Positions 1 to 37,097 of a stretch of DNA of 37,097 bases are shown here, one piece after another. The notes under the pieces are model-generated. The model did not search any database and was not told where the DNA came from. It worked only from the letters and a program-made list of their open reading frames with translations. A program made the translations under genes and the position numbers. The stretch is from a virus (taxonomy: Duplodnaviria > Heunggongvirae > Uroviricota > Caudoviricetes), in the IMG/VR virus record IMGVR_UViG_2563366877_000001, one strand, 5' to 3'. How positions within the stretch are numbered: position 1 is the first letter of the stretch; the number at the start of each line of letters is the position of its first letter.

Positions 1-1254
1 ATGCTGGAACAAATGGGCATTGCCGCGAAGCAAGCCTCGTATAAATTAGCGCAACTCTCCAGCCGCGAAAAAAATCGCGTACTGGAAAAAATAGCCGATG
101 AACTGGAAGCACAAAGCGAAATCATCCTCAACGCTAACGCGCAGGATGTTGCTGACGCGCGTGCCAACGGCCTTAGCGAAGCGATGCTTGACCGTCTGGC
201 ACTGACGCCCGCACGGCTGAAAGGCATTGCCGACGATGTGCGCCAGGTGTGTAACCTCGCCGATCCGGTGGGGCAGGTAATCGATGGCGGCGTACTGGAC
301 AGCGGCCTGCGTCTTGAGCGTCGTCGCGTACCGCTGGGGGTTATTGGCGTGATTTATGAAGCGCGCCCGAACGTGACGGTTGATGTCGCTTCGCTGTGCC
401 TGAAAACCGGTAATGCGGTGATCCTGCGCGGTGGCAAAGAAACGTGTCGCACTAACGCTGCAACGGTGGCGGTGATTCAGGACGCCCTGAAATCCTGCGG
501 CTTACCGGCGGGTGCCGTGCAGGCGATTGATAATCCTGACCGTGCGCTGGTCAGTGAAATGCTGCGTATGGATAAATACATCGACATGCTGATCCCGCGT
601 GGTGGCGCTGGTTTGCATAAACTGTGCCGTGAACAGTCGACAATCCCGGTGATCACAGGTGGTATAGGCGTATGCCATATTTACGTTGATGAAAGTGTAG
701 AGATCGCTGAAGCATTAAAAGTGATCGTCAACGCGAAAACTCAGCGTCCGAGCACATGTAATACGGTTGAAACGTTGCTGGTGAATAAAAACATCGCCGA
801 TAGCTTCCTGCCCGCATTAAGCAAACAAATGGCGGAAAGCGGCGTGACATTACACGCAGATGCAGCTGCACTGGCGCAGTTGCAGGCAGGCCCTGCGAAG
901 GTGGTTGCTGTTAAAGCCGAAGAGTATGACGATGAGTTTCTGTCATTAGATTTGAACGTCAAAATCGTCAGCGATCTTGACGATGCCATCGCCCATATTC
1001 GTGAACACGGCACACAACACTCCGATGCGATCCTGACCCGCGATATGCGCAACGCCCAGCGTTTTGTTAACGAAGTGGATTCGTCCGCTGTTTACGTTAA
1101 CGCCTCTACGCGTTTTACCGACGGCGGCCAGTTTGGTCTGGGTGCGGAAGTGGCGGTAAGCACACAAAAACTCCACGCGCGTGGCCCAATGGGGCTGGAA
1201 GCACTGACCACTTACAAGTGGATCGGCATTGGTGATTACACCATTCGTGCGTAA
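1..1254 (+). CDS. proA: gamma-glutamyl phosphate reductase
   Basis: Full 417-aa ORF; sequence recognised as enterobacterial ProA (aldehyde dehydrogenase fold, ends ...GDYTIRA). Chromosomal flank of the thrW integration site. Confidence 0.95.
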
Positions 1255-1368
1255 ATAAAACCGGGTGATGCAAAAGTAGCCATTTGATTCACAAGGCCAT
1301 TGACGCATCGCCCGGTTAGTTTTAACCTTGTCCACCGTGATTCACGTTCGTGAACATGTCCTTTCAGG

Positions 1369-1444
1369 GCCGATATAGCTCAGTTGGTAGAGCAGCGCAT
1401 TCGTAATGCGAAGGTCGTAGGTTCGACTCCTATTATCGGCACCA
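1369..1444 (+). tRNA. thrW: tRNA-Thr (anticodon CGU)
   Basis: 76-nt sequence GCCGATATAGCTCAGTTGGTAGAGCAGCGCATTCGTAATGCGAAGGTCGTAGGTTCGACTCCTATTATCGGCACCA with cloverleaf, anticodon CGT and CCA end; known integration target of P22/SfV-type integrases. Confidence 0.93.
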
Positions 1445-1458
1445 TTTAAATCAATAAG

Positions 1459-2622
1459 TTACACATCATTAGTACCTTCCTTATTTTTTGACTGGGACAA
1501 ATTTGGGACCGATGGGTTCAGGATCGAGTCTATTTGCCGTGCGTGTTCGGTAAGGTGATTAGGTGCAAGGTGAGCATATCGACGAACCATTTCGATAGAC
1601 TCCCAGCCTCCCATTTCCTGTAACACTGACAACGGGACTCCGGCTTGAACCAGCCAACTTGCCCAGGTGTGTCTCAAGTCGTGAAATCTGAAATCATCAA
1701 TACCAGCCCGTCTCAGAGCCGCTTTCCAGGCTGTGTTTGCGTCATACCGCATCTTCCTTACTGTTGGCGCTTTCGTTCCGTCTGGTTTGGTACAGCTTTC
1801 CTTGTACACAAATACCCAACGGTGATGATTACCGATTTGTTTTTTCAATACGCGACATGCAGTATCATTCAGCGCAACGCCAATTGCGCGGTTTGATTTA
1901 CTCTCTTCCGGGTTTATCCATGCCACCCGGCGCTGCATATCTATTTGTTGCCATTCAAGGTTGATGATGTTCGAGCGTCTTAAGCCTGTTGCCAGTGCAA
2001 ATTCAACAACAGACTTTAATGGCTCCGGACATTCATCAATCAGCCTTTGTGCTTCATGGGGCTCCAGCCAGCGGATCCGTTTATTCTTTGGTTGAGGCAC
2101 TTTAATAATTGGTGCCTTATCGAGCATTTTCCATTCACGCTCTGCGGCTCTTAGCAGGGCCTTTATAAATGAAAGATGCGTAGCCTTCGTTGCAACGGAC
2201 GCTGGTTTTGGCGTGTATTCTGGAACAGGTTTCCCTTTTTTTCTGCATGCTTCTGCCCTGAGTTTCCAGTTTTCCTCATGACGCCGGTTCGTCATTTTCT
2301 GCATTGCTGAATAAATTTTTGATTCAGTAATGTCTCTTAGTTGCATTCCTGCGAAATGTTGAAGCCAGAATCCGATCCGGCTTTTGTCATCGTCCAGTGA
2401 TTTCTTATGTGCTTTCTCTTCGAGCCACCTGACACACGCTTCCTCAAACGTCATATCAGGTATTTCACCAAGTTTGCTGACCCGCCATGCTTCAGCCTTT
2501 AGCTTGTCATGGAGCTCTGTCGCCTGCCTTTTGTCCTTTGTTCCAAGAGACTGTTTAAATCTTTTACCGTTCGGCAATGTGAAACTGGCGTACCATATTT
2601 CACTTCTGCGGAAGAGTGACAT
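1459..2622 (-). CDS. int: phage integrase, tyrosine recombinase (P22 Int-like)
   Basis: 387-aa ORF immediately next to the tRNA; C-terminal HDLRHT...Y motif of tyrosine recombinases; recognised as P22-type Int. Confidence 0.93.
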
Positions 2623-2849
2623 TTTCTTTCCTCTGTTATGCCATCACCCGCGCTCACCTTGATAGTATGCAGCGGAGACTGAAGCGCCGCAATGCAGGCT
2701 TGTCGCGTTGTGAGGTAAGGAGATTTTGGTTTAGTGGGGTCTTTGCGTGTTGCCTGTAGGCGGCCTGTTCGTATCCAGTTGGTGGCGGTTGGTCTGGATA
2801 TCTTAAGAAACTGACAGGCCTCATCGAGTGTGAGGCTGTATGATTCCAT
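2499..2849 (-). CDS. xis: excisionase
   Basis: 116-aa product from internal ATG at 2849 with GAGGT Shine-Dalgarno 5 nt upstream; overlaps the int 5' end as in P22; sequence [31 protein letters not shown] resembles P22 Xis. Confidence 0.8.
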
Positions 2850-3099
2850 GGTTACCTCTGCTTTTTGAACGCATGTCACGTAACTTCTTAATGTGTTCTG
2901 CCGTTTCGATCTCTTCTGCTATCCGATCTGCATCAGCTTTATTCACAGGTTCAAAGTCATGATTAAAGCGGAACATGCTGGCGATACATGTTCTGCCTTT
3001 TCGGATGTAGTGAACTTTGTTGTGGGTAGAACGCAGGATTTTGCAGGGAGTGCCGTGGTGGTCGACGTACCAGGTGTTAGGCAAAATGATTCTGAACAT
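2821..3099 (-). CDS. hypothetical early protein
   Basis: 92-aa ORF in the leftward early operon; no recognisable family. Confidence 0.5.
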   Translation of the reverse strand: MFRIILPNTWYVDHHGTPCKILRSTHNKVHYIRKGRTCIASMFRFNHDFEPVNKADADRIAEEIETAEHIKKLRDMRSKSRGNHGIIQPHTR

Positions 3100-3146
3100 T
3101 TTTACACCTCAGTTGGACGATGTTGAAATTTGCTGCTTTGAGGCCA

Positions 3147-3365
3147 TCACAATCCCCATTGTTTGTTCTTAAGTTCGATCTCCTCCTGGCAACTTGCACA
3201 AGTCCGACAACCCTGAACGGCCAGGCGTCTTCGTTCATCTATGGGATCGCCACACTCACAACAATGAGTGGCAGATATAACCTGGTGGTTCAGACGACGC
3301 ATTTTTATTGCTGTATTGCGCTGTAATTCTTCGATTTCTGATGCTGAATCAATGATGTCTGCCAT
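3147..3365 (-). CDS. TraR/DksA-family C4 zinc-finger protein
   Basis: 72 aa with CxxC...CxxC (CCECGDPIDERRR...CRTCASCQ) spacing typical of phage TraR-like zinc fingers. Confidence 0.7.
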   Translation of the reverse strand: MADIIDSASEIEELQRNTAIKMRRLNHQVISATHCCECGDPIDERRRLAVQGCRTCASCQEEIELKNKQWGL

Positions 3366-3463
3366 CTTCCATTAATCCCTGAATTGTTGGTTAATACGCT
3401 TGAGGGTGAATGCGAATAATAAAAAAGGAGCCTGTAGCTCCCTGATGATTTTGCTTTTCATGT

Positions 3464-3679
3464 TCATCGCTCCTTAAAGACGCCGTTTAACATGCCGATC
3501 GCCAGGCTTAAATGAGTCGGTGTGAATCCCATCAGCGTTACCGTTTCGCGGTGCTTCTTCAGTACGCTACGGCAAATGTCATCGACGTTTTTATCCGGAA
3601 ACTGCTGTCTGGCTTTTTTGATTTCAGAATTAGCCTGACGGGCTATGCTGCGAAGGGCGTTTTCCTGCTGAGGTGTCAT
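3464..3679 (-). CDS. hypothetical protein
   Basis: ORF-track frame 3464..3778; start chosen at internal ATG (MTPQQENALRS...); start uncertain. Confidence 0.4.
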   Translation of the reverse strand: MTPQQENALRSIARQANSEIKKARQQFPDKNVDDICRSVLKKHRETVTLMGFTPTHLSLAIGMLNGVFKER

Positions 3680-3755
3680 TGAACAAGTCCCATGTCGGCA
3701 AGCATAAGCACACAGAATATGAAGCCCGCTGCCAGAAAAATGCATTCCGTGGTTG

Positions 3756-4313
3756 TCATGCAGCCTCCCGACGGGCAAGAATCCTTGAGCCGAACGCCAT
3801 CAACTCTCCACGATCAACGGTCGTAAAGTGGCAGTGTGTACGGGGGTATGGGTGCCAGATAATGAGCATCGAGCCTTTATTATTTCCACTGACGTGTTTC
3901 CCGGTGAGTGGGTTAATAAATGCCAGTCGTCCTGCCGTGATGAATCTGACCTCACTGGCGGTTTGTATCGCTTCATGAAACCATCCGACAGATGTGTCAG
4001 CAGGTAATAACATTACACATCCCACACTGCTGAATTTGTTTTCAGTGGCTGCCTTTTTCACAAAAGGGGAAATATTGCTGTATGGTGGATTCAACCAGAC
4101 ATAACCAGAGGCATATCCCATTGCTTCAGGCCATGAAGTGGTTAATGTGTTCTGCTCCTGTGAGATAAAAAGCCGACATAGTCGGTTTTTTTCGCTGGCG
4201 GCAGCATCAAGTTGAAAAACGAACTCTGCATTAAGCGCAGCAAAAATCTCTGGTGGTGTGCGCCAGCTGTCGCGATGTTCGGCAGGAGTATTGCTTCCGG
4301 TGAAATCAGTCAT
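3756..4313 (-). CDS. phage DNA N6-adenine methyltransferase (Dam-type, PF05869-like)
   Basis: 185 aa; contains the NPPY catalytic motif (VWLNPPYS) and resembles phage orphan adenine methyltransferases. Confidence 0.75.
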   Translation of the reverse strand: MTDFTGSNTPAEHRDSWRTPPEIFAALNAEFVFQLDAAASEKNRLCRLFISQEQNTLTTSWPEAMGYASGYVWLNPPYSNISPFVKKAATENKFSSVGCVMLLPADTSVGWFHEAIQTASEVRFITAGRLAFINPLTGKHVSGNNKGSMLIIWHPYPRTHCHFTTVDRGELMAFGSRILARREAA

Positions 4314-4474
4314 ACAGCTCCCCGTTTATTATTTATCTCCTCAGCCAGCCGCTGTGCTTTCAGGGGATTTCGGATAACAGAAAGGCCGGGAAATACCCAG
4401 CCTCGCTTCGTAACGGAGTAGACGAAAGTGATCGTGCCTACGCGGATATTATCGTGAGGATGTTTCATCGCCAT
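4310..4474 (-). CDS. small hypothetical protein (54 aa)
   Basis: Not in ORF track (under 60 aa). Start overlaps the exo stop (ATGGCGATGA) and stop overlaps the methyltransferase start (ATGA), suggesting translational coupling. Confidence 0.35.
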
Positions 4475-5145
4475 TGCTCCCCAAATACAAAACCAATTTC
4501 AGCCAGTGCCTCGTCCATTTTTTCGATGAACTCCGGCACCATCTCGTCAAAACTCGCTATATACTTTTCATTCCGCTCAATCACGACATAATGCAGGCCT
4601 TCACGCTTCATTCGTGGGTCATAGTTGGCAAAGTACCAGGCATCTTTTCGCGTCACCCACATGCTGTACTGCACCTGGGCCATGTAAGCCGATTTTATTG
4701 CCTCGAAACCACCGAGCCGGAATTTCATGAAATCCCGGGAGGTAAACGGGCATTTCAGTTCAAGGCCGTTGCCGTCACTGCATAAACCATCGGGAGAGCA
4801 GGCGGTGCGCATACTTTCGTCGCGATAGATGATCGGGGATTCAGTAACATTCACGCCGGAAGTAAACTCAAACAGGGCTCTGGCGTCGTTCTCGTACTGT
4901 TTTCCCCAGGCCAGTGCTTTAGCGTTAACTTCCGGAGCCACACCGGTGCAAACCTCGGCAAGCAGGGTGTGGAAGTAGGACATTTTCATGTCAGGCCACT
5001 TCTTTCCTGAGCGGGGCTTTGCTATCACGTTGTGAACTTCTGAAGCGGTGATGACGCCGAGCCGTAATTTGTGCCATGCATCATCCCCCTGTTCGACAGC
5101 TCTCACGTCGATCCCGGTACGCTGCAGGATAATGTCCGGTGTCAT
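4465..5145 (-). CDS. exo: lambda exonuclease (Red-alpha)
   Basis: 226 aa, near-identical to lambda Exo as recalled ([40 protein letters not shown]...). Confidence 0.95.
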
Positions 5146-5927
5146 GCTGCCACCTTCTGCTCAGTGGCTTTCTGTTTCAGGAATCCGAGAGCTTTCACTG
5201 CTTCGACCTGTGTCAGTTCTGACGATGCGCGAATGTCGCGGCGAAATATCTGGGAACAGAGCGGCAATAAGTCGTCATCCCATGTTTTATCCAGGGCAAT
5301 CAGCAGAGTGTTAATCTCCTGCATGGTTTCATCGTTAACCGGAGTGATGTCGCGTTCCGGCTGACGTTCTGCAGTGTATGCGGTATTTTCGACAATGCGC
5401 TCGGCTTCATCCTTGTCATAGATACCAGCAAATCCGAAGGCCAGACGGGCACACTGAATCATGGCTTTATGACGTAACATCCGTTTGGGATGCGACTGCC
5501 ACGGCCCCGTGATTTCTCTGCCTTCGCGGGTTTTGAATGGTTCGCGGCGGCATTCATCCATCCACTCGGTAACGCAGATCGGATGATTGCGGTCCTTGCG
5601 GTAAATCCGGCATGTGCAGGATTCATTGTCCTGCTCAAAGTCCATACCATCAAACTGCTGGTTTTCATTGATGATGCGGGACCAGCCATCAACGCCCACC
5701 ACCGGAACGATGCCGTTCTGCTTATCAGGGAAGGCGTAAATTTCTTTCGTCCACGGATTAAGGCCGTACTGGTTGGCGACGATCAACAATGCGATGAACT
5801 GCGCATCGCTGGCATCACCTTTAAATGCCGTCTGGCGAAGAGTGGTGATCAGTTCCTGTGGGTCGACAGAATCCATGCCGACACGTTCAGCCAGCTTCCC
5901 TGCCAGCGTTGCGAGTGCTGTACTCAT
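5142..5927 (-). CDS. bet: recombination protein Bet (Red-beta)
   Basis: 261 aa, near-identical to lambda Bet; overlaps the exo start as in lambda. Confidence 0.95.
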
Positions 5928-5932
5928 CCGTT

Positions 5933-6229
5933 TTATACCTCTGAATCAATATCAACCTGGTGGTGAGCAATGGTTTCAACCATGTACCGGATGTGTTCTG
6001 CCATGCGCTCCTGAAACTCAACATCGTCATCAAACGCACGGGTAATGGCTTTTTTGCTGGCCCCGTGGCGTTGCAAATGATCGATGCATAGCGATTCAAA
6101 CAGGTGCTGGGGCAGGCCTTTTTCCATGTCGTCTGCCAGTTCTGCCTCTTTCTCTTCACGGGCGATCTGCTGGTAGTGACGCGCCCAGCTCTGAGCCTCA
6201 AGACGATCCTGAATGTAATAAGCGTTCAT
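5933..6229 (-). CDS. gam: host nuclease inhibitor Gam (short form)
   Basis: 98 aa, [21 protein letters not shown]...; AGGAG Shine-Dalgarno 7 nt upstream; in-frame stop 14 codons upstream excludes a long form. Confidence 0.95.
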
Positions 6230-6292
6230 GGCTGAACTCCTGAAAATATCGCCCGCGAAATGCCAGGCTGATTAGGAAAACAGGAAAGGGGA

Positions 6293-6670
6293 TTAGTGAT
6301 TGAGGCCGTTACCGCGTCCGTCGAGAAAAACTTCCACGAGCAAATCACGGGTATAAGTGCGCTCGATGCCGCGATGCAGATAAAGCCGTCCGCGTAAATT
6401 AGCTGATGCAGTCCAGGTACCATCTTTGTGTTTGACCAGCATTCCTGGCATGACCGCACCGCGATTAACGGTCTGCGTTCCGTAATGTTGATGAACCATA
6501 AAAACTCCTGCCCGTAAGCTGGGCTGCTGAACATATAGAGACTTCTGCGCGTATTCAGGCGGTGGATGGCCGCCGGTTGTCATAACTAAGCCGCCTCGTT
6601 GAAGCGACTGAGGTATAAAGTGTTGTGTTGATTTCAGCTGGTCACACCGACGTTCACGCGTCCGTTTCAC
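6293..6670 (-). CDS. hypothetical protein, first ORF after the putative pL; arginine-rich N-terminus (possible N-like antiterminator)
   Basis: ORF-track frame 6293..6703 begins at a TTG with no Shine-Dalgarno; start proposed at GTG 6670 (GGGGAG 8 nt upstream), giving N-terminal VKRTRERR... resembling the arginine-rich motif of N proteins. Start and function uncertain. Confidence 0.3.
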   Translation of the reverse strand: MKRTRERRCDQLKSTQHFIPQSLQRGGLVMTTGGHPPPEYAQKSLYVQQPSLRAGVFMVHQHYGTQTVNRGAVMPGMLVKHKDGTWTASANLRGRLYLHRGIERTYTRDLLVEVFLDGRGNGLNH

Positions 6671-6720
6671 CCCTCGCACTCCCCGAAGCCTGCTGAAATT
6701 CAAACTGCGGATCTAAGCGG

Positions 6721-6772
6721 TCATCGCAACGGTGAAACAGGTGGTTACCGTATCGTTGTGTCGTTGCGATGA
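6721..6772 (-). promoter_or_regulatory. long leader hairpin upstream of the first leftward ORF
   Basis: Perfect 11-bp inverted repeat TCATCGCAACG (6721-6731) and CGTTGCGATGA (6762-6772) with a 30-nt loop, about 50 nt upstream of the proposed GTG start. Confidence 0.4.
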
Positions 6773-6784
6773 ATTTATTTAAAA

Positions 6785-6850
6785 CTATAGTTGTTTTATC
6801 GTCAACAACAAAAGTTGTTTTGTCGGTTGTTTTAAATATAACTGGTTGTA
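6785..6850. promoter_or_regulatory. putative OL operator cluster / pL region
   Basis: Clustered GTTGTT/AACAAC inverted repeats (GTTGTT 6790-6795, AACAAC 6804-6809, GTTGTT 6814-6819, GGTTGTT 6825-6831) sharing the half-site seen in the cI-cro intergenic palindrome. Confidence 0.4.
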
Positions 6851-6979
6851 TTTAGGATGGATTTATTTTGTGACTTGCATCGCATAGCGATAACTGAAGT
6901 GAGGTGTGGTGGTTTTTTGGACGGTATGAGTTATGAGGGGGAGGAAAAGAAAACCCGGCGCGGTTGCCGGGTATGATTA

Positions 6980-7360
6980 TCAGTCAGCCCAACCTGATTT
7001 CGAGTTTATTTGGGTTTCTGACATTGTGTATTTCTTAATCGTGTCATCGTTAAAAAGAATAGTAAGTTCTTTTTTCGTACCGTTCGTTCCATTATGGAAT
7101 AATCCATAGAATGGAATAAAAGTGGTGCCATTAACTTTTACTTTTGCAAAGGCGTACTTCCAGATCTCGTTTCCACTGTCAGTATAGGAAACAGCATCAG
7201 GAGAACCAAAGTAAGATTTAACCTCATTCTTGGTTGTTTTACCTTCCTGAAGTTTAGACTGGACACTAATTTCAGTTTCATTTTTGAGTTGCTGGTTGCC
7301 TGAAGAAGCACACCCAGCCAATACAGATGCCATCATGGCAGCGATTAGGATTTTTCTCAT
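6980..7360 (-). CDS. lipoprotein (moron in immunity region)
   Basis: 126 aa with signal peptide and lipobox (MRKILIAAMMASVLAGC); TATAAT about 20 nt upstream of its ATG; lies between the putative OL/pL and cI. Confidence 0.7.
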   Translation of the reverse strand: MRKILIAAMMASVLAGCASSGNQQLKNETEISVQSKLQEGKTTKNEVKSYFGSPDAVSYTDSGNEIWKYAFAKVKVNGTTFIPFYGLFHNGTNGTKKELTILFNDDTIKKYTMSETQINSKSGWAD

Positions 7361-7589
7361 TTTATGTTTCCATTCATTATAATCAGAAACATCTTAACAT
7401 AATGATTCGAAATAAAAACCGCTACGAGATAGGGGGACATTTTGCTGACAGTAGCAACAAATCTCAGCTAACAACGAGAATATTTACTGAAATATGCAAA
7501 CAGATTTGGCGTTCTTATAGAGAATTTAGTGCAATATCTAATCCGAGTGGTATAAACCTTAACCTTCGCTCCCTTAAGTCGTAGATAAA

Positions 7590-8279
7590 TTAACCATGCT
7601 TCCTGTACGTCTGCGGCATGCTTCCAATGACCTTACCGAATATGAACACCCGGTTCATCTCGTCTTTCTCGATCGGGTCCCACGGCGAGTAGCTCTTGTT
7701 ATCAGAGATAACCAGCAGCTTATCCTTCATCATTTGAAGACGTTTTACATGGGCAGTGTCGTCGTACAGAAACGCATAGATGCCATCACCGTCGAAAGAT
7801 TTAACAGTGATATCAACGAACAGCAGGTCACCTGGTTCGATCGTCCCTGACATGCTGTCACCTCGCACGTTAATGATGCGGATATTTTCCGCCTTCCTGC
7901 CATCGAACATGTGACGAGCATCGTCAAACGAGTACTCAACCGAGCGTAGAACTTCTACAAACTCACGGTTGATTACACCTGGCCCGGCACTGACTTCTAT
8001 ATCAAGAACGTCAATTTTGAAGTATTTGGAATGGCTGACAGTTGATTGTATTGGTTGCACTGTACTGTCTGACATATTTCCAACGCCAGAAGATAACCAT
8101 TCTGCGCGCACACCCAAAGCGTTCGCGATCTCCACGATTTTAGTTGTTTGGTTAGCTTTCCCTGTTTCGATTTTCTGAATAGCAGCCTGGCTAACCCCGA
8201 CCAAATCCCCAAGCGCCTTTTGTGTAAGGCCTCGCGCTAATCTGGCTTCTTTAAGTCTTTCTGAGAGTGTTGTTTTCAT
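7590..8279 (-). CDS. cI: CI-type repressor (HTH_XRE plus S24 LexA-like peptidase domain)
   Basis: 229 aa; N-terminal helix-turn-helix (LTQKALGDLVGVSQAAIQKIE) and C-terminal RGDSM...K autocleavage motifs; divergent from cro. Confidence 0.9.
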   Translation of the reverse strand: MKTTLSERLKEARLARGLTQKALGDLVGVSQAAIQKIETGKANQTTKIVEIANALGVRAEWLSSGVGNMSDSTVQPIQSTVSHSKYFKIDVLDIEVSAGPGVINREFVEVLRSVEYSFDDARHMFDGRKAENIRIINVRGDSMSGTIEPGDLLFVDITVKSFDGDGIYAFLYDDTAHVKRLQMMKDKLLVISDNKSYSPWDPIEKDEMNRVFIFGKVIGSMPQTYRKHG

Positions 8280-8320
8280 AGATCAAATGTACAACCAAGG
8301 TTTTATTTCATCAAACGAAA

Positions 8321-8345
8321 ATGGTTGTTGACTAAAAACAACCAT
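8321..8345. promoter_or_regulatory. OR operator palindrome overlapping a pR -35 hexamer
   Basis: ATGGTTGTT-gactaaa-AACAACCAT, perfect 9-bp arms; TTGACT at 8328-8333 inside it; cro ATG at 8384 with GGAGG Shine-Dalgarno. Confidence 0.5.
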
Positions 8346-8383
8346 AGTTTTAATCTTGATTCGGATTAACCACGGAGGTTGTT

Positions 8384-8614
8384 ATGAACCCAGCAATCAA
8401 AACAGCGATCAATATCGTTGGTTCACAAAAGAAACTAGGCGATGCCTGCGAAGTTTCACAGCAGGCCGTCTATAAGTGGCTTCACAACAAAGCAAAGGTA
8501 TCCCCTGAACATGTCGGCAGCATTGTTACGGCTACTGGTGGAGTTGTGAAGGCATACCAGATTCGCCCGGATCTTCCGAAGTTGTTTCCACACACCGAAA
8601 AGAACGCAGCTTAA
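8384..8614 (+). CDS. cro: Cro-like repressor (YdaS-family HTH)
   Basis: 76 aa, divergent from cI across the operator region; HTH segment resembles YdaS/Cro proteins. Confidence 0.75.
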   Translation: MNPAIKTAINIVGSQKKLGDACEVSQQAVYKWLHNKAKVSPEHVGSIVTATGGVVKAYQIRPDLPKLFPHTEKNAA

Positions 8615-8683
8615 ATTTCCATTTCACGCTCTTTAACAATAAGCAATCAACTTAACAGTCAATTCAAACTAAAGGAGTCAATT

Positions 8684-9223
8684 ATGCAACCACTTACATA
8701 CCAACAGACTAGCGGATTTATTCCGACTGCGGTGATAAATCGTTCTCAAACAAAACAAGCTCCAGGCCACGAAAAAATCCGTGATGCCGTCCGCGCCTGG
8801 TCGGCTGTAGATAATCAGGATGTCGTTGCCGCACTCATTGTGAATGAGTATCGGGAGCAGGGCGACGGCACCATCGATTTCCCTGATGATGTCAGCCGTG
8901 CACGCCAGAAGCTGTTCCGCTTCCTCGATAACAAATTCGATTCTGAAAAATACCGAAATAACGTGCGTGAACTGACCCCGGCAATTCTGGCGGTACTACC
9001 GCTGGAATATCGCGGTTACCTGGTTGAGCAGGATAGCTTCATGACTCGGTTGGCTGAAATGGAAAAGGAACTCAGTGAGGCAAAACAGGCTGTCATTCTC
9101 AACGCACCACGCCACCAGAAACTGAAGGAGATGAGTGAAGGCATTGTGTCGATGTTTCGTGTGGACCCGGACCTGGCTGGTCCATTGATGGCGATGGTCA
9201 CCACCATGCTGGGGGCAATATGA
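8684..9223 (+). CDS. YdaT-family regulatory protein (in the cII position)
   Basis: 179 aa following cro; motif LTPAILAVLPLEYRGYL resembles Rac YdaT; stop overlaps next ATG (ATGA). Confidence 0.6.
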   Translation: MQPLTYQQTSGFIPTAVINRSQTKQAPGHEKIRDAVRAWSAVDNQDVVAALIVNEYREQGDGTIDFPDDVSRARQKLFRFLDNKFDSEKYRNNVRELTPAILAVLPLEYRGYLVEQDSFMTRLAEMEKELSEAKQAVILNAPRHQKLKEMSEGIVSMFRVDPDLAGPLMAMVTTMLGAI

Positions 9224-9309
9224 CAGGTTCAGAAATGGCGAAAGCCGGTCTGCGCGAACAGAACCGACTTTCAGGTGCAAATCGTAACACACTCATTGCG
9301 GGAGGAATT

Positions 9310-10239
9310 ATGGCAAACACTGCTGAGATATTCAATTTTCCAGTGCCGGATGTGGCACAAAAGGAGCCGCGCGTGGCAGATCTCGATGATGGTTATACGC
9401 GCATTGCAAATGAGTTGCTGGAAGCTGTGATGCTGGCCGGATTAACACAGCACCAGCTTCTGGTCTTCCTGGCTGTCATGCGCAAAACATATGGCTTTAA
9501 TAAAAAACTGGATTGGGTGAGCAACGAGCAACTTTCCGAGTTGACCGGGATATTGCCGCACAAGTGTTCTGCTGCAAAAAGTGTTCTGGTAAAGCGTGGG
9601 ATTTTTATTCAGAGCGGGCGGAATATCGGCATTAATAATGTGGTCAGTGAATGGTCAACATTACCCGAATCAGGTAAGAAAAATAAAGTTTACCTGAAAG
9701 AGGTAAATTTACCTGAATCAGGTAAGAAAAGTTTACCCAAATCAGGTAAAGGCGTTTACCCGAATCAGGTAAACACAAAAGACAAACTAACAAAAGACAA
9801 TATAAAACCTTTTTCGTCCGAGAATTCTGGCGAATCCTCTGACCAACCAGAAAACGATCTTCCTGTGGAGAAACCAGATGTTGCAATTCAGAGCGGCAGC
9901 AGGTGGGGGACAGCAGAAGACCTGACCGCCGCAGAGTGGATGTTTGACATGGTGAAGACCATCGCGCCATCAGCCAGAAAACCGAATTTTGCAGGGTGGG
10001 CTAACGATATCCGCCTGATGCGTGAACGTGACGGACGTAACCACCGCGACATGTGCGTGCTGTTCCGCTGGGCATGCCAGGACAACTTCTGGTCCGGTAA
10101 CGTGCTAAGTCCGGCCAAACTCCGCGACAAGTGGACCCAACTCGAAATCAACCGTAACAAGCAACAGGCCGGCGTGACAGCCGGAAAATCAAAACTCGAC
10201 CTGACGAACACTGACTGGATTTATGGGGTGGATTTATGA
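9310..10239 (+). CDS. O: replication initiator O (lambda O-like N-terminal domain)
   Basis: N-terminus (NFPVPD...VADLDDGYTRIANELLEA...RKTYGFNK) aligns to lambda O; start chosen at ATG 9310 (GGAGG 4 nt upstream); alternative coupled start at 9220. Contains the ori iterons. Confidence 0.85.
   Translation: MANTAEIFNFPVPDVAQKEPRVADLDDGYTRIANELLEAVMLAGLTQHQLLVFLAVMRKTYGFNKKLDWVSNEQLSELTGILPHKCSAAKSVLVKRGIFIQSGRNIGINNVVSEWSTLPESGKKNKVYLKEVNLPESGKKSLPKSGKGVYPNQVNTKDKLTKDNIKPFSSENSGESSDQPENDLPVEKPDVAIQSGSRWGTAEDLTAAEWMFDMVKTIAPSARKPNFAGWANDIRLMRERDGRNHRDMCVLFRWACQDNFWSGNVLSPAKLRDKWTQLEINRNKQQAGVTAGKSKLDLTNTDWIYGVDL
9661..9772. repeat. origin of replication iterons (ori) inside the O gene
   Basis: Four copies of the 17-bp TTACCYRAATCAGGTAA at 9661, 9709, 9733, 9756 plus a degenerate copy at 9690, followed by an AT-rich tract (9773-9815), as in lambda ori. 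Confidence 0.7.
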
Positions 10240-10937
10240 AAAACATCGCCGCACAGATGGTTAACTTTGACCGTGAGCAGATGCGCCGGATAGCCAACAA
10301 CATGCCGGAACAGTACGACGAAAAGCCGCAGGTACAGCAGGTAGCGCAGATCATCAACGGTGTGTTCAGCCAGTTACTGGCAACTTTCCCGGCGAGCCTG
10401 GCTAACCGTGACCAGAATGAACTGAACGAAATCCGCCGCCAGTGGGTTCTGGCTTTCCGGGAAAACGGGATCACCACAATGGAACAGGTTAACGCTGGAA
10501 TGCGCGTAGCCCGTCGGCAGAATCGACCATTCCTGCCATCACCCGGGCAGTTTGTCGCCTGGTGCCGGGAAGAAGCATCTGTTAACGCCGGGCTGCCAAA
10601 CGTCAGCGAGCTGGTTGATATGGTTTACGAGTATTGCCGGAAGCGTGGCCTGTATCCGGATGCAGAGTCTTATCCGTGGAAATCGAACGCGCATTACTGG
10701 TTGGTTACCAACTTGTACCAGAACATGCGGGCCAATGCGCTGACTGACGCGGAATTACGGCGCAAGGCTGCCGATGAACTGACCTGTATGACAGCGCGAA
10801 TTAACCGTGGTGAGGCGATACCTGAACCAGTAAAACAACTTCCTGTCATGGGCGGTAGGCCTCTAAATCGTGCACAGGCTCTGGCGAAGATCGCAGAAAT
10901 CAAAGCGAAGTTCGGACTGAAAGGAGCAACTGTATGA
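10236..10937 (+). CDS. P: replication protein P (DnaB helicase loader)
   Basis: 233 aa, near-identical to lambda P as recalled. Confidence 0.95.
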   Translation: MKNIAAQMVNFDREQMRRIANNMPEQYDEKPQVQQVAQIINGVFSQLLATFPASLANRDQNELNEIRRQWVLAFRENGITTMEQVNAGMRVARRQNRPFLPSPGQFVAWCREEASVNAGLPNVSELVDMVYEYCRKRGLYPDAESYPWKSNAHYWLVTNLYQNMRANALTDAELRRKAADELTCMTARINRGEAIPEPVKQLPVMGGRPLNRAQALAKIAEIKAKFGLKGATV

Positions 10938-11107
10938 CGGGCAAAGAGGCAATTATTCATTATCTGGAGACGCACAAGAGCTTCTGTGCGCCGGACGTTG
11001 CTGTGACAACAGGTGTGACATTAACCAGCATAAATCAGGCTGCGGCAAAAATGGCGCGGGCAGGAATCCTGGTCATTGATGGTAAGGTCTGGCGAACGTT
11101 TGTTTAA
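10934..11107 (+). CDS. ren: Ren-like protein, C-terminally truncated (57 aa)
   Basis: Not in ORF track. MTGKEAIIHYLETHKSFCAPDVA... matches the lambda Ren N-terminus; AAGGAG Shine-Dalgarno; ends early relative to the 96-aa lambda Ren. Confidence 0.6.
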   Translation: MTGKEAIIHYLETHKSFCAPDVAVTTGVTLTSINQAAAKMARAGILVIDGKVWRTFV

Positions 11108-11253
11108 CGGTTAGCTACTCAGGATGATAGGGCGGGGCAAGTGAGTATGAAGCGGATTTTCAGGAATGCCATCAGAGTTTGGAAATAAAGTGGGTTTTCT
11201 AGTGGCAAGAGACTTGATAATATTTAGTTCTTTGAATCCAAGGAGATAGGGTT

Positions 11254-11748
11254 ATGAGAAAATTTATTTTAGCCTTTGTTATAAGTGCCTCGTTTACAGC
11301 AAATGCTGGTGTAGAGAAGTTAGGGCCGTGGATAACAAAGTCTGAGATAAATAAAATGACTGACCAGACTGACTTTGTGGCTCTTAATTTATCACCAGAT
11401 TCATATAACAAAGCAGGTACTGATCGTGCAACTTCACTGGTGTTGCGTTGTAGTGATAACAAAACAGATGCCTATTTATCATTCAATGATTATATGGGTT
11501 CGGACAACCCAAGAATTACAGTGCGGTTAGATGGCGGAAAGCCGGTCAAGAGTGTTTGGGGAGGTGGGGAAGGCGGTGATTCTGCATTTGCTCCACAACC
11601 AATACAATTTATAAAGACCTTGGCTAAGCATAAAAAAGCTATTTTTGGGTTTGAACCTTATGGATCAACTATGCAAGTAGTTGAGTTTGACTTGTCTGAG
11701 ATTGATAAGGTTGTGGAAAAAATTTCACAGTCTTGCAATTGGAAATGA
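11254..11748 (+). CDS. exported hypothetical protein (moron)
   Basis: 164 aa with cleavable signal peptide (MRKFILAFVISASFTANA); AT-rich codon usage unlike neighbours; followed by a terminator. Confidence 0.6.
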   Translation: MRKFILAFVISASFTANAGVEKLGPWITKSEINKMTDQTDFVALNLSPDSYNKAGTDRATSLVLRCSDNKTDAYLSFNDYMGSDNPRITVRLDGGKPVKSVWGGGEGGDSAFAPQPIQFIKTLAKHKKAIFGFEPYGSTMQVVEFDLSEIDKVVEKISQSCNWK

Positions 11749-11767
11749 CAAAAAAATTTCATATGAA

Positions 11768-11790
11768 CCCAGTTGGCGCTGGGTTTTTTA
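11768..11790 (+). terminator. rho-independent terminator
   Basis: CCCAG-ttggcg-CTGGG stem-loop followed by TTTTTT directly after the exported-protein gene. Confidence 0.6.
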
Positions 11791-12791
11791 TTTCAGTAGC
11801 CAATAATGCATTCAAAATCTCTTACTTGAGAAACGGCCTATTTGAGATTTCAGTCGTGGCAGGATGATCAGTTGATTCGAGTATTGACGCATTTGCGTTC
11901 GGAGCGATTACAGTAGATTGTAAATAATAATGAGAAACACATAGCCACATAGCCACCCCGTGGTATTGAAACCATATAATGTTGGATTTGAAAACAGATC
12001 TTTTCCCATGTATTAATAACTACATCCCCGCGAGTAATTCAAAAAGGAGGGCCCAATTTTGTCCGAGTTTTTGTATTCCCCCGCATGCCGCTGCGGAGCA
12101 CTACATCTGAGTGTCTGACTAGGGGATAAAATTAGACTGGATAGTGAGAAGAAAGTGGCGCGCTAGGCTGTGCCGAGTGCTACCAGTACACCTTGGGGGT
12201 GTGCAGCTTTCGCCGAGACTGTAGTGGGTATCGGTTAATGCACGAAAAACCGAGAGGTCAGACAACCAATTTGCCGTAGGATTGTTTCCGGTGCGATACC
12301 GGTCTACTAACTGAAAGCAATGCGAAAAAGCATAAACTCGGTCCTTCAGTCGCCCTACACACTATTTACTAAGAAGGGCTGAAGCATGGATACAATTATT
12401 ACATGGATGGGAGATCGTCTGTTGGGGGGACACAAAAATCCGATCTGCGGCAGATGGCGATCACTGGATTAACTTCCGCGATTTGTTCAACAATTTTGTA
12501 CACTGAAAAATTAAAACATGGTGAGCCTATTAACCCAAACGAAGAAGAAAAACTTTATAGGCTTTGGTATGAAGGAAACGCTTGAAAGAATAAAGCACAA
12601 TTAAAACCTTTGATTTGCGATAATCAACTTGCCATAATTAAGTAATCGGAGCCTGAACAACTCCGGTGACTTCTGCGCTAAACGGGGACGTTTATGCGCA
12701 CATACAATCCAAACTATCTTCTCCTTTCACAGATGCAGAAATGCACCTGCAATTCTTTGCATCTAGCGTTTGACCTCTGCGGAGGTGAAGC

Positions 12792-13247
12792 GTGAACCTC
12801 CCACAAGACGGCATCAAATTACATCGCGGCAACTTCACCGCTATCGGCCAGCAGATCCAGCCTTATCTGGAGGAAGGCAAATGCTTTCGCATGGTGCTTA
12901 AACCGTGGCGCGAGAGACGCAGTCTTTCCCAGAATGCACTCAGCCACATGTGGTACAGCGAAATCAGTGAATACCTCATCAGCAGGGGTAAAACGTTCGC
13001 CACTCCAGCTTGGGTAAAAGATGCTCTCAAACACACATATCTCGGTTATGAAACCAAAGACCTGGTTGATGTCGTAACCGGTGATATCACCACTATCCAG
13101 TCGTTACGCCATACCTCCGATCTTGATACCGGAGAGATGTATGTCTTCCTGTGTAAGGTTGAAGCCTGGGCGATGAATATTGGTTGCCACCTGACTATTC
13201 CACAGAGCTGCGAGTTCCAGCTGCTGCGCGACAAGCAGGAGGCGTAA
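12792..13247 (+). CDS. ninB: NinB-family recombination protein
   Basis: 151 aa with the R-S-L-x-Q-N motif shared with lambda NinB; GTG start with GGAGG Shine-Dalgarno. Confidence 0.7.
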
Positions 13248-13417
13248 TGGCTACACCGCTTATTCGTGTCATGAACGGACACATCTACAGAGTACCAAAT
13301 CGTCGTAAGCGTAAACCTGAGCTGAAGCCATCCGAAATACCAACACTGCTCGGATATACCGCCAGCTTGGTTGATAAAAAATGGTTGCGACTGGCAGCAA
13401 GGAGGAGTCATGGCTGA
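13247..13417 (+). CDS. ninE: NinE-like protein
   Basis: 56 aa ([25 protein letters not shown]...); start overlaps the ninB stop (TAATG). Confidence 0.6.
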   Translation: MATPLIRVMNGHIYRVPNRRKRKPELKPSEIPTLLGYTASLVDKKWLRLAARRSHG

Positions 13418-13700
13418 TTTGAGAAAAGCAGCGCGTGGTCGGGAATGCCAGGTAAGAATCCCTGGCGTATGTAATGGCAACCCTGAAACGTCTGTACTGG
13501 CACATATCCGGCTGACTGGATTGTGCGGCACCGGTACGAAACCGCCAGACCTGATTGCCACCATTGCATGTTCTGCCTGCCACGACGAAATCGACCGCCG
13601 CACGCATTTTGTTGACGCTGGATATGCAAAAGAATGCGCGCTGGAAGGTATGGCGAGAACACAGGTTATCTGGCTGAAAGAGGGGGTTATTAAGGCGTGA
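13410..13700 (+). CDS. ybcO: YbcO-family (DUF1364) putative nuclease
   Basis: 96 aa, [28 protein letters not shown]..., matches DLP12 YbcO as recalled; GGAGG Shine-Dalgarno. Confidence 0.8.
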
Positions 13701-14059
13701 ATACCTACAGCATCACATTACCCTGGCCTCCGAGCAATAATCGCTATTACCGCCATAATCGCGGGCGCACGCACGTCAGCGCAGAGGGGCAGGCATACCG
13801 CGATAACGTCGCCCGAATCATTAAAAACGCAATGCTGGATATCGGCCTGGCTATGCCTGTGAAAATCCGCATTGAGTGCCACATGCCGGATCGCCGTCGC
13901 CGTGACCTGGATAATCTGCAAAAAGCCGCTTTTGACGCACTCACTAAAGCAGGTTTCTGGCTGGATGATGCTCAGGTCGTTGATTACCGCGTTGTGAAGA
14001 TGCCTGTTACCAAAGGTGGGAGGCTGGAACTGACCATCACCGAAATGGGGAATGAATGA
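13697..14059 (+). CDS. rusA: Holliday junction resolvase RusA
   Basis: 120 aa, matches E. coli RusA as recalled ([18 protein letters not shown]...). Confidence 0.93.
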
Positions 14060-14196
14060 TGTTTGAGTTTAATATGGCAGAACTTCTTCGCCACCGCTGG
14101 GGGCGTCTGCGCTTATATCGTTTCCCCGGTTCTGTTTTGACCGATTACCGGATACTGAAGAATTACGCCAAAACACTGAAAGGAGCTGCCGCATGA
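14056..14196 (+). CDS. ylcG: small protein YlcG
   Basis: 46 aa, [27 protein letters not shown]..., matches DLP12 YlcG; not in ORF track. Confidence 0.7.
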
Positions 14197-14882
14197 ATAC
14201 CCAATATTTACAGTATGTCCGCGAGCAACTCATTGTGGCTACTGCTGATTTGAGCGGAGCAACGAAAGGCCAGCTTGAAGCCTGGCTGGAGCATGCACAA
14301 TTTGATACTGGTACATATAAACGAAAGAAGCCGCGCATTCTGGATGAGGTAACGGGCAGGATGATTACGCTGGATAATACGCCGATTTCTGGTAAGCAGT
14401 CGTACGCAAAAGGTTCATCCATTGCACTGGTCAGCCAGGTTGAGTTCTCAACCTCGTCATGGCGCCGCGCGGTTCTGTCTCTCGAAGAACATCAGAAAGC
14501 GTGGTTGCTGTGGAGTTACAGCGAAAGTGTTCGCTGGGAACATCAGGTCACCATAACGCAGTGGGCATGGAGCGAGTTTAAGACTCTGTTGGGTACCAGG
14601 AAAATTGCAGGTAAAACACTGGAACGTTTGAAGAAGTTGATCTGGCTGGCGGCACAGGATGTGAAGAACGAGCTGGCAGGGCGTAAGACCTATGAATACC
14701 AGGAGCTGGCATCACTGGTGGGAGTGACATCAAAAAACTGGTCTGAGACATTCACTGAACGCTGGGTTGCAATGAAGCACATTTTTCTACAGCTTGATAG
14801 CGAAGCTTTATTGCTTCTAACGAGAACACGTTCAAAACAAAAGGCGACATTTTTACAGCAAAATATTGCAAAGCTGGATTAA
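14193..14882 (+). CDS. putative late-gene antiterminator (Q-like), assigned mainly by position
   Basis: 229 aa directly after rusA/ylcG and before a promoter-like element and the lysis cassette; family not confirmed. Confidence 0.45.
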   Translation: MNTQYLQYVREQLIVATADLSGATKGQLEAWLEHAQFDTGTYKRKKPRILDEVTGRMITLDNTPISGKQSYAKGSSIALVSQVEFSTSSWRRAVLSLEEHQKAWLLWSYSESVRWEHQVTITQWAWSEFKTLLGTRKIAGKTLERLKKLIWLAAQDVKNELAGRKTYEYQELASLVGVTSKNWSETFTERWVAMKHIFLQLDSEALLLLTRTRSKQKATFLQQNIAKLD

Positions 14883-14955
14883 AAAGCATATATTTCATGT
14901 AAATCTGATATTCTGCCAATGTTGTATGTGCAACTGTTCGTGGATGTAGTAAGGG

Positions 14956-14984
14956 TTGACTATCCAATTTCTAGGATATAGATT
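14956..14984 (+). promoter_or_regulatory. candidate late promoter pR'
   Basis: TTGACT (14956-14961), 17-bp spacer, TAGATT (14979-14984), downstream of the Q-like gene; comparable to lambda pR' TTGACT-17-TAAATT. Confidence 0.3.
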
Positions 14985-15103
14985 TTTCTGCAATAAAGGT
15001 TTTGGGAATGAAGGGGCGGCTCCCAAAAGATAACCGCCAAGTTGGTAACTTCGACTCGATAATTGGTCTGGGACTCCAACCGTGTCGGCTGAGAGGTCGA
15101 CGT

Positions 15104-15907
15104 CTATTTCTTTTTGGGAAGTGGATACTTTAAGCTAACGTTTTGAGTTTCTATATCTCGTGGCCCTCGAGTTTTATCATAAAAATACCAGATATTAAAT
15201 TTTCTCTCAGTGTGCCATGTATCATATTGCAAGTGATCCCAGCCTAAATATGAAGCAACATAGTTTGATACTCTTATTTTGGCTTCAGATGAAGCTTTTC
15301 CTTGATATGCGCACATAACCGCACCTAAGAAAAAATCGGCTAGCTGAATGTTTTCAGATGCTTTAGAGTCTTTTGTCACTACACTGCTGATTATCCCTTT
15401 ACGACCAAATTTTCTATTCAATATGTTATTGGCAATAACATTTAGTTCTTCATCAGCCTTTTTATAACGAGATGCGATAGGATCAACTTCAATCCTGAAG
15501 TAACTGTCTCTTTCAGGGTGTGCAGAAATTACAGAGCTAATTTTTGTGGTAATGAGATTTGTGAAGTGCTTTCTCCTTGCCAGGTCATAATCTCCATTAT
15601 GAAATGCCTTATTTACTATTGATTTTTCAACCACGATACAATGAAAAGCTAGCCAAGGAACTCTAAAGAATAAGTCGATCAGCTCAAGATAAAATTCAGA
15701 GTATCTTTTTGAATGGGCTTTTTGCCATTTTATTTCTTCATAAAAACCATGCTTTCTGCGTAGTTCTCTGATTAGTTGACAGAAATCCCCACGGCGTTGG
15801 TACTTCATCCACAGACTGCCAAAGCCGTAGAAACGTTGTCCATCAATGCCAGATTCATCGCAAGCAATATGCCAAATTAACTTACCAATGTTATCTTTTT
15901 CTGTCAT
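15104..15907 (-). CDS. hypothetical protein, AT-rich moron antisense to the late operon (candidate defence/accessory gene)
   Basis: 267-aa ORF on the opposite strand between the Q-like gene and the holin; visibly AT-rich; N-terminal HIACDESGIDG and later QLADFFLGA motifs; no similarity to phage structural or lysis proteins. Confidence 0.65.
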   Translation of the reverse strand: MTEKDNIGKLIWHIACDESGIDGQRFYGFGSLWMKYQRRGDFCQLIRELRRKHGFYEEIKWQKAHSKRYSEFYLELIDLFFRVPWLAFHCIVVEKSIVNKAFHNGDYDLARRKHFTNLITTKISSVISAHPERDSYFRIEVDPIASRYKKADEELNVIANNILNRKFGRKGIISSVVTKDSKASENIQLADFFLGAVMCAYQGKASSEAKIRVSNYVASYLGWDHLQYDTWHTERKFNIWYFYDKTRGPRDIETQNVSLKYPLPKKK

Positions 15908-16123
15908 CTGCTGGTAATACTCTTAGTCCTTAAAGCATAGTATTTAACCATACATGTAACTCATTGATAAAGATCGTTTTATGCAAGTTGCATGTATTGG
16001 TTTTTGAAGGCCATTCGCTTGGTTATAAGATTTTTTAGTTATTTTGAATTGACTGTTTATAACAATATTTCCCATGTAAGTTTTTAATCATTAGCGTCCC
16101 GGCCTTTCGTCGGCGGCGAAACA

Positions 16124-16441
16124 TTGGCTATTCATATGCACGAAAAAGAGAGCCTTGCCGGAGCGTTCTGGCTCGTTTTGCTGATCATCGCAGGTTGGGG
16201 CGGTCTGGTCCGCTACCTGATAGATGTGAAGCAGAGTAAAGCAACGTGGAGTTGGATAAATGCTCTGGCTCAGATAGTGGTATCAGGATTCACCGGTGTT
16301 ATTGGTGGCCTGATCAGCATCGAAAGTGGATTCAGTATTTACATGATTCTCGCGACAGCGGGGATTAGTGGTGCGATGGGTTCGGTTGCACTGACGTACT
16401 TCTGGGAACGACTGACAGGGGTGAAAAATGCAAAATCTTAA
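16124..16441 (+). CDS. holin
   Basis: 105 aa with predicted transmembrane helices, immediately upstream of the endolysin; two in-frame starts (MAIHMHEK) reminiscent of holin/antiholin dual-start motifs. Confidence 0.7.
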   Translation: MAIHMHEKESLAGAFWLVLLIIAGWGGLVRYLIDVKQSKATWSWINALAQIVVSGFTGVIGGLISIESGFSIYMILATAGISGAMGSVALTYFWERLTGVKNAKS

Positions 16442-16904
16442 TCCTCAGCGTAAAGCTTTCCTCGATATGGTGGCATGGTCAGAAGGAACGGATAACGGAC
16501 GGCAGAAAACCAGAAATCATGGTTATGACGTCATTGTAGGCGGAGAGCTATTTACTGATTACTCCGATCACCCTCGCAAACTTGTCACGCTAAACCCCAA
16601 ACTCAAATCAACAGCTGCCGGACGTTATCAGCTTCTTTCACGCTGGTGGGATGCTTACCGTAAGCAGCTTGCTCTGAAAGACTTCTCTCCGAAAAGCCAG
16701 GATGCTGTGGCATTGCAGCAGATTAAGGAGCGTGGCGCTTTACCGATGATTGATCGCGGTGATATTCGTCAGGCAATTGACCGTTGCAGCAATATCTGGG
16801 CTTCACTGCCGGGCGCTGGTTATGGTCAGTTCGAGCATAAGGCTGACAGCCTGATTGCAAAATTCAAAGAAGCAGGCGGAACGGTCAGAGAGATTGAGGT
16901 ATGA
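16428..16904 (+). CDS. R: endolysin (lambda R-type lytic transglycosylase)
   Basis: 158 aa, near-identical to lambda R (…[28 protein letters not shown]...). Confidence 0.95.
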
Positions 16905-17362
16905 GCAGAGTAACCGCGATTATTTCCGCTCTGGTTATCTGCATTATCGTTTGCTTGTCATGGGCTGTTAATCATTACCGCGATAACGCCATTACCTACA
17001 AAGCCCAGCGCGACAAAAATGCCAGAGAACTGAAGCTGGCGAACTCGACAATTACTGACATGCAGATGCGTCAGCGTGATGTTGCTGCGCTCGATGCAAA
17101 ATACACGAAGGAGTTAGCTGATGCGAAAGCTGAAAATGATGCTCTGCGTGATGATGTTGCCGCTGGTCGTCGTCGGTTGCACATCAAAGCAGTCTGTCAG
17201 TCAGTGCGTGAAGCCACCACCGCCTCCGGCGTGGATAATGCAGCCTCCCCCCGACTGGCAGACACCGCTGAACGGGATTATTTCACCCTCAGAGAGAGGC
17301 TGATCACTATGCAAAAACAACTGGAAGGAACCCAGAAGTATATTAATGAGCAGTGCAGATAG
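16901..17362 (+). CDS. Rz: spanin inner-membrane subunit Rz
   Basis: 153 aa, near-identical to lambda Rz. Confidence 0.93.
17121..17303 (+). CDS. Rz1: spanin outer-membrane lipoprotein Rz1 (embedded in Rz, +1 frame)
   Basis: 60 aa with lipobox (LVVVGC) and proline-rich tail, nested in Rz as in lambda. Confidence 0.9.
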
Positions 17363-17393
17363 CGCTGCCCATATCGATGGGCAACTCATGCAA

Positions 17394-17687
17394 TTATTGT
17401 GAGCAATACACCCGCGCTTCCAGCGGAGTATAAATGCCTAAAGTAATAAAACCGAGCAATCCATTTACGAATGTTTGCTGGGTTTCTGTTTTAACCACAT
17501 TTTCTGCGCCGCCACAAATTTTGGCTGCATCAACAGTTTTCTCCTGTCCAATTCCCGAAACGAAGAAATGATGGGTGATGGTTTCCTTTGGTGTTACTGC
17601 TGTCGGTTTGTTTCCAACAGTAAACGTCTGTTGAGCACATCCTGTAATAAGCATTGCCAGAGCGGCAGAAAACAACATTTTTTTCAT
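17394..17687 (-). CDS. bor: Bor lipoprotein (serum-resistance moron)
   Basis: 97 aa from MKKMLF...; matches lambda Bor (ITGCAQQTFTV...EARVYCSQ). Confidence 0.9.
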   Translation of the reverse strand: MKKMLFSAALAMLITGCAQQTFTVGNKPTAVTPKETITHHFFVSGIGQEKTVDAAKICGGAENVVKTETQQTFVNGLLGFITLGIYTPLEARVYCSQ

Positions 17688-18212
17688 CTTATTATCCTGC
17701 ATTGTTAAAAACGGCAGAATCCTATGTGACAACAATTAAACGATAGTTAAATGGATTGATGAAAATTAAAACTATATAGGTGTACGGTCAGACTATTGGA
17801 GGTAGTCAGGATTTGAATGTCAGTCTGTTGTCGGCATTCTGGCAATGCAATTTGGATAAAGCGGGGATTAAAAAGATAGAGGCGAGCCGGTCAGGTAGAA
17901 ATGAATCAGGCTCAAAGTGAAGCGGAAAAGGTCTGTGGTACAAGCTGATGCAGCCATAATTACAGCCTGATGATTTGTGGAATGAAACATGTTGAACCTC
18001 CTTAATTGATGTTATTCGAGTGATGAAGGCATTCTGTCCTTCTATAGTGTCCAGTAAATCAAACAGGAAACTTGTCCAACGTGTTGGACAAGCCTCTCCA
18101 TTAGTGAGTTGTATTGATCACAACTCTACAAAGAATTCATTACTGGGTAGATGAAAATAGTTTCACGATGAATGGAGGAGGCTATGTCGGTGGCTTCTTC
18201 ATTGGAGTACAT

Positions 18213-18563
18213 ATGCCATCACGAATCCCAAAAGCCTGCCGTGTTCGTGGCTGCCGCCATACCACCACAGACCCGTCAGGCTATTGTGAAAGCCACAAAA
18301 GCGAAGGCTGGAAGCAATACAAGCCAGGACAATCCCGTCATCAGCGCGGTTATGGTTCGAAGTGGGATGTTATCCGCGTGCGTGTGTTGAAGCGTGACAA
18401 AGGACTGTGCCAGTTGTGCCTGCGTGCCGGTGTGGTGCGTGAAGCGAAAACCGTTGACCACATCATCCCTAAAGCGCATGGCGGCACTGATGCCGACAGT
18501 AATCTGCAGAGTCTGTGCTGGCCGTGTCATAAGGCGAAGACGGCCCGTGAACGGTTGAAGTAA
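18213..18563 (+). CDS. HNH endonuclease (terminase-associated)
   Basis: Cys-rich zinc-binding HNH motif (CQLCLRAG...VDHIIPKAHGG...CWPCHKAKT); GGAG Shine-Dalgarno before ATG 18213; precedes the terminase genes as in HK97-like phages. Confidence 0.8.
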   Translation: MPSRIPKACRVRGCRHTTTDPSGYCESHKSEGWKQYKPGQSRHQRGYGSKWDVIRVRVLKRDKGLCQLCLRAGVVREAKTVDHIIPKAHGGTDADSNLQSLCWPCHKAKTARERLK

Positions 18564-18688
18564 GAACCAGTTCCCACTGCCAGAGGGGAGGGGCGGGTCA
18601 AATCCCTGTGACCTGACGTCTTCCGGACTGCCCGCCCCATCGTTTTTTTATACCCGCGAAAAATGAAATTTAACCAGGAGTGCCGCAT

Positions 18689-19183
18689 ATGGCTGGAACG
18701 GCGGGGCGTTCCGGGCGTCGCCCCAAGCCAACGGCGCGCAAGGCGCTGGCCGGAAACCCCGGCAAGCGAGCCCTGAATAAAGATGAACCTGTTTTTACGC
18801 CCATCAAAGGTGTTGAGCCACCGGAGTGGTTCGCTGAAGAAGATCTCCCTCTCGCTACGATCATGTGGCAACTGACAACTAAAGAACTCTGCGGTCAGGG
18901 CCTGCTGTGCGTGACTGACCTTGCGGTGCTTGAGCGGTGGTGCGTGGCCTACGAGTTCTGGCGACGTGCCGTGAAAAATATTGCCAGACAGGGCAACACC
19001 ATCACCGGTGCAATGGGCGGTATGGTCAAAAATCCGGAGCTGACTGCCAAAAAAGAACAGGAGTCCGAGATGAGCAGTACGGGGGCAATGCTCGGACTCG
19101 ACCCCAGCAGCCGCCAGCGTCTGATTGGCCTGGCGGGGAAGAAGAAAGCCACTAACCCGTTTCTGAAAATCATCGAATCATGA
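18689..19183 (+). CDS. terminase small subunit (P27/HK97 family)
   Basis: About 165 aa directly upstream of, and overlapping, the large terminase; AGGAG Shine-Dalgarno before ATG 18689. Confidence 0.8.
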
Positions 19184-20913
19184 GCCGGAAATCTTACCCC
19201 AACGTAAATGCTGCAAATCAGTATGCCCGGGATGTCGTGCGCGGAAAGATTGTTGCCTGCCAGTTTGTGATTCAGGCCTGCCAGCGCCATCTTGATGACC
19301 TGATGGCGGAAAAAAGTAAGTCGTTTCGTTACCGCTTCGACAAGGACCTGGCTGAACGGGCCGCGAAATTTATTCAGCTGTTGCCGCACACCAAGGGGGA
19401 GTGGGCATTCAAACGGATGCCCATCACGCTGGAGCCGTGGCAGCTATTTGTGATCTGCTGTGCGTTTGGCTGGGTCAATAAAGGCACCCGGTTGCGCCGC
19501 TTCCGGGAGGTGTACACCGAAATCCCCCGTAAGAACGGCAAATCAGCAATCTCTGCCGGTGTTGCCCTGTATTGTTTTGCCTGTGATAACGAGTTTGGCG
19601 CGGAAGTGTATTCCGGTGCCACGACAGAGAAACAGGCGTGGGAAGTCTTTCGCCCGGCGCGACTGATGTGTAAACGCACACCCATGCTGACGGAAGCGTT
19701 CGGGATTGAGGTTAACGCCTCAAACATGAACCGTCCGGAGGATGGCGCGCGGTTTGAACCGCTGATCGGCAACCCAGGTGATGGTTCATCACCCCACTGT
19801 GCCGTGGTTGATGAATATCACGAGCATGCCACCGATGCGCTTTATACCACAATGCTTACCGGGATGGGGGCGCGACGTCAGCCACTGATGTGGGCCATCA
19901 CCACCGCCGGGTACAACATTGAGGGGCCGTGCTACGACAAGCGGCGGGAAGTCATCGAGATGCTCAACGGCTCGGTGCCTAACGATGAACTGTTCGGGAT
20001 CATCTATACCGTTGATGAAGGTGACGACTGGACCGACCCGCAGGTGCTGGAAAAAGCCAATCCAAATATTGGCGTGTCGGTTTATCGCGAATTTTTGTTA
20101 AGTCAGCAGCAGCGTGCGAAAAATAACGCCCGTCTGGCAAACGTCTTTAAAACAAAACACCTCAATATCTGGGTGTCGGCGCGTTCGGCGTATTTCAACC
20201 TGGTGAGCTGGCAGAGCTGCGAGGATAAATCACTGACTCTTGAGCAGTTCGAGGGGCAGCCGTGCATTCTGGCCTTTGACCTGGCGCGTAAGCTGGATAT
20301 GAACAGCATGGCGCGACTTTATACCCGCGAGATTGACGGTAAAACGCATTACTACAGTGTGGCCCCGCGTTTCTGGGTACCGTATGACACGGTGTACAGC
20401 GTCGAGAAAAATGAAGATCGCCGGACAGCCGAACGCTTTCAGAAATGGGTGGAAATGGGCGTTCTGACCGTTACCGATGGTGCAGAGGTGGATTATCGCT
20501 ACATCCTCGAAGAGGCCAAAGCGGCGAACAAAATCAGCCCGGTCAGTGAGTCACCCATCGACCCTTTCGGAGCGACCGGGCTGTCACATGACCTTGCTGA
20601 TGAAGACCTGAATCCCGTTACTATCGTCCAGAACTTCGCCAATATGTCCGACCCGATGAAAGAGCTGGAGGCAGCGATTGAATCGGGACGCTTTCATCAT
20701 GACGGCAATCCCATCATGACCTGGTGTATCGGCAATGTGGTCGGCAAAAACATGCCAGGTAACGATGATTTAGTGAAGCCCGTCAAAGAGCAGGCGGAAA
20801 ACAAAATCGATGGTGCAGTTGCGCTGATTATGGCGGTTGGCAGAGCCATGTTGTACGAGAAAGAAGACACGCTGTCTGACCACATTGAGTCCTATGGGAT
20901 CCGCTCGCTTTAA
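19180..20913 (+). CDS. terminase large subunit
   Basis: 577 aa with ATPase Walker-type and nuclease regions typical of HK97-type large terminases. Confidence 0.92.
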
Positions 20914-20924
20914 CTGAGGTAATT

Positions 20925-21107
20925 ATGATCATGCTGATTCTCGCGCCTCTGGTGGGCGTGCTGGGGGCGCTTTTGCTGGCGTATGGTGCCTGGCTGATTT
21001 ATCCCCCGGCGGGGTTTGTTGTTGCCGGGGCGTTGTGTCTGTTCTGGTCGTGGCTGGTGGCGCGATATCTCGACCGTACACAGTCGTCTGTCGGCGGAGG
21101 TAAATAG
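20925..21107 (+). CDS. small hydrophobic membrane protein
   Basis: 60-aa ORF with two predicted transmembrane segments between terminase and portal. Confidence 0.4.
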
Positions 21108-22348
21108 TGTTCTTTTCGGGATTATTTCAACGAAAAAGTGACGCACCGGTGACCACGCCAGCAGAGCTGGCGGATGCTATCGGGTTGTCCTACGACACCT
21201 ATACCGGAAAGCAGATCAGCAGCCAGCGGGCCATGCGACTGACGGCGGTTTTTTCCTGTGTCAGGGTGCTGGCGGAGTCGGTCGGGATGTTGCCCTGCAA
21301 CCTGTATCACCTGAACGGCAGTCTGAAGCAGAGAGCCGCTGGCGAACGTCTGCATAAGCTGATCTCCACGCATCCCAATGGCTATATGACGCCGCAGGAG
21401 TTCTGGGAGCTGGTGGTCACCTGTCTGTGCCTGCGGGGAAACTTTTACGCCTACAAAGTGAAAGCATTTGGCGAAGTGGCTGAACTGCTGCCCGTCGATC
21501 CCGGCTGTGTGGTACCGAAGCTTAACAGTAGCTGGGAGCCGGTCTATCAGGTCACATTCCCGGATGGCTCCACGGATGTACTGAGCCAGGAGGATATCTG
21601 GCATGTGCGCACGCTGACGCTGGACGGACTGGTGGGGCTGAATCCCATCGCCTATGCCCGCGAGGCAATATCGCTGGCGGCAGCGACCGAAGAGCACGGG
21701 GCCAGACTGTTCAGCAATGGCGCGGTGACGTCGGGTGTGTTGCGTACAGAGCAGACGCTGTCAGATCAGGCTTATGAGCGCCTGAAGAAAGATTTTGAGG
21801 AGCGTCACACCGGGCTTGGCAATGCTCACCGCCCGATGATCCTTGAGATGGGGCTGGACTGGAAGTCGATGGCGCTGAACGCCGAGGACAGCCAGTTCCT
21901 GGAAACCCGCAAGTTTCAGCTTGAAGAAATCTGTCGTCTGTTCCGGGTGCCGTTGCACATGGTGCAGAACACCGATCGCGCCACCTTCAACAATATCGAA
22001 GAGCTGGGGCTGGGATTTATCAACTATTCACTGGTGCCGTATCTGACCCGCATCGAACAGCGGATCAACACCGGACTGGTACGAAAAAGTAAGCAGGGCG
22101 TTTATTACGCCAAATTTAACGCCGGGGCGTTACTGCGCGGGGATATGAAGTCCCGTTTTGAAGCCTACGCCACCGGGATCAACTGGGGAATTTACTCTCC
22201 CAATGACTGCCGCGACCTGGAAGATATGAATCCACGACCCGGTGGTGATGTCTATCTCACACCGATGAACATGACCACGAAACCCTCCGATGGCAGTAAA
22301 GCCGGTAAGCAGAAGGATAACGCCAATGCAGACGAAACAACGTCTTGA
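21107..22348 (+). CDS. portal protein (HK97 family)
   Basis: 413 aa following the terminase; GTG start; typical portal size and position. Confidence 0.88.
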   Translation: MFFSGLFQRKSDAPVTTPAELADAIGLSYDTYTGKQISSQRAMRLTAVFSCVRVLAESVGMLPCNLYHLNGSLKQRAAGERLHKLISTHPNGYMTPQEFWELVVTCLCLRGNFYAYKVKAFGEVAELLPVDPGCVVPKLNSSWEPVYQVTFPDGSTDVLSQEDIWHVRTLTLDGLVGLNPIAYAREAISLAAATEEHGARLFSNGAVTSGVLRTEQTLSDQAYERLKKDFEERHTGLGNAHRPMILEMGLDWKSMALNAEDSQFLETRKFQLEEICRLFRVPLHMVQNTDRATFNNIEELGLGFINYSLVPYLTRIEQRINTGLVRKSKQGVYYAKFNAGALLRGDMKSRFEAYATGINWGIYSPNDCRDLEDMNPRPGGDVYLTPMNMTTKPSDGSKAGKQKDNANADETTS

Positions 22349-22976
22349 TGTACCGCTGAGTCTGAAATCTGTCAGTGACTCCGGTGAGTTTGAAGGGTAT
22401 GGCTCCGTCTTTGGTGTAAAGGACAGCCACGATGATGTGGTGATGTCCGGGGCATTTGCTGCTTCCCTGCGGGCGTGGAGTGACAGAAAAGCGTTACCTG
22501 CGCTGCTCTGGCAGCACCGCATGGATGAACCCATCGGTGTTTACACCGAAATGAAGGAAGACGATGTCGGGCTTTACGTCAGGGGACGGTTGCTTATTGA
22601 TGATGATCCCCTCGCAAAACGCGCACATGCACACATGAAGGCCGGTTCGTTAACCGGCCTTTCTATTGGGTACGTCCTGAAAGACTGGGAATACGACCGG
22701 AGCAAAGAAGCCTTTCTGCTGAAAGAAATCGACCTCTGGGAAGTCAGCCTGGTGACGTTCCCGTCTAACGACGAGGCGCGGATCAGCGACGTCAAGAACG
22801 CACTGGCCCGCGGGGAAATCCCCGAACAGAAAAAAATCGAAAGAGTCCTGCGTGATGTCGGACTCTCCCGTACCCAGGCCAAAGCATTCATGGCCGGGGG
22901 CTATGGCGCACTGTCCCTGCGCGACGCTGAGGATGTGGGCTCTGCACTGAATGCACTGAAAAATCTGAACTTCTAA
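22326..22976 (+). CDS. prohead protease (HK97 family)
   Basis: About 216 aa from ATG 22326, between portal and capsid genes. Confidence 0.85.
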   Translation: MQTKQRLDVPLSLKSVSDSGEFEGYGSVFGVKDSHDDVVMSGAFAASLRAWSDRKALPALLWQHRMDEPIGVYTEMKEDDVGLYVRGRLLIDDDPLAKRAHAHMKAGSLTGLSIGYVLKDWEYDRSKEAFLLKEIDLWEVSLVTFPSNDEARISDVKNALARGEIPEQKKIERVLRDVGLSRTQAKAFMAGGYGALSLRDAEDVGSALNALKNLNF

Positions 22977-22990
22977 TCAGGAGAAATACG

Positions 22991-24196
22991 ATGGCGGTTG
23001 ATATTAAAGATGTCGAACAGGTCGCGCAGGAGCTGCAGCAGAAGTTTGACGACTTCAAAGCAAAGAACGACAAGCGCGTGGATGCGATTGAGCAGGAAAA
23101 AGGCAAGCTTGCCGGGCAGGTGGAAACCCTGAACGGGAAACTCAGCGAGCTGGAAAATCTCAAAAGCGACCTTGAAAAAGAGCTGCTTGAGCTGAAACGT
23201 CCGGCAGGTGGAGCGCAAAATAAACTGGCCACCGAGCATAAAGAGGCGTTTGTGGGCTTCCTGCGTAAAGGCCGTGAAGACGGTCTGCGCGATCTGGAGC
23301 GTAAGGCATTGCAGGTGGGTACCGATGAAGACGGTGGCTACGCCGTGCCGGAAGAACTGGATCGCAACATTCTTAACCTGCTGAAAGATGAAGTGGTGAT
23401 GCGTCAGGAAGCCACGGTGATCACCGTTGGCGGTTCCGACTACAAAAAACTGGTGAATCTGGGCGGTACGGCTTCCGGATGGGTGGGGGAAACGGATACG
23501 CGATCCCAGACTGCCACCTCCAGACTGGAGCTGATTGAACCTCTCATGGGGGAAATCTACGGCAACCCGCAGGCTACCCAGAAAATGCTGGACGATGCCT
23601 TCTTCAACGTGGAGGCCTGGATCAACAGCGAGCTGGCAACCGAATTTGCCGAACAGGAAGAAATTGCCTTTACCTCAGGCAATGGCACCAAGAAGCCGAA
23701 AGGGTTCCTGGCGTATGAATCCACTGATGAAACCGACAAGGTCCGGGCGTTCGGCAAACTTCAGCATATTGTATCCGGCGAAGCGACCGCGGTGACCGCA
23801 GACGCCATTATCAAACTGATTTACACGCTGCGTAAGGCACACCGCACTGGCGCGAAGTTCATGATGAACAACAACAGCCTGTTTGCCATACGTTTGCTGA
23901 AAGACACCGAGGGTAACTATCTGTGGCGTCCGGGGCTGGAACTGGGGCAGCCGTCCTCTCTGGCGGGTTACGGTATCGCTGAAAACGAACAGATGCCGGA
24001 TATCGCCGCTGATGCGAAAGCCATTGCATTTGGTAACTTCAAACGGGGTTACACCATCGTTGACCGTATCGGCACCCGCATTCTGCGTGACCCGTACACC
24101 AATAAACCGTTTGTCGGTTTTTATACCACCAAGCGCACCGGCGGGATGCTGGTCGATTCGCAGGCCATCAAACTGCTGAAGATTGCAGCGGCGTAA
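22991..24196 (+). CDS. major capsid protein (HK97 fold, with N-terminal delta/scaffold domain)
   Basis: 401 aa; N-terminal coiled-coil region followed by the capsid domain, typical of HK97-type capsid proteins. Confidence 0.92.
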   Translation: MAVDIKDVEQVAQELQQKFDDFKAKNDKRVDAIEQEKGKLAGQVETLNGKLSELENLKSDLEKELLELKRPAGGAQNKLATEHKEAFVGFLRKGREDGLRDLERKALQVGTDEDGGYAVPEELDRNILNLLKDEVVMRQEATVITVGGSDYKKLVNLGGTASGWVGETDTRSQTATSRLELIEPLMGEIYGNPQATQKMLDDAFFNVEAWINSELATEFAEQEEIAFTSGNGTKKPKGFLAYESTDETDKVRAFGKLQHIVSGEATAVTADAIIKLIYTLRKAHRTGAKFMMNNNSLFAIRLLKDTEGNYLWRPGLELGQPSSLAGYGIAENEQMPDIAADAKAIAFGNFKRGYTIVDRIGTRILRDPYTNKPFVGFYTTKRTGGMLVDSQAIKLLKIAAA

Positions 24197-24245
24197 TCAC
24201 TCAGGGGCGCGGAACCGCGCCCCCTGTTCTGACGGGTGAAGAATC

Positions 24246-24446
24246 ATGATCCTGAAACAAGATCTGAAATGGTCACCGGACGGTATGCGTGTTGAGGTCA
24301 TTCGGGCCGGTGAGTATGACGACGGGGCGCTTCCTGCCCGGGTGCAGGAGATTGCACTTCAGGCCGGGTTAGCAGAGCGCGGAATCAGTGCAAAAAGCAG
24401 TAAAGCGGCAAAAGAGAAAAAAGCCACGACCAGTAAAGAGGGCTGA
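24246..24446 (+). CDS. hypothetical head-associated protein
   Basis: 66-aa ORF after the capsid gene. Confidence 0.4.
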   Translation: MILKQDLKWSPDGMRVEVIRAGEYDDGALPARVQEIALQAGLAERGISAKSSKAAKEKKATTSKEG

Positions 24447-24448
24447 GT

Positions 24449-24772
24449 ATGCTTCTGACAATGGAAGAGATTAAAGCCCAACTCCGGCTGGATGAGGATT
24501 TCGATGCTGATGACCGCCATCTGCAACTGCTGGCCTGTGCGGCACAAAAGCGGACGGAAACGTATCTGAACCGGAAGCTCTATGCACCGGATGAAACCAT
24601 TCCGGACAGCGATCCGGACGGGCTGCACCTGCCGGATGATATTCGTCTGGGGATGCTGATGCTTATCAGCCATTTTTACGAAAACCGCTCGTCGGTTACG
24701 GAAGTGGAGAAACTCGACATGCCGCAGAGTTTTGGCTGGCTTGTCGGCCCGTACAGGTACTTTCCGCAATGA
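24449..24772 (+). CDS. head-tail connector protein (gp6-like)
   Basis: 107 aa; position and size consistent with head-tail connector proteins. Confidence 0.65.
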   Translation: MLLTMEEIKAQLRLDEDFDADDRHLQLLACAAQKRTETYLNRKLYAPDETIPDSDPDGLHLPDDIRLGMLMLISHFYENRSSVTEVEKLDMPQSFGWLVGPYRYFPQ

Positions 24773-25179
24773 AAATTCGTCAGGCGCAGACCAGCGCAAC
24801 CTACATTCTGCCGGACCCCGGTGAACTGAATAAACGCGTCCTGATCCGCCAGCGGGTGGATATGCCCGCGGATAACTTTGGCGTGGAGCCTCAATACCCG
24901 GTTACGTTCCGGACATGGGCGAAGGTTATCCAGACCAGTGCCACCACCTGGCAGGAAACCGCGCAGACCGGGGACGCCATCACCCATTACATCACCATTC
25001 GTTACCGCCGGGGGATCACTGCTGATTATGAGGTGGTCTGTGATGACAGTGTGTACCGGGTGAAACGTCAGCGTGATCTGAACGGGGCGCGGCGCTTTCT
25101 GCTGCTGGAGTGTACGGAGCTGGGCGAATGTAGGCAGAGTCACGGAGGCAGCAATGGCGACTTCCTTTTTGCACGTTGA
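24769..25179 (+). CDS. head-tail adaptor / head closure protein
   Basis: 136 aa; position in module. Confidence 0.6.
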   Translation: MKIRQAQTSATYILPDPGELNKRVLIRQRVDMPADNFGVEPQYPVTFRTWAKVIQTSATTWQETAQTGDAITHYITIRYRRGITADYEVVCDDSVYRVKRQRDLNGARRFLLLECTELGECRQSHGGSNGDFLFAR

Positions 25180-25660
25180 TTTTCAGCAGCCTGCGGAGAT
25201 GCGCTTTAACCGCGCCCGTGTCCGGCGGGCGTTTGTCACGATTGGTCAGCGTCATATGCGTGATGCCCGTCGGCTGGTGATGCGCCGTGCGCGGTCGGCA
25301 CCGGGTGAAAACCCCGGTTATCAGACCGGACGCCTGGCTCGTTCGATTGGTTACATGGTACCCAGAGCCAGTAAACATCGCCCTGGTTTTATGGCACGTA
25401 TAGCCCCTAACCAGCGTAATGGAGAGGGAAACCGCCGTATCACCGGTGATTTTTATCCGGCTTTTTTGTTCTATGGCGTGAGGCGAGGGGCAAAGCGTCG
25501 TCGCAGCCATCATCGTGGTGCATCCGGTGGCAGCGGCTGGCGACTGGCTCCACGTAATAACTTCATGGTGGAAACTCTTGAAAAGAACCGCAGCTGGACA
25601 CGCTATTTTCTGGCGCGGGAATTGCGTAAATCACTGAAGCCGGAGCGACGACACAGATGA
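25154..25660 (+). CDS. HK97 gp10-like structural protein
   Basis: 168 aa basic protein; position in module. Confidence 0.55.
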   Translation: MATSFLHVDFQQPAEMRFNRARVRRAFVTIGQRHMRDARRLVMRRARSAPGENPGYQTGRLARSIGYMVPRASKHRPGFMARIAPNQRNGEGNRRITGDFYPAFLFYGVRRGAKRRRSHHRGASGGSGWRLAPRNNFMVETLEKNRSWTRYFLARELRKSLKPERRHR

Positions 25661-26217
25661 AACTGACGCCTGTTATTGCTGCGCTGCGTGCCCGCTGCCC
25701 GTATTTTGAAAACCGGGTGGCAGGCGCGGCACAGTTCAAAAATCTGCCGGAGGTCGGAAAGCTGAGACTCCCGGCGGCGTATGTGGTACCGGGGGATGAT
25801 TCTCCGGGAGAAAACAAAAGCCAGACCGACTACTGGCAGGAGCTGAAAGAGGGCTTCTCCGTGGTTGTCATACTGAGTAACGGGCGTGATGAGCGCGGTC
25901 AGTTTGCTTCGTATGATGTGGTGGACGATGTCCGGCAGATGCTCTTTAAGGCTCTGCTGGGCTGGAACCCGGAAGCGTGCGGTAACCCGATTACCTATGA
26001 CGGCGGCACGCTGCTGGATCTGAATCGTCATGAGCTGATTTATCAGTTCGATTTTTCGGTCATCAGCGAGCTGACCGAAGACGATACCCGCCAGCAGGAT
26101 GACCTGAACAGTCTGGATGAACTGCGAACGCTGGCGATTGATGTTGATTATCTCGATCCCGGTAACGGGCCTGACGGCGATATCGAACATCACACCGAAA
26201 TACCCCTTCCTTCCTGA
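25657..26217 (+). CDS. hypothetical tail-completion / structural protein
   Basis: 186 aa upstream of the sheath gene. Confidence 0.5.
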   Translation: MKLTPVIAALRARCPYFENRVAGAAQFKNLPEVGKLRLPAAYVVPGDDSPGENKSQTDYWQELKEGFSVVVILSNGRDERGQFASYDVVDDVRQMLFKALLGWNPEACGNPITYDGGTLLDLNRHELIYQFDFSVISELTEDDTRQQDDLNSLDELRTLAIDVDYLDPGNGPDGDIEHHTEIPLPS

Positions 26218-26225
26218 GGATCATC

Positions 26226-26396
26226 ATGTTTGTGAAACCTGTTAAAGGGCGGTCAGTGCCTGACCCTGCCCGCGGCGACCTTTTGCCCGCCGAAGGGCGA
26301 AATGTTGATGAGAACAACTACTGGCTGCGCCGTGAAGCAGCGGGTGATATCCGGCGCGTGAATAAAAAGGTGAACACCGATGACGATAAGCTTTAA
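26226..26396 (+). CDS. small hypothetical protein
   Basis: 56-aa ORF not in track, between the structural ORF and the sheath gene. Confidence 0.35.
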   Translation: MFVKPVKGRSVPDPARGDLLPAEGRNVDENNYWLRREAAGDIRRVNKKVNTDDDKL

Positions 26397-27876
26397 CACC
26401 ATTCCGTCGAATACGCTGGTTCCGCTGTTTTATGCGGAAATGGATAACCAGGCTGCGAATACTGCACAGGACAGCGGAGCATCGCTGCTGATTGGTCATG
26501 CCAATAACGGTGCAGAGATTGTTGCCAACAGTCTGGTGCTGATGCCGTCGGCAGACTATGCACGCCAGATTTGTGGTGCGGGAAGTCAGCTGGCGCGTAT
26601 GGTCGAGGCTTATCGCCAGACCGACCCGTTTGGTGAGCTGTATGTGATTGCCGTTCCGGAAGCCACAGGCGCGGCGGCAACGGTTACGCTGACGGTGACC
26701 GGGGAAGCAACCGAAAGCGGCACGGTGAATGTCTATGTGGGACGTACCCGCGTGCAGGCTCCGGTGACCAACGGCGATAACGTCACGACGATTGCCAGCA
26801 GTATCAAAGATGCCATCAATGCCGTTCCGACTCTGCCGTTTACAGCTTCATCTTCGGCTGGCGTGGTCACACTGACCGCGCGTCATAAGGGGCTTTGCGG
26901 GAATGAAATTCCTGTCAGCCTCAATTACTACGGCTTCGGTGGGGGCGAAGTGCTGCCAGCGGGCGTACAGATTGCCGTGGCGACGGGGACCGTCGGAACG
27001 GGCGCTCCGGTTCTCACCGGCGCGGTGGCTGCAATGGCGGATGAGCCGTTTGATTATATCGGTCTGCCGTTCAACGACACGGCCTCCGTTAACACGCTGG
27101 TGACCGAGATGAACGATACCAGCGGTCGCTGGAGCTATGCGCGTCAGCTGTATGGTCATGTGTATACGGCAAAGACCGGCACACTGTCAGAACTGGTGAA
27201 CGCAGGTGACCAGTTTAACCAGCAGCACATCACCCTGGCGGGGTACGAAAAAGAGACCCAGACGCCTGCCGACGAGCTGGCGGCAAGCCGTACCGCCCGC
27301 GCAGCGGTGTTTATCCGCAACGATCCGGCACGTCCCACGCAGACCGGTGAGCTGGTGGGTATGCTGCCTGCGCCGAAGGGGAAACGGTTCACGATGACCG
27401 AGCAGCAGACCCTGCTGTCTCATGGCGTGGCAACGGCGTATGTCGAAAGCGGGGTGCTGCGCATTCAGCGTGATGTCACCACGTACAGGAAAAATTCTTA
27501 CGGGGTTGCGGATAACAGCTACCTCGACAGCGAGACGCTGCATACCAGTGCGTATGTACTGCGCAAACTGAAATCCGTCATTACCAGTAAGTACGGGCGT
27601 CACAAGCTTGCCAGCGACGGTACCCGCTTTGGTCCCGGTCAGGCGATTGTCACCCCGGCGGTAATCAAAGGGGAACTGCTGGCAACCTACCGTCAGCTTG
27701 AGCGTGCGGGGATCGTGGAAAACTACGAACTGTTTAAGCAGTACCTGGTTGTGGAGCGTGATGCCAGCGATCCGAACCGCCTGAACACGCTGTTCCCGCC
27801 TGACTATGTTAACCAGTTGCGTGTTTTTGCCGTGGTTAACCAGTTCCGTCTTCAGTATTCAGAGGAGTCTGCATAA
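26380..27876 (+). CDS. tail sheath protein (Mu gpL-like)
   Basis: 498 aa; contractile-tail sheath size and position; followed by tube, chaperone and tape measure. Confidence 0.88.
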   Translation: MTISFNTIPSNTLVPLFYAEMDNQAANTAQDSGASLLIGHANNGAEIVANSLVLMPSADYARQICGAGSQLARMVEAYRQTDPFGELYVIAVPEATGAAATVTLTVTGEATESGTVNVYVGRTRVQAPVTNGDNVTTIASSIKDAINAVPTLPFTASSSAGVVTLTARHKGLCGNEIPVSLNYYGFGGGEVLPAGVQIAVATGTVGTGAPVLTGAVAAMADEPFDYIGLPFNDTASVNTLVTEMNDTSGRWSYARQLYGHVYTAKTGTLSELVNAGDQFNQQHITLAGYEKETQTPADELAASRTARAAVFIRNDPARPTQTGELVGMLPAPKGKRFTMTEQQTLLSHGVATAYVESGVLRIQRDVTTYRKNSYGVADNSYLDSETLHTSAYVLRKLKSVITSKYGRHKLASDGTRFGPGQAIVTPAVIKGELLATYRQLERAGIVENYELFKQYLVVERDASDPNRLNTLFPPDYVNQLRVFAVVNQFRLQYSEESA

Positions 27877-28232
27877 TGGCCCGTATCGGGGGAACCTGTT
27901 ATTTCAAAATTGACGGTCAGCAGCTATCGCTGACCGGCGGCATTGAGGTGCCCATGAACAGGACGGTCAATGATGACATCATCGGCCTGGACGGTTCAGT
28001 GGACCGCAAGGAAACTCACCGTGCGCCTTATGTCAAAGGGACATTCAAGGTGCCGAAGAATTTTCCGGTGAGTAAAATCACCTCGTCTGATGAGATGACC
28101 ATCACTGCCGAGCTGGCGAACGGTCAGGTCTATGTATTGTCGTCCGCCTGGCTGCACGGAGAAGCGAACCATAATGCCGAAGAAGGCACGGTTGATCTTG
28201 AGTTCCACGGTGAAGAAGGGGATTACCAGTAA
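27876..28232 (+). CDS. tail tube protein
   Basis: 118 aa directly after the sheath gene. Confidence 0.8.
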   Translation: MARIGGTCYFKIDGQQLSLTGGIEVPMNRTVNDDIIGLDGSVDRKETHRAPYVKGTFKVPKNFPVSKITSSDEMTITAELANGQVYVLSSAWLHGEANHNAEEGTVDLEFHGEEGDYQ

Positions 28233-28650
28233 TGAAAGAGCTTGAGTTAAAGAAACCGATTATCGCTCATGGTGAGACACTCTCCGTACTGGAGTTTGAT
28301 GAACCCACCGGGAAGGATGTCCGCGAGCTGGGGTATCCCTACCAGATGAATCAGGATGAGTCCGTCAGACTTCTGGCGCATGTGGTGTCGAAATACATTG
28401 TGCGGCTGGCGAAAGTGCCGCAAAGCTCTGTCGACCAGATGTCTCCGGCAGACCTGAATGCAGCGGCGTGGCTTGTGGCTGGTTTTTTCCTCCAGGCCTG
28501 ACGGCTGAATACCTCACTGATCGCTTCTTTGACTGCGCCAGCTACTGGCGCATTAATCCCTTCGAATTGCTGAATATGCCGATCAGTGAAATTCCCTTGC
28601 TGGTCAGTCAGGCAAACAGGATAGAGCAGGAGAAACGCACACATGGCTGA
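28232..28650 (+). CDS. tail assembly chaperone with programmed -1 frameshift extension
   Basis: Zero-frame ORF 28232..28501 (89 aa) and overlapping -1 frame ORF to 28650; slippery heptamer T TTT TTC at 28483-28489 just before the zero-frame stop; immediately upstream of the tape measure gene. Confidence 0.7.
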
Positions 28651-30478
28651 ATTTGAGCTTAAGGCGTTGATCACCGGTGTCGACAGGCTTTCTCCCGCGC
28701 TGTCGAAAATGCAAAAGAAAATCCGGGGATTTAAACGCCAGGCGGAAGAAGCGTCACAGGGTGGGCTGGCGCTTGGTGGCGGACTGGCAGCGGGTCTGAC
28801 GCTTTCCCTGAAATCTTATGCCGATCAGGAAAACGCCGCCACCGGGCTGAAAGTCGCCATGATGGATGCGAACGGCGAGGTTGGAAAGAGCTTTCAGGAC
28901 ATCAATAAACTGGCTATTGGACTGGGTAACCAGCTACCCGGTACAACGGCTGATTTCCAGAACATGATGCAGATGCTGGTGCGTCAGGGGATTCCGGCAG
29001 AAAACATTCTGGGTGGTGTGGGTAAAGCGACAGCTTATCTTGCGGTACAACTGAAAAAAACACCGGAAGCGGCTGCTGAGTTTGCTGCAAAGATGCAGGA
29101 TGCTACCGGAACGGCGTCAGAAGACATGATGGGGCTGTTCGACACTATCCAGAAGGCGTTTTATCTGGGCGTTGACGATACCAACATGTTGTCCTTCTTC
29201 ACTAAAACCAGTTCTGTTCTGAAGATGGTGAACAAGGACGGTCTTCAGGCTGCACAGAGCCTTGCCCCCATCAGCGTCATGATGGATCAGATGGGGATGA
29301 ACGGGGAGTCGGCAGGTAATGCACTGCGAAAAGTTATCCAGTCCGGATTAAGCGTTAAGAAAATCAGGGACGTCAATAAAGTCATGGCCCGCCAGAAACT
29401 CGGGGTACAGCTCGATTTTACTGACGGCAAAGGAAGTTTTGGCGGTCTTGATAACATGTTCAGGCAACTGGCAAAGCTGCGAAAACTGACCGACGTTAAG
29501 CGAACAGGTGTACTTAAGGCAATATTTGGTGATGATGCCGAAACCCTTCAGGTGGTCAATGCACTAATCGATAAAGGAAAGGATGGCTACGATCAGATCC
29601 AGCAGAAGATGAATAAACAGGCCAGCCTGAATAAACGTGTTCAGGCCCAGCTTGGTACGCTGTCCAACCTGTGGGAGGCAATGACGGGGACCGCAACTAA
29701 CGGCCTTGCGGCTATTGGCGGCGCATTTTCTGGTGACGCCAAAAATATCACGCAATGGCTGGGGGTGTTAGGGGAAAAATTCACGAAGTTTGCGGATGAA
29801 AATCCCCGGGTTATTCGCGGCGTCGTCGGGCTTGCTGCCGGTCTTGCGATTCTGAAACTGGGATTGATGGGCGTTGGCGGTGCCATCAGTATTGTCAGCA
29901 GGATCATGTCGATGACGCCGATTGGAATGATTGCGACGGCGATAGCCCTGGCTGCGGGATTAATTATCACTAACTGGGATGTTGTCGGACCTTATTTCAA
30001 GAAGCTCTGGGAAACCATTGGTCCTTATTTTGAGGCTGGCTGGGAACTTCTGAAGAAGGTTTTTGCCTGGTCGCCGCTGGGGATGGTAATCAATAACTGG
30101 GGACCGGTTGTTAAGTGGTTTCAGGATATGTGGGACAAGCTGAAGCCAATTATTGAGTGGTTTACCGACAGTTCCGGTGACACGGTCGATGCCATTAACT
30201 CTGCGCAGTGGGGCGCTGGTGCTTATGATGCTTATGGGACGGGAATACCGGCACGGGGATACACACCTTATCAGGCGGTAGATCCGGCTCAGTCAAACAA
30301 CGCCTCCGATGCCACAGGCCCGAATCCCTTCATGATTAACAAAGCTTCTGCGCCAAAAGTTGCTGGTGAGATCAAGGTCTCTTTTGTGAATTCGCCTCCG
30401 GGTATGCGGGTTATGGAAACGCGATCCAGCGGTTTTGATGTCAGCCATGATGTTGGCTATACGCGCTTTGGCAGGTAA
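28643..30478 (+). CDS. tail tape measure protein
   Basis: 611 aa, Ala/Gly/Gln-rich with hydrophobic C-terminal segment. Confidence 0.88.
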   Translation: MAEFELKALITGVDRLSPALSKMQKKIRGFKRQAEEASQGGLALGGGLAAGLTLSLKSYADQENAATGLKVAMMDANGEVGKSFQDINKLAIGLGNQLPGTTADFQNMMQMLVRQGIPAENILGGVGKATAYLAVQLKKTPEAAAEFAAKMQDATGTASEDMMGLFDTIQKAFYLGVDDTNMLSFFTKTSSVLKMVNKDGLQAAQSLAPISVMMDQMGMNGESAGNALRKVIQSGLSVKKIRDVNKVMARQKLGVQLDFTDGKGSFGGLDNMFRQLAKLRKLTDVKRTGVLKAIFGDDAETLQVVNALIDKGKDGYDQIQQKMNKQASLNKRVQAQLGTLSNLWEAMTGTATNGLAAIGGAFSGDAKNITQWLGVLGEKFTKFADENPRVIRGVVGLAAGLAILKLGLMGVGGAISIVSRIMSMTPIGMIATAIALAAGLIITNWDVVGPYFKKLWETIGPYFEAGWELLKKVFAWSPLGMVINNWGPVVKWFQDMWDKLKPIIEWFTDSSGDTVDAINSAQWGAGAYDAYGTGIPARGYTPYQAVDPAQSNNASDATGPNPFMINKASAPKVAGEIKVSFVNSPPGMRVMETRSSGFDVSHDVGYTRFGR

Positions 30479-30501
30479 TGAAAAATTAATCTGTTAATGA
30501 G

Positions 30502-30523
30502 TCCCACTCCGGTGGGATTTTTT
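30502..30523 (+). terminator. intrinsic terminator-like hairpin within the tail operon
   Basis: TCCCAC-tccg-GTGGGA followed by TTTTTT, between the tape measure gene and the next tail gene. Confidence 0.5.
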
Positions 30524-30538
30524 ATGTACGGAGTTTAT

Positions 30539-31867
30539 ATGACGTGGAAAGACAGACTTCAGGACGCGTCATTTCGCGGTGTGCCGTTTAAGGTTGAAGA
30601 AGAAAGTGCGGGAACCGGTCGTCGTGTGGAAACGCACGAATACCCGAACCGCGACAAACCCTATACCGAAGACCTGGGGAAAATCACTTTCCGCCCGTCC
30701 ATCACAGCTTATGTGGTGGGAGATGACTGCTTTGACCAGCGCGATCGCCTGATTGACGCGCTGAATAAACCCGGTCCCGGCACGCTTGTCCATCCGACTT
30801 ACGGTGAGCTGAAAGTCTGTGTTGACGGGGAAGTTCGGGTCAGCACATCGAAGAGTGAAGGGCGTATTGTCCGCTTTGACCTGAAGTTTGTCGAAGCGGG
30901 AGAACTCTCTTACCCCACTTCAGGTGCGGCGACGGCGCAGACGCTGATGTCATCCTGTTCTGCACTGGATGACTGCATCAGTGACAGCTTCAGTGGTTTC
31001 AGTATCGATGGCGTGGCAGATTTTGTGCAGAACGACGTCGTCGGTAATGCCAGCACAATGCTTGGGTATGTTTCTGATGCGATGAAAGTGGTGGATTCTG
31101 CCGTATCGGATGCCGCCAGGCTGTTGCAGGGGGATATCTCGGTACTTCTGCCGCCGCCATCGTCAGGCAAAAATTTCGTTGAGCAGGTGCAGAAAATGTG
31201 GCGTACCGGGAAACGCCTTTATGGTAACGCCAGCGACCTGGTCACCATGATCAAAACGCTTTCCGGTGTCAGCCTCGGCAGCGATCTGCAACCGCGCGGC
31301 GTCTGGAAAACGGACAGTAAAACCACCGCCACGGCGACGCAGCAGCGTAACGTGGTTGCCAGCACCCTTCGTACGACCGCAATCAGCGAAGCGGCGTATG
31401 CCGTCACACGATTGCCTGCGCCCACAACTTCCGCGGTGATGCAGAATGCCACAGTGGGGCCGTCAACAACACCCGCGCAGAGCACCGGCTGGCCTTTTGT
31501 CACGCATCCGGCACTGAACAATGCACCGGCGGTGAAAAACACGGTTGACCTGCCAACGTGGGAAGAACTGACCGACATTCGCGACACACTGAATACGGCA
31601 ATTGATAAGGAGTTGTCCCGTACAACCAGTGATGCGCTGTTTCTGGCGCTGCGCCGGGTGAAAGCAGATCTGAATGCGGATATCAACACGCGCATTGAAC
31701 AGTCTGCACGGATCATTCAGCGCACGCCGGATGAGGTTTTACCCGCGCTGGTGCTGGCGGCGACCTGGTTTGATAACGCGGCGCGTGACGCGGACATTAT
31801 CCGGCGTAATGCCATTACGCATCCCGGCTTTGTGCCGGTGATCCCTCTGAAGGTGCCAGTGCAATGA
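30539..31867 (+). CDS. DNA circularization protein (Mu gpN-like)
   Basis: About 442 aa from ATG 30539 (GGAG Shine-Dalgarno); the ORF-track start at 30497 would span the terminator hairpin. Confidence 0.8.
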   Translation: MTWKDRLQDASFRGVPFKVEEESAGTGRRVETHEYPNRDKPYTEDLGKITFRPSITAYVVGDDCFDQRDRLIDALNKPGPGTLVHPTYGELKVCVDGEVRVSTSKSEGRIVRFDLKFVEAGELSYPTSGAATAQTLMSSCSALDDCISDSFSGFSIDGVADFVQNDVVGNASTMLGYVSDAMKVVDSAVSDAARLLQGDISVLLPPPSSGKNFVEQVQKMWRTGKRLYGNASDLVTMIKTLSGVSLGSDLQPRGVWKTDSKTTATATQQRNVVASTLRTTAISEAAYAVTRLPAPTTSAVMQNATVGPSTTPAQSTGWPFVTHPALNNAPAVKNTVDLPTWEELTDIRDTLNTAIDKELSRTTSDALFLALRRVKADLNADINTRIEQSARIIQRTPDEVLPALVLAATWFDNAARDADIIRRNAITHPGFVPVIPLKVPVQ

Positions 31868-32943
31868 ACGACAATGTCACGCTACGGGTAAATGGCCGGG
31901 AGTGGAATGGCTGGACATCGGTGCGCATCGGTGCCGGTATTGAACGGCTGGCGCGGGATTTCAGTGTGGAGATCACTCGCCAGTGGCCGGGAGATGAGGG
32001 TATCACCACGCTTCAGCCGCGCATTAAAAACGGTTCAAAAGTGGAAGTGCTGATTGGTGATGAGCTGGTGATCACCGGCTGGGTGGAGGCGACTCCCGTT
32101 CGTTACGATGCCCGTTCGGTCAGCACCGGTATTGCCGGACGTAGTCTGACGGCTGACCTGATTGACTGTGCAGCCGAACCGACACAGTTTAACGGACGCT
32201 CGCTGGTGCAGATTGCGCAGGCGCTTGCTGCGCCTTTCGGCATTGAGGTGGTGAACAGCGGTGCGCCGTCGGGTGTTATTCCTGATGTTCAGCCTGATCA
32301 CGGTGAAACGGTGATTGAGGTAATCAACAAAATACTCGGTCAGCAGCAGGCGCTGGCTTACGACGACCCGCACGGCAGGCTGGTGATTGGCGGTATTGGC
32401 TCAACGCGGGCACATACCGCGCTGGTACTTGGGGAAAACATCCTTTCCTGTGATACGGAGAAGAGTATCCGGGAGCGGTTTTCTGTTTACCAGGTGGCGG
32501 GGCAGCGTGCCGGAAACGACGATGATTTCGGTGAGGCCACCACCACCGCGCTGCGGGCCCGCACAGAGGACGCATTTATTGCCCGTTACCGTCCGATGTA
32601 TATCAGGCAGACAGGGCAGGCCACGGGGGCAGGCTGTATTGCGCGTGCTGACTTTGAAGCCCGACAACGGGCGGCGCGGACGGATGAAACCACTTATGTG
32701 GTGCAGGGCTGGCGACAGGGTAACGGTACGCTGTGGCAGCCCAACCAGCGGGTGATTGTCTTCGATCCGGTCTGTGGTTTCGACAATACCGAACTGCTTG
32801 TTTCGGAAGTCACGTTTACTCAGGACCAGAACGGCACCCTGACGGAAATCCGTGTCGGCCCGCCTGATGCTTATCTGCCTGAACCCGAAGATCCCGGCGC
32901 GCGGAAAAAGAAAAAAGCCAGAGTACAGGAGGACCCGTTCTGA
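31864..32943 (+). CDS. baseplate hub / tail protein (Mu gpP-like)
   Basis: 359 aa; position and size in a Mu-type tail module. Confidence 0.78.
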   Translation: MNDNVTLRVNGREWNGWTSVRIGAGIERLARDFSVEITRQWPGDEGITTLQPRIKNGSKVEVLIGDELVITGWVEATPVRYDARSVSTGIAGRSLTADLIDCAAEPTQFNGRSLVQIAQALAAPFGIEVVNSGAPSGVIPDVQPDHGETVIEVINKILGQQQALAYDDPHGRLVIGGIGSTRAHTALVLGENILSCDTEKSIRERFSVYQVAGQRAGNDDDFGEATTTALRARTEDAFIARYRPMYIRQTGQATGAGCIARADFEARQRAARTDETTYVVQGWRQGNGTLWQPNQRVIVFDPVCGFDNTELLVSEVTFTQDQNGTLTEIRVGPPDAYLPEPEDPGARKKKKARVQEDPF

Positions 32944-33491
32944 TGAGGGCGATTGAAGCCATGCAGCGACAACTCCTCGGCCTGATTGGGCGGGCCGTGG
33001 TGAAAAGCATCAGTGCCGCCACGAAATGTCAGACCGTGGATGTGTCCCTGATTGCCGGTGAACCCAAAGCCGGGGTTGAACATCTTGAACCCTACGGTTT
33101 TACCGCAAGGGCAAACAGCGGTGCGGAAGCGGTGGTGTTGTTTCCGGATGGCGACCGTTCTCATGCGGTGGTTGTTACGGTGTCGGACCGGCGCTACCGC
33201 CTGAAAGGGCTGCAGACGGGTGAGGTGGCTGTCTATGACGATCAGGGGCAGTCCGTGACGCTGACCCGGGAGGGGATCGTAGTGGACGGTGCAGGTAAAA
33301 CGATCACGTTTCGCAATGCACCTGAAGCACGTTTTGAAATGGACCTTGAAGTGACCGGACAGGTGAAAGACCTGTGCGACTCCGGCGGCACCACCATGTC
33401 AGCGATGCGGCTTGCCTATAACGGGCATCGTCACAGAGAGAACGGTCAGGGCAGTAACACCGACAAACCTGATAAAGCGATGGAGGCATGA
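32943..33491 (+). CDS. baseplate assembly protein (gpV / Mu gp45-like)
   Basis: 182 aa; position in baseplate cluster. Confidence 0.75.
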   Translation: MRAIEAMQRQLLGLIGRAVVKSISAATKCQTVDVSLIAGEPKAGVEHLEPYGFTARANSGAEAVVLFPDGDRSHAVVVTVSDRRYRLKGLQTGEVAVYDDQGQSVTLTREGIVVDGAGKTITFRNAPEARFEMDLEVTGQVKDLCDSGGTTMSAMRLAYNGHRHRENGQGSNTDKPDKAMEA

Positions 33492-33524
33492 TGGAACTGT
33501 GGCTGACGGTGAACGGTGTAGTGG

Positions 33525-36212
<2,688 letters not shown>

Positions 36213-36222
<10 letters not shown>

Positions 36223-36797
36223 CAAACGATGATTATATCCGTCTGTTGTCGGCACTGTTGCCGCCCGGTCCGGCGTGGTCAGTCAGCGATCCGGCGATTG
36301 CCGGTGCAGCACCGTCATTAACCCGTGTTCATCAGCGTGCGGATGCCCTGATGCGGGAGCTGGATCCGCGCACCACCACCGAACTGATAAACCGCTGGGA
36401 GCGTCTGTGCGGCCTGCCGGATGAATGTATTCCCGCAGGGACACAGACCCTTCGCCAGCGTCAGCAACGGCTGGATGCGAAGGTTAACCTGGCGGGCGGC
36501 ATCAACGAGGATTTTTATCTTGCACAGCTTGCTGCCCTGGGCAGACCAGATGCCACCATCACGCGATACGACAAAAGCACCTTCACCTGCTCATCGGCCT
36601 GTACTGACGCGGTGAATGCGCCGGAATGGCGGTATTACTGGCAGGTCAACATGCCAGCTGCCACCAACACCACCTGGATGACATGTGGTGATCCCTGTGA
36701 TTCCGCACTGCGTATCTGGGGGGACACCGTTGTCGAGTGCGTGCTTAACAAACTCTGCCCGTCGCATACCTACGTAATTTTTAAATATCCGGAGTAA
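36213..36797 (+). CDS. tail protein (Mu gp48-like)
   Basis: 194 aa following the baseplate J gene. Confidence 0.7.
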
Positions 36798-36800
36798 TTC

Positions 36801-37097
36801 ATGCATCGTATAGACACGAAAACCGCGCAGAAGGATAAGTTCGGCGCGGGTAAGAACGGTTTTACCCGTGGTAACCCCCAGACAGGCACGCCTGCCACCG
36901 ATCTGGATGATGACTACTTTGACATGTTGCAGGAGGAGCTTTGCAGCGTTGTGGAGGCATCCGGTGCCAGCCTGGAGAAGGGGCGGCACGACCAGTTACT
37001 TACCGCACTTCGCGCGCTGCTGTTAAGCCGCAAGAATCCGTTTGGCGATATCAAATCGGATGGCACGGTGAAAACGGCTCTCGAAAACCTTGGTTTG
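36801..37097 (+). CDS. tail fiber protein, N-terminal part (runs off window end)
   Basis: Starts [26 protein letters not shown]..., the conserved N-terminus of enterobacterial prophage tail fibers; GGAG Shine-Dalgarno; no stop before window end. Confidence 0.8.

Follow-up and report, generated by a model that had tools for sequence, protein, structure and literature searches.

A kil gene and a structured pL leader with a candidate put-like antitermination RNA in an N-less lambda-like prophage

We analyzed the early left region of a lambda-like prophage on a 37,097-nt viral sequence (IMG/VR record IMGVR_UViG_2563366877_000001), the whole of which is called the window here. Between the operators and gam, a single long frame of 136 codons is open on the minus strand (6293-6703), as a first-pass annotation of this DNA had noted. 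By its profile matches and start signals this frame is not one gene: the gene comprises the last 68 codons only, and it is a kil gene with its own AGGAG-ATG. The approximately 270 nt before it (about 6770 to 6500) are an untranslated pL leader that contains three RNA modules, which we call A, B and C. The features of the region, and two more distant sites that bear on its interpretation, are the following.

3425..3443, minus strand: first strong intrinsic-terminator-like site in the pL operon, an 8-bp stem followed by TTTTTATTATT
6293..6499, minus strand: kil, a 68-aa cell-division (FtsZ) inhibitor of the KilR/phi80-Kil type, by profile and BLASTP similarity
6500..6670, minus strand: arginine-rich frame (VKRTRERR...), in frame into kil, judged non-coding
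6538..6618, minus strand: module C, two hairpins and a conserved tail, by covariation and covariance model
6636..6719, minus strand: module B, an 84-nt structured RNA and candidate cis-acting put-like antitermination element, by alignment and RNAalifold
6721..6772, minus strand: module A, the 5'-terminal stem-loop of the leader (stem of 11 bp, loop of 30 nt)
6777..6805, minus strand: inferred pL promoter, with -35 TTGACG (6805-6800), a 17-nt spacer and -10 TTAAAT (6782-6777)
6953..6972, minus strand: intrinsic terminator closing the cI-lipoprotein transcription unit just upstream of pL, by sequence and terminator scan
8627..8639, plus strand: perfect rrn/nut-type boxA, CGCTCTTTAACAA, a 13/13 match located 13 nt after the cro stop codon

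The kil gene extends from ATG 6499-6497, preceded by an AGGAG Shine-Dalgarno sequence (6509-6505), to a stop codon at 6295-6293. In profile searches, residues 1-68 of its product match PHROG 294, the Kil septation inhibitor family (E 1e-37), and the product matches NCBIfam NF008465 (KilR) across profile positions 1-70 (E 2e-17, 63 bits), with profile position 1 falling on the internal methionine encoded by ATG 6499. BLASTP aligned the protein to Rac KilR, Met1 on Met1 (36% identity, E 9e-13), and to phi80 Kil (41% identity, E 5e-16). The region had been described as lacking kil, which these matches contradict. Because the NF008465 score falls below the curated equivalog cut-off of 92 bits, the window's Kil is classified by its sequence as a distinct subfamily of the KilR-type inhibitors, with inhibition of FtsZ and cell division as its predicted function. 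Like the window's Kil, the Rac and phi80 proteins have the same length and the same start, and their genes occupy the same place in the early left operon, ahead of gam and the recombination genes; the order kil-gam-bet-exo is common to the window, phi80, HK225 and KO-TP1. To our knowledge, the 47-aa lambda Kil has no sequence relation to this protein. Genes of the kil type are toxic, and the silencing of Rac kilR by Rho/NusG is established. The 207-nt coding sequence is annotated exactly so in RefSeq and in 4A7, and RefSeq annotates nothing under the leader. In HK225, an in-frame stop codon lies 7 codons upstream of the ATG equivalent to the kil start. We also considered a relation between the leader and KilS, the Rac sRNA upstream of kilR, and dropped it because the KilS and pL leader sequences are not similar.

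The upstream half of the frame had been read differently. The first-pass annotation proposed that GTG 6670, with GGGGAG (6684-6679) 8 nt upstream, starts a product beginning VKRTRERR, and that this may belong to a divergent N-like system. The sequence agrees with the start and the signal, their spacing is acceptable, KRTRERR resembles the lambda N motif TRRRERR, and PhiR26_1 is annotated with a 125-aa product, so that one could imagine an antiterminator whose N-terminus carries an arginine-rich motif, made as a short peptide or as a fusion to Kil. However, the frame is interrupted in 30 of 93 loci, with a CAG-to-TAG change at 6610 in 26 and a 5-nt insertion after 6632 in 4, and in other relatives GTG 6670 itself is altered to GGG or ATG. 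The isolated phage IdasGreatGrand carries the TAG within the extension and the isolated phage Turner lacks 1 nt ahead of the kil ATG; both form plaques with their extensions interrupted. In one subfamily of module B (B2, below), the GTG is directly followed by TAA. Substitutions in the extension are 8 synonymous to 15 non-synonymous, compared to 19 and 0 in kil, the latter figure being biased since its loci were picked by Kil identity.

Homology searches were equally unfavorable to an N-like protein. Outside its Kil part, the 136-aa frame had no match in Pfam and PHROGs, nor did the 57-aa extension alone, and the profile search of the product for N families that had been suggested returned Kil and not N. 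A tblastn search of the arginine-rich peptide against 50,697 phages found only the same leaders and no N gene. The phage contains no recognizable N, and the other early ORFs of the window include no N family member. We found no hairpin shared by the pL leader and the region downstream of cro, no similarity between the pL leader and the rest of the window, and no boxA/boxB pair on either arm. The motif itself is at chance level: when the leader is shuffled with its dinucleotides preserved, at least four arginines in seven residues appear in 42% of the shuffles, and the six frames of the 37-kb window contain 86 such stretches. The codons for KRTRERR (6667-6647) coincide with the apical hairpin of stem II in module B, and the arginine-rich motif is a by-product of translating this CG-rich hairpin. 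By all these comparisons the upstream extension is judged non-coding, and the N-like reading is refuted because the ORF belongs to the Kil family, an outcome that the proposal itself had named as speaking against it; we now give it almost no credence. Some GenBank phage records annotate a 125-aa "Kil", which appears to be extended too far.

The transcript that contains the leader is expected to start near A6770, from a pL promoter that we place by its hexamers and that is overlapped by two palindromic operators, AACAAC-TTTT-GTTGTT and TAAAAC-AACTATA-GTTTTA. A consensus promoter scan did not list pL because of the T at the second position of its -10 hexamer. Heteroimmune relatives lose their similarity to the window upstream of about 6770 and regain it downstream, so that the immunity-specific block of operators and promoter maps to this place, and the first 23 nt of the leader are identical at about 19 of 23 positions to the starts of the phi80, HK639 and HK225 pL leaders. 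Folded as a whole, the 286-nt leader has a minimum free energy that is not significant (z = -0.76), and only the individual modules are informative.

Module A is the perfect 11-bp-stem hairpin that had been pointed out earlier, formed by pairing of 6772-6762 with 6731-6721. Its folding free energy is -19.2 kcal/mol (z = -4.0), and none of 200 shuffles folds as well. In each of the 18 sequence variants of the leader family, 8-11 bp form between the arms, and one variant restores the inner pair as A-U; heteroimmune relatives have a weaker fold (z = -0.8 and 0.2). The hairpin had been likened to the RNase III-processed site in the lambda N leader. RNase III substrates need a long double-stranded stem of roughly 20 bp, and the module A stem, at 11 bp or at 9 bp if transcription starts at A6770, is too short to sustain the resemblance. 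Module A may stabilize the 5' end of the leader.

Module C, upstream of kil, consists of hairpin 1 (6618-6580), in which a CAUA-type sequence pairs with the UAUG of ATG 6583, hairpin 2 (6574-6558; GGCGG-CCAUCCA-CCGCC) and the conserved tail GCGCAGAAGTCT at 6550-6539. We found it in more than 120 viral contigs. In hairpin 1, all six upper pairs show compensatory changes, pairing holds in 97.5% of the alignment cells, and a covariation score of 0.370 stands against 0.118 in shuffles (0 of 500 reach 0.370); hairpin 2 has one compensatory variant (GGCGC/GCGCC) in addition to G-U variants. A covariance model, R1, comprising hairpin 1, the UUAUGACAACC linker and hairpin 2, scores 88 bits in the window, 75.6 bits in phi80 and 76 bits in HK639. 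Among 135 distinct copies, 100 lie directly after an intrinsic terminator. In relatives that carry N or put, module C stands just behind the first pL terminator and before kil-type genes. In HK639 and phi80 it follows that terminator, its place in phi80 being downstream of N, with tL1A on one side and tL1B on the other. No other stretch of the leader is as C-rich and G-poor (C/G = 1.86), and the module could be a Rho-entry or a translation-gating element. GenBank records annotate no function for its hairpins, and searching the literature for the phi80 tL1 region added nothing informative. Module C is a structured element that is widespread, lacks annotation and precedes toxic kil-type genes. 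Two further candidates were rejected: a promoter inside the module, whose would-be -35 lies in a covarying stem with the wrong spacing, and an alternative pairing of the 3' arm of hairpin 1 with hairpin 2, which is not conserved across hairpin-1 types.

The same segment contains ATG 6583, which is invariant and has GAG(G) 10 nt upstream, and from which either a longer Kil isoform (96 aa, MTTGGHPPP...) or a polyproline leader peptide gating kil translation could be made. The annotation of IdasGreatGrand uses this start, and in E. coli-type loci the frame is open to kil. However, the 1-nt deletion in Turner separates the two frames, and in HK225, KO-TP1 and ENT1 the frames end elsewhere or overlap other genes. 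The distance to the conserved tail varies by 4, 5, 7, 9 or 18 nt, the compensatory variant of hairpin 2 turns GGHPPP into GAHPAP, the AUG takes part in the basal pairing of hairpin 1, and KilR homology begins only at ATG 6499. Consequently, we regard translation from ATG 6583 as very improbable. The polyproline peptide was also rejected as the main constraint on this segment, as the tail spacing does not keep to multiples of three, the frame ends are unconserved and the hairpin-2 variant alters the peptide.

Module B begins about 50 nt after the inferred start site and is predicted to form two directly adjacent stem-loops without a spacer, stem I (6719-6675) and stem II (6674-6636). It occurs once per phage and always in the pL leader. 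The copies fall into two subfamilies, B1, which is the window type, and B2, from 15 IMG/VR contigs, and the two align without gaps. RNAalifold applied to this alignment returned the two stems and three pairs with compensatory changes (20-39, 21-38 and 65-76 of alignment A3). Of the 17 fixed differences between B1 and B2, 11 are unpaired and six are compensatory changes in these three pairs, with none otherwise, and 99.4% of the cells in the alignment are paired. The covariation score is 0.145, compared to 0.078 in shuffles (0 of 500 reach 0.145) and at most 0.042 in slid controls, and it reflects a single split, B1 versus B2, scored on a structure derived from the same alignment. The same architecture is recovered when the window and the relative L205 (below) are each folded as a single sequence. 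An earlier model from a single-sequence fold, in which AUUUCAGC pairs with GCUGAAAU as a closing stem, was replaced by the two-stem model, which is preferred because it accommodates all B1/B2 differences. No Rfam family matched the region at gathering or E-value thresholds, a negative that carries little weight because Rfam is without a put family. The B1/B2 comparison shows module B to be a structured RNA with compensatory support. The first-pass annotation had offered a cis-acting RNA element as its other option, and this is supported for the RNA at 6719-6636, which has the covariation and lies under the supposed arginine-rich-motif codons, and not for the hairpin to which it had pointed.

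We found that module B occupies a position that other phages fill with known antitermination signals. Of 131 distinct pL leaders that share their first 27 nt, 57 contain boxA, 38 put, 10 module B and 26 a variant boxA, in the same slot and never two together (0 of 131); the loci were partly gathered with element-specific patterns, which biases these proportions and leaves the exclusivity unaffected. Two relatives, L205 and L312, have the left and right flanks of HK639 with B in the place of putL. Six contigs have the order pL-putL-C-kil, which parallels the pL-B-C-kil of the window. A put element is absent from the window according to pattern searches and a covariance model built from 13 put variants, also when run with filters off; this model gave 102 bits to HK639 putL, 90 bits to HK022 putL and 32 bits to HK022 putR, on which it was not trained. 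Between B and put we detected neither sequence nor covariance-model similarity in either direction. The leader with B and C is present in 2,214 of 5,426 complete E. coli genomes (41%).

Because B lies in the same slot as nutL and putL, in a phage without recognizable N or put, we propose it as an antitermination signal. Once transcribed, B would act in cis on the RNA polymerase that made it, causing put-like processive antitermination or anti-pausing that requires no N protein from the phage. Transcription from pL would then pass downstream terminators, at 3443-3425 here and of the tL1A type in relatives that carry B2, and the pR operon carries the consensus boxA instead of B. The combined reading, in which a kil gene follows a non-coding extension and an A/B/C leader with put-like antitermination by B, is in our judgment somewhat favored. 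That B antiterminates is something we infer, and taken singly we put it slightly short of an even chance. We hold still more tentatively that it would represent a third class of lambdoid early antitermination signal, a self-sufficient cis-acting RNA, not related to put in sequence, in the pL operon of N-less phages. Against such a role, B may have an unrecognized protein partner, or may act only on RNA stability or translation.

The positions of terminators bear on these possibilities. In this prophage, the first strong intrinsic terminator lies 3.2 kb downstream of B, at the 3425-3443 site upstream of a DksA-like gene and the int region. No terminator was found between B and kil-gam-bet-exo, and therefore B is not needed to reach these genes, unless Rho-dependent sites exist. 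In B2 phages, strong intrinsic terminators, among them the CCCGCTCCGGCGGGTTTTTT type, lie 650-1900 nt downstream of B. The ORFs between B and these terminators are mutually unrelated and not N-like, and B2 phages have entirely different first pL genes, whose PHROG matches are to unrelated families. PhiR26_1, which is 99.9% identical to the window, forms plaques on MG1655 and has Q and no N; Q is also present in the window phage.

The lack of an intervening terminator in the window fits an alternative in which B is a structured 5'-UTR element without a processive effect, shielding the leader from RNase E or Rho loading or tuning the toxic kil. The shared place with nutL and putL would then reflect a modular leader architecture and not a shared function. 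B is G-rich (C/G about 0.53), which disfavors Rho binding, and its neighbor C is C-rich; kil-type genes are toxic. In Rac, kilR is kept silent by Rho/NusG, according to PMC5793797. This alternative leaves unexplained why B is absent beside boxA or put in the 131 leaders, why it replaces putL exactly between identical flanks, and by what means B2 phages get past strong intrinsic terminators in the absence of N and put. We consider it unlikely, while giving it more weight than any other alternative to antitermination by B.

The right arm offers a separate comparison. Within the window, only the boxA at 8627-8639 matches without a mismatch. It is not followed by a boxB-like hairpin, and neither boxB nor boxC was identified; the pL leader contains no boxA with two or fewer mismatches. 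The earlier statement that there is no canonical boxA/boxB is thus correct for the leader, and it missed the boxA after cro, which emerged when the leader and the cro-downstream region were searched as had been suggested. This boxA is conserved in relatives with the same cro module and absent from B2 phages, in which we found neither a second B copy nor a boxA near pR. These observations also bear on whether B could be a nut-like recruitment site for an unrecognized phage antiterminator or a host factor. Nut sites use the same slot, and the end hairpin of stem II is comparable in size to the annotated phi80 nutL core, CACG-UAAA-CGUG. However, no conserved ORF accompanies B, the first gene behind B1 is kil, no boxA stands beside B, and the pR operon has no second copy. 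A recruitment site is accordingly quite improbable.

Processive antitermination by RNA alone is represented by one very small known family, the put RNAs of HK022 and HK639, and this family is valuable for understanding how a nascent RNA reprograms RNA polymerase. If the proposal for B is true, a second, sequence-unrelated RNA in the same slot would be an independent solution for structural comparison, with the beta-prime zinc-binding domain and the RNA exit channel as points of comparison. It would also explain early-left gene expression in a very common group of N-less lambda-like prophages.

Several known systems delimit what is particular to this leader. Phi80 tL1 combines the intrinsic tL1A and the Rho-dependent tL1B downstream of N, and module C is homologous to the tL1A-tL1B segment; unlike phi80, the window has no upstream intrinsic terminator, and C directly follows B. 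In rrn-type antitermination with boxA and Nus factors, the closest feature is the putative boxA of the window, which matches the consensus at 13 of 13 positions and lies in the pR transcript, on the other arm from the leader. In the N/nut systems of lambda and phi80, nutL occupies the pL slot that B occupies here, and the boxA of the window stands at the nutR position after cro. In contrast to these systems, the window lacks an N gene, its pL leader lacks boxA, the two arms share no boxB hairpin, and the arginine-rich frame is unconserved.

The closest comparison is with the put RNAs of HK022 and HK639, which are cis-acting, protein-independent antiterminator RNAs (PMC9378689, and King 2011 as cited there); the HK639 element is taken from the HK639 GenBank annotation. 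Like put, B lies just downstream of pL, measures about 70-85 nt and has a predicted fold of two neighboring, bulged stem-loops; it takes the same slot in leaders that are otherwise near-identical. Like the HK639 element, it belongs to an N-less phage and is found on the left arm only. The put RNAs depend on the beta-prime zinc-binding domain of RNA polymerase, and B differs from them in primary sequence and covariance model, so that the predicted resemblance is one of architecture only.

The frame at 6293-6703 (-), proposed in the first-pass annotation to encode an N-like antiterminator starting at GTG 6670, is the kil gene, an ordinary Kil/KilR member whose frame was over-extended and whose start is ATG 6499. 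A PHROG search assigns the final 68 codons to PHROG 294 ("Kil protein for bacterial septation inhibition", E 1e-37) and gives no match for the 57-codon extension; a Pfam search of the frame returned none either. Positions 1-70 of the 73 in NCBIfam NF008465 (Rac FtsZ inhibitor KilR) align with residues 69-136, beginning at an internal Met, with a score (E 2e-17, 63 bits) under the curated cut-off of 92 bits. By BLASTP, the 68-residue protein aligns Met1 on Met1 with Rac KilR (36% identity, E 9e-13) and is 41% identical to phi80 Kil (E 5e-16). An AGGAG lies 5 nt upstream of the kil ATG. Identical E. coli chromosomes in RefSeq carry exactly this 207-nt kil CDS and leave the leader without annotation; the phage 4A7 record has the same CDS, and PhiR26_1 a 378-nt version. 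The earlier statement that the region lacks kil was therefore wrong, and every point on which membership of the N family could be tested came out against it.

The window is a lambda-like prophage. The (-) strand carries the cI-type repressor, a BamE-like lipoprotein gene, the operator/promoter block and the flagged frame, followed by gam, bet and exo; the (+) strand carries cro, a YdaT-like gene at the cII position, O, P and a Q-like antiterminator (14193-14882). What stands at the cII position (8684-9223 (+)) is no lambda-type CII gene but a YdaT-like one (Pfam PF06254, E 4e-30), of the kind found in the Rac prophage. The BamE-like gene sits between cI and pL, the position of rexAB in lambda, and is probably a lysogenic-conversion (moron) gene. 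The isrC sRNA and the tRNA gene are close to the two ends of the window, and the tRNA gene, beside int, is probably the integration site. PhiR26_1 is 99.9% identical over the region, plaques on MG1655, and has Q but no annotated N. The inferred pL has a -35 TTGACG (6805-6800), a 17-nt spacer and TTAAAT (6782-6777); its transcript would start near A6770, promoter and start having been read from the sequence and not mapped. Resemblance to heteroimmune relatives starts at about 6770.

Features of the window
1369-1441, (+), tRNA gene adjoining the int end
6538-6618, (-), module C of the pL leader
6719-6636, (-), module B of the pL leader, containing GTG 6670 and the Arg codons
6719-6675, stem I of module B (alignment columns 7-51)
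6674-6636, stem II of module B (alignment columns 52-90)
6772-6721, (-), module A of the pL leader, the hairpin of the first-pass annotation
6980-7360, (-), BamE-like lipoprotein gene with its own terminator (6972-6953)
7590-8279, (-), cI-type repressor with HTH and S24 peptidase domains
34584-34706, (-), isrC Hfq-binding sRNA (150 bits)

The extension upstream of ATG 6499 is non-coding. The open frame, GTG 6670 with GGGGAG 8 nt upstream and the VKRTRERR start are all present in the sequence as described. Among the 93 kil loci fetched, 26 have CAG>TAG at window 6610, four have a 5-nt insertion after 6632, and GTG 6670 is GGG in one and ATG in another. In Citrobacter, Kluyvera, Enterobacter and Silvania loci and in phage HK225, the upstream frames are unrelated or a stop codon is close by. 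In a comparison of 63 distinct sequences, synonymous and non-synonymous substitutions number 8 and 15 in the extension and 37 and 30 in Gam; the 19 and 0 of kil are biased by the choice of loci through Kil identity. The isolated phage IdasGreatGrand bears the TAG, and in Turner, likewise an isolated phage, a single nucleotide is deleted between ATG 6583 and the start codon of kil; therefore, a shorter in-frame extension from ATG 6583 is not maintained either. An alternative 102-codon frame, 6226-6534 (-), overlaps kil and has a counterpart in locus L305 (678-959). The Turner deletion brings ATG 6583 into this frame; the product is recorded there as a hypothetical protein, which is probably an artefact of annotation.

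The arginine-rich motif is statistically unremarkable. The leader has 24 CpG dinucleotides, and when it is shuffled with dinucleotides preserved, 42% of the shuffles contain at least four Arg in seven residues; the six frames of the 37 kb hold 86 such windows. A tblastn search of 50,697 phage genomes with the Arg-rich peptide returned only the same leaders. The KRTRERR codons are the apical hairpin of module B stem II, and the divergent module B type, B2, retains this hairpin with another stem and loop while its reading frame there is GTG TAA; the motif is thus an artefact of translating a CG-rich stem. Although the earlier finding as written is unsupported, the leader still holds two covariation-supported RNA elements, modules B and C.

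B2 is about 82% identical to B1, the type of the window, and equal in length; 15 IMG/VR contigs carry it, alongside many different immunity regions and in every case a short way downstream of pL. RNAalifold, applied to 22 B1 and B2 variants, yields two directly adjacent stem-loops, and the same architecture results when the window and a relative with module B (L205) are each folded as single sequences. In the alignment 99.4% of cells are paired, and three pairs are compensatory (A-U to C-G, G-C to A-U and A-U to G-C). Covariation scores 0.145, versus 0.078 in shuffles, 0/500 of which reach the observed value (slid controls at most 0.042), for a structure taken from the same alignment and across one deep split only. 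Of 17 fixed B1/B2 differences, 11 are unpaired and six compensatory. Module B is single-copy, on the left arm only, and matches no Rfam family, Rfam also being without a put family. The leader with modules B and C is present in 2,214 of 5,426 complete E. coli genomes.

Module B occupies a position where related phages carry antitermination signals. The first ~55 nt of the pL transcript (CATCGAAACGAAACATCGACAGCTGAGCGAAGTTAGCCAGCGGCG...) are nearly identical despite differing immunity regions and cassettes (nut, put or B), and are common to the pL leaders of phi80, HK225 and KO-TP1, whose nutL contains boxA TGCTTTTTAACAA (phi80 also has N), of HK639, with a putL-like RNA, and of the B2 phages.

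Conserved pL start (~55 nt) in relatives
L219 (phi80), 1768-1825
L220 (HK639), 1775-1830
L003 (HK225), 1745-1800
B2 loci, for example L312, 3497-3555

Among 131 distinct leaders with the common 27-mer start, a sample partly ascertained through element-specific pattern searches, 57 have boxA, 38 put, 10 module B and 26 a variant boxA, and none has two together. L205 and L312 have the left and right flanks of HK639 with B, cassette-like, where HK639 has putL, and six contigs have a pL-putL-C-kil-type gene order that parallels the window's pL-B-C-kil. In the B2 phages, strong intrinsic terminators lie 650-1900 nt beyond B, and module C comes after each of them; the ORFs between B and these terminators are mutually unrelated and not N-like (HNH endonuclease, tellurite-resistance-like and proteins of unknown function). 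No N family was found among the window's ORFs, and a put covariance model, which recovered the untrained HK022 putR as a control, had no match in the window. On these grounds, we tentatively propose that module B may be a cis-acting antitermination or anti-pausing RNA, analogous to put in function, a reading we rate as just short of probable. Against it, in this prophage the first strong terminator of the pL operon lies only at 3443-3425, past kil, gam, bet and exo. Module B could instead serve RNA stability or shield the transcript from Rho, or could act with a protein partner not recognised here; both are possible.

Module A is the 11-bp hairpin noted earlier, and it is real (-19.2 kcal/mol, z = -4.0, equalled by 0/200 shuffles). 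Its proposed likeness to an RNase III-processed hairpin does not hold, as an RNase III site needs a longer stem than 11 bp. Its arms pair over 8-11 bp in 18/18 variants of the leader family, with an inner pair restored as A-U in one, and the hairpin is weaker among heteroimmune relatives. Its first 23 nt are ~19/23 identical to the pL leader starts of phi80, HK639, HK225 and KO-TP1. We infer that module A stabilises the 5′ end.

Module C is a 62-80-nt piece of the supposed ORF that recurs in HK225, Enterobacter and Klebsiella phages, phi80, HK639 and more than 120 IMG/VR contigs.

Module C and a junction sequence in relatives
L219 (phi80), 2497-2609, module C
L220 (HK639), 2974-3060, module C
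L003 (HK225), 3001-3062, module C
L219 (phi80), 2135-2185, junction sequence, upstream of N
L095 (another phage), 1265-1318, junction sequence
L003 (HK225), 2265-2300, junction sequence

Module C is built from hairpin 1, the linker UUAUGACAACC, hairpin 2 (GGCGG-CCAUCCA-CCGCC) and, as its tail, GCGCAGAAGUCU. Hairpin 1 has compensatory changes in all six upper pairs and at least six different stem sequences, with 97.5% of cells paired versus 84.4% in shuffles and a covariation score of 0.370 versus 0.118 (reached by 0/500 shuffles; slid controls at most 0.078). The base of this hairpin is paired with the AUG at 6583, and the nonsense mutation at 6610 hits an unpaired position. In copies anchored on hairpin 1, hairpin 2 has one compensatory variant (GGCGC/GCGCC), several G-U variants and, after some copies, a T-run. 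Three IMG/VR copies (L134, L273 and L296), in which a T-run follows hairpin 2, resemble a true intrinsic terminator; in other copies hairpin 2 may be a terminator-like pause hairpin lacking the U-tract. An intrinsic terminator directly precedes module C in 100 of 135 distinct copies, and in many lambdoid phages this is the first terminator of pL. The next gene, of kil type or another small one, begins 50-76 nt downstream; at 50 of 112 loci it is a Kil homologue, at the rest something different. Module C is the leader's most C-rich, G-poor part (C/G = 1.86) and matches no Rfam family. Our best guess is that it would act as a Rho-entry site or a translation gate ahead of toxic genes. HK022 has a copy with hairpin 1 only (L004 5441-5497 (-), beside IS903; covariance-model E 0.0012), and in several IMG/VR contigs (L223, L227, L245, L247 and L250) a CA-rich stretch comes straight after hairpin 1, and then the next gene. 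Separately, a junction, AAAGCATTTCTCCCGCATCAGCGGGTAAC...GAGGG with a CCCGC-AUCA-GCGGG hairpin, is conserved ahead of unrelated pL-operon gene cassettes in several phages.

The pR arm differs. The earlier remark that no canonical boxA/boxB site was found is correct for boxA in the pL leader and fails elsewhere: CGCTCTTTAACAA, an rrn/nut-type boxA that is perfect at 13/13 positions, begins 13 nt past the cro stop codon (8627-8639 (+)). Relatives that share this cro module keep it, and B2 phages lack it. Since this boxA is perfect, has no boxB-like hairpin behind it and belongs to a phage without N, the arrangement suggests that the pR operon could be protected in a Nus-factor-dependent, rrn-like manner.

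In phi80, module C lies downstream of N, between tL1A and the annotated Rho-dependent terminator tL1B, and is an unannotated conserved portion of the tL1 region. At Rac kilR (L098 4406-4503 (-), E. coli K-12), the annotated sRNA KilS ends in a terminator ~175 nt upstream; KilS is dissimilar to the window's leader and is likewise a terminator-bearing RNA element ahead of a kil gene. In HK639 the RNA antiterminator is annotated on the left arm only, like module B in the window. Module B is similar to put in its position, its size and its two-stem architecture, but fails the put model; as a cis-acting RNA it would give antitermination or anti-pausing as an analogue of put and not as a member of its family. 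It is a credible candidate for an early antitermination signal of a new, N-independent type.

Follow-up and report, generated by a model that had tools for sequence, protein, structure and literature searches.

The immunity region of an Escherichia prophage carries, between the cI repressor gene and the terminator of cI, an inserted gene for a lipoprotein of 126 amino acids, which appears to share the fold of the outer membrane protein assembly factor BamE without being BamE. As far as found, it is an uncharacterised lysogenic-conversion lipoprotein of prophages, whose BamE-like fold has apparently not yet been linked to phage exclusion in the literature found. Its best-favoured role, argued from analogy and given a probability of roughly 0.4, is that of a lysogen-expressed protective factor which modifies the envelope. 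The window (the whole stretch of 37,097 nucleotides that was analysed) shares 99.8% identity with Escherichia phage PhiR26_1 (PV340555.1), and its coordinates equal those of that record plus 1795. PhiR26_1, a lambda-like siphovirus, has lambda-type genes for the head, the tail, and recombination. The record begins at the integrase, and the coordinate offset places positions 1-1795 of the window to the left of this start; given this left extension of 1795 bases, the window presumably comes from a lysogen chromosome and positions 1-1795 are presumably host flank. A full-text literature search returned no functional study of the lipoprotein family and no paper describing PhiR26_1.

The lipoprotein gene lies on the minus strand at 6980..7360, stop codon included, exactly where the sequence-only reading had placed it. 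It starts with ATG and begins MRKILIAAMMASVLAGC (MRKILIAAMMASVLAGCASSGN), and the record PV340555.1 annotates the same open reading frame as ‘hypothetical protein / putative lipoprotein.’ The signal peptide comprises residues 1-16, with a basic MRK n-region, a hydrophobic core, and the lipobox L-A-G-C; the codon of the lipidation residue, Cys17, is read from the window sequence at 7310-7312 (minus strand), which leaves a mature protein of ~110 amino acids. In E. coli, the residue at position +2 after the lipidated cysteine sets the sorting of lipoproteins by the Lol system. This residue is alanine here, not aspartate, and the lipoprotein is hence expected in the outer membrane.

The gene is real and strongly constrained, far beyond a chance open reading frame. 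Comparison with enteric homologues gave dN values of 0.10-0.20 with saturated synonymous sites and an omega below 0.07. The protein belongs to the SEN1984 family, PHROG 3135 (function unknown), which it matched at an E value of 2.9e-48 over residues 1-124 against profile positions 1-114 of 114. A set of 5.8 billion proteins contained 228 homologues, most of them 70-89% identical and from Citrobacter, Enterobacter, Cronobacter, Leclercia, Kluyvera, and Serratia; a second, profile-based search of that set added little beyond these close relatives. An exhaustive search produced 1332 homologue clusters at 50% identity, typically of 125-135 amino acids, and a lipobox was present in 125 of the best 150 among them. 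The gene is also common, being found in prophages of many Enterobacterales genera. Its exact protein sequence occurs on at least 1000 public contigs. Of 5426 complete E. coli genomes, 69 have the cassette with at least 99% identity, in each case on the chromosome and adjoining the repressor gene.

The placement of the gene between the OL/pL operators and cI, on the cI strand, is likewise as first described. The cI repressor (7590..8279, minus strand; HTH_3 and Peptidase_S24 domains) is the upstream gene of the lipoprotein's transcription unit. The OL operators with a leftward pL-like promoter (6779..6855, minus strand) are of the 17-bp AAAACAACnATAGTTTT type and are mirrored at OR (8291-8353). 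The window has only two copies of this 17-bp operator, which are inverted relative to each other (6781-6797 and 8335-8351), and further operator-like repeats connect the two regions. The pL-like hexamers, TTGACG-17-TTAAAT at ~6807-6779 on the minus strand, mirror TTGACT-17-TAATCT at OR, both pairs being read by eye. The order along the minus strand is thus pRM, cI, a spacer of 229 nt, the lipoprotein gene, a terminator, OL/pL, and the leftward early genes, which is the arrangement cI-rexA-rexB-tIMM-OL of lambda. The interval between the repressor and N is a documented site of accessory genes, occupied by rexAB in lambda and by bstA in BTP1, where bstA is transcribed from the cI promoter (PMC7067206). 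An Rfam scan across 6600-8400 found nothing credible. The first open reading frame downstream of pL (6293-6703, minus strand), named ‘Kil’ in PV340555.1, sits at the lambdoid N position. Its N-terminus, RGVKRTRERRCDQLKS, is rich in arginine and resembles the RNA-binding motifs of N-type proteins; the reading frame matched no Pfam family, and no N gene is annotated in PhiR26_1.

The lipoprotein gene is followed by an intrinsic terminator at 6943..6972 (minus strand; ACCCGGC-AACCGC-GCCGGGT, then TTTCTTTTCC), which begins 7 nt past the stop codon with a stem at 6972-6953 ahead of the T-tract, and equivalent terminators are also present 3' of the homologues. In the alignment with PhiR34_1, the sequence is common through OL and this hairpin, continues for ~90 bp, and then reaches the 3' end of cI. 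Since the hairpin follows cI in PhiR34_1 without the lipoprotein gene, it is the terminator of the immunity operon, and the segment of ~620 bp at 6973..7594 (minus strand), which comprises the cassette and the spacer, is an insertion between cI and its own terminator. Both flanks are common to PhiR26_1, PhiR34_1, and Turner, and the latter two lack the lipoprotein cassette and have ~90 bp in place of the segment. The cassette has a GC content of 36-38%, lower than that of cI (47%) and of the window (51%). Presence or absence between collinear relatives, an own terminator, and atypical base composition are all marks of a moron, and the cassette, which consists of a conserved leader, the open reading frame, and the terminator, is a moron inserted between cI and the cI terminator.

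E. coli genomes show the same site in several states. When it is empty, the same flanks span ~1156 bp with nothing between them; when it is occupied, it holds the lipoprotein cassette (the 69 genomes above) or a different cargo. For example, the same cI/OL flanks in E. coli LD91-1 (L086, 1900-2619) enclose two genes on the cI strand, of 147 and 87 amino acids, neither of which matched a Pfam family. The cI/OL site in E. coli is a polymorphic cargo hotspot. The proposal that a moron occupies the slot of lambda rexAB is borne out by this alternation among an empty site, this gene, and other cargo, and by the bstA gene of BTP1 in the same place (PMC7067206). In one Cronobacter prophage (L018), the cassette stands between two directly repeated copies of the same intrinsic terminator, CCCGGCCACCGAGCCGGGTTTTTT (~5960-6000 and 6395-6425). 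Such hairpins common to both sides suggest that terminators serve as recombination points by which the cassette moves.

The lipoprotein gene had also been credited with its own TATAAT element. The element is present, although it is not a conserved promoter element. It lies inside the palindrome ATTATAAT (7376..7383, both strands) and therefore reads on both strands; on the gene strand TATAAT runs from 7381 to 7376, 15 nt before the ATG, and the homologues have ATTGCAAT at this site, with TTGCAAT for TATAAT. Being unconserved, palindromic, and too near the ATG for the transcript to hold a ribosome-binding site, TATAAT was rejected as the promoter of the lipoprotein gene. The best sigma-70-like match of the region, TTCTCA-18-TATAAT at 7354-7383 (10/12), is on the plus strand; it uses the same palindrome, overlaps the start of the lipoprotein gene, and points antisense into cI.

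A better promoter candidate, from its sequence and conservation, is the putative extended -10 element TGTTAAGAT at 7391..7399 (minus strand), which has the form TGnTAAGAT and lies 31 nt upstream of the ATG. In the homologues, it opens a leader block of 33 nt, TGTTAAGATGnTTCyGATTGCAATCAATGGAAA, directly 5' of the ATG. The block is kept in Salmonella phage S107 and in prophages of Citrobacter, Enterobacter, and Cronobacter with 82-91% identity to the window, against 44-52% at third codon positions. In seven of eight contexts, the intrinsic terminator of the upstream gene stands directly 5' of the leader block, which implies that those homologues need a promoter of their own. A start from TGTTAAGAT would leave a leader of ~24 nt with GGAA. 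The -35 region of this candidate is poor in the window, and a promoter scanner called no minus-strand sigma-70 site there.

The spacer from the cI stop to the lipoprotein start (7361..7589, minus strand; 229 nt) showed no convincing terminator, and the hairpin found upstream of the homologues has decayed here to a remnant (...GTAGCGGTTTTTATTT), so read-through from cI is likely as well. Its part at 7400-7592 had no relative among deposited phages except PhiR26_1 itself. An imperfect inverted repeat of 27 nt, 74% complementary, extends at 7361-7418 over both the leader and the promoter candidate. When transcribed by read-through from cI, this region can fold at -17.8 kcal/mol and cover the ribosome-binding site, whereas a short transcript starting near 7385 is unstructured and has no such hairpin. 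As a conserved regulator, this hairpin was rejected: its complementarity is specific to the E. coli variant and is not found in the homologues.

Databases name the lipoprotein ‘outer membrane protein assembly factor BamE’ and, in NZ_AP045810.1 (PGAP), ‘SEN1984 family lipoprotein.’ The label BamE is an over-annotation. The Pfam model of BamE (PF04355) scored 21.8 bits (E 1.6e-4), under its gathering score of 23.2; no BamE model of NCBIfam matched at E≤1, the only matches being of the N-terminal signal-peptide type and far below cut-offs, and the searched library held no HMM named ‘SEN1984 family lipoprotein.’ BLASTP against the sequence of E. coli BamE gave 24% identity (E 0.016). A profile comparison with BamE gave a probability of 92%, and the family profile reached an E value of ~0.03 against BamE chains of the PDB. 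BamE nevertheless has the nearest fold, and no other relative is detectable by sequence. The confidently predicted fold shows the alpha-alpha-beta-beta-beta order of SmpA/OmlA, and the best viral structure matches are the SmpA/OmlA lipoproteins of the Pseudomonas phages PP9W2 and B3. A single-sequence search of the PDB found only a signal-peptide artefact, apolipoprotein E, and the likeness to BLIP and BtiO is at the level of the fold only, with 11-18% identity.

Two features set the lipoprotein apart from BamE. The segment RPDINQGNY near the N-terminus of E. coli BamE contacts BamD; both hhalign and BLASTP placed a 7-residue gap opposite this segment, with no equivalent motif in the lipoprotein. 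In turn, the lipoprotein has an insertion of 14 residues relative to BamE (77-90, NGTTFIPFYGLFHN), which is invariant among the enteric homologues, has low model confidence, and gives a conserved aromatic loop, FIPFYGLF. The gene is also encoded by a prophage, in addition to the host's own bamE. A bona fide BamE was accordingly rejected on the Pfam score and the missing RPDINQGNY segment. The lipoprotein is no orphan; it is best described, from sequence profiles and the structure model, as a remote paralogue with the BamE/SmpA-OmlA fold, belonging to a large family whose distant members are chromosomal. SEN1984 itself is an uncharacterised lipoprotein of the excisable island ROD21 of Salmonella Enteritidis (PMC10655114, PMC3198454), for which Phyre2 also predicted a BamE-like structure (PMC10655114).

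The genomic contexts of the relatives differ with their distance from the window. Among close relatives (70-89% identity), the gene was downstream of and co-oriented with a repressor gene in all 16 contexts that were looked up, namely five from Citrobacter, five from Enterobacter, three from Cronobacter, and those of Salmonella phage S107 and two sister phages. The repressors were of the Peptidase_S24 type except in one Citrobacter context (L004), where the repressor has 155 amino acids and Phage_CI_repr/HTH_3 only. The gene follows the repressor directly or comes after other cargo, either a 302-aa unknown protein or an NYN-domain protein, and the surrounding replication and recombination modules vary. 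The homologues of Serratia prophages (71% identity) and of Klebsiella phage RAH1 (47%) occupy a second slot, immediately upstream of the tape-measure gene and after variable cargo; a terminator and a -10-like element of the TGn type come before them. A genome scan with an alignment of 13 closer sequences covered 20 enterobacterial species representatives, in which ~5 loci were linked to a repressor and ~5 to a tape-measure gene; the group at 50% identity among them had non-phage neighbours.

Two small open reading frames accompany the homologues. In the Serratia prophages (L015-L017), the lipoprotein gene overlaps by one base a 95-aa reading frame (6381-6668) that lies before the tape-measure gene, has a signal-peptide-like start, MKKKLSGIIILSLGFISLSSAAS, and lacks a Pfam match; the two may form a two-gene envelope cassette. 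Likewise, prophages of Citrobacter, Enterobacter, and Cronobacter (L004-L013, L018, L020) have a conserved 63-74-aa reading frame, ~30-130 bp downstream (e.g., 8413-8619 on the minus strand of L004) and converging on the lipoprotein terminator, which matched no Pfam family and is absent from the window.

Outside Enterobacterales, the neighbours of distant relatives (35-50% identity) are ordinary chromosomal genes. For example, a homologue of 40-44% identity (~6001-6378) lies between atpG and atpD, which encode the gamma and beta subunits of ATP synthase, inside the atp operon in four Moraxella species (L062, L065, L072, L082) and in an alphaproteobacterial metagenome-assembled genome (L063); the atp operon is an odd location for a lipoprotein gene. 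In Pseudovibrio, the homologue is beside pheST. Judged from these sequences, the enteric phage clade seems to be a branch captured from a lipoprotein family of cells, and because the distant members are chromosomal genes, the ancestral role would have been cellular and not anti-phage.

Five properties favour a protective factor of the envelope: the place inside the repressor transcription unit, the autonomous cassette, the recurrence in two phage slots known for exclusion genes, the predicted outer-membrane lipoprotein, and a fold that is used across the envelope as a protein-binding module. The position inside the cI transcription unit points to expression from the repressed prophage. The cassette would be transcribed in the lysogen from the TGTTAAGAT promoter, by read-through from pRM/cI, or by both; the precursor would be lipidated at Cys17 and delivered by Lol to the inner leaflet of the outer membrane. 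There, the BamE-like domain, including the FIPFYGLF loop, would bind a conserved component of the host envelope and not a phage protein, as the near-invariance of the clade across genera argues for a conserved host partner over a fast-evolving phage protein. The likeliest benefit would be protection of the lysogen's envelope through a block of the adsorption or DNA entry of other phages, functionally analogous to Cor/Llp and to gp15 of HK97. Superinfection exclusion by a lysogen-expressed protein, as first suggested, stays plausible by analogy, and phage exclusion specifically is offered as a tentative assignment. That the lipoprotein acts as a BamE mimic, which docks on BAM or another conserved beta-barrel partner through its aromatic loop and changes which outer membrane proteins and which phage, colicin, or CDI receptors are assembled or accessible, is a speculative and rather improbable extension.

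Known systems provide the analogies as well as their bounds. Cor (phi80, N15, HK022) and Llp (T5) are likewise small phage-encoded outer-membrane lipoproteins and are thought to act periplasmically on a host outer membrane protein. Both block the phage's own receptor, FhuA, whereas the gene described here is present in phages whose receptor-binding domains are unrelated. In the PhiR26_1 J protein, the last 200 residues are 94% identical to J of phage 434, which uses OmpC, and 46% to J of lambda. The J protein of S107 is homologous to that of PhiR26_1 only over the first ~840 residues, and the two phages have lipoproteins that are 82% identical; a block of the phage's own receptor was therefore rejected. 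The stated lack of resemblance to T5 Llp holds, since neither Llp nor Cor was among the PDB or BFVD fold matches and the match to Cor (PHROG 1119, E 0.066) was limited to the signal peptide. Homology and structure searches gave no similarity to Cor, Llp, or Rex and a remote relationship to the BamE fold.

The moron gp15 of HK97 is an exclusion gene in the slot between the chaperone and tape-measure genes and is derived from YebO (PMC3594210). Equipped with a promoter and a terminator of its own, gp15 is a classic moron, its slot is that of the Serratia and Klebsiella homologues, and its origin in a chromosomal family resembles the one that the lipoprotein appears to have; its product is an unrelated inner-membrane protein, in contrast to the outer-membrane lipoprotein predicted here. 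Similarly, lambda rexAB and BTP1 bstA share the cI slot and are transcribed with the repressor in lysogens, a logic like the one proposed for the lipoprotein, but they are abortive-infection systems of the cytoplasm or inner membrane without homology to this single exported lipoprotein. The search with PADLOC defence models, RexAB included, returned no family at E≤1. Lambda Bor is also an outer-membrane lipoprotein moron expressed from the prophage, unrelated in sequence and location, and it provides serum resistance, being a factor of host fitness rather than of exclusion. Further accessory genes of PhiR26_1 on the minus strand are PD-lambda-1 (defence; 11485-12987), an OmpD/NmpC-like porin gene downstream of Q (17411-18508), and bor (20284-20577), and the genes for Lom and an omptin are located outside the window.

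Several findings count against the protective role, namely the missing likeness to Cor, Llp, or Rex, the missing PADLOC match, the missing linkage to a receptor type, the chromosomal distant relatives, the poor -35 region in the window, and the ribosome-binding site that can be sequestered in a read-through transcript. A possible alternative, which we hold to be the less expected one, is a moron for host fitness or virulence, independent of phage exclusion. As a BamE paralogue it would act, like lambda Bor or Lom, on outer-membrane biogenesis, on envelope-stress signalling, or on the tolerance of the lysogen to serum and stress; the lipoprotein might, for instance, assist or modulate the assembly of beta-barrel proteins. 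This agrees with BamE as the nearest fold and sole sequence-detectable relative, with the chromosomal nature of the distant relatives, with the family member SEN1984 in the pathogenicity island ROD21, and with the strong purifying selection, which fits a conserved host partner. The porin, Bor, Lom, and omptin genes in PhiR26_1 also fit, as with this cargo the prophage adds several outer-membrane proteins to its host. However, the family is 7 residues short at RPDINQGNY and has no counterpart to it, the Pfam score for BamE misses the gathering threshold, E. coli already has bamE, and both slots of the phage-borne clade are known for exclusion genes.

The same BamE/BLIP-type domain could instead act as a periplasmic inhibitor or immunity protein which neutralises a T6SS effector, a bacteriocin, or a tail-associated muralytic enzyme (cf. 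BLIP/BtiO, PMC12541434). This is improbable, as no toxin gene was adjacent in any context examined and the likeness to BLIP/BtiO does not extend beyond the fold. Immunity proteins in arms races usually diversify, unlike this clade, which is nearly invariant across genera.

Also improbable is a function in the lytic cycle, in which the protein would inactivate receptors on debris like T5 Llp or aid envelope events at lysis, its neighbourhood with cI being incidental. The homologue of Serratia and Klebsiella does lie inside the late tail operon and adjoins the tape-measure gene, but even there the terminator and the TGn-type -10-like element precede it in the manner of a moron. Moreover, in the lambdoid contexts the gene shares the strand of the repressor and lies opposite to the lytic operons, early and late, and outside them, and close relatives dispense with it. 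A non-functional passenger or mis-called reading frame is effectively refuted by the conservation data, i.e., the dN/dS below 0.07 with saturated synonymous sites and the full-length conservation across many genera, and by the confident fold prediction.

The protective role of the lipoprotein concerns a common prophage gene which is routinely mislabelled as housekeeping BamE and which occupies the two phage slots best known for exclusion genes. If it is a generic fitness lipoprotein, the gain would be mainly a corrected annotation. As a one-gene candidate, it could add a new class of envelope-acting prophage factors. If the lipoprotein touches the BAM machinery, phages would manipulate the outer-membrane biogenesis of their lysogens, and a BamE mimic, if true, would give the lysogen a broad, receptor-independent exclusion by a route not yet described for prophage genes.

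Follow-up and report, generated by a model that had tools for sequence, protein, structure and literature searches.

A decayed ren gene and a VasI-domain moron in the ren-to-nin slot of a lambdoid prophage

Organization of the ren-to-nin slot

The window is the whole 37,097-nucleotide stretch of DNA analyzed here (Caudoviricetes; IMG/VR record IMGVR_UViG_2563366877_000001). Its prophage is lambdoid and is integrated beside tRNA-Thr(CGT). The features of the locus are collected in Table 1, and the ORF neighbors in the prophage are P, ren, and ybcN. The segment 10200–11178 is 90.6% identical to lambda by blastn. The GC content is 0.50–0.58 over 10200–11000, compared with 0.34–0.45 over 11100–11800.

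The locus is a ren-to-nin cargo slot that holds a decayed ren gene and a moron of ~0.6 kb. The same slot is occupied by the defence gene PD-lambda-1 in PhiR26_1. The locus itself represents ordinary prophage mosaicism, with a decayed accessory gene beside a moron, and both parts have already been named by annotation pipelines. No structured RNA was detected in 11100–12850 (no Rfam match at E ≤ 1; fold z-scores of −0.4 and −0.7).

Table 1. Positions of the features at the locus, in window coordinates
Feature	Position	Strand	Remarks
Replication gene P	10236..10937	+	Pfam Phage_lambda_P, 8.8e-62; stop overlaps ren start (ATGA)
Truncated ren ORF	10934..11107	+	57 codons + TAA; ATG at 10934; from the ORF list
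Nonsense codon TAA	11105..11107	+	TAC (Tyr58) in lambda and PhiR26_1; alignments
Untranslated ren remnant	11108..11198	+	lambda codons about 59–88; 1-bp deletion between 11161 and 11162
Left junction	11190..11212	.	ren homology stops and tail-slot moron homology starts; alignments
Extended −10 element (candidate)	11215..11223	+	TGATAATAT; TG 11215–11216, hexamer TAATAT 11218–11223; pattern only
Ribosome-binding site	11240..11245	+	AAGGAG, 8 nt before ATG; homologous to GGGGATAGGGAT of relatives
Gene for 164-aa exported VasI-domain protein (IalB-like fold)	11254..11748	+	
Sec-type signal peptide (predicted)	11254..11307	+	residues 1–18, MRKFILAFVISASFTANA; predicted cleavage before Gly19
Intrinsic terminator	11765..11795	+	GAACCCAGT-TGGC-GCTGGGTTT + T-run; 9-bp stem; scan
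Right junction	11826..11829	.	blastn breakpoints 11826/11828; junction sequences
3′ remnant of 202-aa gene	11830..11916	+	28 codons + TAG; gene intact in IdasGreatGrand

The shortened ren allele

As the initial annotation stated, the ren ORF stops after 57 codons, whereas lambda Ren (NP_040633) contains 96 residues. The window copy resembles lambda ren in its position after P, its overlapping start and stop codons, and its homologous N-terminal segment, in which 47 of 57 residues are identical. It differs in that codon 58 is a premature stop, the frame shifts downstream, and the 3′ end has been lost at the moron junction. The ORF matches phrog_7054, a 57-aa family, at 1.8e-43 and the Ren-like phrog_142 at 2.3e-19. 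The reading frames predict that only the N-terminal 57-aa product can be made, via the start codon overlapping the stop of P.

Recognizable ren sequence continues beyond the stop codon for ~90 bp and ends near 11195, and the blastn homology to lambda, PhiR26_1, and PhiR12_1 reaches 11178. This remnant translates in frame as RLATQDDRAGQVSMKRIF and, past the deletion, as FQECHQSLEIKWVF in the +2 frame (MAFFT alignment and frame translations). The last ~8 ren codons are lost at the recombination joint with the cassette. By these alignments, ren is stopped by a point mutation from TAC to TAA and not cut at codon 57 by an insertion. The earlier proposal that an insertion replaced the 3′ end of ren thus holds for the last ~8 codons, but not for the stop itself. 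The divergence of the remnant from lambda (~66% identity by our count) was also considered as a sign of decay. This sign is tempered by two intact alleles, P0254 and P0264, whose RL(S/T)TQDE-type C termini are nearer to the remnant than is lambda.

The TAA codon is kept in all 42 copies examined, comprising the phage isolate IdasGreatGrand and 41 IMG/VR prophages, and all 42 also have an identical spacing of 320 nt. The isolate, the 41 prophages, and the 57-aa PHROG together indicate that the short Ren is a fixed, circulating allele that is not confined to the lysogen of the window. The initial annotation had allowed for related phages encoding an equally short functional Ren; the length, at least, is shared by these relatives.

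The 57-aa product could be a functional short form, that is, a minimal winged-helix domain under selection and not a pseudogene product. Such a form is suggested by an ORF that stays open in the 42 copies, with 12 protein variants, by the existence of a dedicated PHROG family, and by its presence in a phage isolate. The largest cluster occurs on 261 contigs under the NCBI name MarR-family regulator, residues 1–55 match winged-helix regulator families, and the start codon still overlaps the stop of P. However, PGAP flags the equivalent gene as a 'protein ren' pseudogene without its C terminus, and the frameshift in the downstream remnant represents decay after truncation. The pN/pS ratio of 0.34 does not imply strong constraint and is confounded by recombination with intact alleles. 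In the AF2 model of full-length Ren, which is of low confidence (pLDDT 53), the cut falls within the last strand, so that three C-terminal helices are missing; given the poor model, the 57-aa form is not firmly claimed to be a complete domain. Lambda growth does not need ren, so the viability of the phage is uninformative about the short form. A functional short Ren is thus considered unlikely, and decay is the preferred reading.

Ren shields lambda-type phages from RexAB, and the loss of ren therefore matters when the phage of the window grows in a rex+ cell. The initial annotation had linked the truncation to the absence of rexAB. No RexA or RexB domain was found beside the cI-like repressor, in agreement with that absence, and the antagonism between Ren and RexAB is sound; the argument was nevertheless loosely put. 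A phage without rexAB of its own would be under less pressure to retain ren, which fits decay and not a special consequence. Many lambdoid phages without rexAB have an intact ren. The renD gene of DLP12 is presumably another decayed copy.

The moron cassette, its signals, and its spread

The cassette spans about 11199–11827, or ~0.6 kb. It has no counterpart at this position in lambda, PhiR26_1, PhiR12_1, or Turner, as expected from the initial description of a self-contained exported-protein moron. Turner shares only the sequence from 11828 onward, and IdasGreatGrand shares the cassette. Alignment against these lambda relatives, as initially proposed, places the left breakpoint near 11195 and the right one at 11826/11828. 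At the left junction, a short stretch, GGGT(T/A)TT, is common to both sides in our reading of the alignment. At the right junction, IdasGreatGrand contains ~1.84 kb of extra DNA. The remnant of the 202-aa gene reads ETAYLRFQSWQDDQLIRVLTHLRSERLQ up to its stop codon, compared with ETAHVKFQPWQDDKWSRVLPHLRSDRLQ at the end of the intact protein in IdasGreatGrand. Precise breakpoints are thereby available for the locus, which adds to its value.

Relatives of the 164-aa gene, with 55–81% identity and the same signals, lie directly upstream of the tape-measure gene in siphovirus prophages. This tail slot, which follows the tail-assembly genes, is the usual site of the cassette, and its occupants are found in Klebsiella and Pantoea prophages, unassigned viral contigs, and 39 IMG/VR loci. 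The terminator of the window gene is homologous to those of the tail-slot morons and is present in 46 of 51 distinct flanks; among E. coli copies, it differs mostly in the loop. The element TGATAATAT aligns with TGnTAGGAT of the tail-slot relatives. An extended −10 motif is found at −39 to −49 in 37 of the 51 distinct flanks, versus 3.3% of shuffles. The −35 of the candidate promoter is weak by our own reading, and a simple sigma-70 scan upstream of the 164-aa ORF called no promoter, so the promoter call rests on the comparative alignment. The own transcription signals claimed earlier are hence secure for the terminator and qualified for the promoter. With a putative extended −10 promoter, a ribosome-binding site, an ORF, and a terminator, the cassette has the anatomy of a classic moron. 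Transcription in the lysogen probably starts at this promoter, near 11230, with read-through from pR added during lytic growth.

These signals bear on a lytic-cycle role, in which the periplasmic protein would be made mainly during phage growth, by pR read-through in the ren slot and by late tail transcription in the tail slot. Prevention of secondary adsorption or injection and modulation of lysis are examples of such a role. Consistent with a lytic role, the gene is embedded in a lytic operon in either slot and shares the strand of its neighbors. However, most tail-slot flanks inspected contain an upstream terminator, an own terminator, and an own promoter motif, an anatomy typical of prophage-expressed morons (PMC3594210). 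The gene is also absent from most related phages and is thus not needed for growth. Little probability is assigned to a mainly lytic function, and expression from the prophage is preferred.

Of 5426 complete E. coli genomes, 84 contain the gene. It is no chance ORF and evolves under purifying selection, with a pN/pS ratio of 0.15 across 42 copies; 33 of 43 copies encode an identical protein. Its rarity and one copy interrupted by IS1 might suggest a decaying passenger without current function. Against such a passenger stand the low pN/pS ratio, the identity of most copies, and the retention of length, cysteines, promoter, and terminator at 55–81% identity across genera. This reading is disfavoured and regarded as extremely improbable.

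In E. coli, the cassette entered the ren slot once and then spread as a P-ren′-gene module. One relative is integrated beside ybhC instead of tRNA-Thr. Among the module carriers, the O alleles are either ~66% or 95–100% identical, and the distance to ybcN is variable. Relatives are also carried as cargo of P2-like phages, at the ogr-int end. Two Pfam-VasI relatives of ~200 aa, P0038 and P0301, occur in an integrase island and next to Abi_C, surroundings of a mobile or defence-like kind; with n = 2, this is anecdotal. A T6SS cluster was never seen around the gene or its relatives in the contexts that were readable. A scan of genome contigs recovered close relatives in only three species-representative genomes, too few for a taxonomic survey.

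The exported VasI-domain protein and its possible role

The AT-rich gene for a 164-aa signal-peptide protein, described initially, is borne out by the ORF, the dip in GC content, and a conserved signal-peptide pattern. The predicted signal peptide has an n-region of MRK, a hydrophobic core from F4 to F14, and the residues A-N-A before Gly19 (hydropathy and the A-x-A rule), a pattern kept in 25 homologs. In the AF2 model, confidence is low at residues 1–17. There is no cysteine at position +1, and hence the protein is not a lipoprotein. Two cysteines are invariant.

The protein was initially thought to have no recognizable family. That statement is refuted by matches to Pfam VasI (PF11319, formerly DUF3121) and phrog_1848 and by the PGAP name TagO. 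The Pfam match lies just over the threshold (26.7 versus 26.5 bits, E 5.3e-6) and aligns residues 56–163 with model positions 78–184. It spans only the C-terminal ~105 model positions; the N-terminal ~75 are absent. Homologs are recovered at E 1e-98 to 1e-48, and the family profile matches 3829 representatives. The profile reaches Pfam-VasI proteins, which score 65–76 bits on VasI, at about 1e-26 to 1e-30. The domain thus belongs to the VasI/TagO (PF11319) superfamily and is modeled as an IalB-like β-sandwich. The TagO label reflects a domain-level match and is no evidence of a T6SS role.

The prophage might nevertheless supply a periplasmic VasI/TagO accessory for the T6SS of its host, for example one that improves effector delivery. 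Besides the Pfam membership, the TagO name, and the profile links, this reading draws on VCA0118 of V. cholerae, a T6SS-cluster member with predicted export that is required to kill amoebae and E. coli, whereas Hcp secretion does not depend on it (PMC3166118). Such a T6SS-related phenotype argues for a T6SS link over phage exclusion. A VasI gene is also present in E. coli T6SS clusters (PMC6033998). The window protein shares a homologous C-terminal domain and predicted export with VCA0118/TagO (PF11319, TIGR03360). However, it has 164 residues versus 227 in VCA0118, and its match to the Pfam model leaves out the N-terminal third. It scores 14.4 bits (E 0.026) against TIGR03360, the equivalog for T6SS-associated VasI/TagO, far under the cut-off of 124.2. 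It is encoded in a prophage and not in a T6SS cluster, all contexts read are phages or mobile elements, and the cassette travels among phages whose hosts do not necessarily possess a T6SS. TagO is itself listed as a protein of unknown function (PMC13584744). A T6SS accessory is therefore judged improbable.

The protein could also be a periplasmic shield, against T6SS effectors or colicins, or an IalB-like colonization or invasion factor, in either case unrelated to phages. The model resembles Bartonella IalB (PDB 3dtd) and an LPHT-ring polar flagellar motor component (8z5n_A) at a sequence identity of only 9–11%, and neither match gives a transferable mechanism; that to IalB leads to a fold with no assigned function. 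A shield is further disfavored by the lack of an adjacent effector gene and of detectable similarity to known immunity families in Pfam and NCBIfam. Both possibilities together are considered very unlikely. Searches for other resemblances gave little. The family profile returned only noise from PDB sequences (E 1.4), and Foldseek with the 164-aa model gave nothing in the PDB at E ≤ 0.001. In BFVD, Foldseek retrieved only uncharacterized phage proteins with TM scores around 0.5–0.6. A PADLOC-DB v2 scan of three small proteins gave no match at E up to 1.

The favored reading, held with a confidence somewhat above even, is that the locus combines a decayed ren with a moron for a prophage-expressed periplasmic factor in envelope conflict, with superinfection exclusion as its likeliest form. 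The 164-aa protein would be exported, oxidized by DsbA at the pair Cys66–Cys161, and act as a periplasmic binding module that protects the lysogen in a cell-envelope conflict. The first choice for such a conflict would be superinfection exclusion, through interference with the injection of DNA by incoming tailed phages at its periplasmic stage. The decay of ren would proceed alongside, in a phage without rexAB of its own.

The gp15 moron of HK97 provides one precedent. It occupies the slot from the chaperone to the tape-measure gene and encodes an exclusion protein that is expressed from the prophage and acts in a manner dependent on the tail region of the incoming phage (PMC3594210). Like the window cassette, it is a self-contained unit of deviant GC content in a lambdoid genome (Juhala/Hendrix; Cumby et al. 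2012, via PMC3594210). Its slot, from tail assembly to tape measure, is that of the relatives of the window gene, and both products are directed to the envelope, that of the window by prediction. The resemblance in slot amounts to guilt by position. Whereas gp15 lies in the tail slot and is described as a YebO-related small protein of the inner membrane (PMC3594210), the window copy lies in the ren-nin slot and its mature product is predicted to be a soluble periplasmic VasI β-sandwich of 146 aa.

A second precedent is SDIC4B of Serratia, a small protein of VasI-like fold that alone gives 10–200-fold protection against phages (bioRxiv 10.1101/2024.01.28.577318). Its 157 residues, compared with 164 in the window protein, likewise include a signal-peptide-like N terminus and two cysteines. 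Both genes lie outside T6SS clusters on mobile or defence DNA; SDIC4B is tied to BrxR islands and the window gene to a phage. SDIC4B is without a Pfam match and has no sequence similarity to the family profile (hhalign probability 0.4%, E 0.16). The precedent is therefore an analogy of fold and architecture, not homology.

More generally, exported VasI-domain proteins might be recurrent cargo of temperate phages and mobile elements that blocks phage injection in the periplasm, possibly by binding tape-measure or ejection proteins. This generalization is tentative and, on present evidence, rather doubtful. If the injection-block reading is true, the window gene would open a first mechanistic route to the VasI/TagO domain, which has lacked a known role in T6SS since 2011, and it would suggest that the VasI of T6SS likewise binds a tail-like component crossing the periplasm. 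The cassette offers a cheap and tractable test case both for what the VasI/TagO/IalB-like fold does and for superinfection exclusion at the envelope.

Further value comes from the observation that a VasI-domain cassette travels among unrelated temperate phages, from one classic moron slot to another, the gp15 slot included. VasI cargo occupies the slot of HK97 gp15 in siphoviruses, the one between ren and nin in lambdoids, and the ogr-int end in P2-like phages, and it is also located in integrase islands.

Layout of the prophage and its cargo

The window is a lambdoid prophage, and its main features are listed in the table. The initial annotation had described a shortened ren-like ORF followed by an AT-rich gene for a 164-aa signal-peptide protein with a terminator. 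This observation is confirmed, and the interpretation built on it is partly supported. Both ORFs and the hairpin are present, a signal peptide is predicted, and the GC content is 0.34–0.45 over 11100–11800 versus 0.50–0.58 upstream. The cassette belongs to known kinds: it is a moron, it encodes a VasI-domain protein, and it is already named in databases.

Features of the prophage and of the cassette with the 164-aa gene
Feature	Position	Strand	Remarks
417-aa ORF	start of window		before integrase-size ORF
tRNA-Thr(CGT) gene	1369-1444
Integrase-size ORF	after tRNA-Thr(CGT)	minus
cI-like repressor	7590-8279	minus
O-like gene	9220-10239
Gene P	10236-10937		Pfam Phage_lambda_P, 8.8e-62
ren-like ORF	10934-11107		57 codons + TAA; ATG overlaps P stop
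Candidate promoter element TGATAATAT	11215-11223		aligned to TGnTAGGAT of tail-slot relatives
164-aa ORF	11254-11748
Terminator hairpin	11765-11795		9-bp GC-containing stem + T-run
Right end of cassette	11826-11829		IdasGreatGrand has ~1.84 kb more there
3' remnant of 202-aa gene	11830-11916		last 28 codons + TAG; gene intact in IdasGreatGrand
DLP12-type ybcN/NinB-like gene	12792-13247		NCBIfam PRK09741, 7e-84
Q antiterminator gene	14193-14882

The absence of rexAB also holds, as a domain search finds no RexA or RexB domain beside the cI-like repressor. The place of rexAB in lambda, directly downstream of the repressor, is taken by a 126-aa lipoprotein ORF (6980–7360, minus strand; lipobox VLAGC) with a weak, below-cut-off match to the BamE domain (E 1.6e-4). 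This makes it the second cargo gene of the prophage with an envelope-targeted product.

The additional DNA of the phage isolate IdasGreatGrand, which shares the cassette, encodes a 134-aa and a 202-aa ORF. By sequence comparison, the window looks like an IdasGreatGrand-type arrangement that has lost these ~1.84 kb and was joined at a short similar sequence, TTACTTGAGAAACGG. Further downstream, 12024–12359 shares 79% identity with Klebsiella phages Kp4856-1 and Kp4862-1. This segment contains no ORF longer than 48 aa and no Rfam match at E <= 1, and its RNA folding is ordinary (z -0.4 and -0.7); it is a conserved non-coding or decayed segment.

Decay of ren

Lambda Ren is composed of 96 aa. DNA homology to the ren genes of lambda, PhiR26_1 and PhiR12_1 runs past the stop codon of the window gene, to 11178 by blastn and to ~11195 by MAFFT. 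Codon 58 is TAA, and is TAC (Tyr) in intact alleles; the same frame then reads RLATQDDRAGQVSMKRIF, the lambda counterpart being RFATREEREGKMSTNLVF. In addition, a 1-bp deletion between 11161 and 11162 puts the remnant in the +2 frame (FQECHQSLEIKWVF versus FKECRQSAAMKRVL). Homology beyond the TAA, with a nonsense change and a deletion, shows that point lesions inactivated ren; the joint left by recombination lies ~90 bp past the stop. The earlier proposal that an insertion replaced the 3' end of ren thus stands for the ~8 last codons, the only ones lost at the joint, but not for the stop.

The short form also occurs outside this lysogen. The TAA at codon 58 and an identical 320-nt spacing between the ren ATG and the downstream ATG are found in 42 of 42 copies examined, comprising the window, 40 full-length IMG/VR loci and IdasGreatGrand (PP925829.1). 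A 57-aa family is present in PHROGs (phrog_7054, 1.8e-43), and the largest cluster of 57-aa proteins spans 261 contigs. Related phages with an equally short Ren, which the initial annotation had considered, therefore exist, but the gene is most likely a pseudogene rather than a functional short form. The equivalent gene of strain PEC1011 is annotated by PGAP as a ren pseudogene with a missing C-terminus. It is unlikely that the 57-aa product keeps some activity. Among the 42 copies, the 57 codons are polymorphic, with 12 protein variants and 18 variable sites per 100 nt, and form a mosaic of ren alleles. The mosaic indicates recombination with intact ren copies, and for that reason the pN/pS of 0.34 is uninformative. 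The AF2 model of full-length Ren is poor (pLDDT 53) and gives weak evidence of a winged-helix-like order of elements, cut within the last strand with loss of three short C-terminal helices.

A comparison protein of 84 aa, P0203, from one 894-nt ENA contig, has the same diverged ren allele with Asn in place of the codon-58 stop. It continues through RLATRVDRAGQVGRKRISRNAIRVWK to the original-frame stop beyond the 1-bp deletion, and is either a revertant or a sequence error.

Relatives and spread of the 164-aa gene

Homologues at 55–81% identity are not located beside P or ren. They are found in Klebsiella and Pantoea prophages and at 39 IMG/VR loci, where they follow the major tail and DUF6246 genes of siphovirus tail modules. 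Wherever the downstream gene is readable, they lie 43–95 nt upstream of a tape-measure-size ORF (~730–1220 aa); in the loci from Klebsiella and Pantoea, this ORF matches Pfam TMP_3 or Phage_HK97_TLTM. A terminator belonging to the preceding gene lies upstream in most of the flanks inspected. The tail-slot gene has a conserved TGnTAGGAT element ~40 nt before its ATG, a ribosome-binding site, GGGGATAGGGAT, and its own GC-hairpin and T-run terminator directly ahead of the tape-measure ribosome-binding site.

A simple promoter scan makes no call upstream of the 164-aa ORF. The window is homologous to the tail-slot cassettes from ~11212 through the terminator (alignment A3). Among 51 distinct flanks, the strict promoter motif is present in 37, against 3.3% of shuffled upstream sequences, and a terminator in 46. 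The comparison supports the earlier reading of a moron with its own terminator and a putative promoter.

Of 5426 complete E. coli genomes, 84 carry the cassette, 81 of them at >=99% identity, and it always adjoins 'protein ren'; IS1 interrupts one copy. The arrangement downstream varies, with at least four values of the distance to ybcN. The O alleles are either ~66% or 95–100% identical, and one relative is integrated beside ybhC instead of tRNA-Thr. This variation shows that the block of P, truncated ren and the 164-aa gene spreads by recombination among lambdoid phages, and the gene is a mobile moron. It has 13 synonymous and 7 non-synonymous variable sites in the 42 E. coli-type copies (pN/pS 0.15), and is therefore maintained by selection.

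The VasI-domain product and its possible role

The N terminus of the protein, MRKFILAFVISASFTANA followed by G, contains a positive n-region, an 11-residue hydrophobic core and an A-x-A site, a pattern conserved across 25 homologues. Trp26, Cys66, Cys161 and GFEPYG are invariant in the alignment of these 25. The AF2 model is a beta-sandwich with two helices (pLDDT 78.7, pTM 0.75); Foldseek returns nothing significant from the PDB and only uncharacterised phage proteins from BFVD. In the best reading, the product would be prophage-expressed, Sec-exported and used in envelope-level conflict as a disulfide-bonded periplasmic binding module. A shield or host-interaction factor remains a rival.

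The protein had been said to lack a recognisable family, which is not borne out. The match to phrog_1848 spans the whole protein (2.7e-70), and Pfam VasI (PF11319, formerly DUF3121) scores 26.7 bits, the cut-off being 26.5, with the C-terminal 105 model positions covered. RefSeq names it 'type VI secretion system-associated protein TagO' in E. coli (WP_001224618.1), and a true T6SS accessory factor remains another rival. The TIGR03360 VasI equivalog is not reached (14.4 versus 124.2 bits). A word-indexed search finds only 30 close homologues, 53–100% identical, the full-length ones being 164–167 aa and the named ones all from Enterobacterales. An exhaustive profile search retrieves 3829 representatives at E <= 1e-3 (1231 at E <= 1e-10), mostly of ~160–350 aa with the domain at the C-terminus; those sampled score 46–76 bits on Pfam VasI, yet fall under the TIGR03360 cut-off. 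Among larger relatives, ~200-aa proteins with good Pfam VasI scores are closest to the phage family, and the two with a readable genomic context lie in an integrase/YfjJ-type island (locus L099, 6216–6815) and beside an Abi_C gene (locus L101, 2090–2710), with no T6SS cluster in either context. The T6SS member VCA0118 is predicted to be exported (PMC3166118).

The most likely role of the protein would be superinfection exclusion. The slot between tail-assembly and tape-measure genes, held by its relatives, is also that of HK97 gene 15, the first named moron, whose prophage-expressed product mediates superinfection exclusion, with an effect depending on the incoming phage's tail region (PMC3594210). 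A role in the lytic cycle remains a rival. The small Serratia protein SDIC4B, which has a VasI-like fold and a gene located outside T6SS clusters, is reported to give 10–200-fold phage protection on its own (bioRxiv 10.1101/2024.01.28.577318). Its N-terminus resembles a signal peptide and it contains two cysteines, but its sequence shows no detectable similarity to the window family. The function of TagO/VasI is listed as unknown in a 2026 review (PMC13584744); exclusion, if true, would be the first function for this domain.

The ren-to-nin interval of PhiR26_1 (locus L004, 3086–4588) is occupied by the oppositely oriented defence gene PD-lambda-1, which makes the slot a recurrent location for defence cargo. 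In Turner it holds a QacE-like gene plus others. More distant VasI-domain proteins (25–28% identity) are carried as cargo by P2-like phages, in the interval from ogr to int, and by Pasteurella and Brucella phages. The P2-like 500465-2 (locus L097, 3072–3965) and P88_4B11 (locus L098, 3039–3932) encode a protein of 297 aa that has the VasI domain at its C-terminus, shows ~27% identity to the window protein and is preceded by a 110-aa protein annotated as a zinc ribbon in 500465-2. The 297-aa gene is flanked by ogr/mokW on one side and by the integrase (P88) or the prophage end on the other, and this end of P2-like phages is another phage cargo slot for the domain.

Elsewhere in the prophage, a DUF3800 protein gene (15104–15907, minus strand) directly follows Q on the opposite strand, a typical cargo position. 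Inside the late or tail region, 34584–34706 (minus strand) matches the Hfq-binding sRNA isrC over its full length (Rfam RF01387, 150 bits).

Follow-up and report, generated by a model that had tools for sequence, protein, structure and literature searches.

A long gap between the replication genes and ninB

The window, as we call the whole stretch of 37,097 nucleotides analysed here, is a lambdoid prophage in which ORFs of at least 70 aa cover 92% of the 37 kb. Its largest gap without such an ORF spans 11749-12791 (1043 nt; the runner-up measures 378 nt) and has the start of ninB (ybcN), at 12792, as its right edge. An earlier note, made from the sequence alone, had reported about 1 kb without a credible ORF at this place, and the ORF listing bears this out: the longest ORF in any frame is 60 aa. 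The note was also right that the gap is not low-complexity sequence, with a GC content of 37-50% and an 8-bp duplication as the sole tandem repeat found by TRF. The features of the locus are the following:

10236-10937: replication protein P gene, on the upstream side of the gap
10934-11107: ren, truncated to 57 aa, directly after P
11254-11748, + strand: TagO/VasI-like exported-protein moron gene (Pfam VasI match; PGAP name TagO, T6SS-associated)
11765-11786, + strand: intrinsic terminator of this moron (terminator scan)
11830-11916, + strand: remnant of an antirepressor-family (P22_AR_C / Rha-like) gene, the last 28 codons and the stop, with an in-frame TGA before them
11938-11956: 8-bp tandem duplication CACATAGC (TRF and alignment), one copy more than in phage Turner
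11970-12016, + strand: predicted promoter region of the RNA (-35 TTGAAA at 11988-11993, 17-nt spacer, -10 TATTAA at 12011-12016)
12023-12355, + strand: structured non-coding RNA core of 333 nt, folded into two domains that together hold 18 helices (RNAalifold, pair counts, alignments A3 and A5)
12386-12604, + strand: pseudogene of the ORF118 family, PHROG 12412 (alignment with PEC1011 and Turner, PHROG matches)
12609-12795, + strand: lambdoid pre-ninB segment (putative -35 at 12610-12615, putative -10 at 12633-12638, inverted repeat at 12642-12670)
12694-12795, + strand: orf33, overlapping the ninB start

The exported-protein gene to the left is a self-contained moron: it encodes a signal-peptide protein, has its own terminator, and shows a GC content of 34-45% against 50-58% in the replication genes upstream; its insertion site is the position behind the truncated ren. 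The terminator that the earlier note had put at about 11790 is the one that the scan places at 11765-11786.

Gene remnants and a lambdoid control segment around the core

For the gap itself, the earlier note had offered a large non-coding RNA, a regulatory site or a decayed gene. Each of the three occurs, in a segment of its own, and what did not hold up is a single RNA of 1 kb: the gap is a mosaic of two gene remnants, a lambdoid control segment and a central RNA gene, not a single element. In megablast searches against complete E. coli genomes and phages it splits into pieces of differing history. Apart from the last 183 nt, it was found at full length in about 150 E. coli genomes and in the phages Turner and IdasGreatGrand. 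We take the block to be a recombination mosaic, lying in a moron hot spot that extends from the replication genes (P, truncated ren) to ninB.

On the left, positions 11830-11916 align with the C-terminus of Turner ORF107 at 64% identity and 86% positives; ORF107 in turn matches Pfam P22_AR_C (E=1e-15) and the PHROG family 'anti-repressor Ant'. In tblastn, the same stretch also matches the C-terminus of a Klebsiella phage Rha protein. These matches point to homology with the C-terminal part of P22_AR_C / Rha proteins, as a remnant only, and it is at this remnant that the DNA alignment between the window and Turner begins.

On the right, the pre-ninB segment is widespread: numerous lambda-like phages and over 2000 E. 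coli genomes carry it at 89-94% identity. In the phage 82 record X92588, to whose positions 49-231 it is 91% identical, the annotation gives a putative promoter and orf33, plus an inverted repeat called a 'possible regulator-binding site'; these features map to 12610-12795. The promoter scan also reports a promoter-like match in this segment. The 183 nt at 12609-12791 are ordinary lambdoid sequence.

Between the core and this segment lies the only ORF that the ORF listing of the gap had offered, that of 60 aa at 12403-12585. The earlier note had doubted that it is a gene because it lacks a convincing start context. The ORF exists, and it turns out to be the wreck of a real gene: alignment with E. 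coli PEC1011 and Turner reveals a 118-aa gene, intact in phage Turner, which in the window has lost one G from the G-run at 12424-12429, causing a frameshift, and has undergone a 134-bp deletion between TTGGTATGAAG direct repeats (junction 12564-12574), so that the conserved C-terminal half is gone. The window copy aligns base for base with the intact Turner gene and with a 66-aa truncated form in E. coli, WP_000379697. Compared with PHROG 12412 and PHROG 8527, to which the ORF118 family corresponds, the window copy has an extra frameshift and is without the conserved C-terminal half; because its frame is broken by the 1-nt loss and the 134-bp deletion, we treat 12386-12604 as a pseudogene and not as a member gene.

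The ORF118 family (PHROG 12412) comprises 21 protein clusters in Escherichia, Enterobacter and Obesumbacterium and is under clear purifying selection. Its AF2 model is a four-helix bundle (pLDDT 80), for which Foldseek returned only generic helical bundles (E>0.4) and no informative structural neighbour. Rop is a four-helix bundle protein that binds RNA kissing complexes; the resemblance of ORF118 to it may be suggestive and is only an analogy. ORF118 recurs next to the RNA in three RNA clades and four genera. Distant homologs (51% identity; L210 300-656 and L213 201-557) lie near DNA_pol3_theta-like and integrase genes, with the RNA absent. Because each is found without the other, RNA and ORF118 are not strictly interdependent.

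Both flanks of the RNA core are thus decayed. The earlier note had reasoned that a recognisable frameshifted gene, brought up by translated searches, would speak against an RNA; such remnants were found in the flanks, and none in the core.

A rare RNA family of constant length

Between window and Turner, the core differs at 4 of 334 positions, compared with roughly 8% in the ORF remnant and 17% upstream. In two Klebsiella phages a segment 78% identical to the core is found between genes that are different on both sides. We gathered further loci by exact-pattern scans of IMG/VR and metagenomes and by look-ups around ORF118 homologs. The resulting family counts 87 loci with 31 distinct variants in six clades, diverged by up to 26%; all 31 variants are 331-333 nt long with fixed internal spacing. 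The hosts are prophages of E. coli, Klebsiella, Enterobacter and Obesumbacterium.

The RNA is a rare accessory element. Of 5426 complete E. coli genomes, 159 (about 3%) have it, always in one copy and never with a PGAP annotation at the site; it is also present in 4 of 50,697 phage records, and a plasmid collection yielded no match. An exact 19-mer met only chance matches, in unrelated phyla, among species-representative genomes. A covariance-model search of 80 Klebsiella-type NinB loci returned one copy and no distant relatives, and on the window the covariance model R1 gives one match only, of 356.8 bits.

Does the RNA belong to a described family? At gathering score, Rfam 15 finds nothing anywhere in the gap, and the window core remains without match at E<=10. 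The L062 variant has only chance-level matches to unrelated sRNA families (E=5-10), while for L003 most matches are to terminators and the others, such as SNORA27 and bxd_5 (on the opposite strand), lie elsewhere in the core at chance level. A literature search that included sequence strings found no description of the RNA in full text outside the subscription literature; a preprint on the Pas sRNA proved unrelated. We therefore treat the RNA as an undescribed family, as no Rfam 15 family was found in three divergent variants and no description in the literature. Elsewhere in the prophage, at 34584-34706 on the minus strand, there is a full-length match to isrC, an Hfq-binding sRNA (150 bits, E=7e-37).

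Fold and covariation

In the alignment, invariant blocks alternate with variable blocks that change in pairs. The consensus fold computed with RNAalifold has 99 base pairs in 18 helices, arranged in two domains: the 5' domain is closed by AUCCCC/GGGGAU, the 3' domain by GAYUGG/CCAGUC. The following elements are discussed individually:

12099-12104, + strand: kissing-loop arm 1, CACUAC in the P5 hairpin loop, pairing with 12221-12226
12221-12226, + strand: kissing-loop arm 2, GUAGUG in the P12 hairpin loop
12113-12120, + strand: candidate pseudoknot arm GUCUGACU, the perfect complement of GGUCAGAC
12256-12263, + strand: candidate pseudoknot arm GGUCAGAC, the complement of 12113-12120
12288-12302, + strand: hairpin CCGGU-GCGA-UACCGG (CCGGTGCGATACCGG), variable, helix 17 of the consensus

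The secondary structure is kept by compensatory substitutions beyond what relatedness accounts for. As a control that preserves relatedness, the 3' partners were slid by 1-3 columns. Across 23 sequences, standard pairs fill 96.7% of the cells, compared with 34-45% in the slid controls; changes on both sides of a pair are seen at 20 pairs and in 145 cells, compared with 2-6 pairs and 7-23 cells. The covariation score was reached by none of 500 shuffles, and an earlier set of 16 sequences gave the same picture, although the covariation rests on few independent events because the family is narrow (Enterobacterales prophages only, six clades). Many of the alternations, A-U with G-U and G-C with G-U, fit the plus strand only. 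The Rfam scan and covariation analysis that the earlier note had proposed have thus brought out strong covariation in 12023-12355 and no Rfam family. Single-sequence folding energy was not better than that of shuffles (z = -0.5, both strands examined) and is for this reason uninformative. Conserved fold, plus-strand orientation and constant length are accordingly established properties of this RNA.

A screen for further conserved complementarity brought up two contacts. The kissing loop, of 6 bp, exists in three covarying versions (CACUAC/GUAGUG, CGCAAC/GUUGCG and CACCAC/GUGGUG), with 98.6% of cells pairing and three pair types at one position. The other contact, an 8-bp complementarity between the two domains (GUCUGACY/GGUCAGAC), has nearly invariant arms whose sole variation is C-G to U-G; lacking two-sided covariation, it is a candidate pseudoknot only. 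The inverted repeat that the earlier note had picked out, CCGGTGCGATACCGG, sits exactly at 12288-12302 and is a genuine RNA hairpin whose closing pair covaries (AU in 14 sequences, CG in 6, UA in 3). Outside the pairs, 68 of 136 unpaired columns are invariant. The window copy itself departs from its clade consensus at two pairs, which are non-canonical (A-C at 12036/12078 and U-C at 12286/12304). Given these two pairs and the decayed ORF next to it, this copy may be drifting.

The core does not code for protein. No frame is open in all its variants, variable columns fall on the three codon phases 57/50/49, without codon periodicity, and searches of every frame against Pfam and PHROG gave no match. 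One minus-strand ORF stays open for 110-111 codons in two clades; we rejected it, as it is broken in the other four, shows no periodicity and matches no protein family. Within the RNA, AAGGAGG at 12044-12050 (+) is a perfect Shine-Dalgarno sequence; 8 nt further on, an invariant UUG at 12059 opens a frame of 19 codons that runs to an invariant UGA (12116-12118) and is kept in 21 of 23 variants. As a gene, this micro-ORF (12059-12118) was discarded: its variable sites number 5/5/4 at the three codon positions and fall on RNA pairs, and on this reading of alignment A5, without third-position bias, the peptide is not constrained. The Shine-Dalgarno sequence and short frame at 12044-12118 could be a ribosome-binding feature or a coincidence.

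Predicted transcription signals and changing neighbours

Promoter and transcript ends can be predicted from the sequence. The start should lie at about 12022-12024, and the first helix begins at the predicted +1. Position of the hexamers and the 17-nt spacing are kept in 25 distinct upstream sequences while the spacers diverge; across the clades the -35 reads TTGAAA or TTGTAT and the -10 is A/T-rich. That the promoter is missing from the list of the consensus scan is explained by its deviating -10. Upstream of the -35, a motif ACCATAT-N-TTG...GTTGAA (11970-11987, +) is conserved in most clades, at the same offset also in L062, L057, L211 and other loci. It could be a UP element or a regulator site; an operator-like second copy was not found elsewhere in the window.

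At the other end, all variants share the 3' end CAGUCGCC, which in some clades is followed by terminators of different sequence. About half of the variants are without terminator and run straight into an ORF. This is the arrangement in the window and its E. coli relatives, where ORF118 begins about 30 nt after the RNA. In L053, RNA and terminator are directly followed by a core nin gene.

The neighbours change from clade to clade. Upstream there are TagO-like, antirepressor, MazG-like, methylase and other genes. Downstream, the cargo is ORF118 or proteins of 183 aa, 177 aa, 95+162 aa, or a membrane protein of 181-191 aa; searches of the cargo proteins against Pfam, PADLOC and PDB sequences returned nothing. 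The 183-aa protein (L003 5385-5936) has an RxxxxH motif, the 177-aa protein of L060 and L182 starts with IIIDSNAW and looks PIN-like at first glance, and that of 181-191 aa in L059, L061 and L062 has hydrophobic segments at both termini. Judged by such features, the cargo genes are possible toxins or exclusion factors. The RNA is independent of any one neighbouring gene. Because neighbours vary on both sides, we regard it as an autonomous RNA moron, and because upstream genes, downstream genes and terminators all differ among clades, the unit that travels would be promoter plus RNA.

Some loci stand out by their surroundings. In a prophage of Obesumbacterium proteus (L208 1795-2636), about 840 nt without a called gene separate the P gene from the RNA. 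A prophage from IMG/VR (L045, around position 3371) has an RNA that breaks off after about model position 309, and the DNA beyond the cut encodes what we take, from its N-terminal sequence, to be an IS21-family transposase (IstA-like). Phage Turner (L002) carries at 1128-2654 a 508-aa protein that, from its N-terminal motif, is presumably a large serine recombinase; its gene is inserted in the nin region, where a lambdoid phage would not usually carry a recombinase, and is closely followed by the truncated antirepressor gene and the RNA. Finally, the invariant GACUGGAUAGUG (12135-12146, +) is perfectly complementary to 12 nt of ninB mRNA (13091-13102, +). We rejected this pairing: chance alone predicts about 0.7 matches of this kind in the window, and the residues of ninB at this site are not conserved in Klebsiella.

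Discussion

We consider 12023-12355 to be, with high probability, an autonomous non-coding RNA gene of 333 nt at the centre of a recombination mosaic. In the model we propose, the RNA would be transcribed rightward from its own sigma-70-type promoter and would fold into two multi-helix domains, joined by the 6-bp kissing interaction and probably also by the 8-bp pseudoknot. In related phages it would end at an intrinsic terminator; in the window and the E. coli relatives it would run on into ORF118. The folded RNA may then act in trans, as a scaffold or decoy that binds protein or RNA, or as an RNP, and, expressed from the prophage, could serve in prophage-host or phage-phage conflict as other nin-region morons do.

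How do known phage RNAs compare? Like GOLLD and ROOL, the RNA is a large multi-helix molecule with tertiary contacts, a sporadic prophage accessory, and presumably transcribed on its own. GOLLD and ROOL measure roughly 600-800 nt. The RNA described here has about 333 nt, gives no sequence or structure match to them with the Rfam covariance models, occurs in lambdoid prophages of Enterobacterales instead of mainly in Firmicutes and other phyla, and keeps a fixed place between replication and nin genes. With the P22 sar, P1/P7 c4 and P4 CI RNAs it shares that it is phage-encoded and non-coding and would have its own promoter; moreover, its ancestral upstream neighbour in the E. coli clade is an antirepressor-family gene. 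Those immunity RNAs are antisense or base-pairing regulators of about 70-80 nt, whereas the 333-nt molecule found here has a complex fold and is encoded on the same strand as the ant-like gene, downstream of it. No meaningful complementarity between the two was seen, and in other clades an unrelated gene stands upstream. Two further types of phage and defence RNA found no counterpart: type III toxin-antitoxin RNAs (ToxI-like) are tandem direct repeats beside an endoribonuclease toxin gene, and here the core has no tandem repeats and its varying neighbours no PADLOC match; and no reverse-transcriptase-like ORF, as in retrons or DRT systems with their ncRNA, lies within 2.5 kb in any surveyed locus.

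But could the RNA act in cis instead? The main rival to a role in trans is a leader, riboswitch- or attenuator-like, that would control the next cargo gene through a terminator or through access to the RBS. In most variants, the order of promoter, structured RNA, terminator or RBS, and gene is indeed that of a riboswitch or attenuator: the RNA always lies directly upstream of a variable cargo ORF on the same strand, across a gap of 30-70 nt or an intrinsic terminator, and its adjacency to ORF118 in three clades and four genera would find an explanation, with persistence of the RNA without ORF118 read as reuse with other cargo. The conserved 3' tail GUCGCC can pair with the 3' arms of terminators and with GGC-rich sequence before the ORF118 start, and where no terminator follows, as in roughly half of the variants, a leader would suit the arrangement no less than a stand-alone RNA. 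Within the E. coli clade, substitutions that break helices are confined to the lineage with a truncated ORF118, which includes the window, though the counts are too small for significance. Against such control in cis, terminators and linkers differ between clades, no conserved alternative pairing or expression platform is seen, and in two of four variants the spacers fold no better than shuffles. L053, with RNA and terminator before a core nin gene, is a variant without cargo. The cargo proteins, mutually unrelated and without Pfam or PADLOC match, do not make up a coherent regulated gene set, and a molecule of 333 nt and 18 helices far exceeds known leaders; we know of no riboswitch or attenuator leader as large as this RNA. 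On balance we judge a cis-acting leader to be unlikely, if still a serious contender.

Other functions, and the lack of any, have to be weighed as well. Large bacterial RNAs this structured are often catalytic or ribonucleoprotein cores, and the invariance of 68 of 136 unpaired columns, the multi-domain build with kissing loop and candidate pseudoknot, and the strictly constant length would all suit the catalytic core of a ribozyme or self-processing RNA. Such a core is nevertheless improbable in our assessment, for there is no similarity to the ribozyme families of Rfam, and neither a flanking exon context nor a conserved processing-site signature was recognised. The HK022 put RNA and EAR, elements of processive antitermination that make polymerase terminator-resistant, are likewise structured RNAs that follow a promoter in an early operon of a phage and precede terminators; here polymerase would read through the RNA's own terminator and those of the nin region. 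It would agree with this that the element is promoter-proximal in the early-right operon, with the nin genes and Q still to come, and that a strong terminator and then genes often follow. However, the RNA shows no put or EAR similarity in Rfam and is four to five times their size, and constitutive read-through toward Q from a prophage would be dangerous; we hold antitermination to be quite improbable. There remains the view that no functional RNA exists, the core being decayed coding DNA, a minus-strand gene or a DNA-level site, and its structure an artefact of relatedness. That both flanks are gene remnants, that two clades have a minus-strand frame of 110-111 open codons spanning the core and that the MFE z-score is unremarkable would be expected on this view. 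It fails to account for a minus-strand frame that is broken in four clades without periodicity or protein-family match, for the drop in the slid controls, which keep relatedness, to 34-45% of cells paired, where the actual partners give 96.7%, and to 7-23 compensatory cells instead of 145, for G-U alternations that are strand-specific, and for a core much better conserved than the flanking remnants. We give it hardly any credence.

We favour fold-based action in trans, because the RNA is an autonomous unit followed by interchangeable generic terminators, and half of its unpaired columns are invariant in a molecule with tertiary contacts. Nothing in the analysis pointed to a partner or target, and the role in trans is our best guess; for the scaffold or decoy mechanism in particular, which is a guess, we would put the weight at somewhat under half. 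That the RNA represents an undescribed class of large RNA with tertiary structure, an autonomous lambdoid moron that would form a ribozyme or RNP core in phage conflict, with ORF118 possibly its original partner, is a proposal that we see as evenly balanced.

What does this mean for lambdoid prophages? One third of the gap is a new structured RNA gene, for which the support is strong; what remains is decayed cargo along with standard lambdoid control sequence. The unannotated RNA explains why a gap recurs at this place and why spurious small ORFs are called in it, such as the six "hypothetical proteins" in phage Turner. Large bacterial RNAs with complex conserved tertiary folds are rare, and the known ones tend to be ribozymes or ribonucleoprotein cores; here, what would be a new orphan RNA class has gone without annotation in about 3% of the complete genomes of E. 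coli, the best-studied bacterium, as well as in Klebsiella prophages, where genetics is easy and the function of the RNA can be tested directly in tractable hosts. More generally, phage morons can be RNA genes, and the "non-coding gaps" of prophages merit covariation analysis instead of dismissal as decay.

Follow-up and report, generated by a model that had tools for sequence, protein, structure and literature searches.

Putative mobile cassette of a lambdoid prophage pairing a predicted DUF3800 nuclease gene with a convergent lambda-6S-type RNA

The lambda 6S RNA, a 194-nt transcript that runs from pR' to tR', is the closest described relative of the RNA reported here. Short pR'-tR' RNAs arise as a general by-product of antitermination control, and one of them, StxS, is a processed RNA that acts as a regulator in trans (PMC7547250). 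On the protein side, the DUF3800 family is recognized by an N-terminal DE motif and a C-terminal QxxD motif (PMC7736814). For DUF3800 genes, associations with 11 or more other structured RNAs are known, and the RNA can be located on either side of the gene and in either orientation (PMC5737381). The literature also describes DUF3800 as an effector of type VII retrons and, fused to TPR, as an accessory protein at Cas12a2/a3 and type VI-F loci. The literature searched contained neither an experimental test of a DUF3800 protein nor biochemical data on one. Two further lines of work on defence loci are of relevance. A set of 145 PDC systems, candidates by the authors' own account, is defined by location within BREX, DISARM and type I RM loci (Payne et al. 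2024 preprint), and the gpA-to-portal (gpA-gpQ) site of P2 is a defence hotspot that holds old/tin (PMC9122126).

Here, we describe a DUF3800 gene in a lambdoid prophage. The window, i.e. the whole stretch of viral DNA that was analysed, comprises 37,097 nucleotides. The earlier note on this DNA had described an AT-rich gene that runs antisense to the late operon as cargo in the slot between Q and holin, and all three points hold. The open reading frame is on the minus strand with Q and holin both on the plus strand (Table 1), and in the RefSeq annotation of near-identical E. coli prophages, Q is likewise followed by DUF3800(-), holin, endolysin and Rz. The exact GC content is 36.4% for the coding sequence and 37.2% for the interval 14883-16123, versus 51.4% for the whole window, 47.5% for Q and 49.1% for the holin gene. 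This interval is the lowest-GC stretch of 1,241 bp in the window, with values as low in 0.3% of sliding windows, and GC3 of the gene is 0.31 versus 0.51-0.52. The same Q and holin are found without the gene in at least about 1,200 E. coli genomes, and cassette-less sister phages are far commoner than carriers.

The gene is compositionally foreign, as had been proposed, and the truly foreign segment is slightly narrower than the 14883-16123 of the earlier note. Homology to the cassette-less phage of JJ1886 ends at 14926 and restarts at 16091, and the insert replaces 232 bp that contain two terminator hairpins in the cassette-less phage. The 44 nt 3' of Q, in which a candidate pR' is located, are common to cassette-less phages such as JJ1886, and we infer that the promoter overlapping the Q stop codon is the pR' of the resident phage. 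Judged from these sequence comparisons, the segment 14927-16090 is a 1.16-kb mobile cargo cassette of a lambdoid prophage. Similar to the late-region morons of lambdoid phages (stx downstream of tR', bor after Rz), it is cargo of foreign composition with its own promoter; a bor gene is present in the window, too, at 17394-17735 on the minus strand. In contrast to stx and bor, the DUF3800 gene is antisense, overlaps the late-leader terminator and encodes a predicted nuclease instead of a toxin or surface protein.

Table 1. Coordinates of the cassette elements and of the flanking resident phage genes in the window.
Feature	Position	Strand	Details and basis
Q antiterminator gene (resident phage context)	14193..14882	+	PF06323, 314 bits; "bacteriophage antitermination protein Q" in near-identical prophage
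Candidate resident late promoter pR'	14866..14894	+	TTGCAA-17-TATATT, overlaps Q stop codon; consensus scan
Foreign insert (cassette)	14927..16090		1,164 bp: sRNA promoter, 6S-type RNA, DUF3800 gene and DUF3800 promoter
Cassette promoter for RNA	14956..14984	+	TTGACT-17-TAGATT, predicted start ~14991; inside insert; consensus scan
Lambda-6S-type structured RNA core	14998..15103	+	Covariance model R1, 109.5 bits
RNA pseudoknot	15000-15007 with 15021-15028	+	Cognate versus non-cognate pairing test
RNA stem P4	15015-15019/15034-15038	+	
RNA stem P2	15040-15045/15076-15081	+	
RNA stem P3	15053-15055/15066-15068	+	
GNRA-capped hairpin, last of RNA core	15082-15103	+	
U-tract CTATTTCTTT after last hairpin, terminator-like site	15104..15113	+	Terminator scan
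DUF3800 gene	15104..15907	-	267 aa, ATG start; RNase H-like nuclease fold; candidate catalytic D17, E18, D142, D191
DUF3800 promoter (predicted)	15942..15975	-	Extended -10 TGGTTAAAT 15942-15950; -35 TTATCA 15965-15970; invariant GATC 15972-15975
13-bp palindrome ATGCAAgTTGCAT	15981..15993		Present; no evidence of function
Holin gene, LydA-type, first lysis gene (context)	16124..16441	+	PF16083; RefSeq annotation of near-identical prophages

On the 5' side of the gene, a single block is conserved among 35 divergent cassettes. We infer that this block is the DUF3800 promoter, with a spacer of 17 nt between the -35 element and the extended -10 element. The palindrome further upstream had been put forward as a possible regulator site. 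It is present at the given position, but it is not conserved across homologous cassettes and its occurrence is at chance level: the window contains 23 palindromes of the same kind, and a shuffled copy of the intergenic region gives one with P=0.07. A function as operator was thus rejected.

Contrary to the earlier note, the gene is not lone: a lambda-6S-type structured RNA, which has a promoter of its own, is joined to it tail-to-tail. The core of this RNA is the sole match in the window to the covariance model R1, which was built from DUF3800-linked copies only. A single copy is found per locus, located 0-33 nt from the DUF3800 stop codon, and its conservation is above that of the coding sequence in 35 of 35 comparisons. 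The structure shows clear covariation: 95.7% of cells are paired, and 10 of 18 pairs are compensatory versus 0-5 in slid controls, and the observed score was reached by none of 500 shuffles. For the pseudoknot, the own loop is the best partner of each tail in all five columns, and RNA copies without DUF3800 supply extra pseudoknot variants. The single-sequence folding energy is unremarkable (z = -0.99). A sigma-70 match of 8-10/12 is located at a conserved distance in about 35 of the 38 unique loci of the main clade, although the hexamers differ, and the -10 end lies 7-18 nt before the RNA element. Downstream, the last hairpin is followed by the U-tract, whose complement encodes the C-terminal Lys residues and the stop of DUF3800. 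Hairpin and U-tract together are the sole terminator-like signal between pR' and holin, and the U-tract contains a median of 8/14 T in DUF3800-linked copies versus 2/14 in DUF3800-less copies.

Our main reading places the RNA on the late (plus) strand. A 3' UTR of the DUF3800 mRNA that has a 4-bp P1 stem and an "invariant 10-nt loop" was rejected as the main reading because the wobble counts (31 A.C versus 3 G.U when read in DUF3800 sense), the GNRA stem, the conserved promoter position and the lambda RNA all favour the late strand. Read on this strand, the "loop" folds into a longer stem capped by a GNRA tetraloop, and the MFE is -10.4 versus -3.8 kcal/mol. An alternative 5' pairing from RNAalifold was discarded, since it rests on invariant columns and clashes with the covarying P1 and P2. 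A tRNA or tRNA-like element was considered (the search core is T-arm-like), and ARAGORN finds none in the element or in 59 DUF3800-less copies. The RNA is also no attC recombination site, as it is a multi-helix element with a pseudoknot and without R''/R' cores; attC-like repeats occur, among the homologs, in marine ones only. No Rfam family matches the RNA of the window at the gathering threshold or at E<=10, nor the RNAs of 12 homologous loci at E<=1.

In lambda, R1 matches the late strand at 44612-44715 with 67.9 bits (E=2e-18), corresponding to +26 to +129 of the RNA made from the pR' TTGACT-17-TAAATT and ending at tR'. The core of the cassette RNA, with pseudoknot, P4, P2/P3 and GNRA hairpin, is by this match a homolog of the lambda 6S late-leader core. 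Across lambdoid phages, the lambda 6S core is a conserved pseudoknotted structure that covaries clearly, and Rfam contains no family for it. Both RNAs share the strand, the place after Q and a near-identical promoter. They differ in the segments around the core. The cassette copy does not contain the qut/pause segment of about 20 nt, and its own promoter is not a pR' of the Q-utilisation type; the -10 to P4 distance is 30 nt versus 50 nt in lambda and 49-53 nt in the leader copies, and AACGAT-type or other leader segments are absent. The qut-like AACGAT motif itself was rejected as a general marker of leader copies, being confined to the lambda-type minority as expected with different Q families. 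In lambda, a separate tR' follows further on, and the leader copies in general have no U-tract after the core hairpin and a tR' further downstream, whereas the cassette copy ends at the core hairpin and the U-tract of the nuclease Lys codons and no separate downstream tR' hairpin is found in the window. In addition, the cassette copy lies downstream of another, resident promoter, and its type is found in P2-like phages, too.

The DUF3800-I to -XI, drum and skipping-rope RNAs (Weinberg et al. 2017, PMC5737381) accompany the same protein family with DE and QxxD motifs. As in these systems, the RNA is located beside the gene, here in convergent orientation, and as in several of them the last hairpin is terminator-like. 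The cassette RNA matches no Rfam family among them (e.g. RF02969, RF02968) and is instead the homolog of a phage late leader that is widespread without DUF3800.

In the Q-to-holin slot, the DUF3800 gene occurs with Q genes of three unrelated families and holin genes of four, and it is antisense in every case. P2-like prophages and phage Chuche contain the cassette between gpA and portal. A megablast search of the cassette against isolated phages returned nothing; with the RNA, Chuche and SF6-like phages were matched in the "distant" search mode only. Among the matches listed in an IMG/VR scan, about 55% of 6S-type cores have no adjoining DUF3800, and these cores are late leaders after Q. At least 59-64 full-length copies without DUF3800 follow Q genes at a distance of 50-111 nt and precede holin genes, and lambda and the P22-like SF6 contain the RNA without the gene (P22 gave no match to the RNA). 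Such copies would be expected if the protein were a stand-alone accessory nuclease beside a 6S-type leader/terminator, coupled to it by shared termination only. The pair would then have spread as a block by co-inheritance, with the conserved RNA serving as homology arm for mosaic-phage recombination. The general formation of short pR'-tR' RNAs during antitermination (PMC7547250) is in line with this account. Further, the RNA was not found with homologs at 60-68% identity (Vibrio, Shewanella, Alteromonas and others), some of which are lone integron-type cassettes; the protein therefore needs no such RNA in cis. Finally, the divergent DUF3800-linked RNAs cluster with DUF3800-less leaders, their nearest relatives, which makes a single fusion event unlikely. 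The RNA of the L130-149 clade has a lambda-type pR' and a strong tR' upstream of it, and an own promoter is not obvious.

Four observations stand against mere hitch-hiking. P2-like prophages without Q or pR' retain the RNA at full score in the covariance model (101-107 bits) together with a promoter, and the P2-type lineage has a specific compensatory A-U to G-C change that preserves the pseudoknot, which indicates selection on the RNA there. The DUF3800-linked copies share derived features that set them apart from the leader copies: the promoter is 20-22 nt closer, there is no qut segment, and the hairpin is followed by a U-tract. The RNA is carried by 60 of 60 homologs at 69% protein identity or above (69-100%) on several backbones. 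DUF3800 genes pair with structured RNAs across phyla (PMC5737381). We therefore consider hitch-hiking possible rather than probable. As a general caveat on gene-RNA linkage, adjacent sequences are co-inherited trivially.

The protein matches PF12686 (DUF3800) with E=5e-11 and 43.8 bits (gathering cutoff 21) over residues 16-197, which bears out the resemblance that had been suspected from the sequence; this domain is present in 120 of 120 homologs among the matches listed. The N-terminal CDESG motif contains D17 and E18 and the QLADFFLGA motif contains Q188 and D191, and these four residues are invariant in the 41-sequence family alignment. Both motifs had been pointed out correctly, but the second one is C-terminal and not central, because it starts at residue 188 of 267. 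The protein has an RNase HII-like fold with the acidic site D17-E18 ... D142 ... Q188xxD191. Likeness to RNase HII/HIII is confined to this fold, with an identity of 9-12%: there is no NCBIfam match, and a profile search of PDB sequences found no RNase H. A negative hhalign comparison with RNase HII used an approximate sequence of this enzyme and is unreliable. Membership in the housekeeping RNase HII/HIII family, which would have argued against an accessory gene, was thus rejected at the sequence level. Given fold and acidic site, the DUF3800 protein is most likely a metal-dependent nuclease, predicted to act on RNA or RNA-containing duplexes.

Its genomic associations may point to immunity. 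In PADLOC, the protein matches the PDC-M04A model (PDLC04353) with E=3.7e-35 over positions 6-227 of 232, i.e. gene A of the PDC-M04 candidate (Payne et al. 2024) at nearly full length. PDC-M04 is named as a multi-gene system, whereas no neighbour family occurs here in more than 25 of 140 loci and PADLOC gives no match for Q, holin or the small ORFs over the RNA; a conserved protein partner was not found in these loci. In P2-like prophages, the cassette occupies the old/tin hotspot, and some homologs are found in integron-cassette-like contexts. By association, through this match, this hotspot and these contexts, it is plausible that the cargo gene serves in anti-phage defence or in another accessory function, as had been proposed. 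The domain, its RNase H2-like fold and its pairing with a non-coding nucleic acid component, there of an immune system, are shared with type VII retrons and with Cas12a2/a3 and type VI-F loci. In contrast to these systems, there is no reverse transcriptase, TPR domain, cas gene or CRISPR array nearby, and the partner RNA is a phage leader homolog. The reverse transcriptase and msr/msd of a type VII retron are likewise absent: the neighbours are Q, holin and lysis genes, and the neighbour clusters contain no reverse transcriptase.

An alternative would be a toxin-antitoxin-like system for addiction or abortive infection, in which a toxic nuclease is neutralised by an abundant, unstable structured RNA. 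The RNA could bind the protein (type III-like) or pair with the overlapping 3' end of the mRNA (type I-like), and a phage that shuts off host transcription would thereby release the nuclease. The analogy is provided by ToxI, an RNA antitoxin with a pseudoknot. The convergent genes with overlapping 3' ends, the pseudoknotted RNA with its strong constitutive-type promoter, the nuclease fold and the strict linkage in enterobacterial elements would fit. However, close homologs exist as lone genes without RNA and count against an obligate toxin, and many phages contain the same RNA with no nuclease to neutralise. In ToxIN-like type III systems, the RNA antitoxin is encoded as tandem repeats that precede the toxin gene within a shared operon; here, a single RNA copy is located downstream in convergent orientation, and the L130 clade RNA shows no obvious promoter. 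We regard this mode of action as unlikely.

Taken together, we slightly favour the view that the locus is a mobile cassette of a DUF3800 nuclease and a convergent lambda-6S-type RNA, expressed in lysogeny for phage exclusion, with the RNA as partner of the protein. The cassette would have taken the place of the resident tR' terminator region and brought in two convergent genes with overlapping 3' ends. Transcription of DUF3800 would start at its own extended -10 promoter and run against the late operon, and a structured RNA of about 120 nt would be made on the late strand from a lambda-pR'-like promoter without qut/pause segment. The last hairpin, together with the U-tract from the complement of the final Lys codons, would act as terminator. 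Both the cassette promoter and the resident pR' would then give rise, in the lysogen, to short RNAs that end at the nuclease stop codon, with the nuclease expressed convergently to them. Upon induction, Q-modified polymerase would read through and cross the nuclease gene in antisense, and we propose that the nuclease is thereby silenced while the phage late genes are made. Nuclease expression in lysogeny would benefit host and prophage together, most likely through the exclusion of other phages, and the 6S-type RNA may be a regulator, ligand or decoy of the nuclease.

A function in lysogenic conversion or phage regulation outside defence, with the nuclease processing late-leader/6S or other RNAs and tuning late or host genes, appears very improbable. 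Processed pR'-tR' RNAs can regulate in trans, as StxS does (PMC7547250), and the nuclease gene is physically coupled to an RNA of this type. However, the cassette occurs in hotspots of the P2 type, which are dedicated to exclusion genes, as well as inside BREX/DISARM/RM loci, and the antisense orientation suggests switch-off, not use, during late transcription. A more specific form of the exclusion reading is that the lambda-6S-type RNA fold itself is the ligand of DUF3800. The prophage, of lambdoid or P2-like type, would cut or recognise the conserved late leader of superinfecting lambdoid phages and thereby block their late genes, its own qut-less copy would be a decoy, inhibitor or assembly cofactor, and Q-driven antisense transcription would switch the system off in lysis. 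We put this forward as a speculative and rather doubtful proposal.

If the 6S fold is indeed the ligand, this would be the first function for the 50-year-old lambda 6S core and for the class of DUF3800 genes with RNA. DUF3800 is widespread and recurs in immune contexts, including type VII retrons, Cas12a2/a3, type VI-F and BREX/RM-embedded candidates. The locus described here places a DUF3800-RNA pair into E. coli prophages with a lambda 6S homolog as the RNA, and the pair is therefore testable in the best-developed system of phage genetics. If the defence reading holds, the Q-holin slot of lambdoid prophages would join the known defence hotspots, and placing a defence gene in antisense beyond the late terminator would represent a simple design for self-protection.

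In place of tR', the locus carries a mobile cassette of two genes: one encodes an RNase H-like DUF3800 protein, the other, convergent with it, a 6S-type RNA, and their 3' ends overlap. The earlier note had pointed to an AT-rich gene antisense to the late genes in the Q-to-holin slot. That observation is confirmed, and its interpretation as foreign defence or accessory cargo holds in part. The ORF is encoded opposite to both Q and holin, and a 99.8%-identical E. coli prophage in RefSeq has the same gene order, with the gene annotated as 'DUF3800 domain-containing protein'. The window as a whole has an exact GC content of 51.4%, the coding sequence 36.4% and the interval 14883-16123 37.2%, the lowest value for a 1.24-kb stretch anywhere in the 37 kb. 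GC3 is 0.31 in the DUF3800 gene compared to 0.51-0.52 in Q and holin.

Features of the window and of one other cassette-bearing prophage
Feature	Position	Strand	Remarks
tRNA gene	1369-1441	+	Rfam, 71.8 bits; near left end
164-aa protein gene	11254-11748	+	Signal peptide; borderline VasI match
Q antiterminator gene	14193-14882	+	PF06323, 314 bits
Candidate resident pR', TTGCAA-17-TATATT	14866-14894	+	Within part common to JJ1886
Cassette RNA promoter-like site, TTGACT-17-TAGATT	14956-14984	+	Inside insert
6S-type RNA (R1 match)	14998-15103	+	Single copy in window
U-tract CTATTTCTTT	15104-15113	+	Directly after last hairpin; terminator-like site
DUF3800 gene	15104..15907	minus	267-aa ORF, ATG start
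DUF3800 extended -10, TGGTTAAAT	15942-15950	minus	Conserved upstream block
DUF3800 -35, TTATCA	15965-15970	minus	17-nt spacer to -10
GATC	15972-15975		Nearly invariant; just upstream of -35
LydA-type holin gene	16124-16441	+	PF16083; followed by endolysin, then Rz/Rz1
Bor lipoprotein gene	17394-17735	minus	PF06291, 106 bits
HNH endonuclease gene	18114-18563	+	PF01844; directly upstream of small terminase subunit
isrC Hfq-binding sRNA, full length	34584-34706	minus	RF01387, 150 bits; near right end
C4 antisense RNA, a1/b1 target, isrK	L003 9267-9506	minus	Rfam, 47-91 bits

The gene is foreign antisense cargo, as the note had proposed. Among complete E. coli genomes (5,426), only 92 have the cassette, and cassette-less relatives are far commoner, with about 1,200 or more genomes carrying the same Q and holin around a shorter spacer. 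In the alignment with JJ1886, homology ends at window position 14926 and restarts at 16091, which defines an insert of 1,164 bp (14927-16090). It takes the place of 232 bp in which two terminator hairpins are evident, probably representing the resident tR'; the pR' candidate is assigned to the resident phage because it lies in the shared part. No conserved protein neighbour was found in 140 homologous loci (best family 25/140), and in enterobacterial prophages the gene stands antisense between Q genes that belong to three unrelated families (PF03589, PF06530, PF06323) and holin genes that belong to four. The sole conserved block upstream of the gene is promoter-like. The 13-bp palindrome at 15981-15993, suggested as a regulator site, does exist, but it is one of 23 of its kind in the window, arises in the shuffled intergenic region with P=0.07 and is not conserved among homologous cassettes, which speaks against that role. 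The GATC is a Dam site kept in nearly all 35 aligned cassettes and hints at methylation-sensitive expression.

Several further features were noted. The bor gene, also antisense and lower in GC, is a second moron and lies just past the lysis cassette, as in lambda. The stretch at ~11000-12600, between the replication and nin regions, is also AT-rich and compositionally foreign; the 164-aa protein encoded there scores 26.7 bits against VasI of type VI secretion (cutoff 26.5). The tRNA gene possibly marks the prophage attachment region, and the HNH-terminase pairing is usual for HK97-like packaging modules. L003, with its C4 RNA, is a Pantoea prophage that also bears the cassette.

The protein is an ordinary DUF3800 member (PF12686, E=5e-11, 43.8 bits, cutoff 21), in line with the resemblance noted earlier. 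DE and QxxD are the defining motifs of the family (PMC7736814). The CDESG and QLADFF motifs are present, and D17, E18, Q188 and D191 are invariant columns in a 41-sequence alignment. PADLOC already lists it as PDC-M04A, a candidate system only (E=3.7e-35, almost full length); it matches PHROG 3732, a function-unknown group, and no NCBIfam model. The family is a tight single-domain group of ~265 aa and 55-87% identity, ranging over Enterobacterales, Vibrio, Shewanella, Alteromonas and Myxococcota. An AlphaFold model from 41 homologs is confident (pLDDT 90.3, pTM 0.89); no solved structural relative was detectable by sequence, and the predicted fold is consistent with earlier published statements that DUF3800 is RNase H2-like. 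The protein is a predicted nuclease. The gene type itself is known though uncharacterised, and our literature search found no experimental study of any DUF3800 protein.

Contrary to the note, the gene is not a lone one: a structured RNA adjoins its stop codon. These ~100 nt share 84-96% identity where the proteins are only 70-87% identical, and RNA exceeds coding sequence in 35 of 35 comparisons (means 83.3% and 70.8%). The structure, first drawn by eye and tested afterwards, has P1 as a terminal hairpin, P2 around P3, a hairpin that varies, P4 as a stem of invariant sequence (GGCGG/CCGCC) and a pseudoknot joining the P4 loop with the flanking tail. When the loci are aligned with MAFFT alone, 89% of cells pair, compared to 30-52% with slid partners; 13 pairs show double-sided changes (4-6 in slid controls), and none of 500 shuffles attained the observed score. 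A model-guided alignment covers 66 distinct sequences; being fitted to the tested structure, it somewhat favours it. Here 95.7% of cells pair, compensatory changes occur in 10 of the 18 pairs, over 162 cells, and covariation scores 0.335, while slid partners reach no more than 0.077. The own loop is the best partner of each clade's tail in 5/5 columns and 4/5 rows. Pseudoknot pairs are unrelated between clades (UUUUGGGA/UCCCAAAA, GAGAUGG/CAUCUC, CUAU-CCAG/CUGG-AUAG), and copies lacking a DUF3800 neighbour add UAACAAG/CUUGUUA and GAGUUAGGG/CCCUAACUC. The evidence for the proposed fold is comparative; single-sequence folding energy is not unusual (z = -0.99). No Rfam family matches the RNA, though published DUF3800 motifs are in Rfam. 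R1, a covariance model built only from DUF3800-linked copies, detects the RNA exactly once in each locus. A weak second match (23.7 bits, E~1e-3) lies ~3.5 kb from the cassette in the prophage of a Pantoea symbiont (L004/L100 1392-1473, minus).

We assign the RNA to the late-operon strand. Four features speak for it and against a first reading in which the RNA formed the 3' UTR of the nuclease transcript. Of the non-Watson-Crick cells, 31 are A.C and 3 G.U in nuclease sense; the A.C cells become G.U wobbles on the plus strand. The apparent invariant loop becomes a longer stem with a GNRA cap (GAGA, GUGA or GGGA), its single variable base being the N. A sigma-70-like promoter ends 7-18 nt ahead of the element in ~35 of 38 unique main-clade loci, constant in position while its hexamers vary. 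The terminator-like U-tract is the complement of the nuclease stop and final Lys codons. Mean MFE is -10.4 kcal/mol on this strand versus -3.8 in nuclease sense. Against this assignment, one invariant terminal P2 pair is G.U only in nuclease sense.

The RNA is kin to lambda 6S. R1 scores 67.9 bits (E=2e-18) against the late strand of lambda J02459 at 44612-44715 (L274 813-916). This corresponds to +26 to +129 of the RNA that begins after pR' (TTGACT-17-TAAATT) and stops at the tR' hairpin ~194 nt on. The match sits in the classical 6S RNA, of ~194 nt and without known function (PMC7547250). An IMG/VR scan with the invariant core gave at least 120 loci, at least 46 fused to DUF3800 and at least 59-64 without it. 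The latter, checked and rejected as tRNAs, are full-length elements that lie 50-111 nt past a Q-type gene, either of PF03589 or of an unassigned family that occupies the Q position after NinG/RusA, and ahead of holin and endolysin genes; one is in the isolated P22-like phage SF6 (L271 2467-2568). The element is missing from P22 itself and from the JJ1886-type phage. Leader copies leave 49-53 nt between -10 and P4 (lambda 50), room for a qut/pause segment, whereas DUF3800-linked copies leave 28-34 nt (window 30). A U-tract after the GNRA hairpin is absent in leader copies (median 2/14 T) and present in linked ones (8/14). From this spacing and terminator we conclude that the cassette RNA is a stripped-down 6S gene, in which a promoter resembling pR' but lacking qut precedes the structured core and transcription ends at the core's last hairpin. 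The core's pseudoknot, P4, P2/P3 and GNRA hairpin are conserved across lambdoids (L153-L270, SF6), with strong covariation among phages of differing Q families, and Rfam holds no family for this pseudoknotted structure.

Linkage varies with protein identity. The RNA accompanies the gene in 60/60 loci at ≥69%, in 17-18 of ~41 at 60-69%, every one a prophage with all 22 marine genomes of the band negative, and in 0/32 below 60%. The pair also occurs in P2-like prophages between replication gene A (PF05840) and portal/terminase genes, and at the same position in the isolated phage Chuche; this is the old/tin defence hotspot (PMC9122126). In these phages without Q or pR' the RNA keeps its promoter, a full model score (101-107 bits) and a lineage-specific compensatory A-U to G-C pseudoknot change, which argues for selection together with the nuclease. 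Hitch-hiking of the two genes is a rival that we regard as rather unlikely. Several facts speak against coupling: about half of the 6S-type cores, among the matches listed, lack an adjacent nuclease; marine homologs, several integron-cassette-like, lack the RNA; divergent linked RNAs (L128, L130, L144) group with leaders; and the L130-L149 clade RNA stands behind a lambda-type pR' and tR' with no obvious promoter of its own. That the RNA and protein work together is a tentative reading, just short of even.

In L130-L149 the pR' (with AACGATGGG) and a strong late-strand terminator (AAACCCGC...GCGGGTTTTTT) that may be bidirectional precede the RNA, at ~5900-5960 per locus. Marine homologs in Colwellia, Psychromonas, Vibrio and Ferrimonas (L012, L016, L018, L020, L021, L022) resemble gene cassettes of chromosomal integrons, because an RYYYAAC core at the DUF3800 end is followed, within ~100 nt past the stop, by an imperfect repeat of attC type that has GCGTTA at its end. 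L265 (6287-6387) has a main-clade-type RNA of the L110 sequence class with no DUF3800 gene alongside, which may reflect cargo loss or replacement.

In a lysogen, short plus-strand RNAs from the resident pR' and the cassette promoter would end at the U-tract, and the nuclease would be produced from its own promoter, most likely excluding other phages. Upon induction, Q-modified polymerase would pass this site and transcribe the nuclease gene antisense en route to holin, shutting the nuclease off. The 6S-type RNA could act as regulator, ligand or decoy. A functional nuclease cargo gene is very probable, and anti-phage defence as its purpose is evenly balanced. A TA-like module appears improbable, and a regulatory RNA-processing role for the predicted nuclease more improbable still.

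Pairing of a DUF3800 gene with structured RNA is already known in general (PMC5737381). Three things are new in the sources searched, the Weinberg 2017 supplement aside: the partner RNA itself, the identification of this RNA with the core of lambda 6S, and its derived form (without qut, and with a terminator shared with the gene's last codons) along with the strictness of its linkage in lambdoid and P2-like prophages of enterobacteria. The 6S-type RNA raises the interest of the locus beyond what the note had seen in it, and makes it easily testable in E. coli and lambda.
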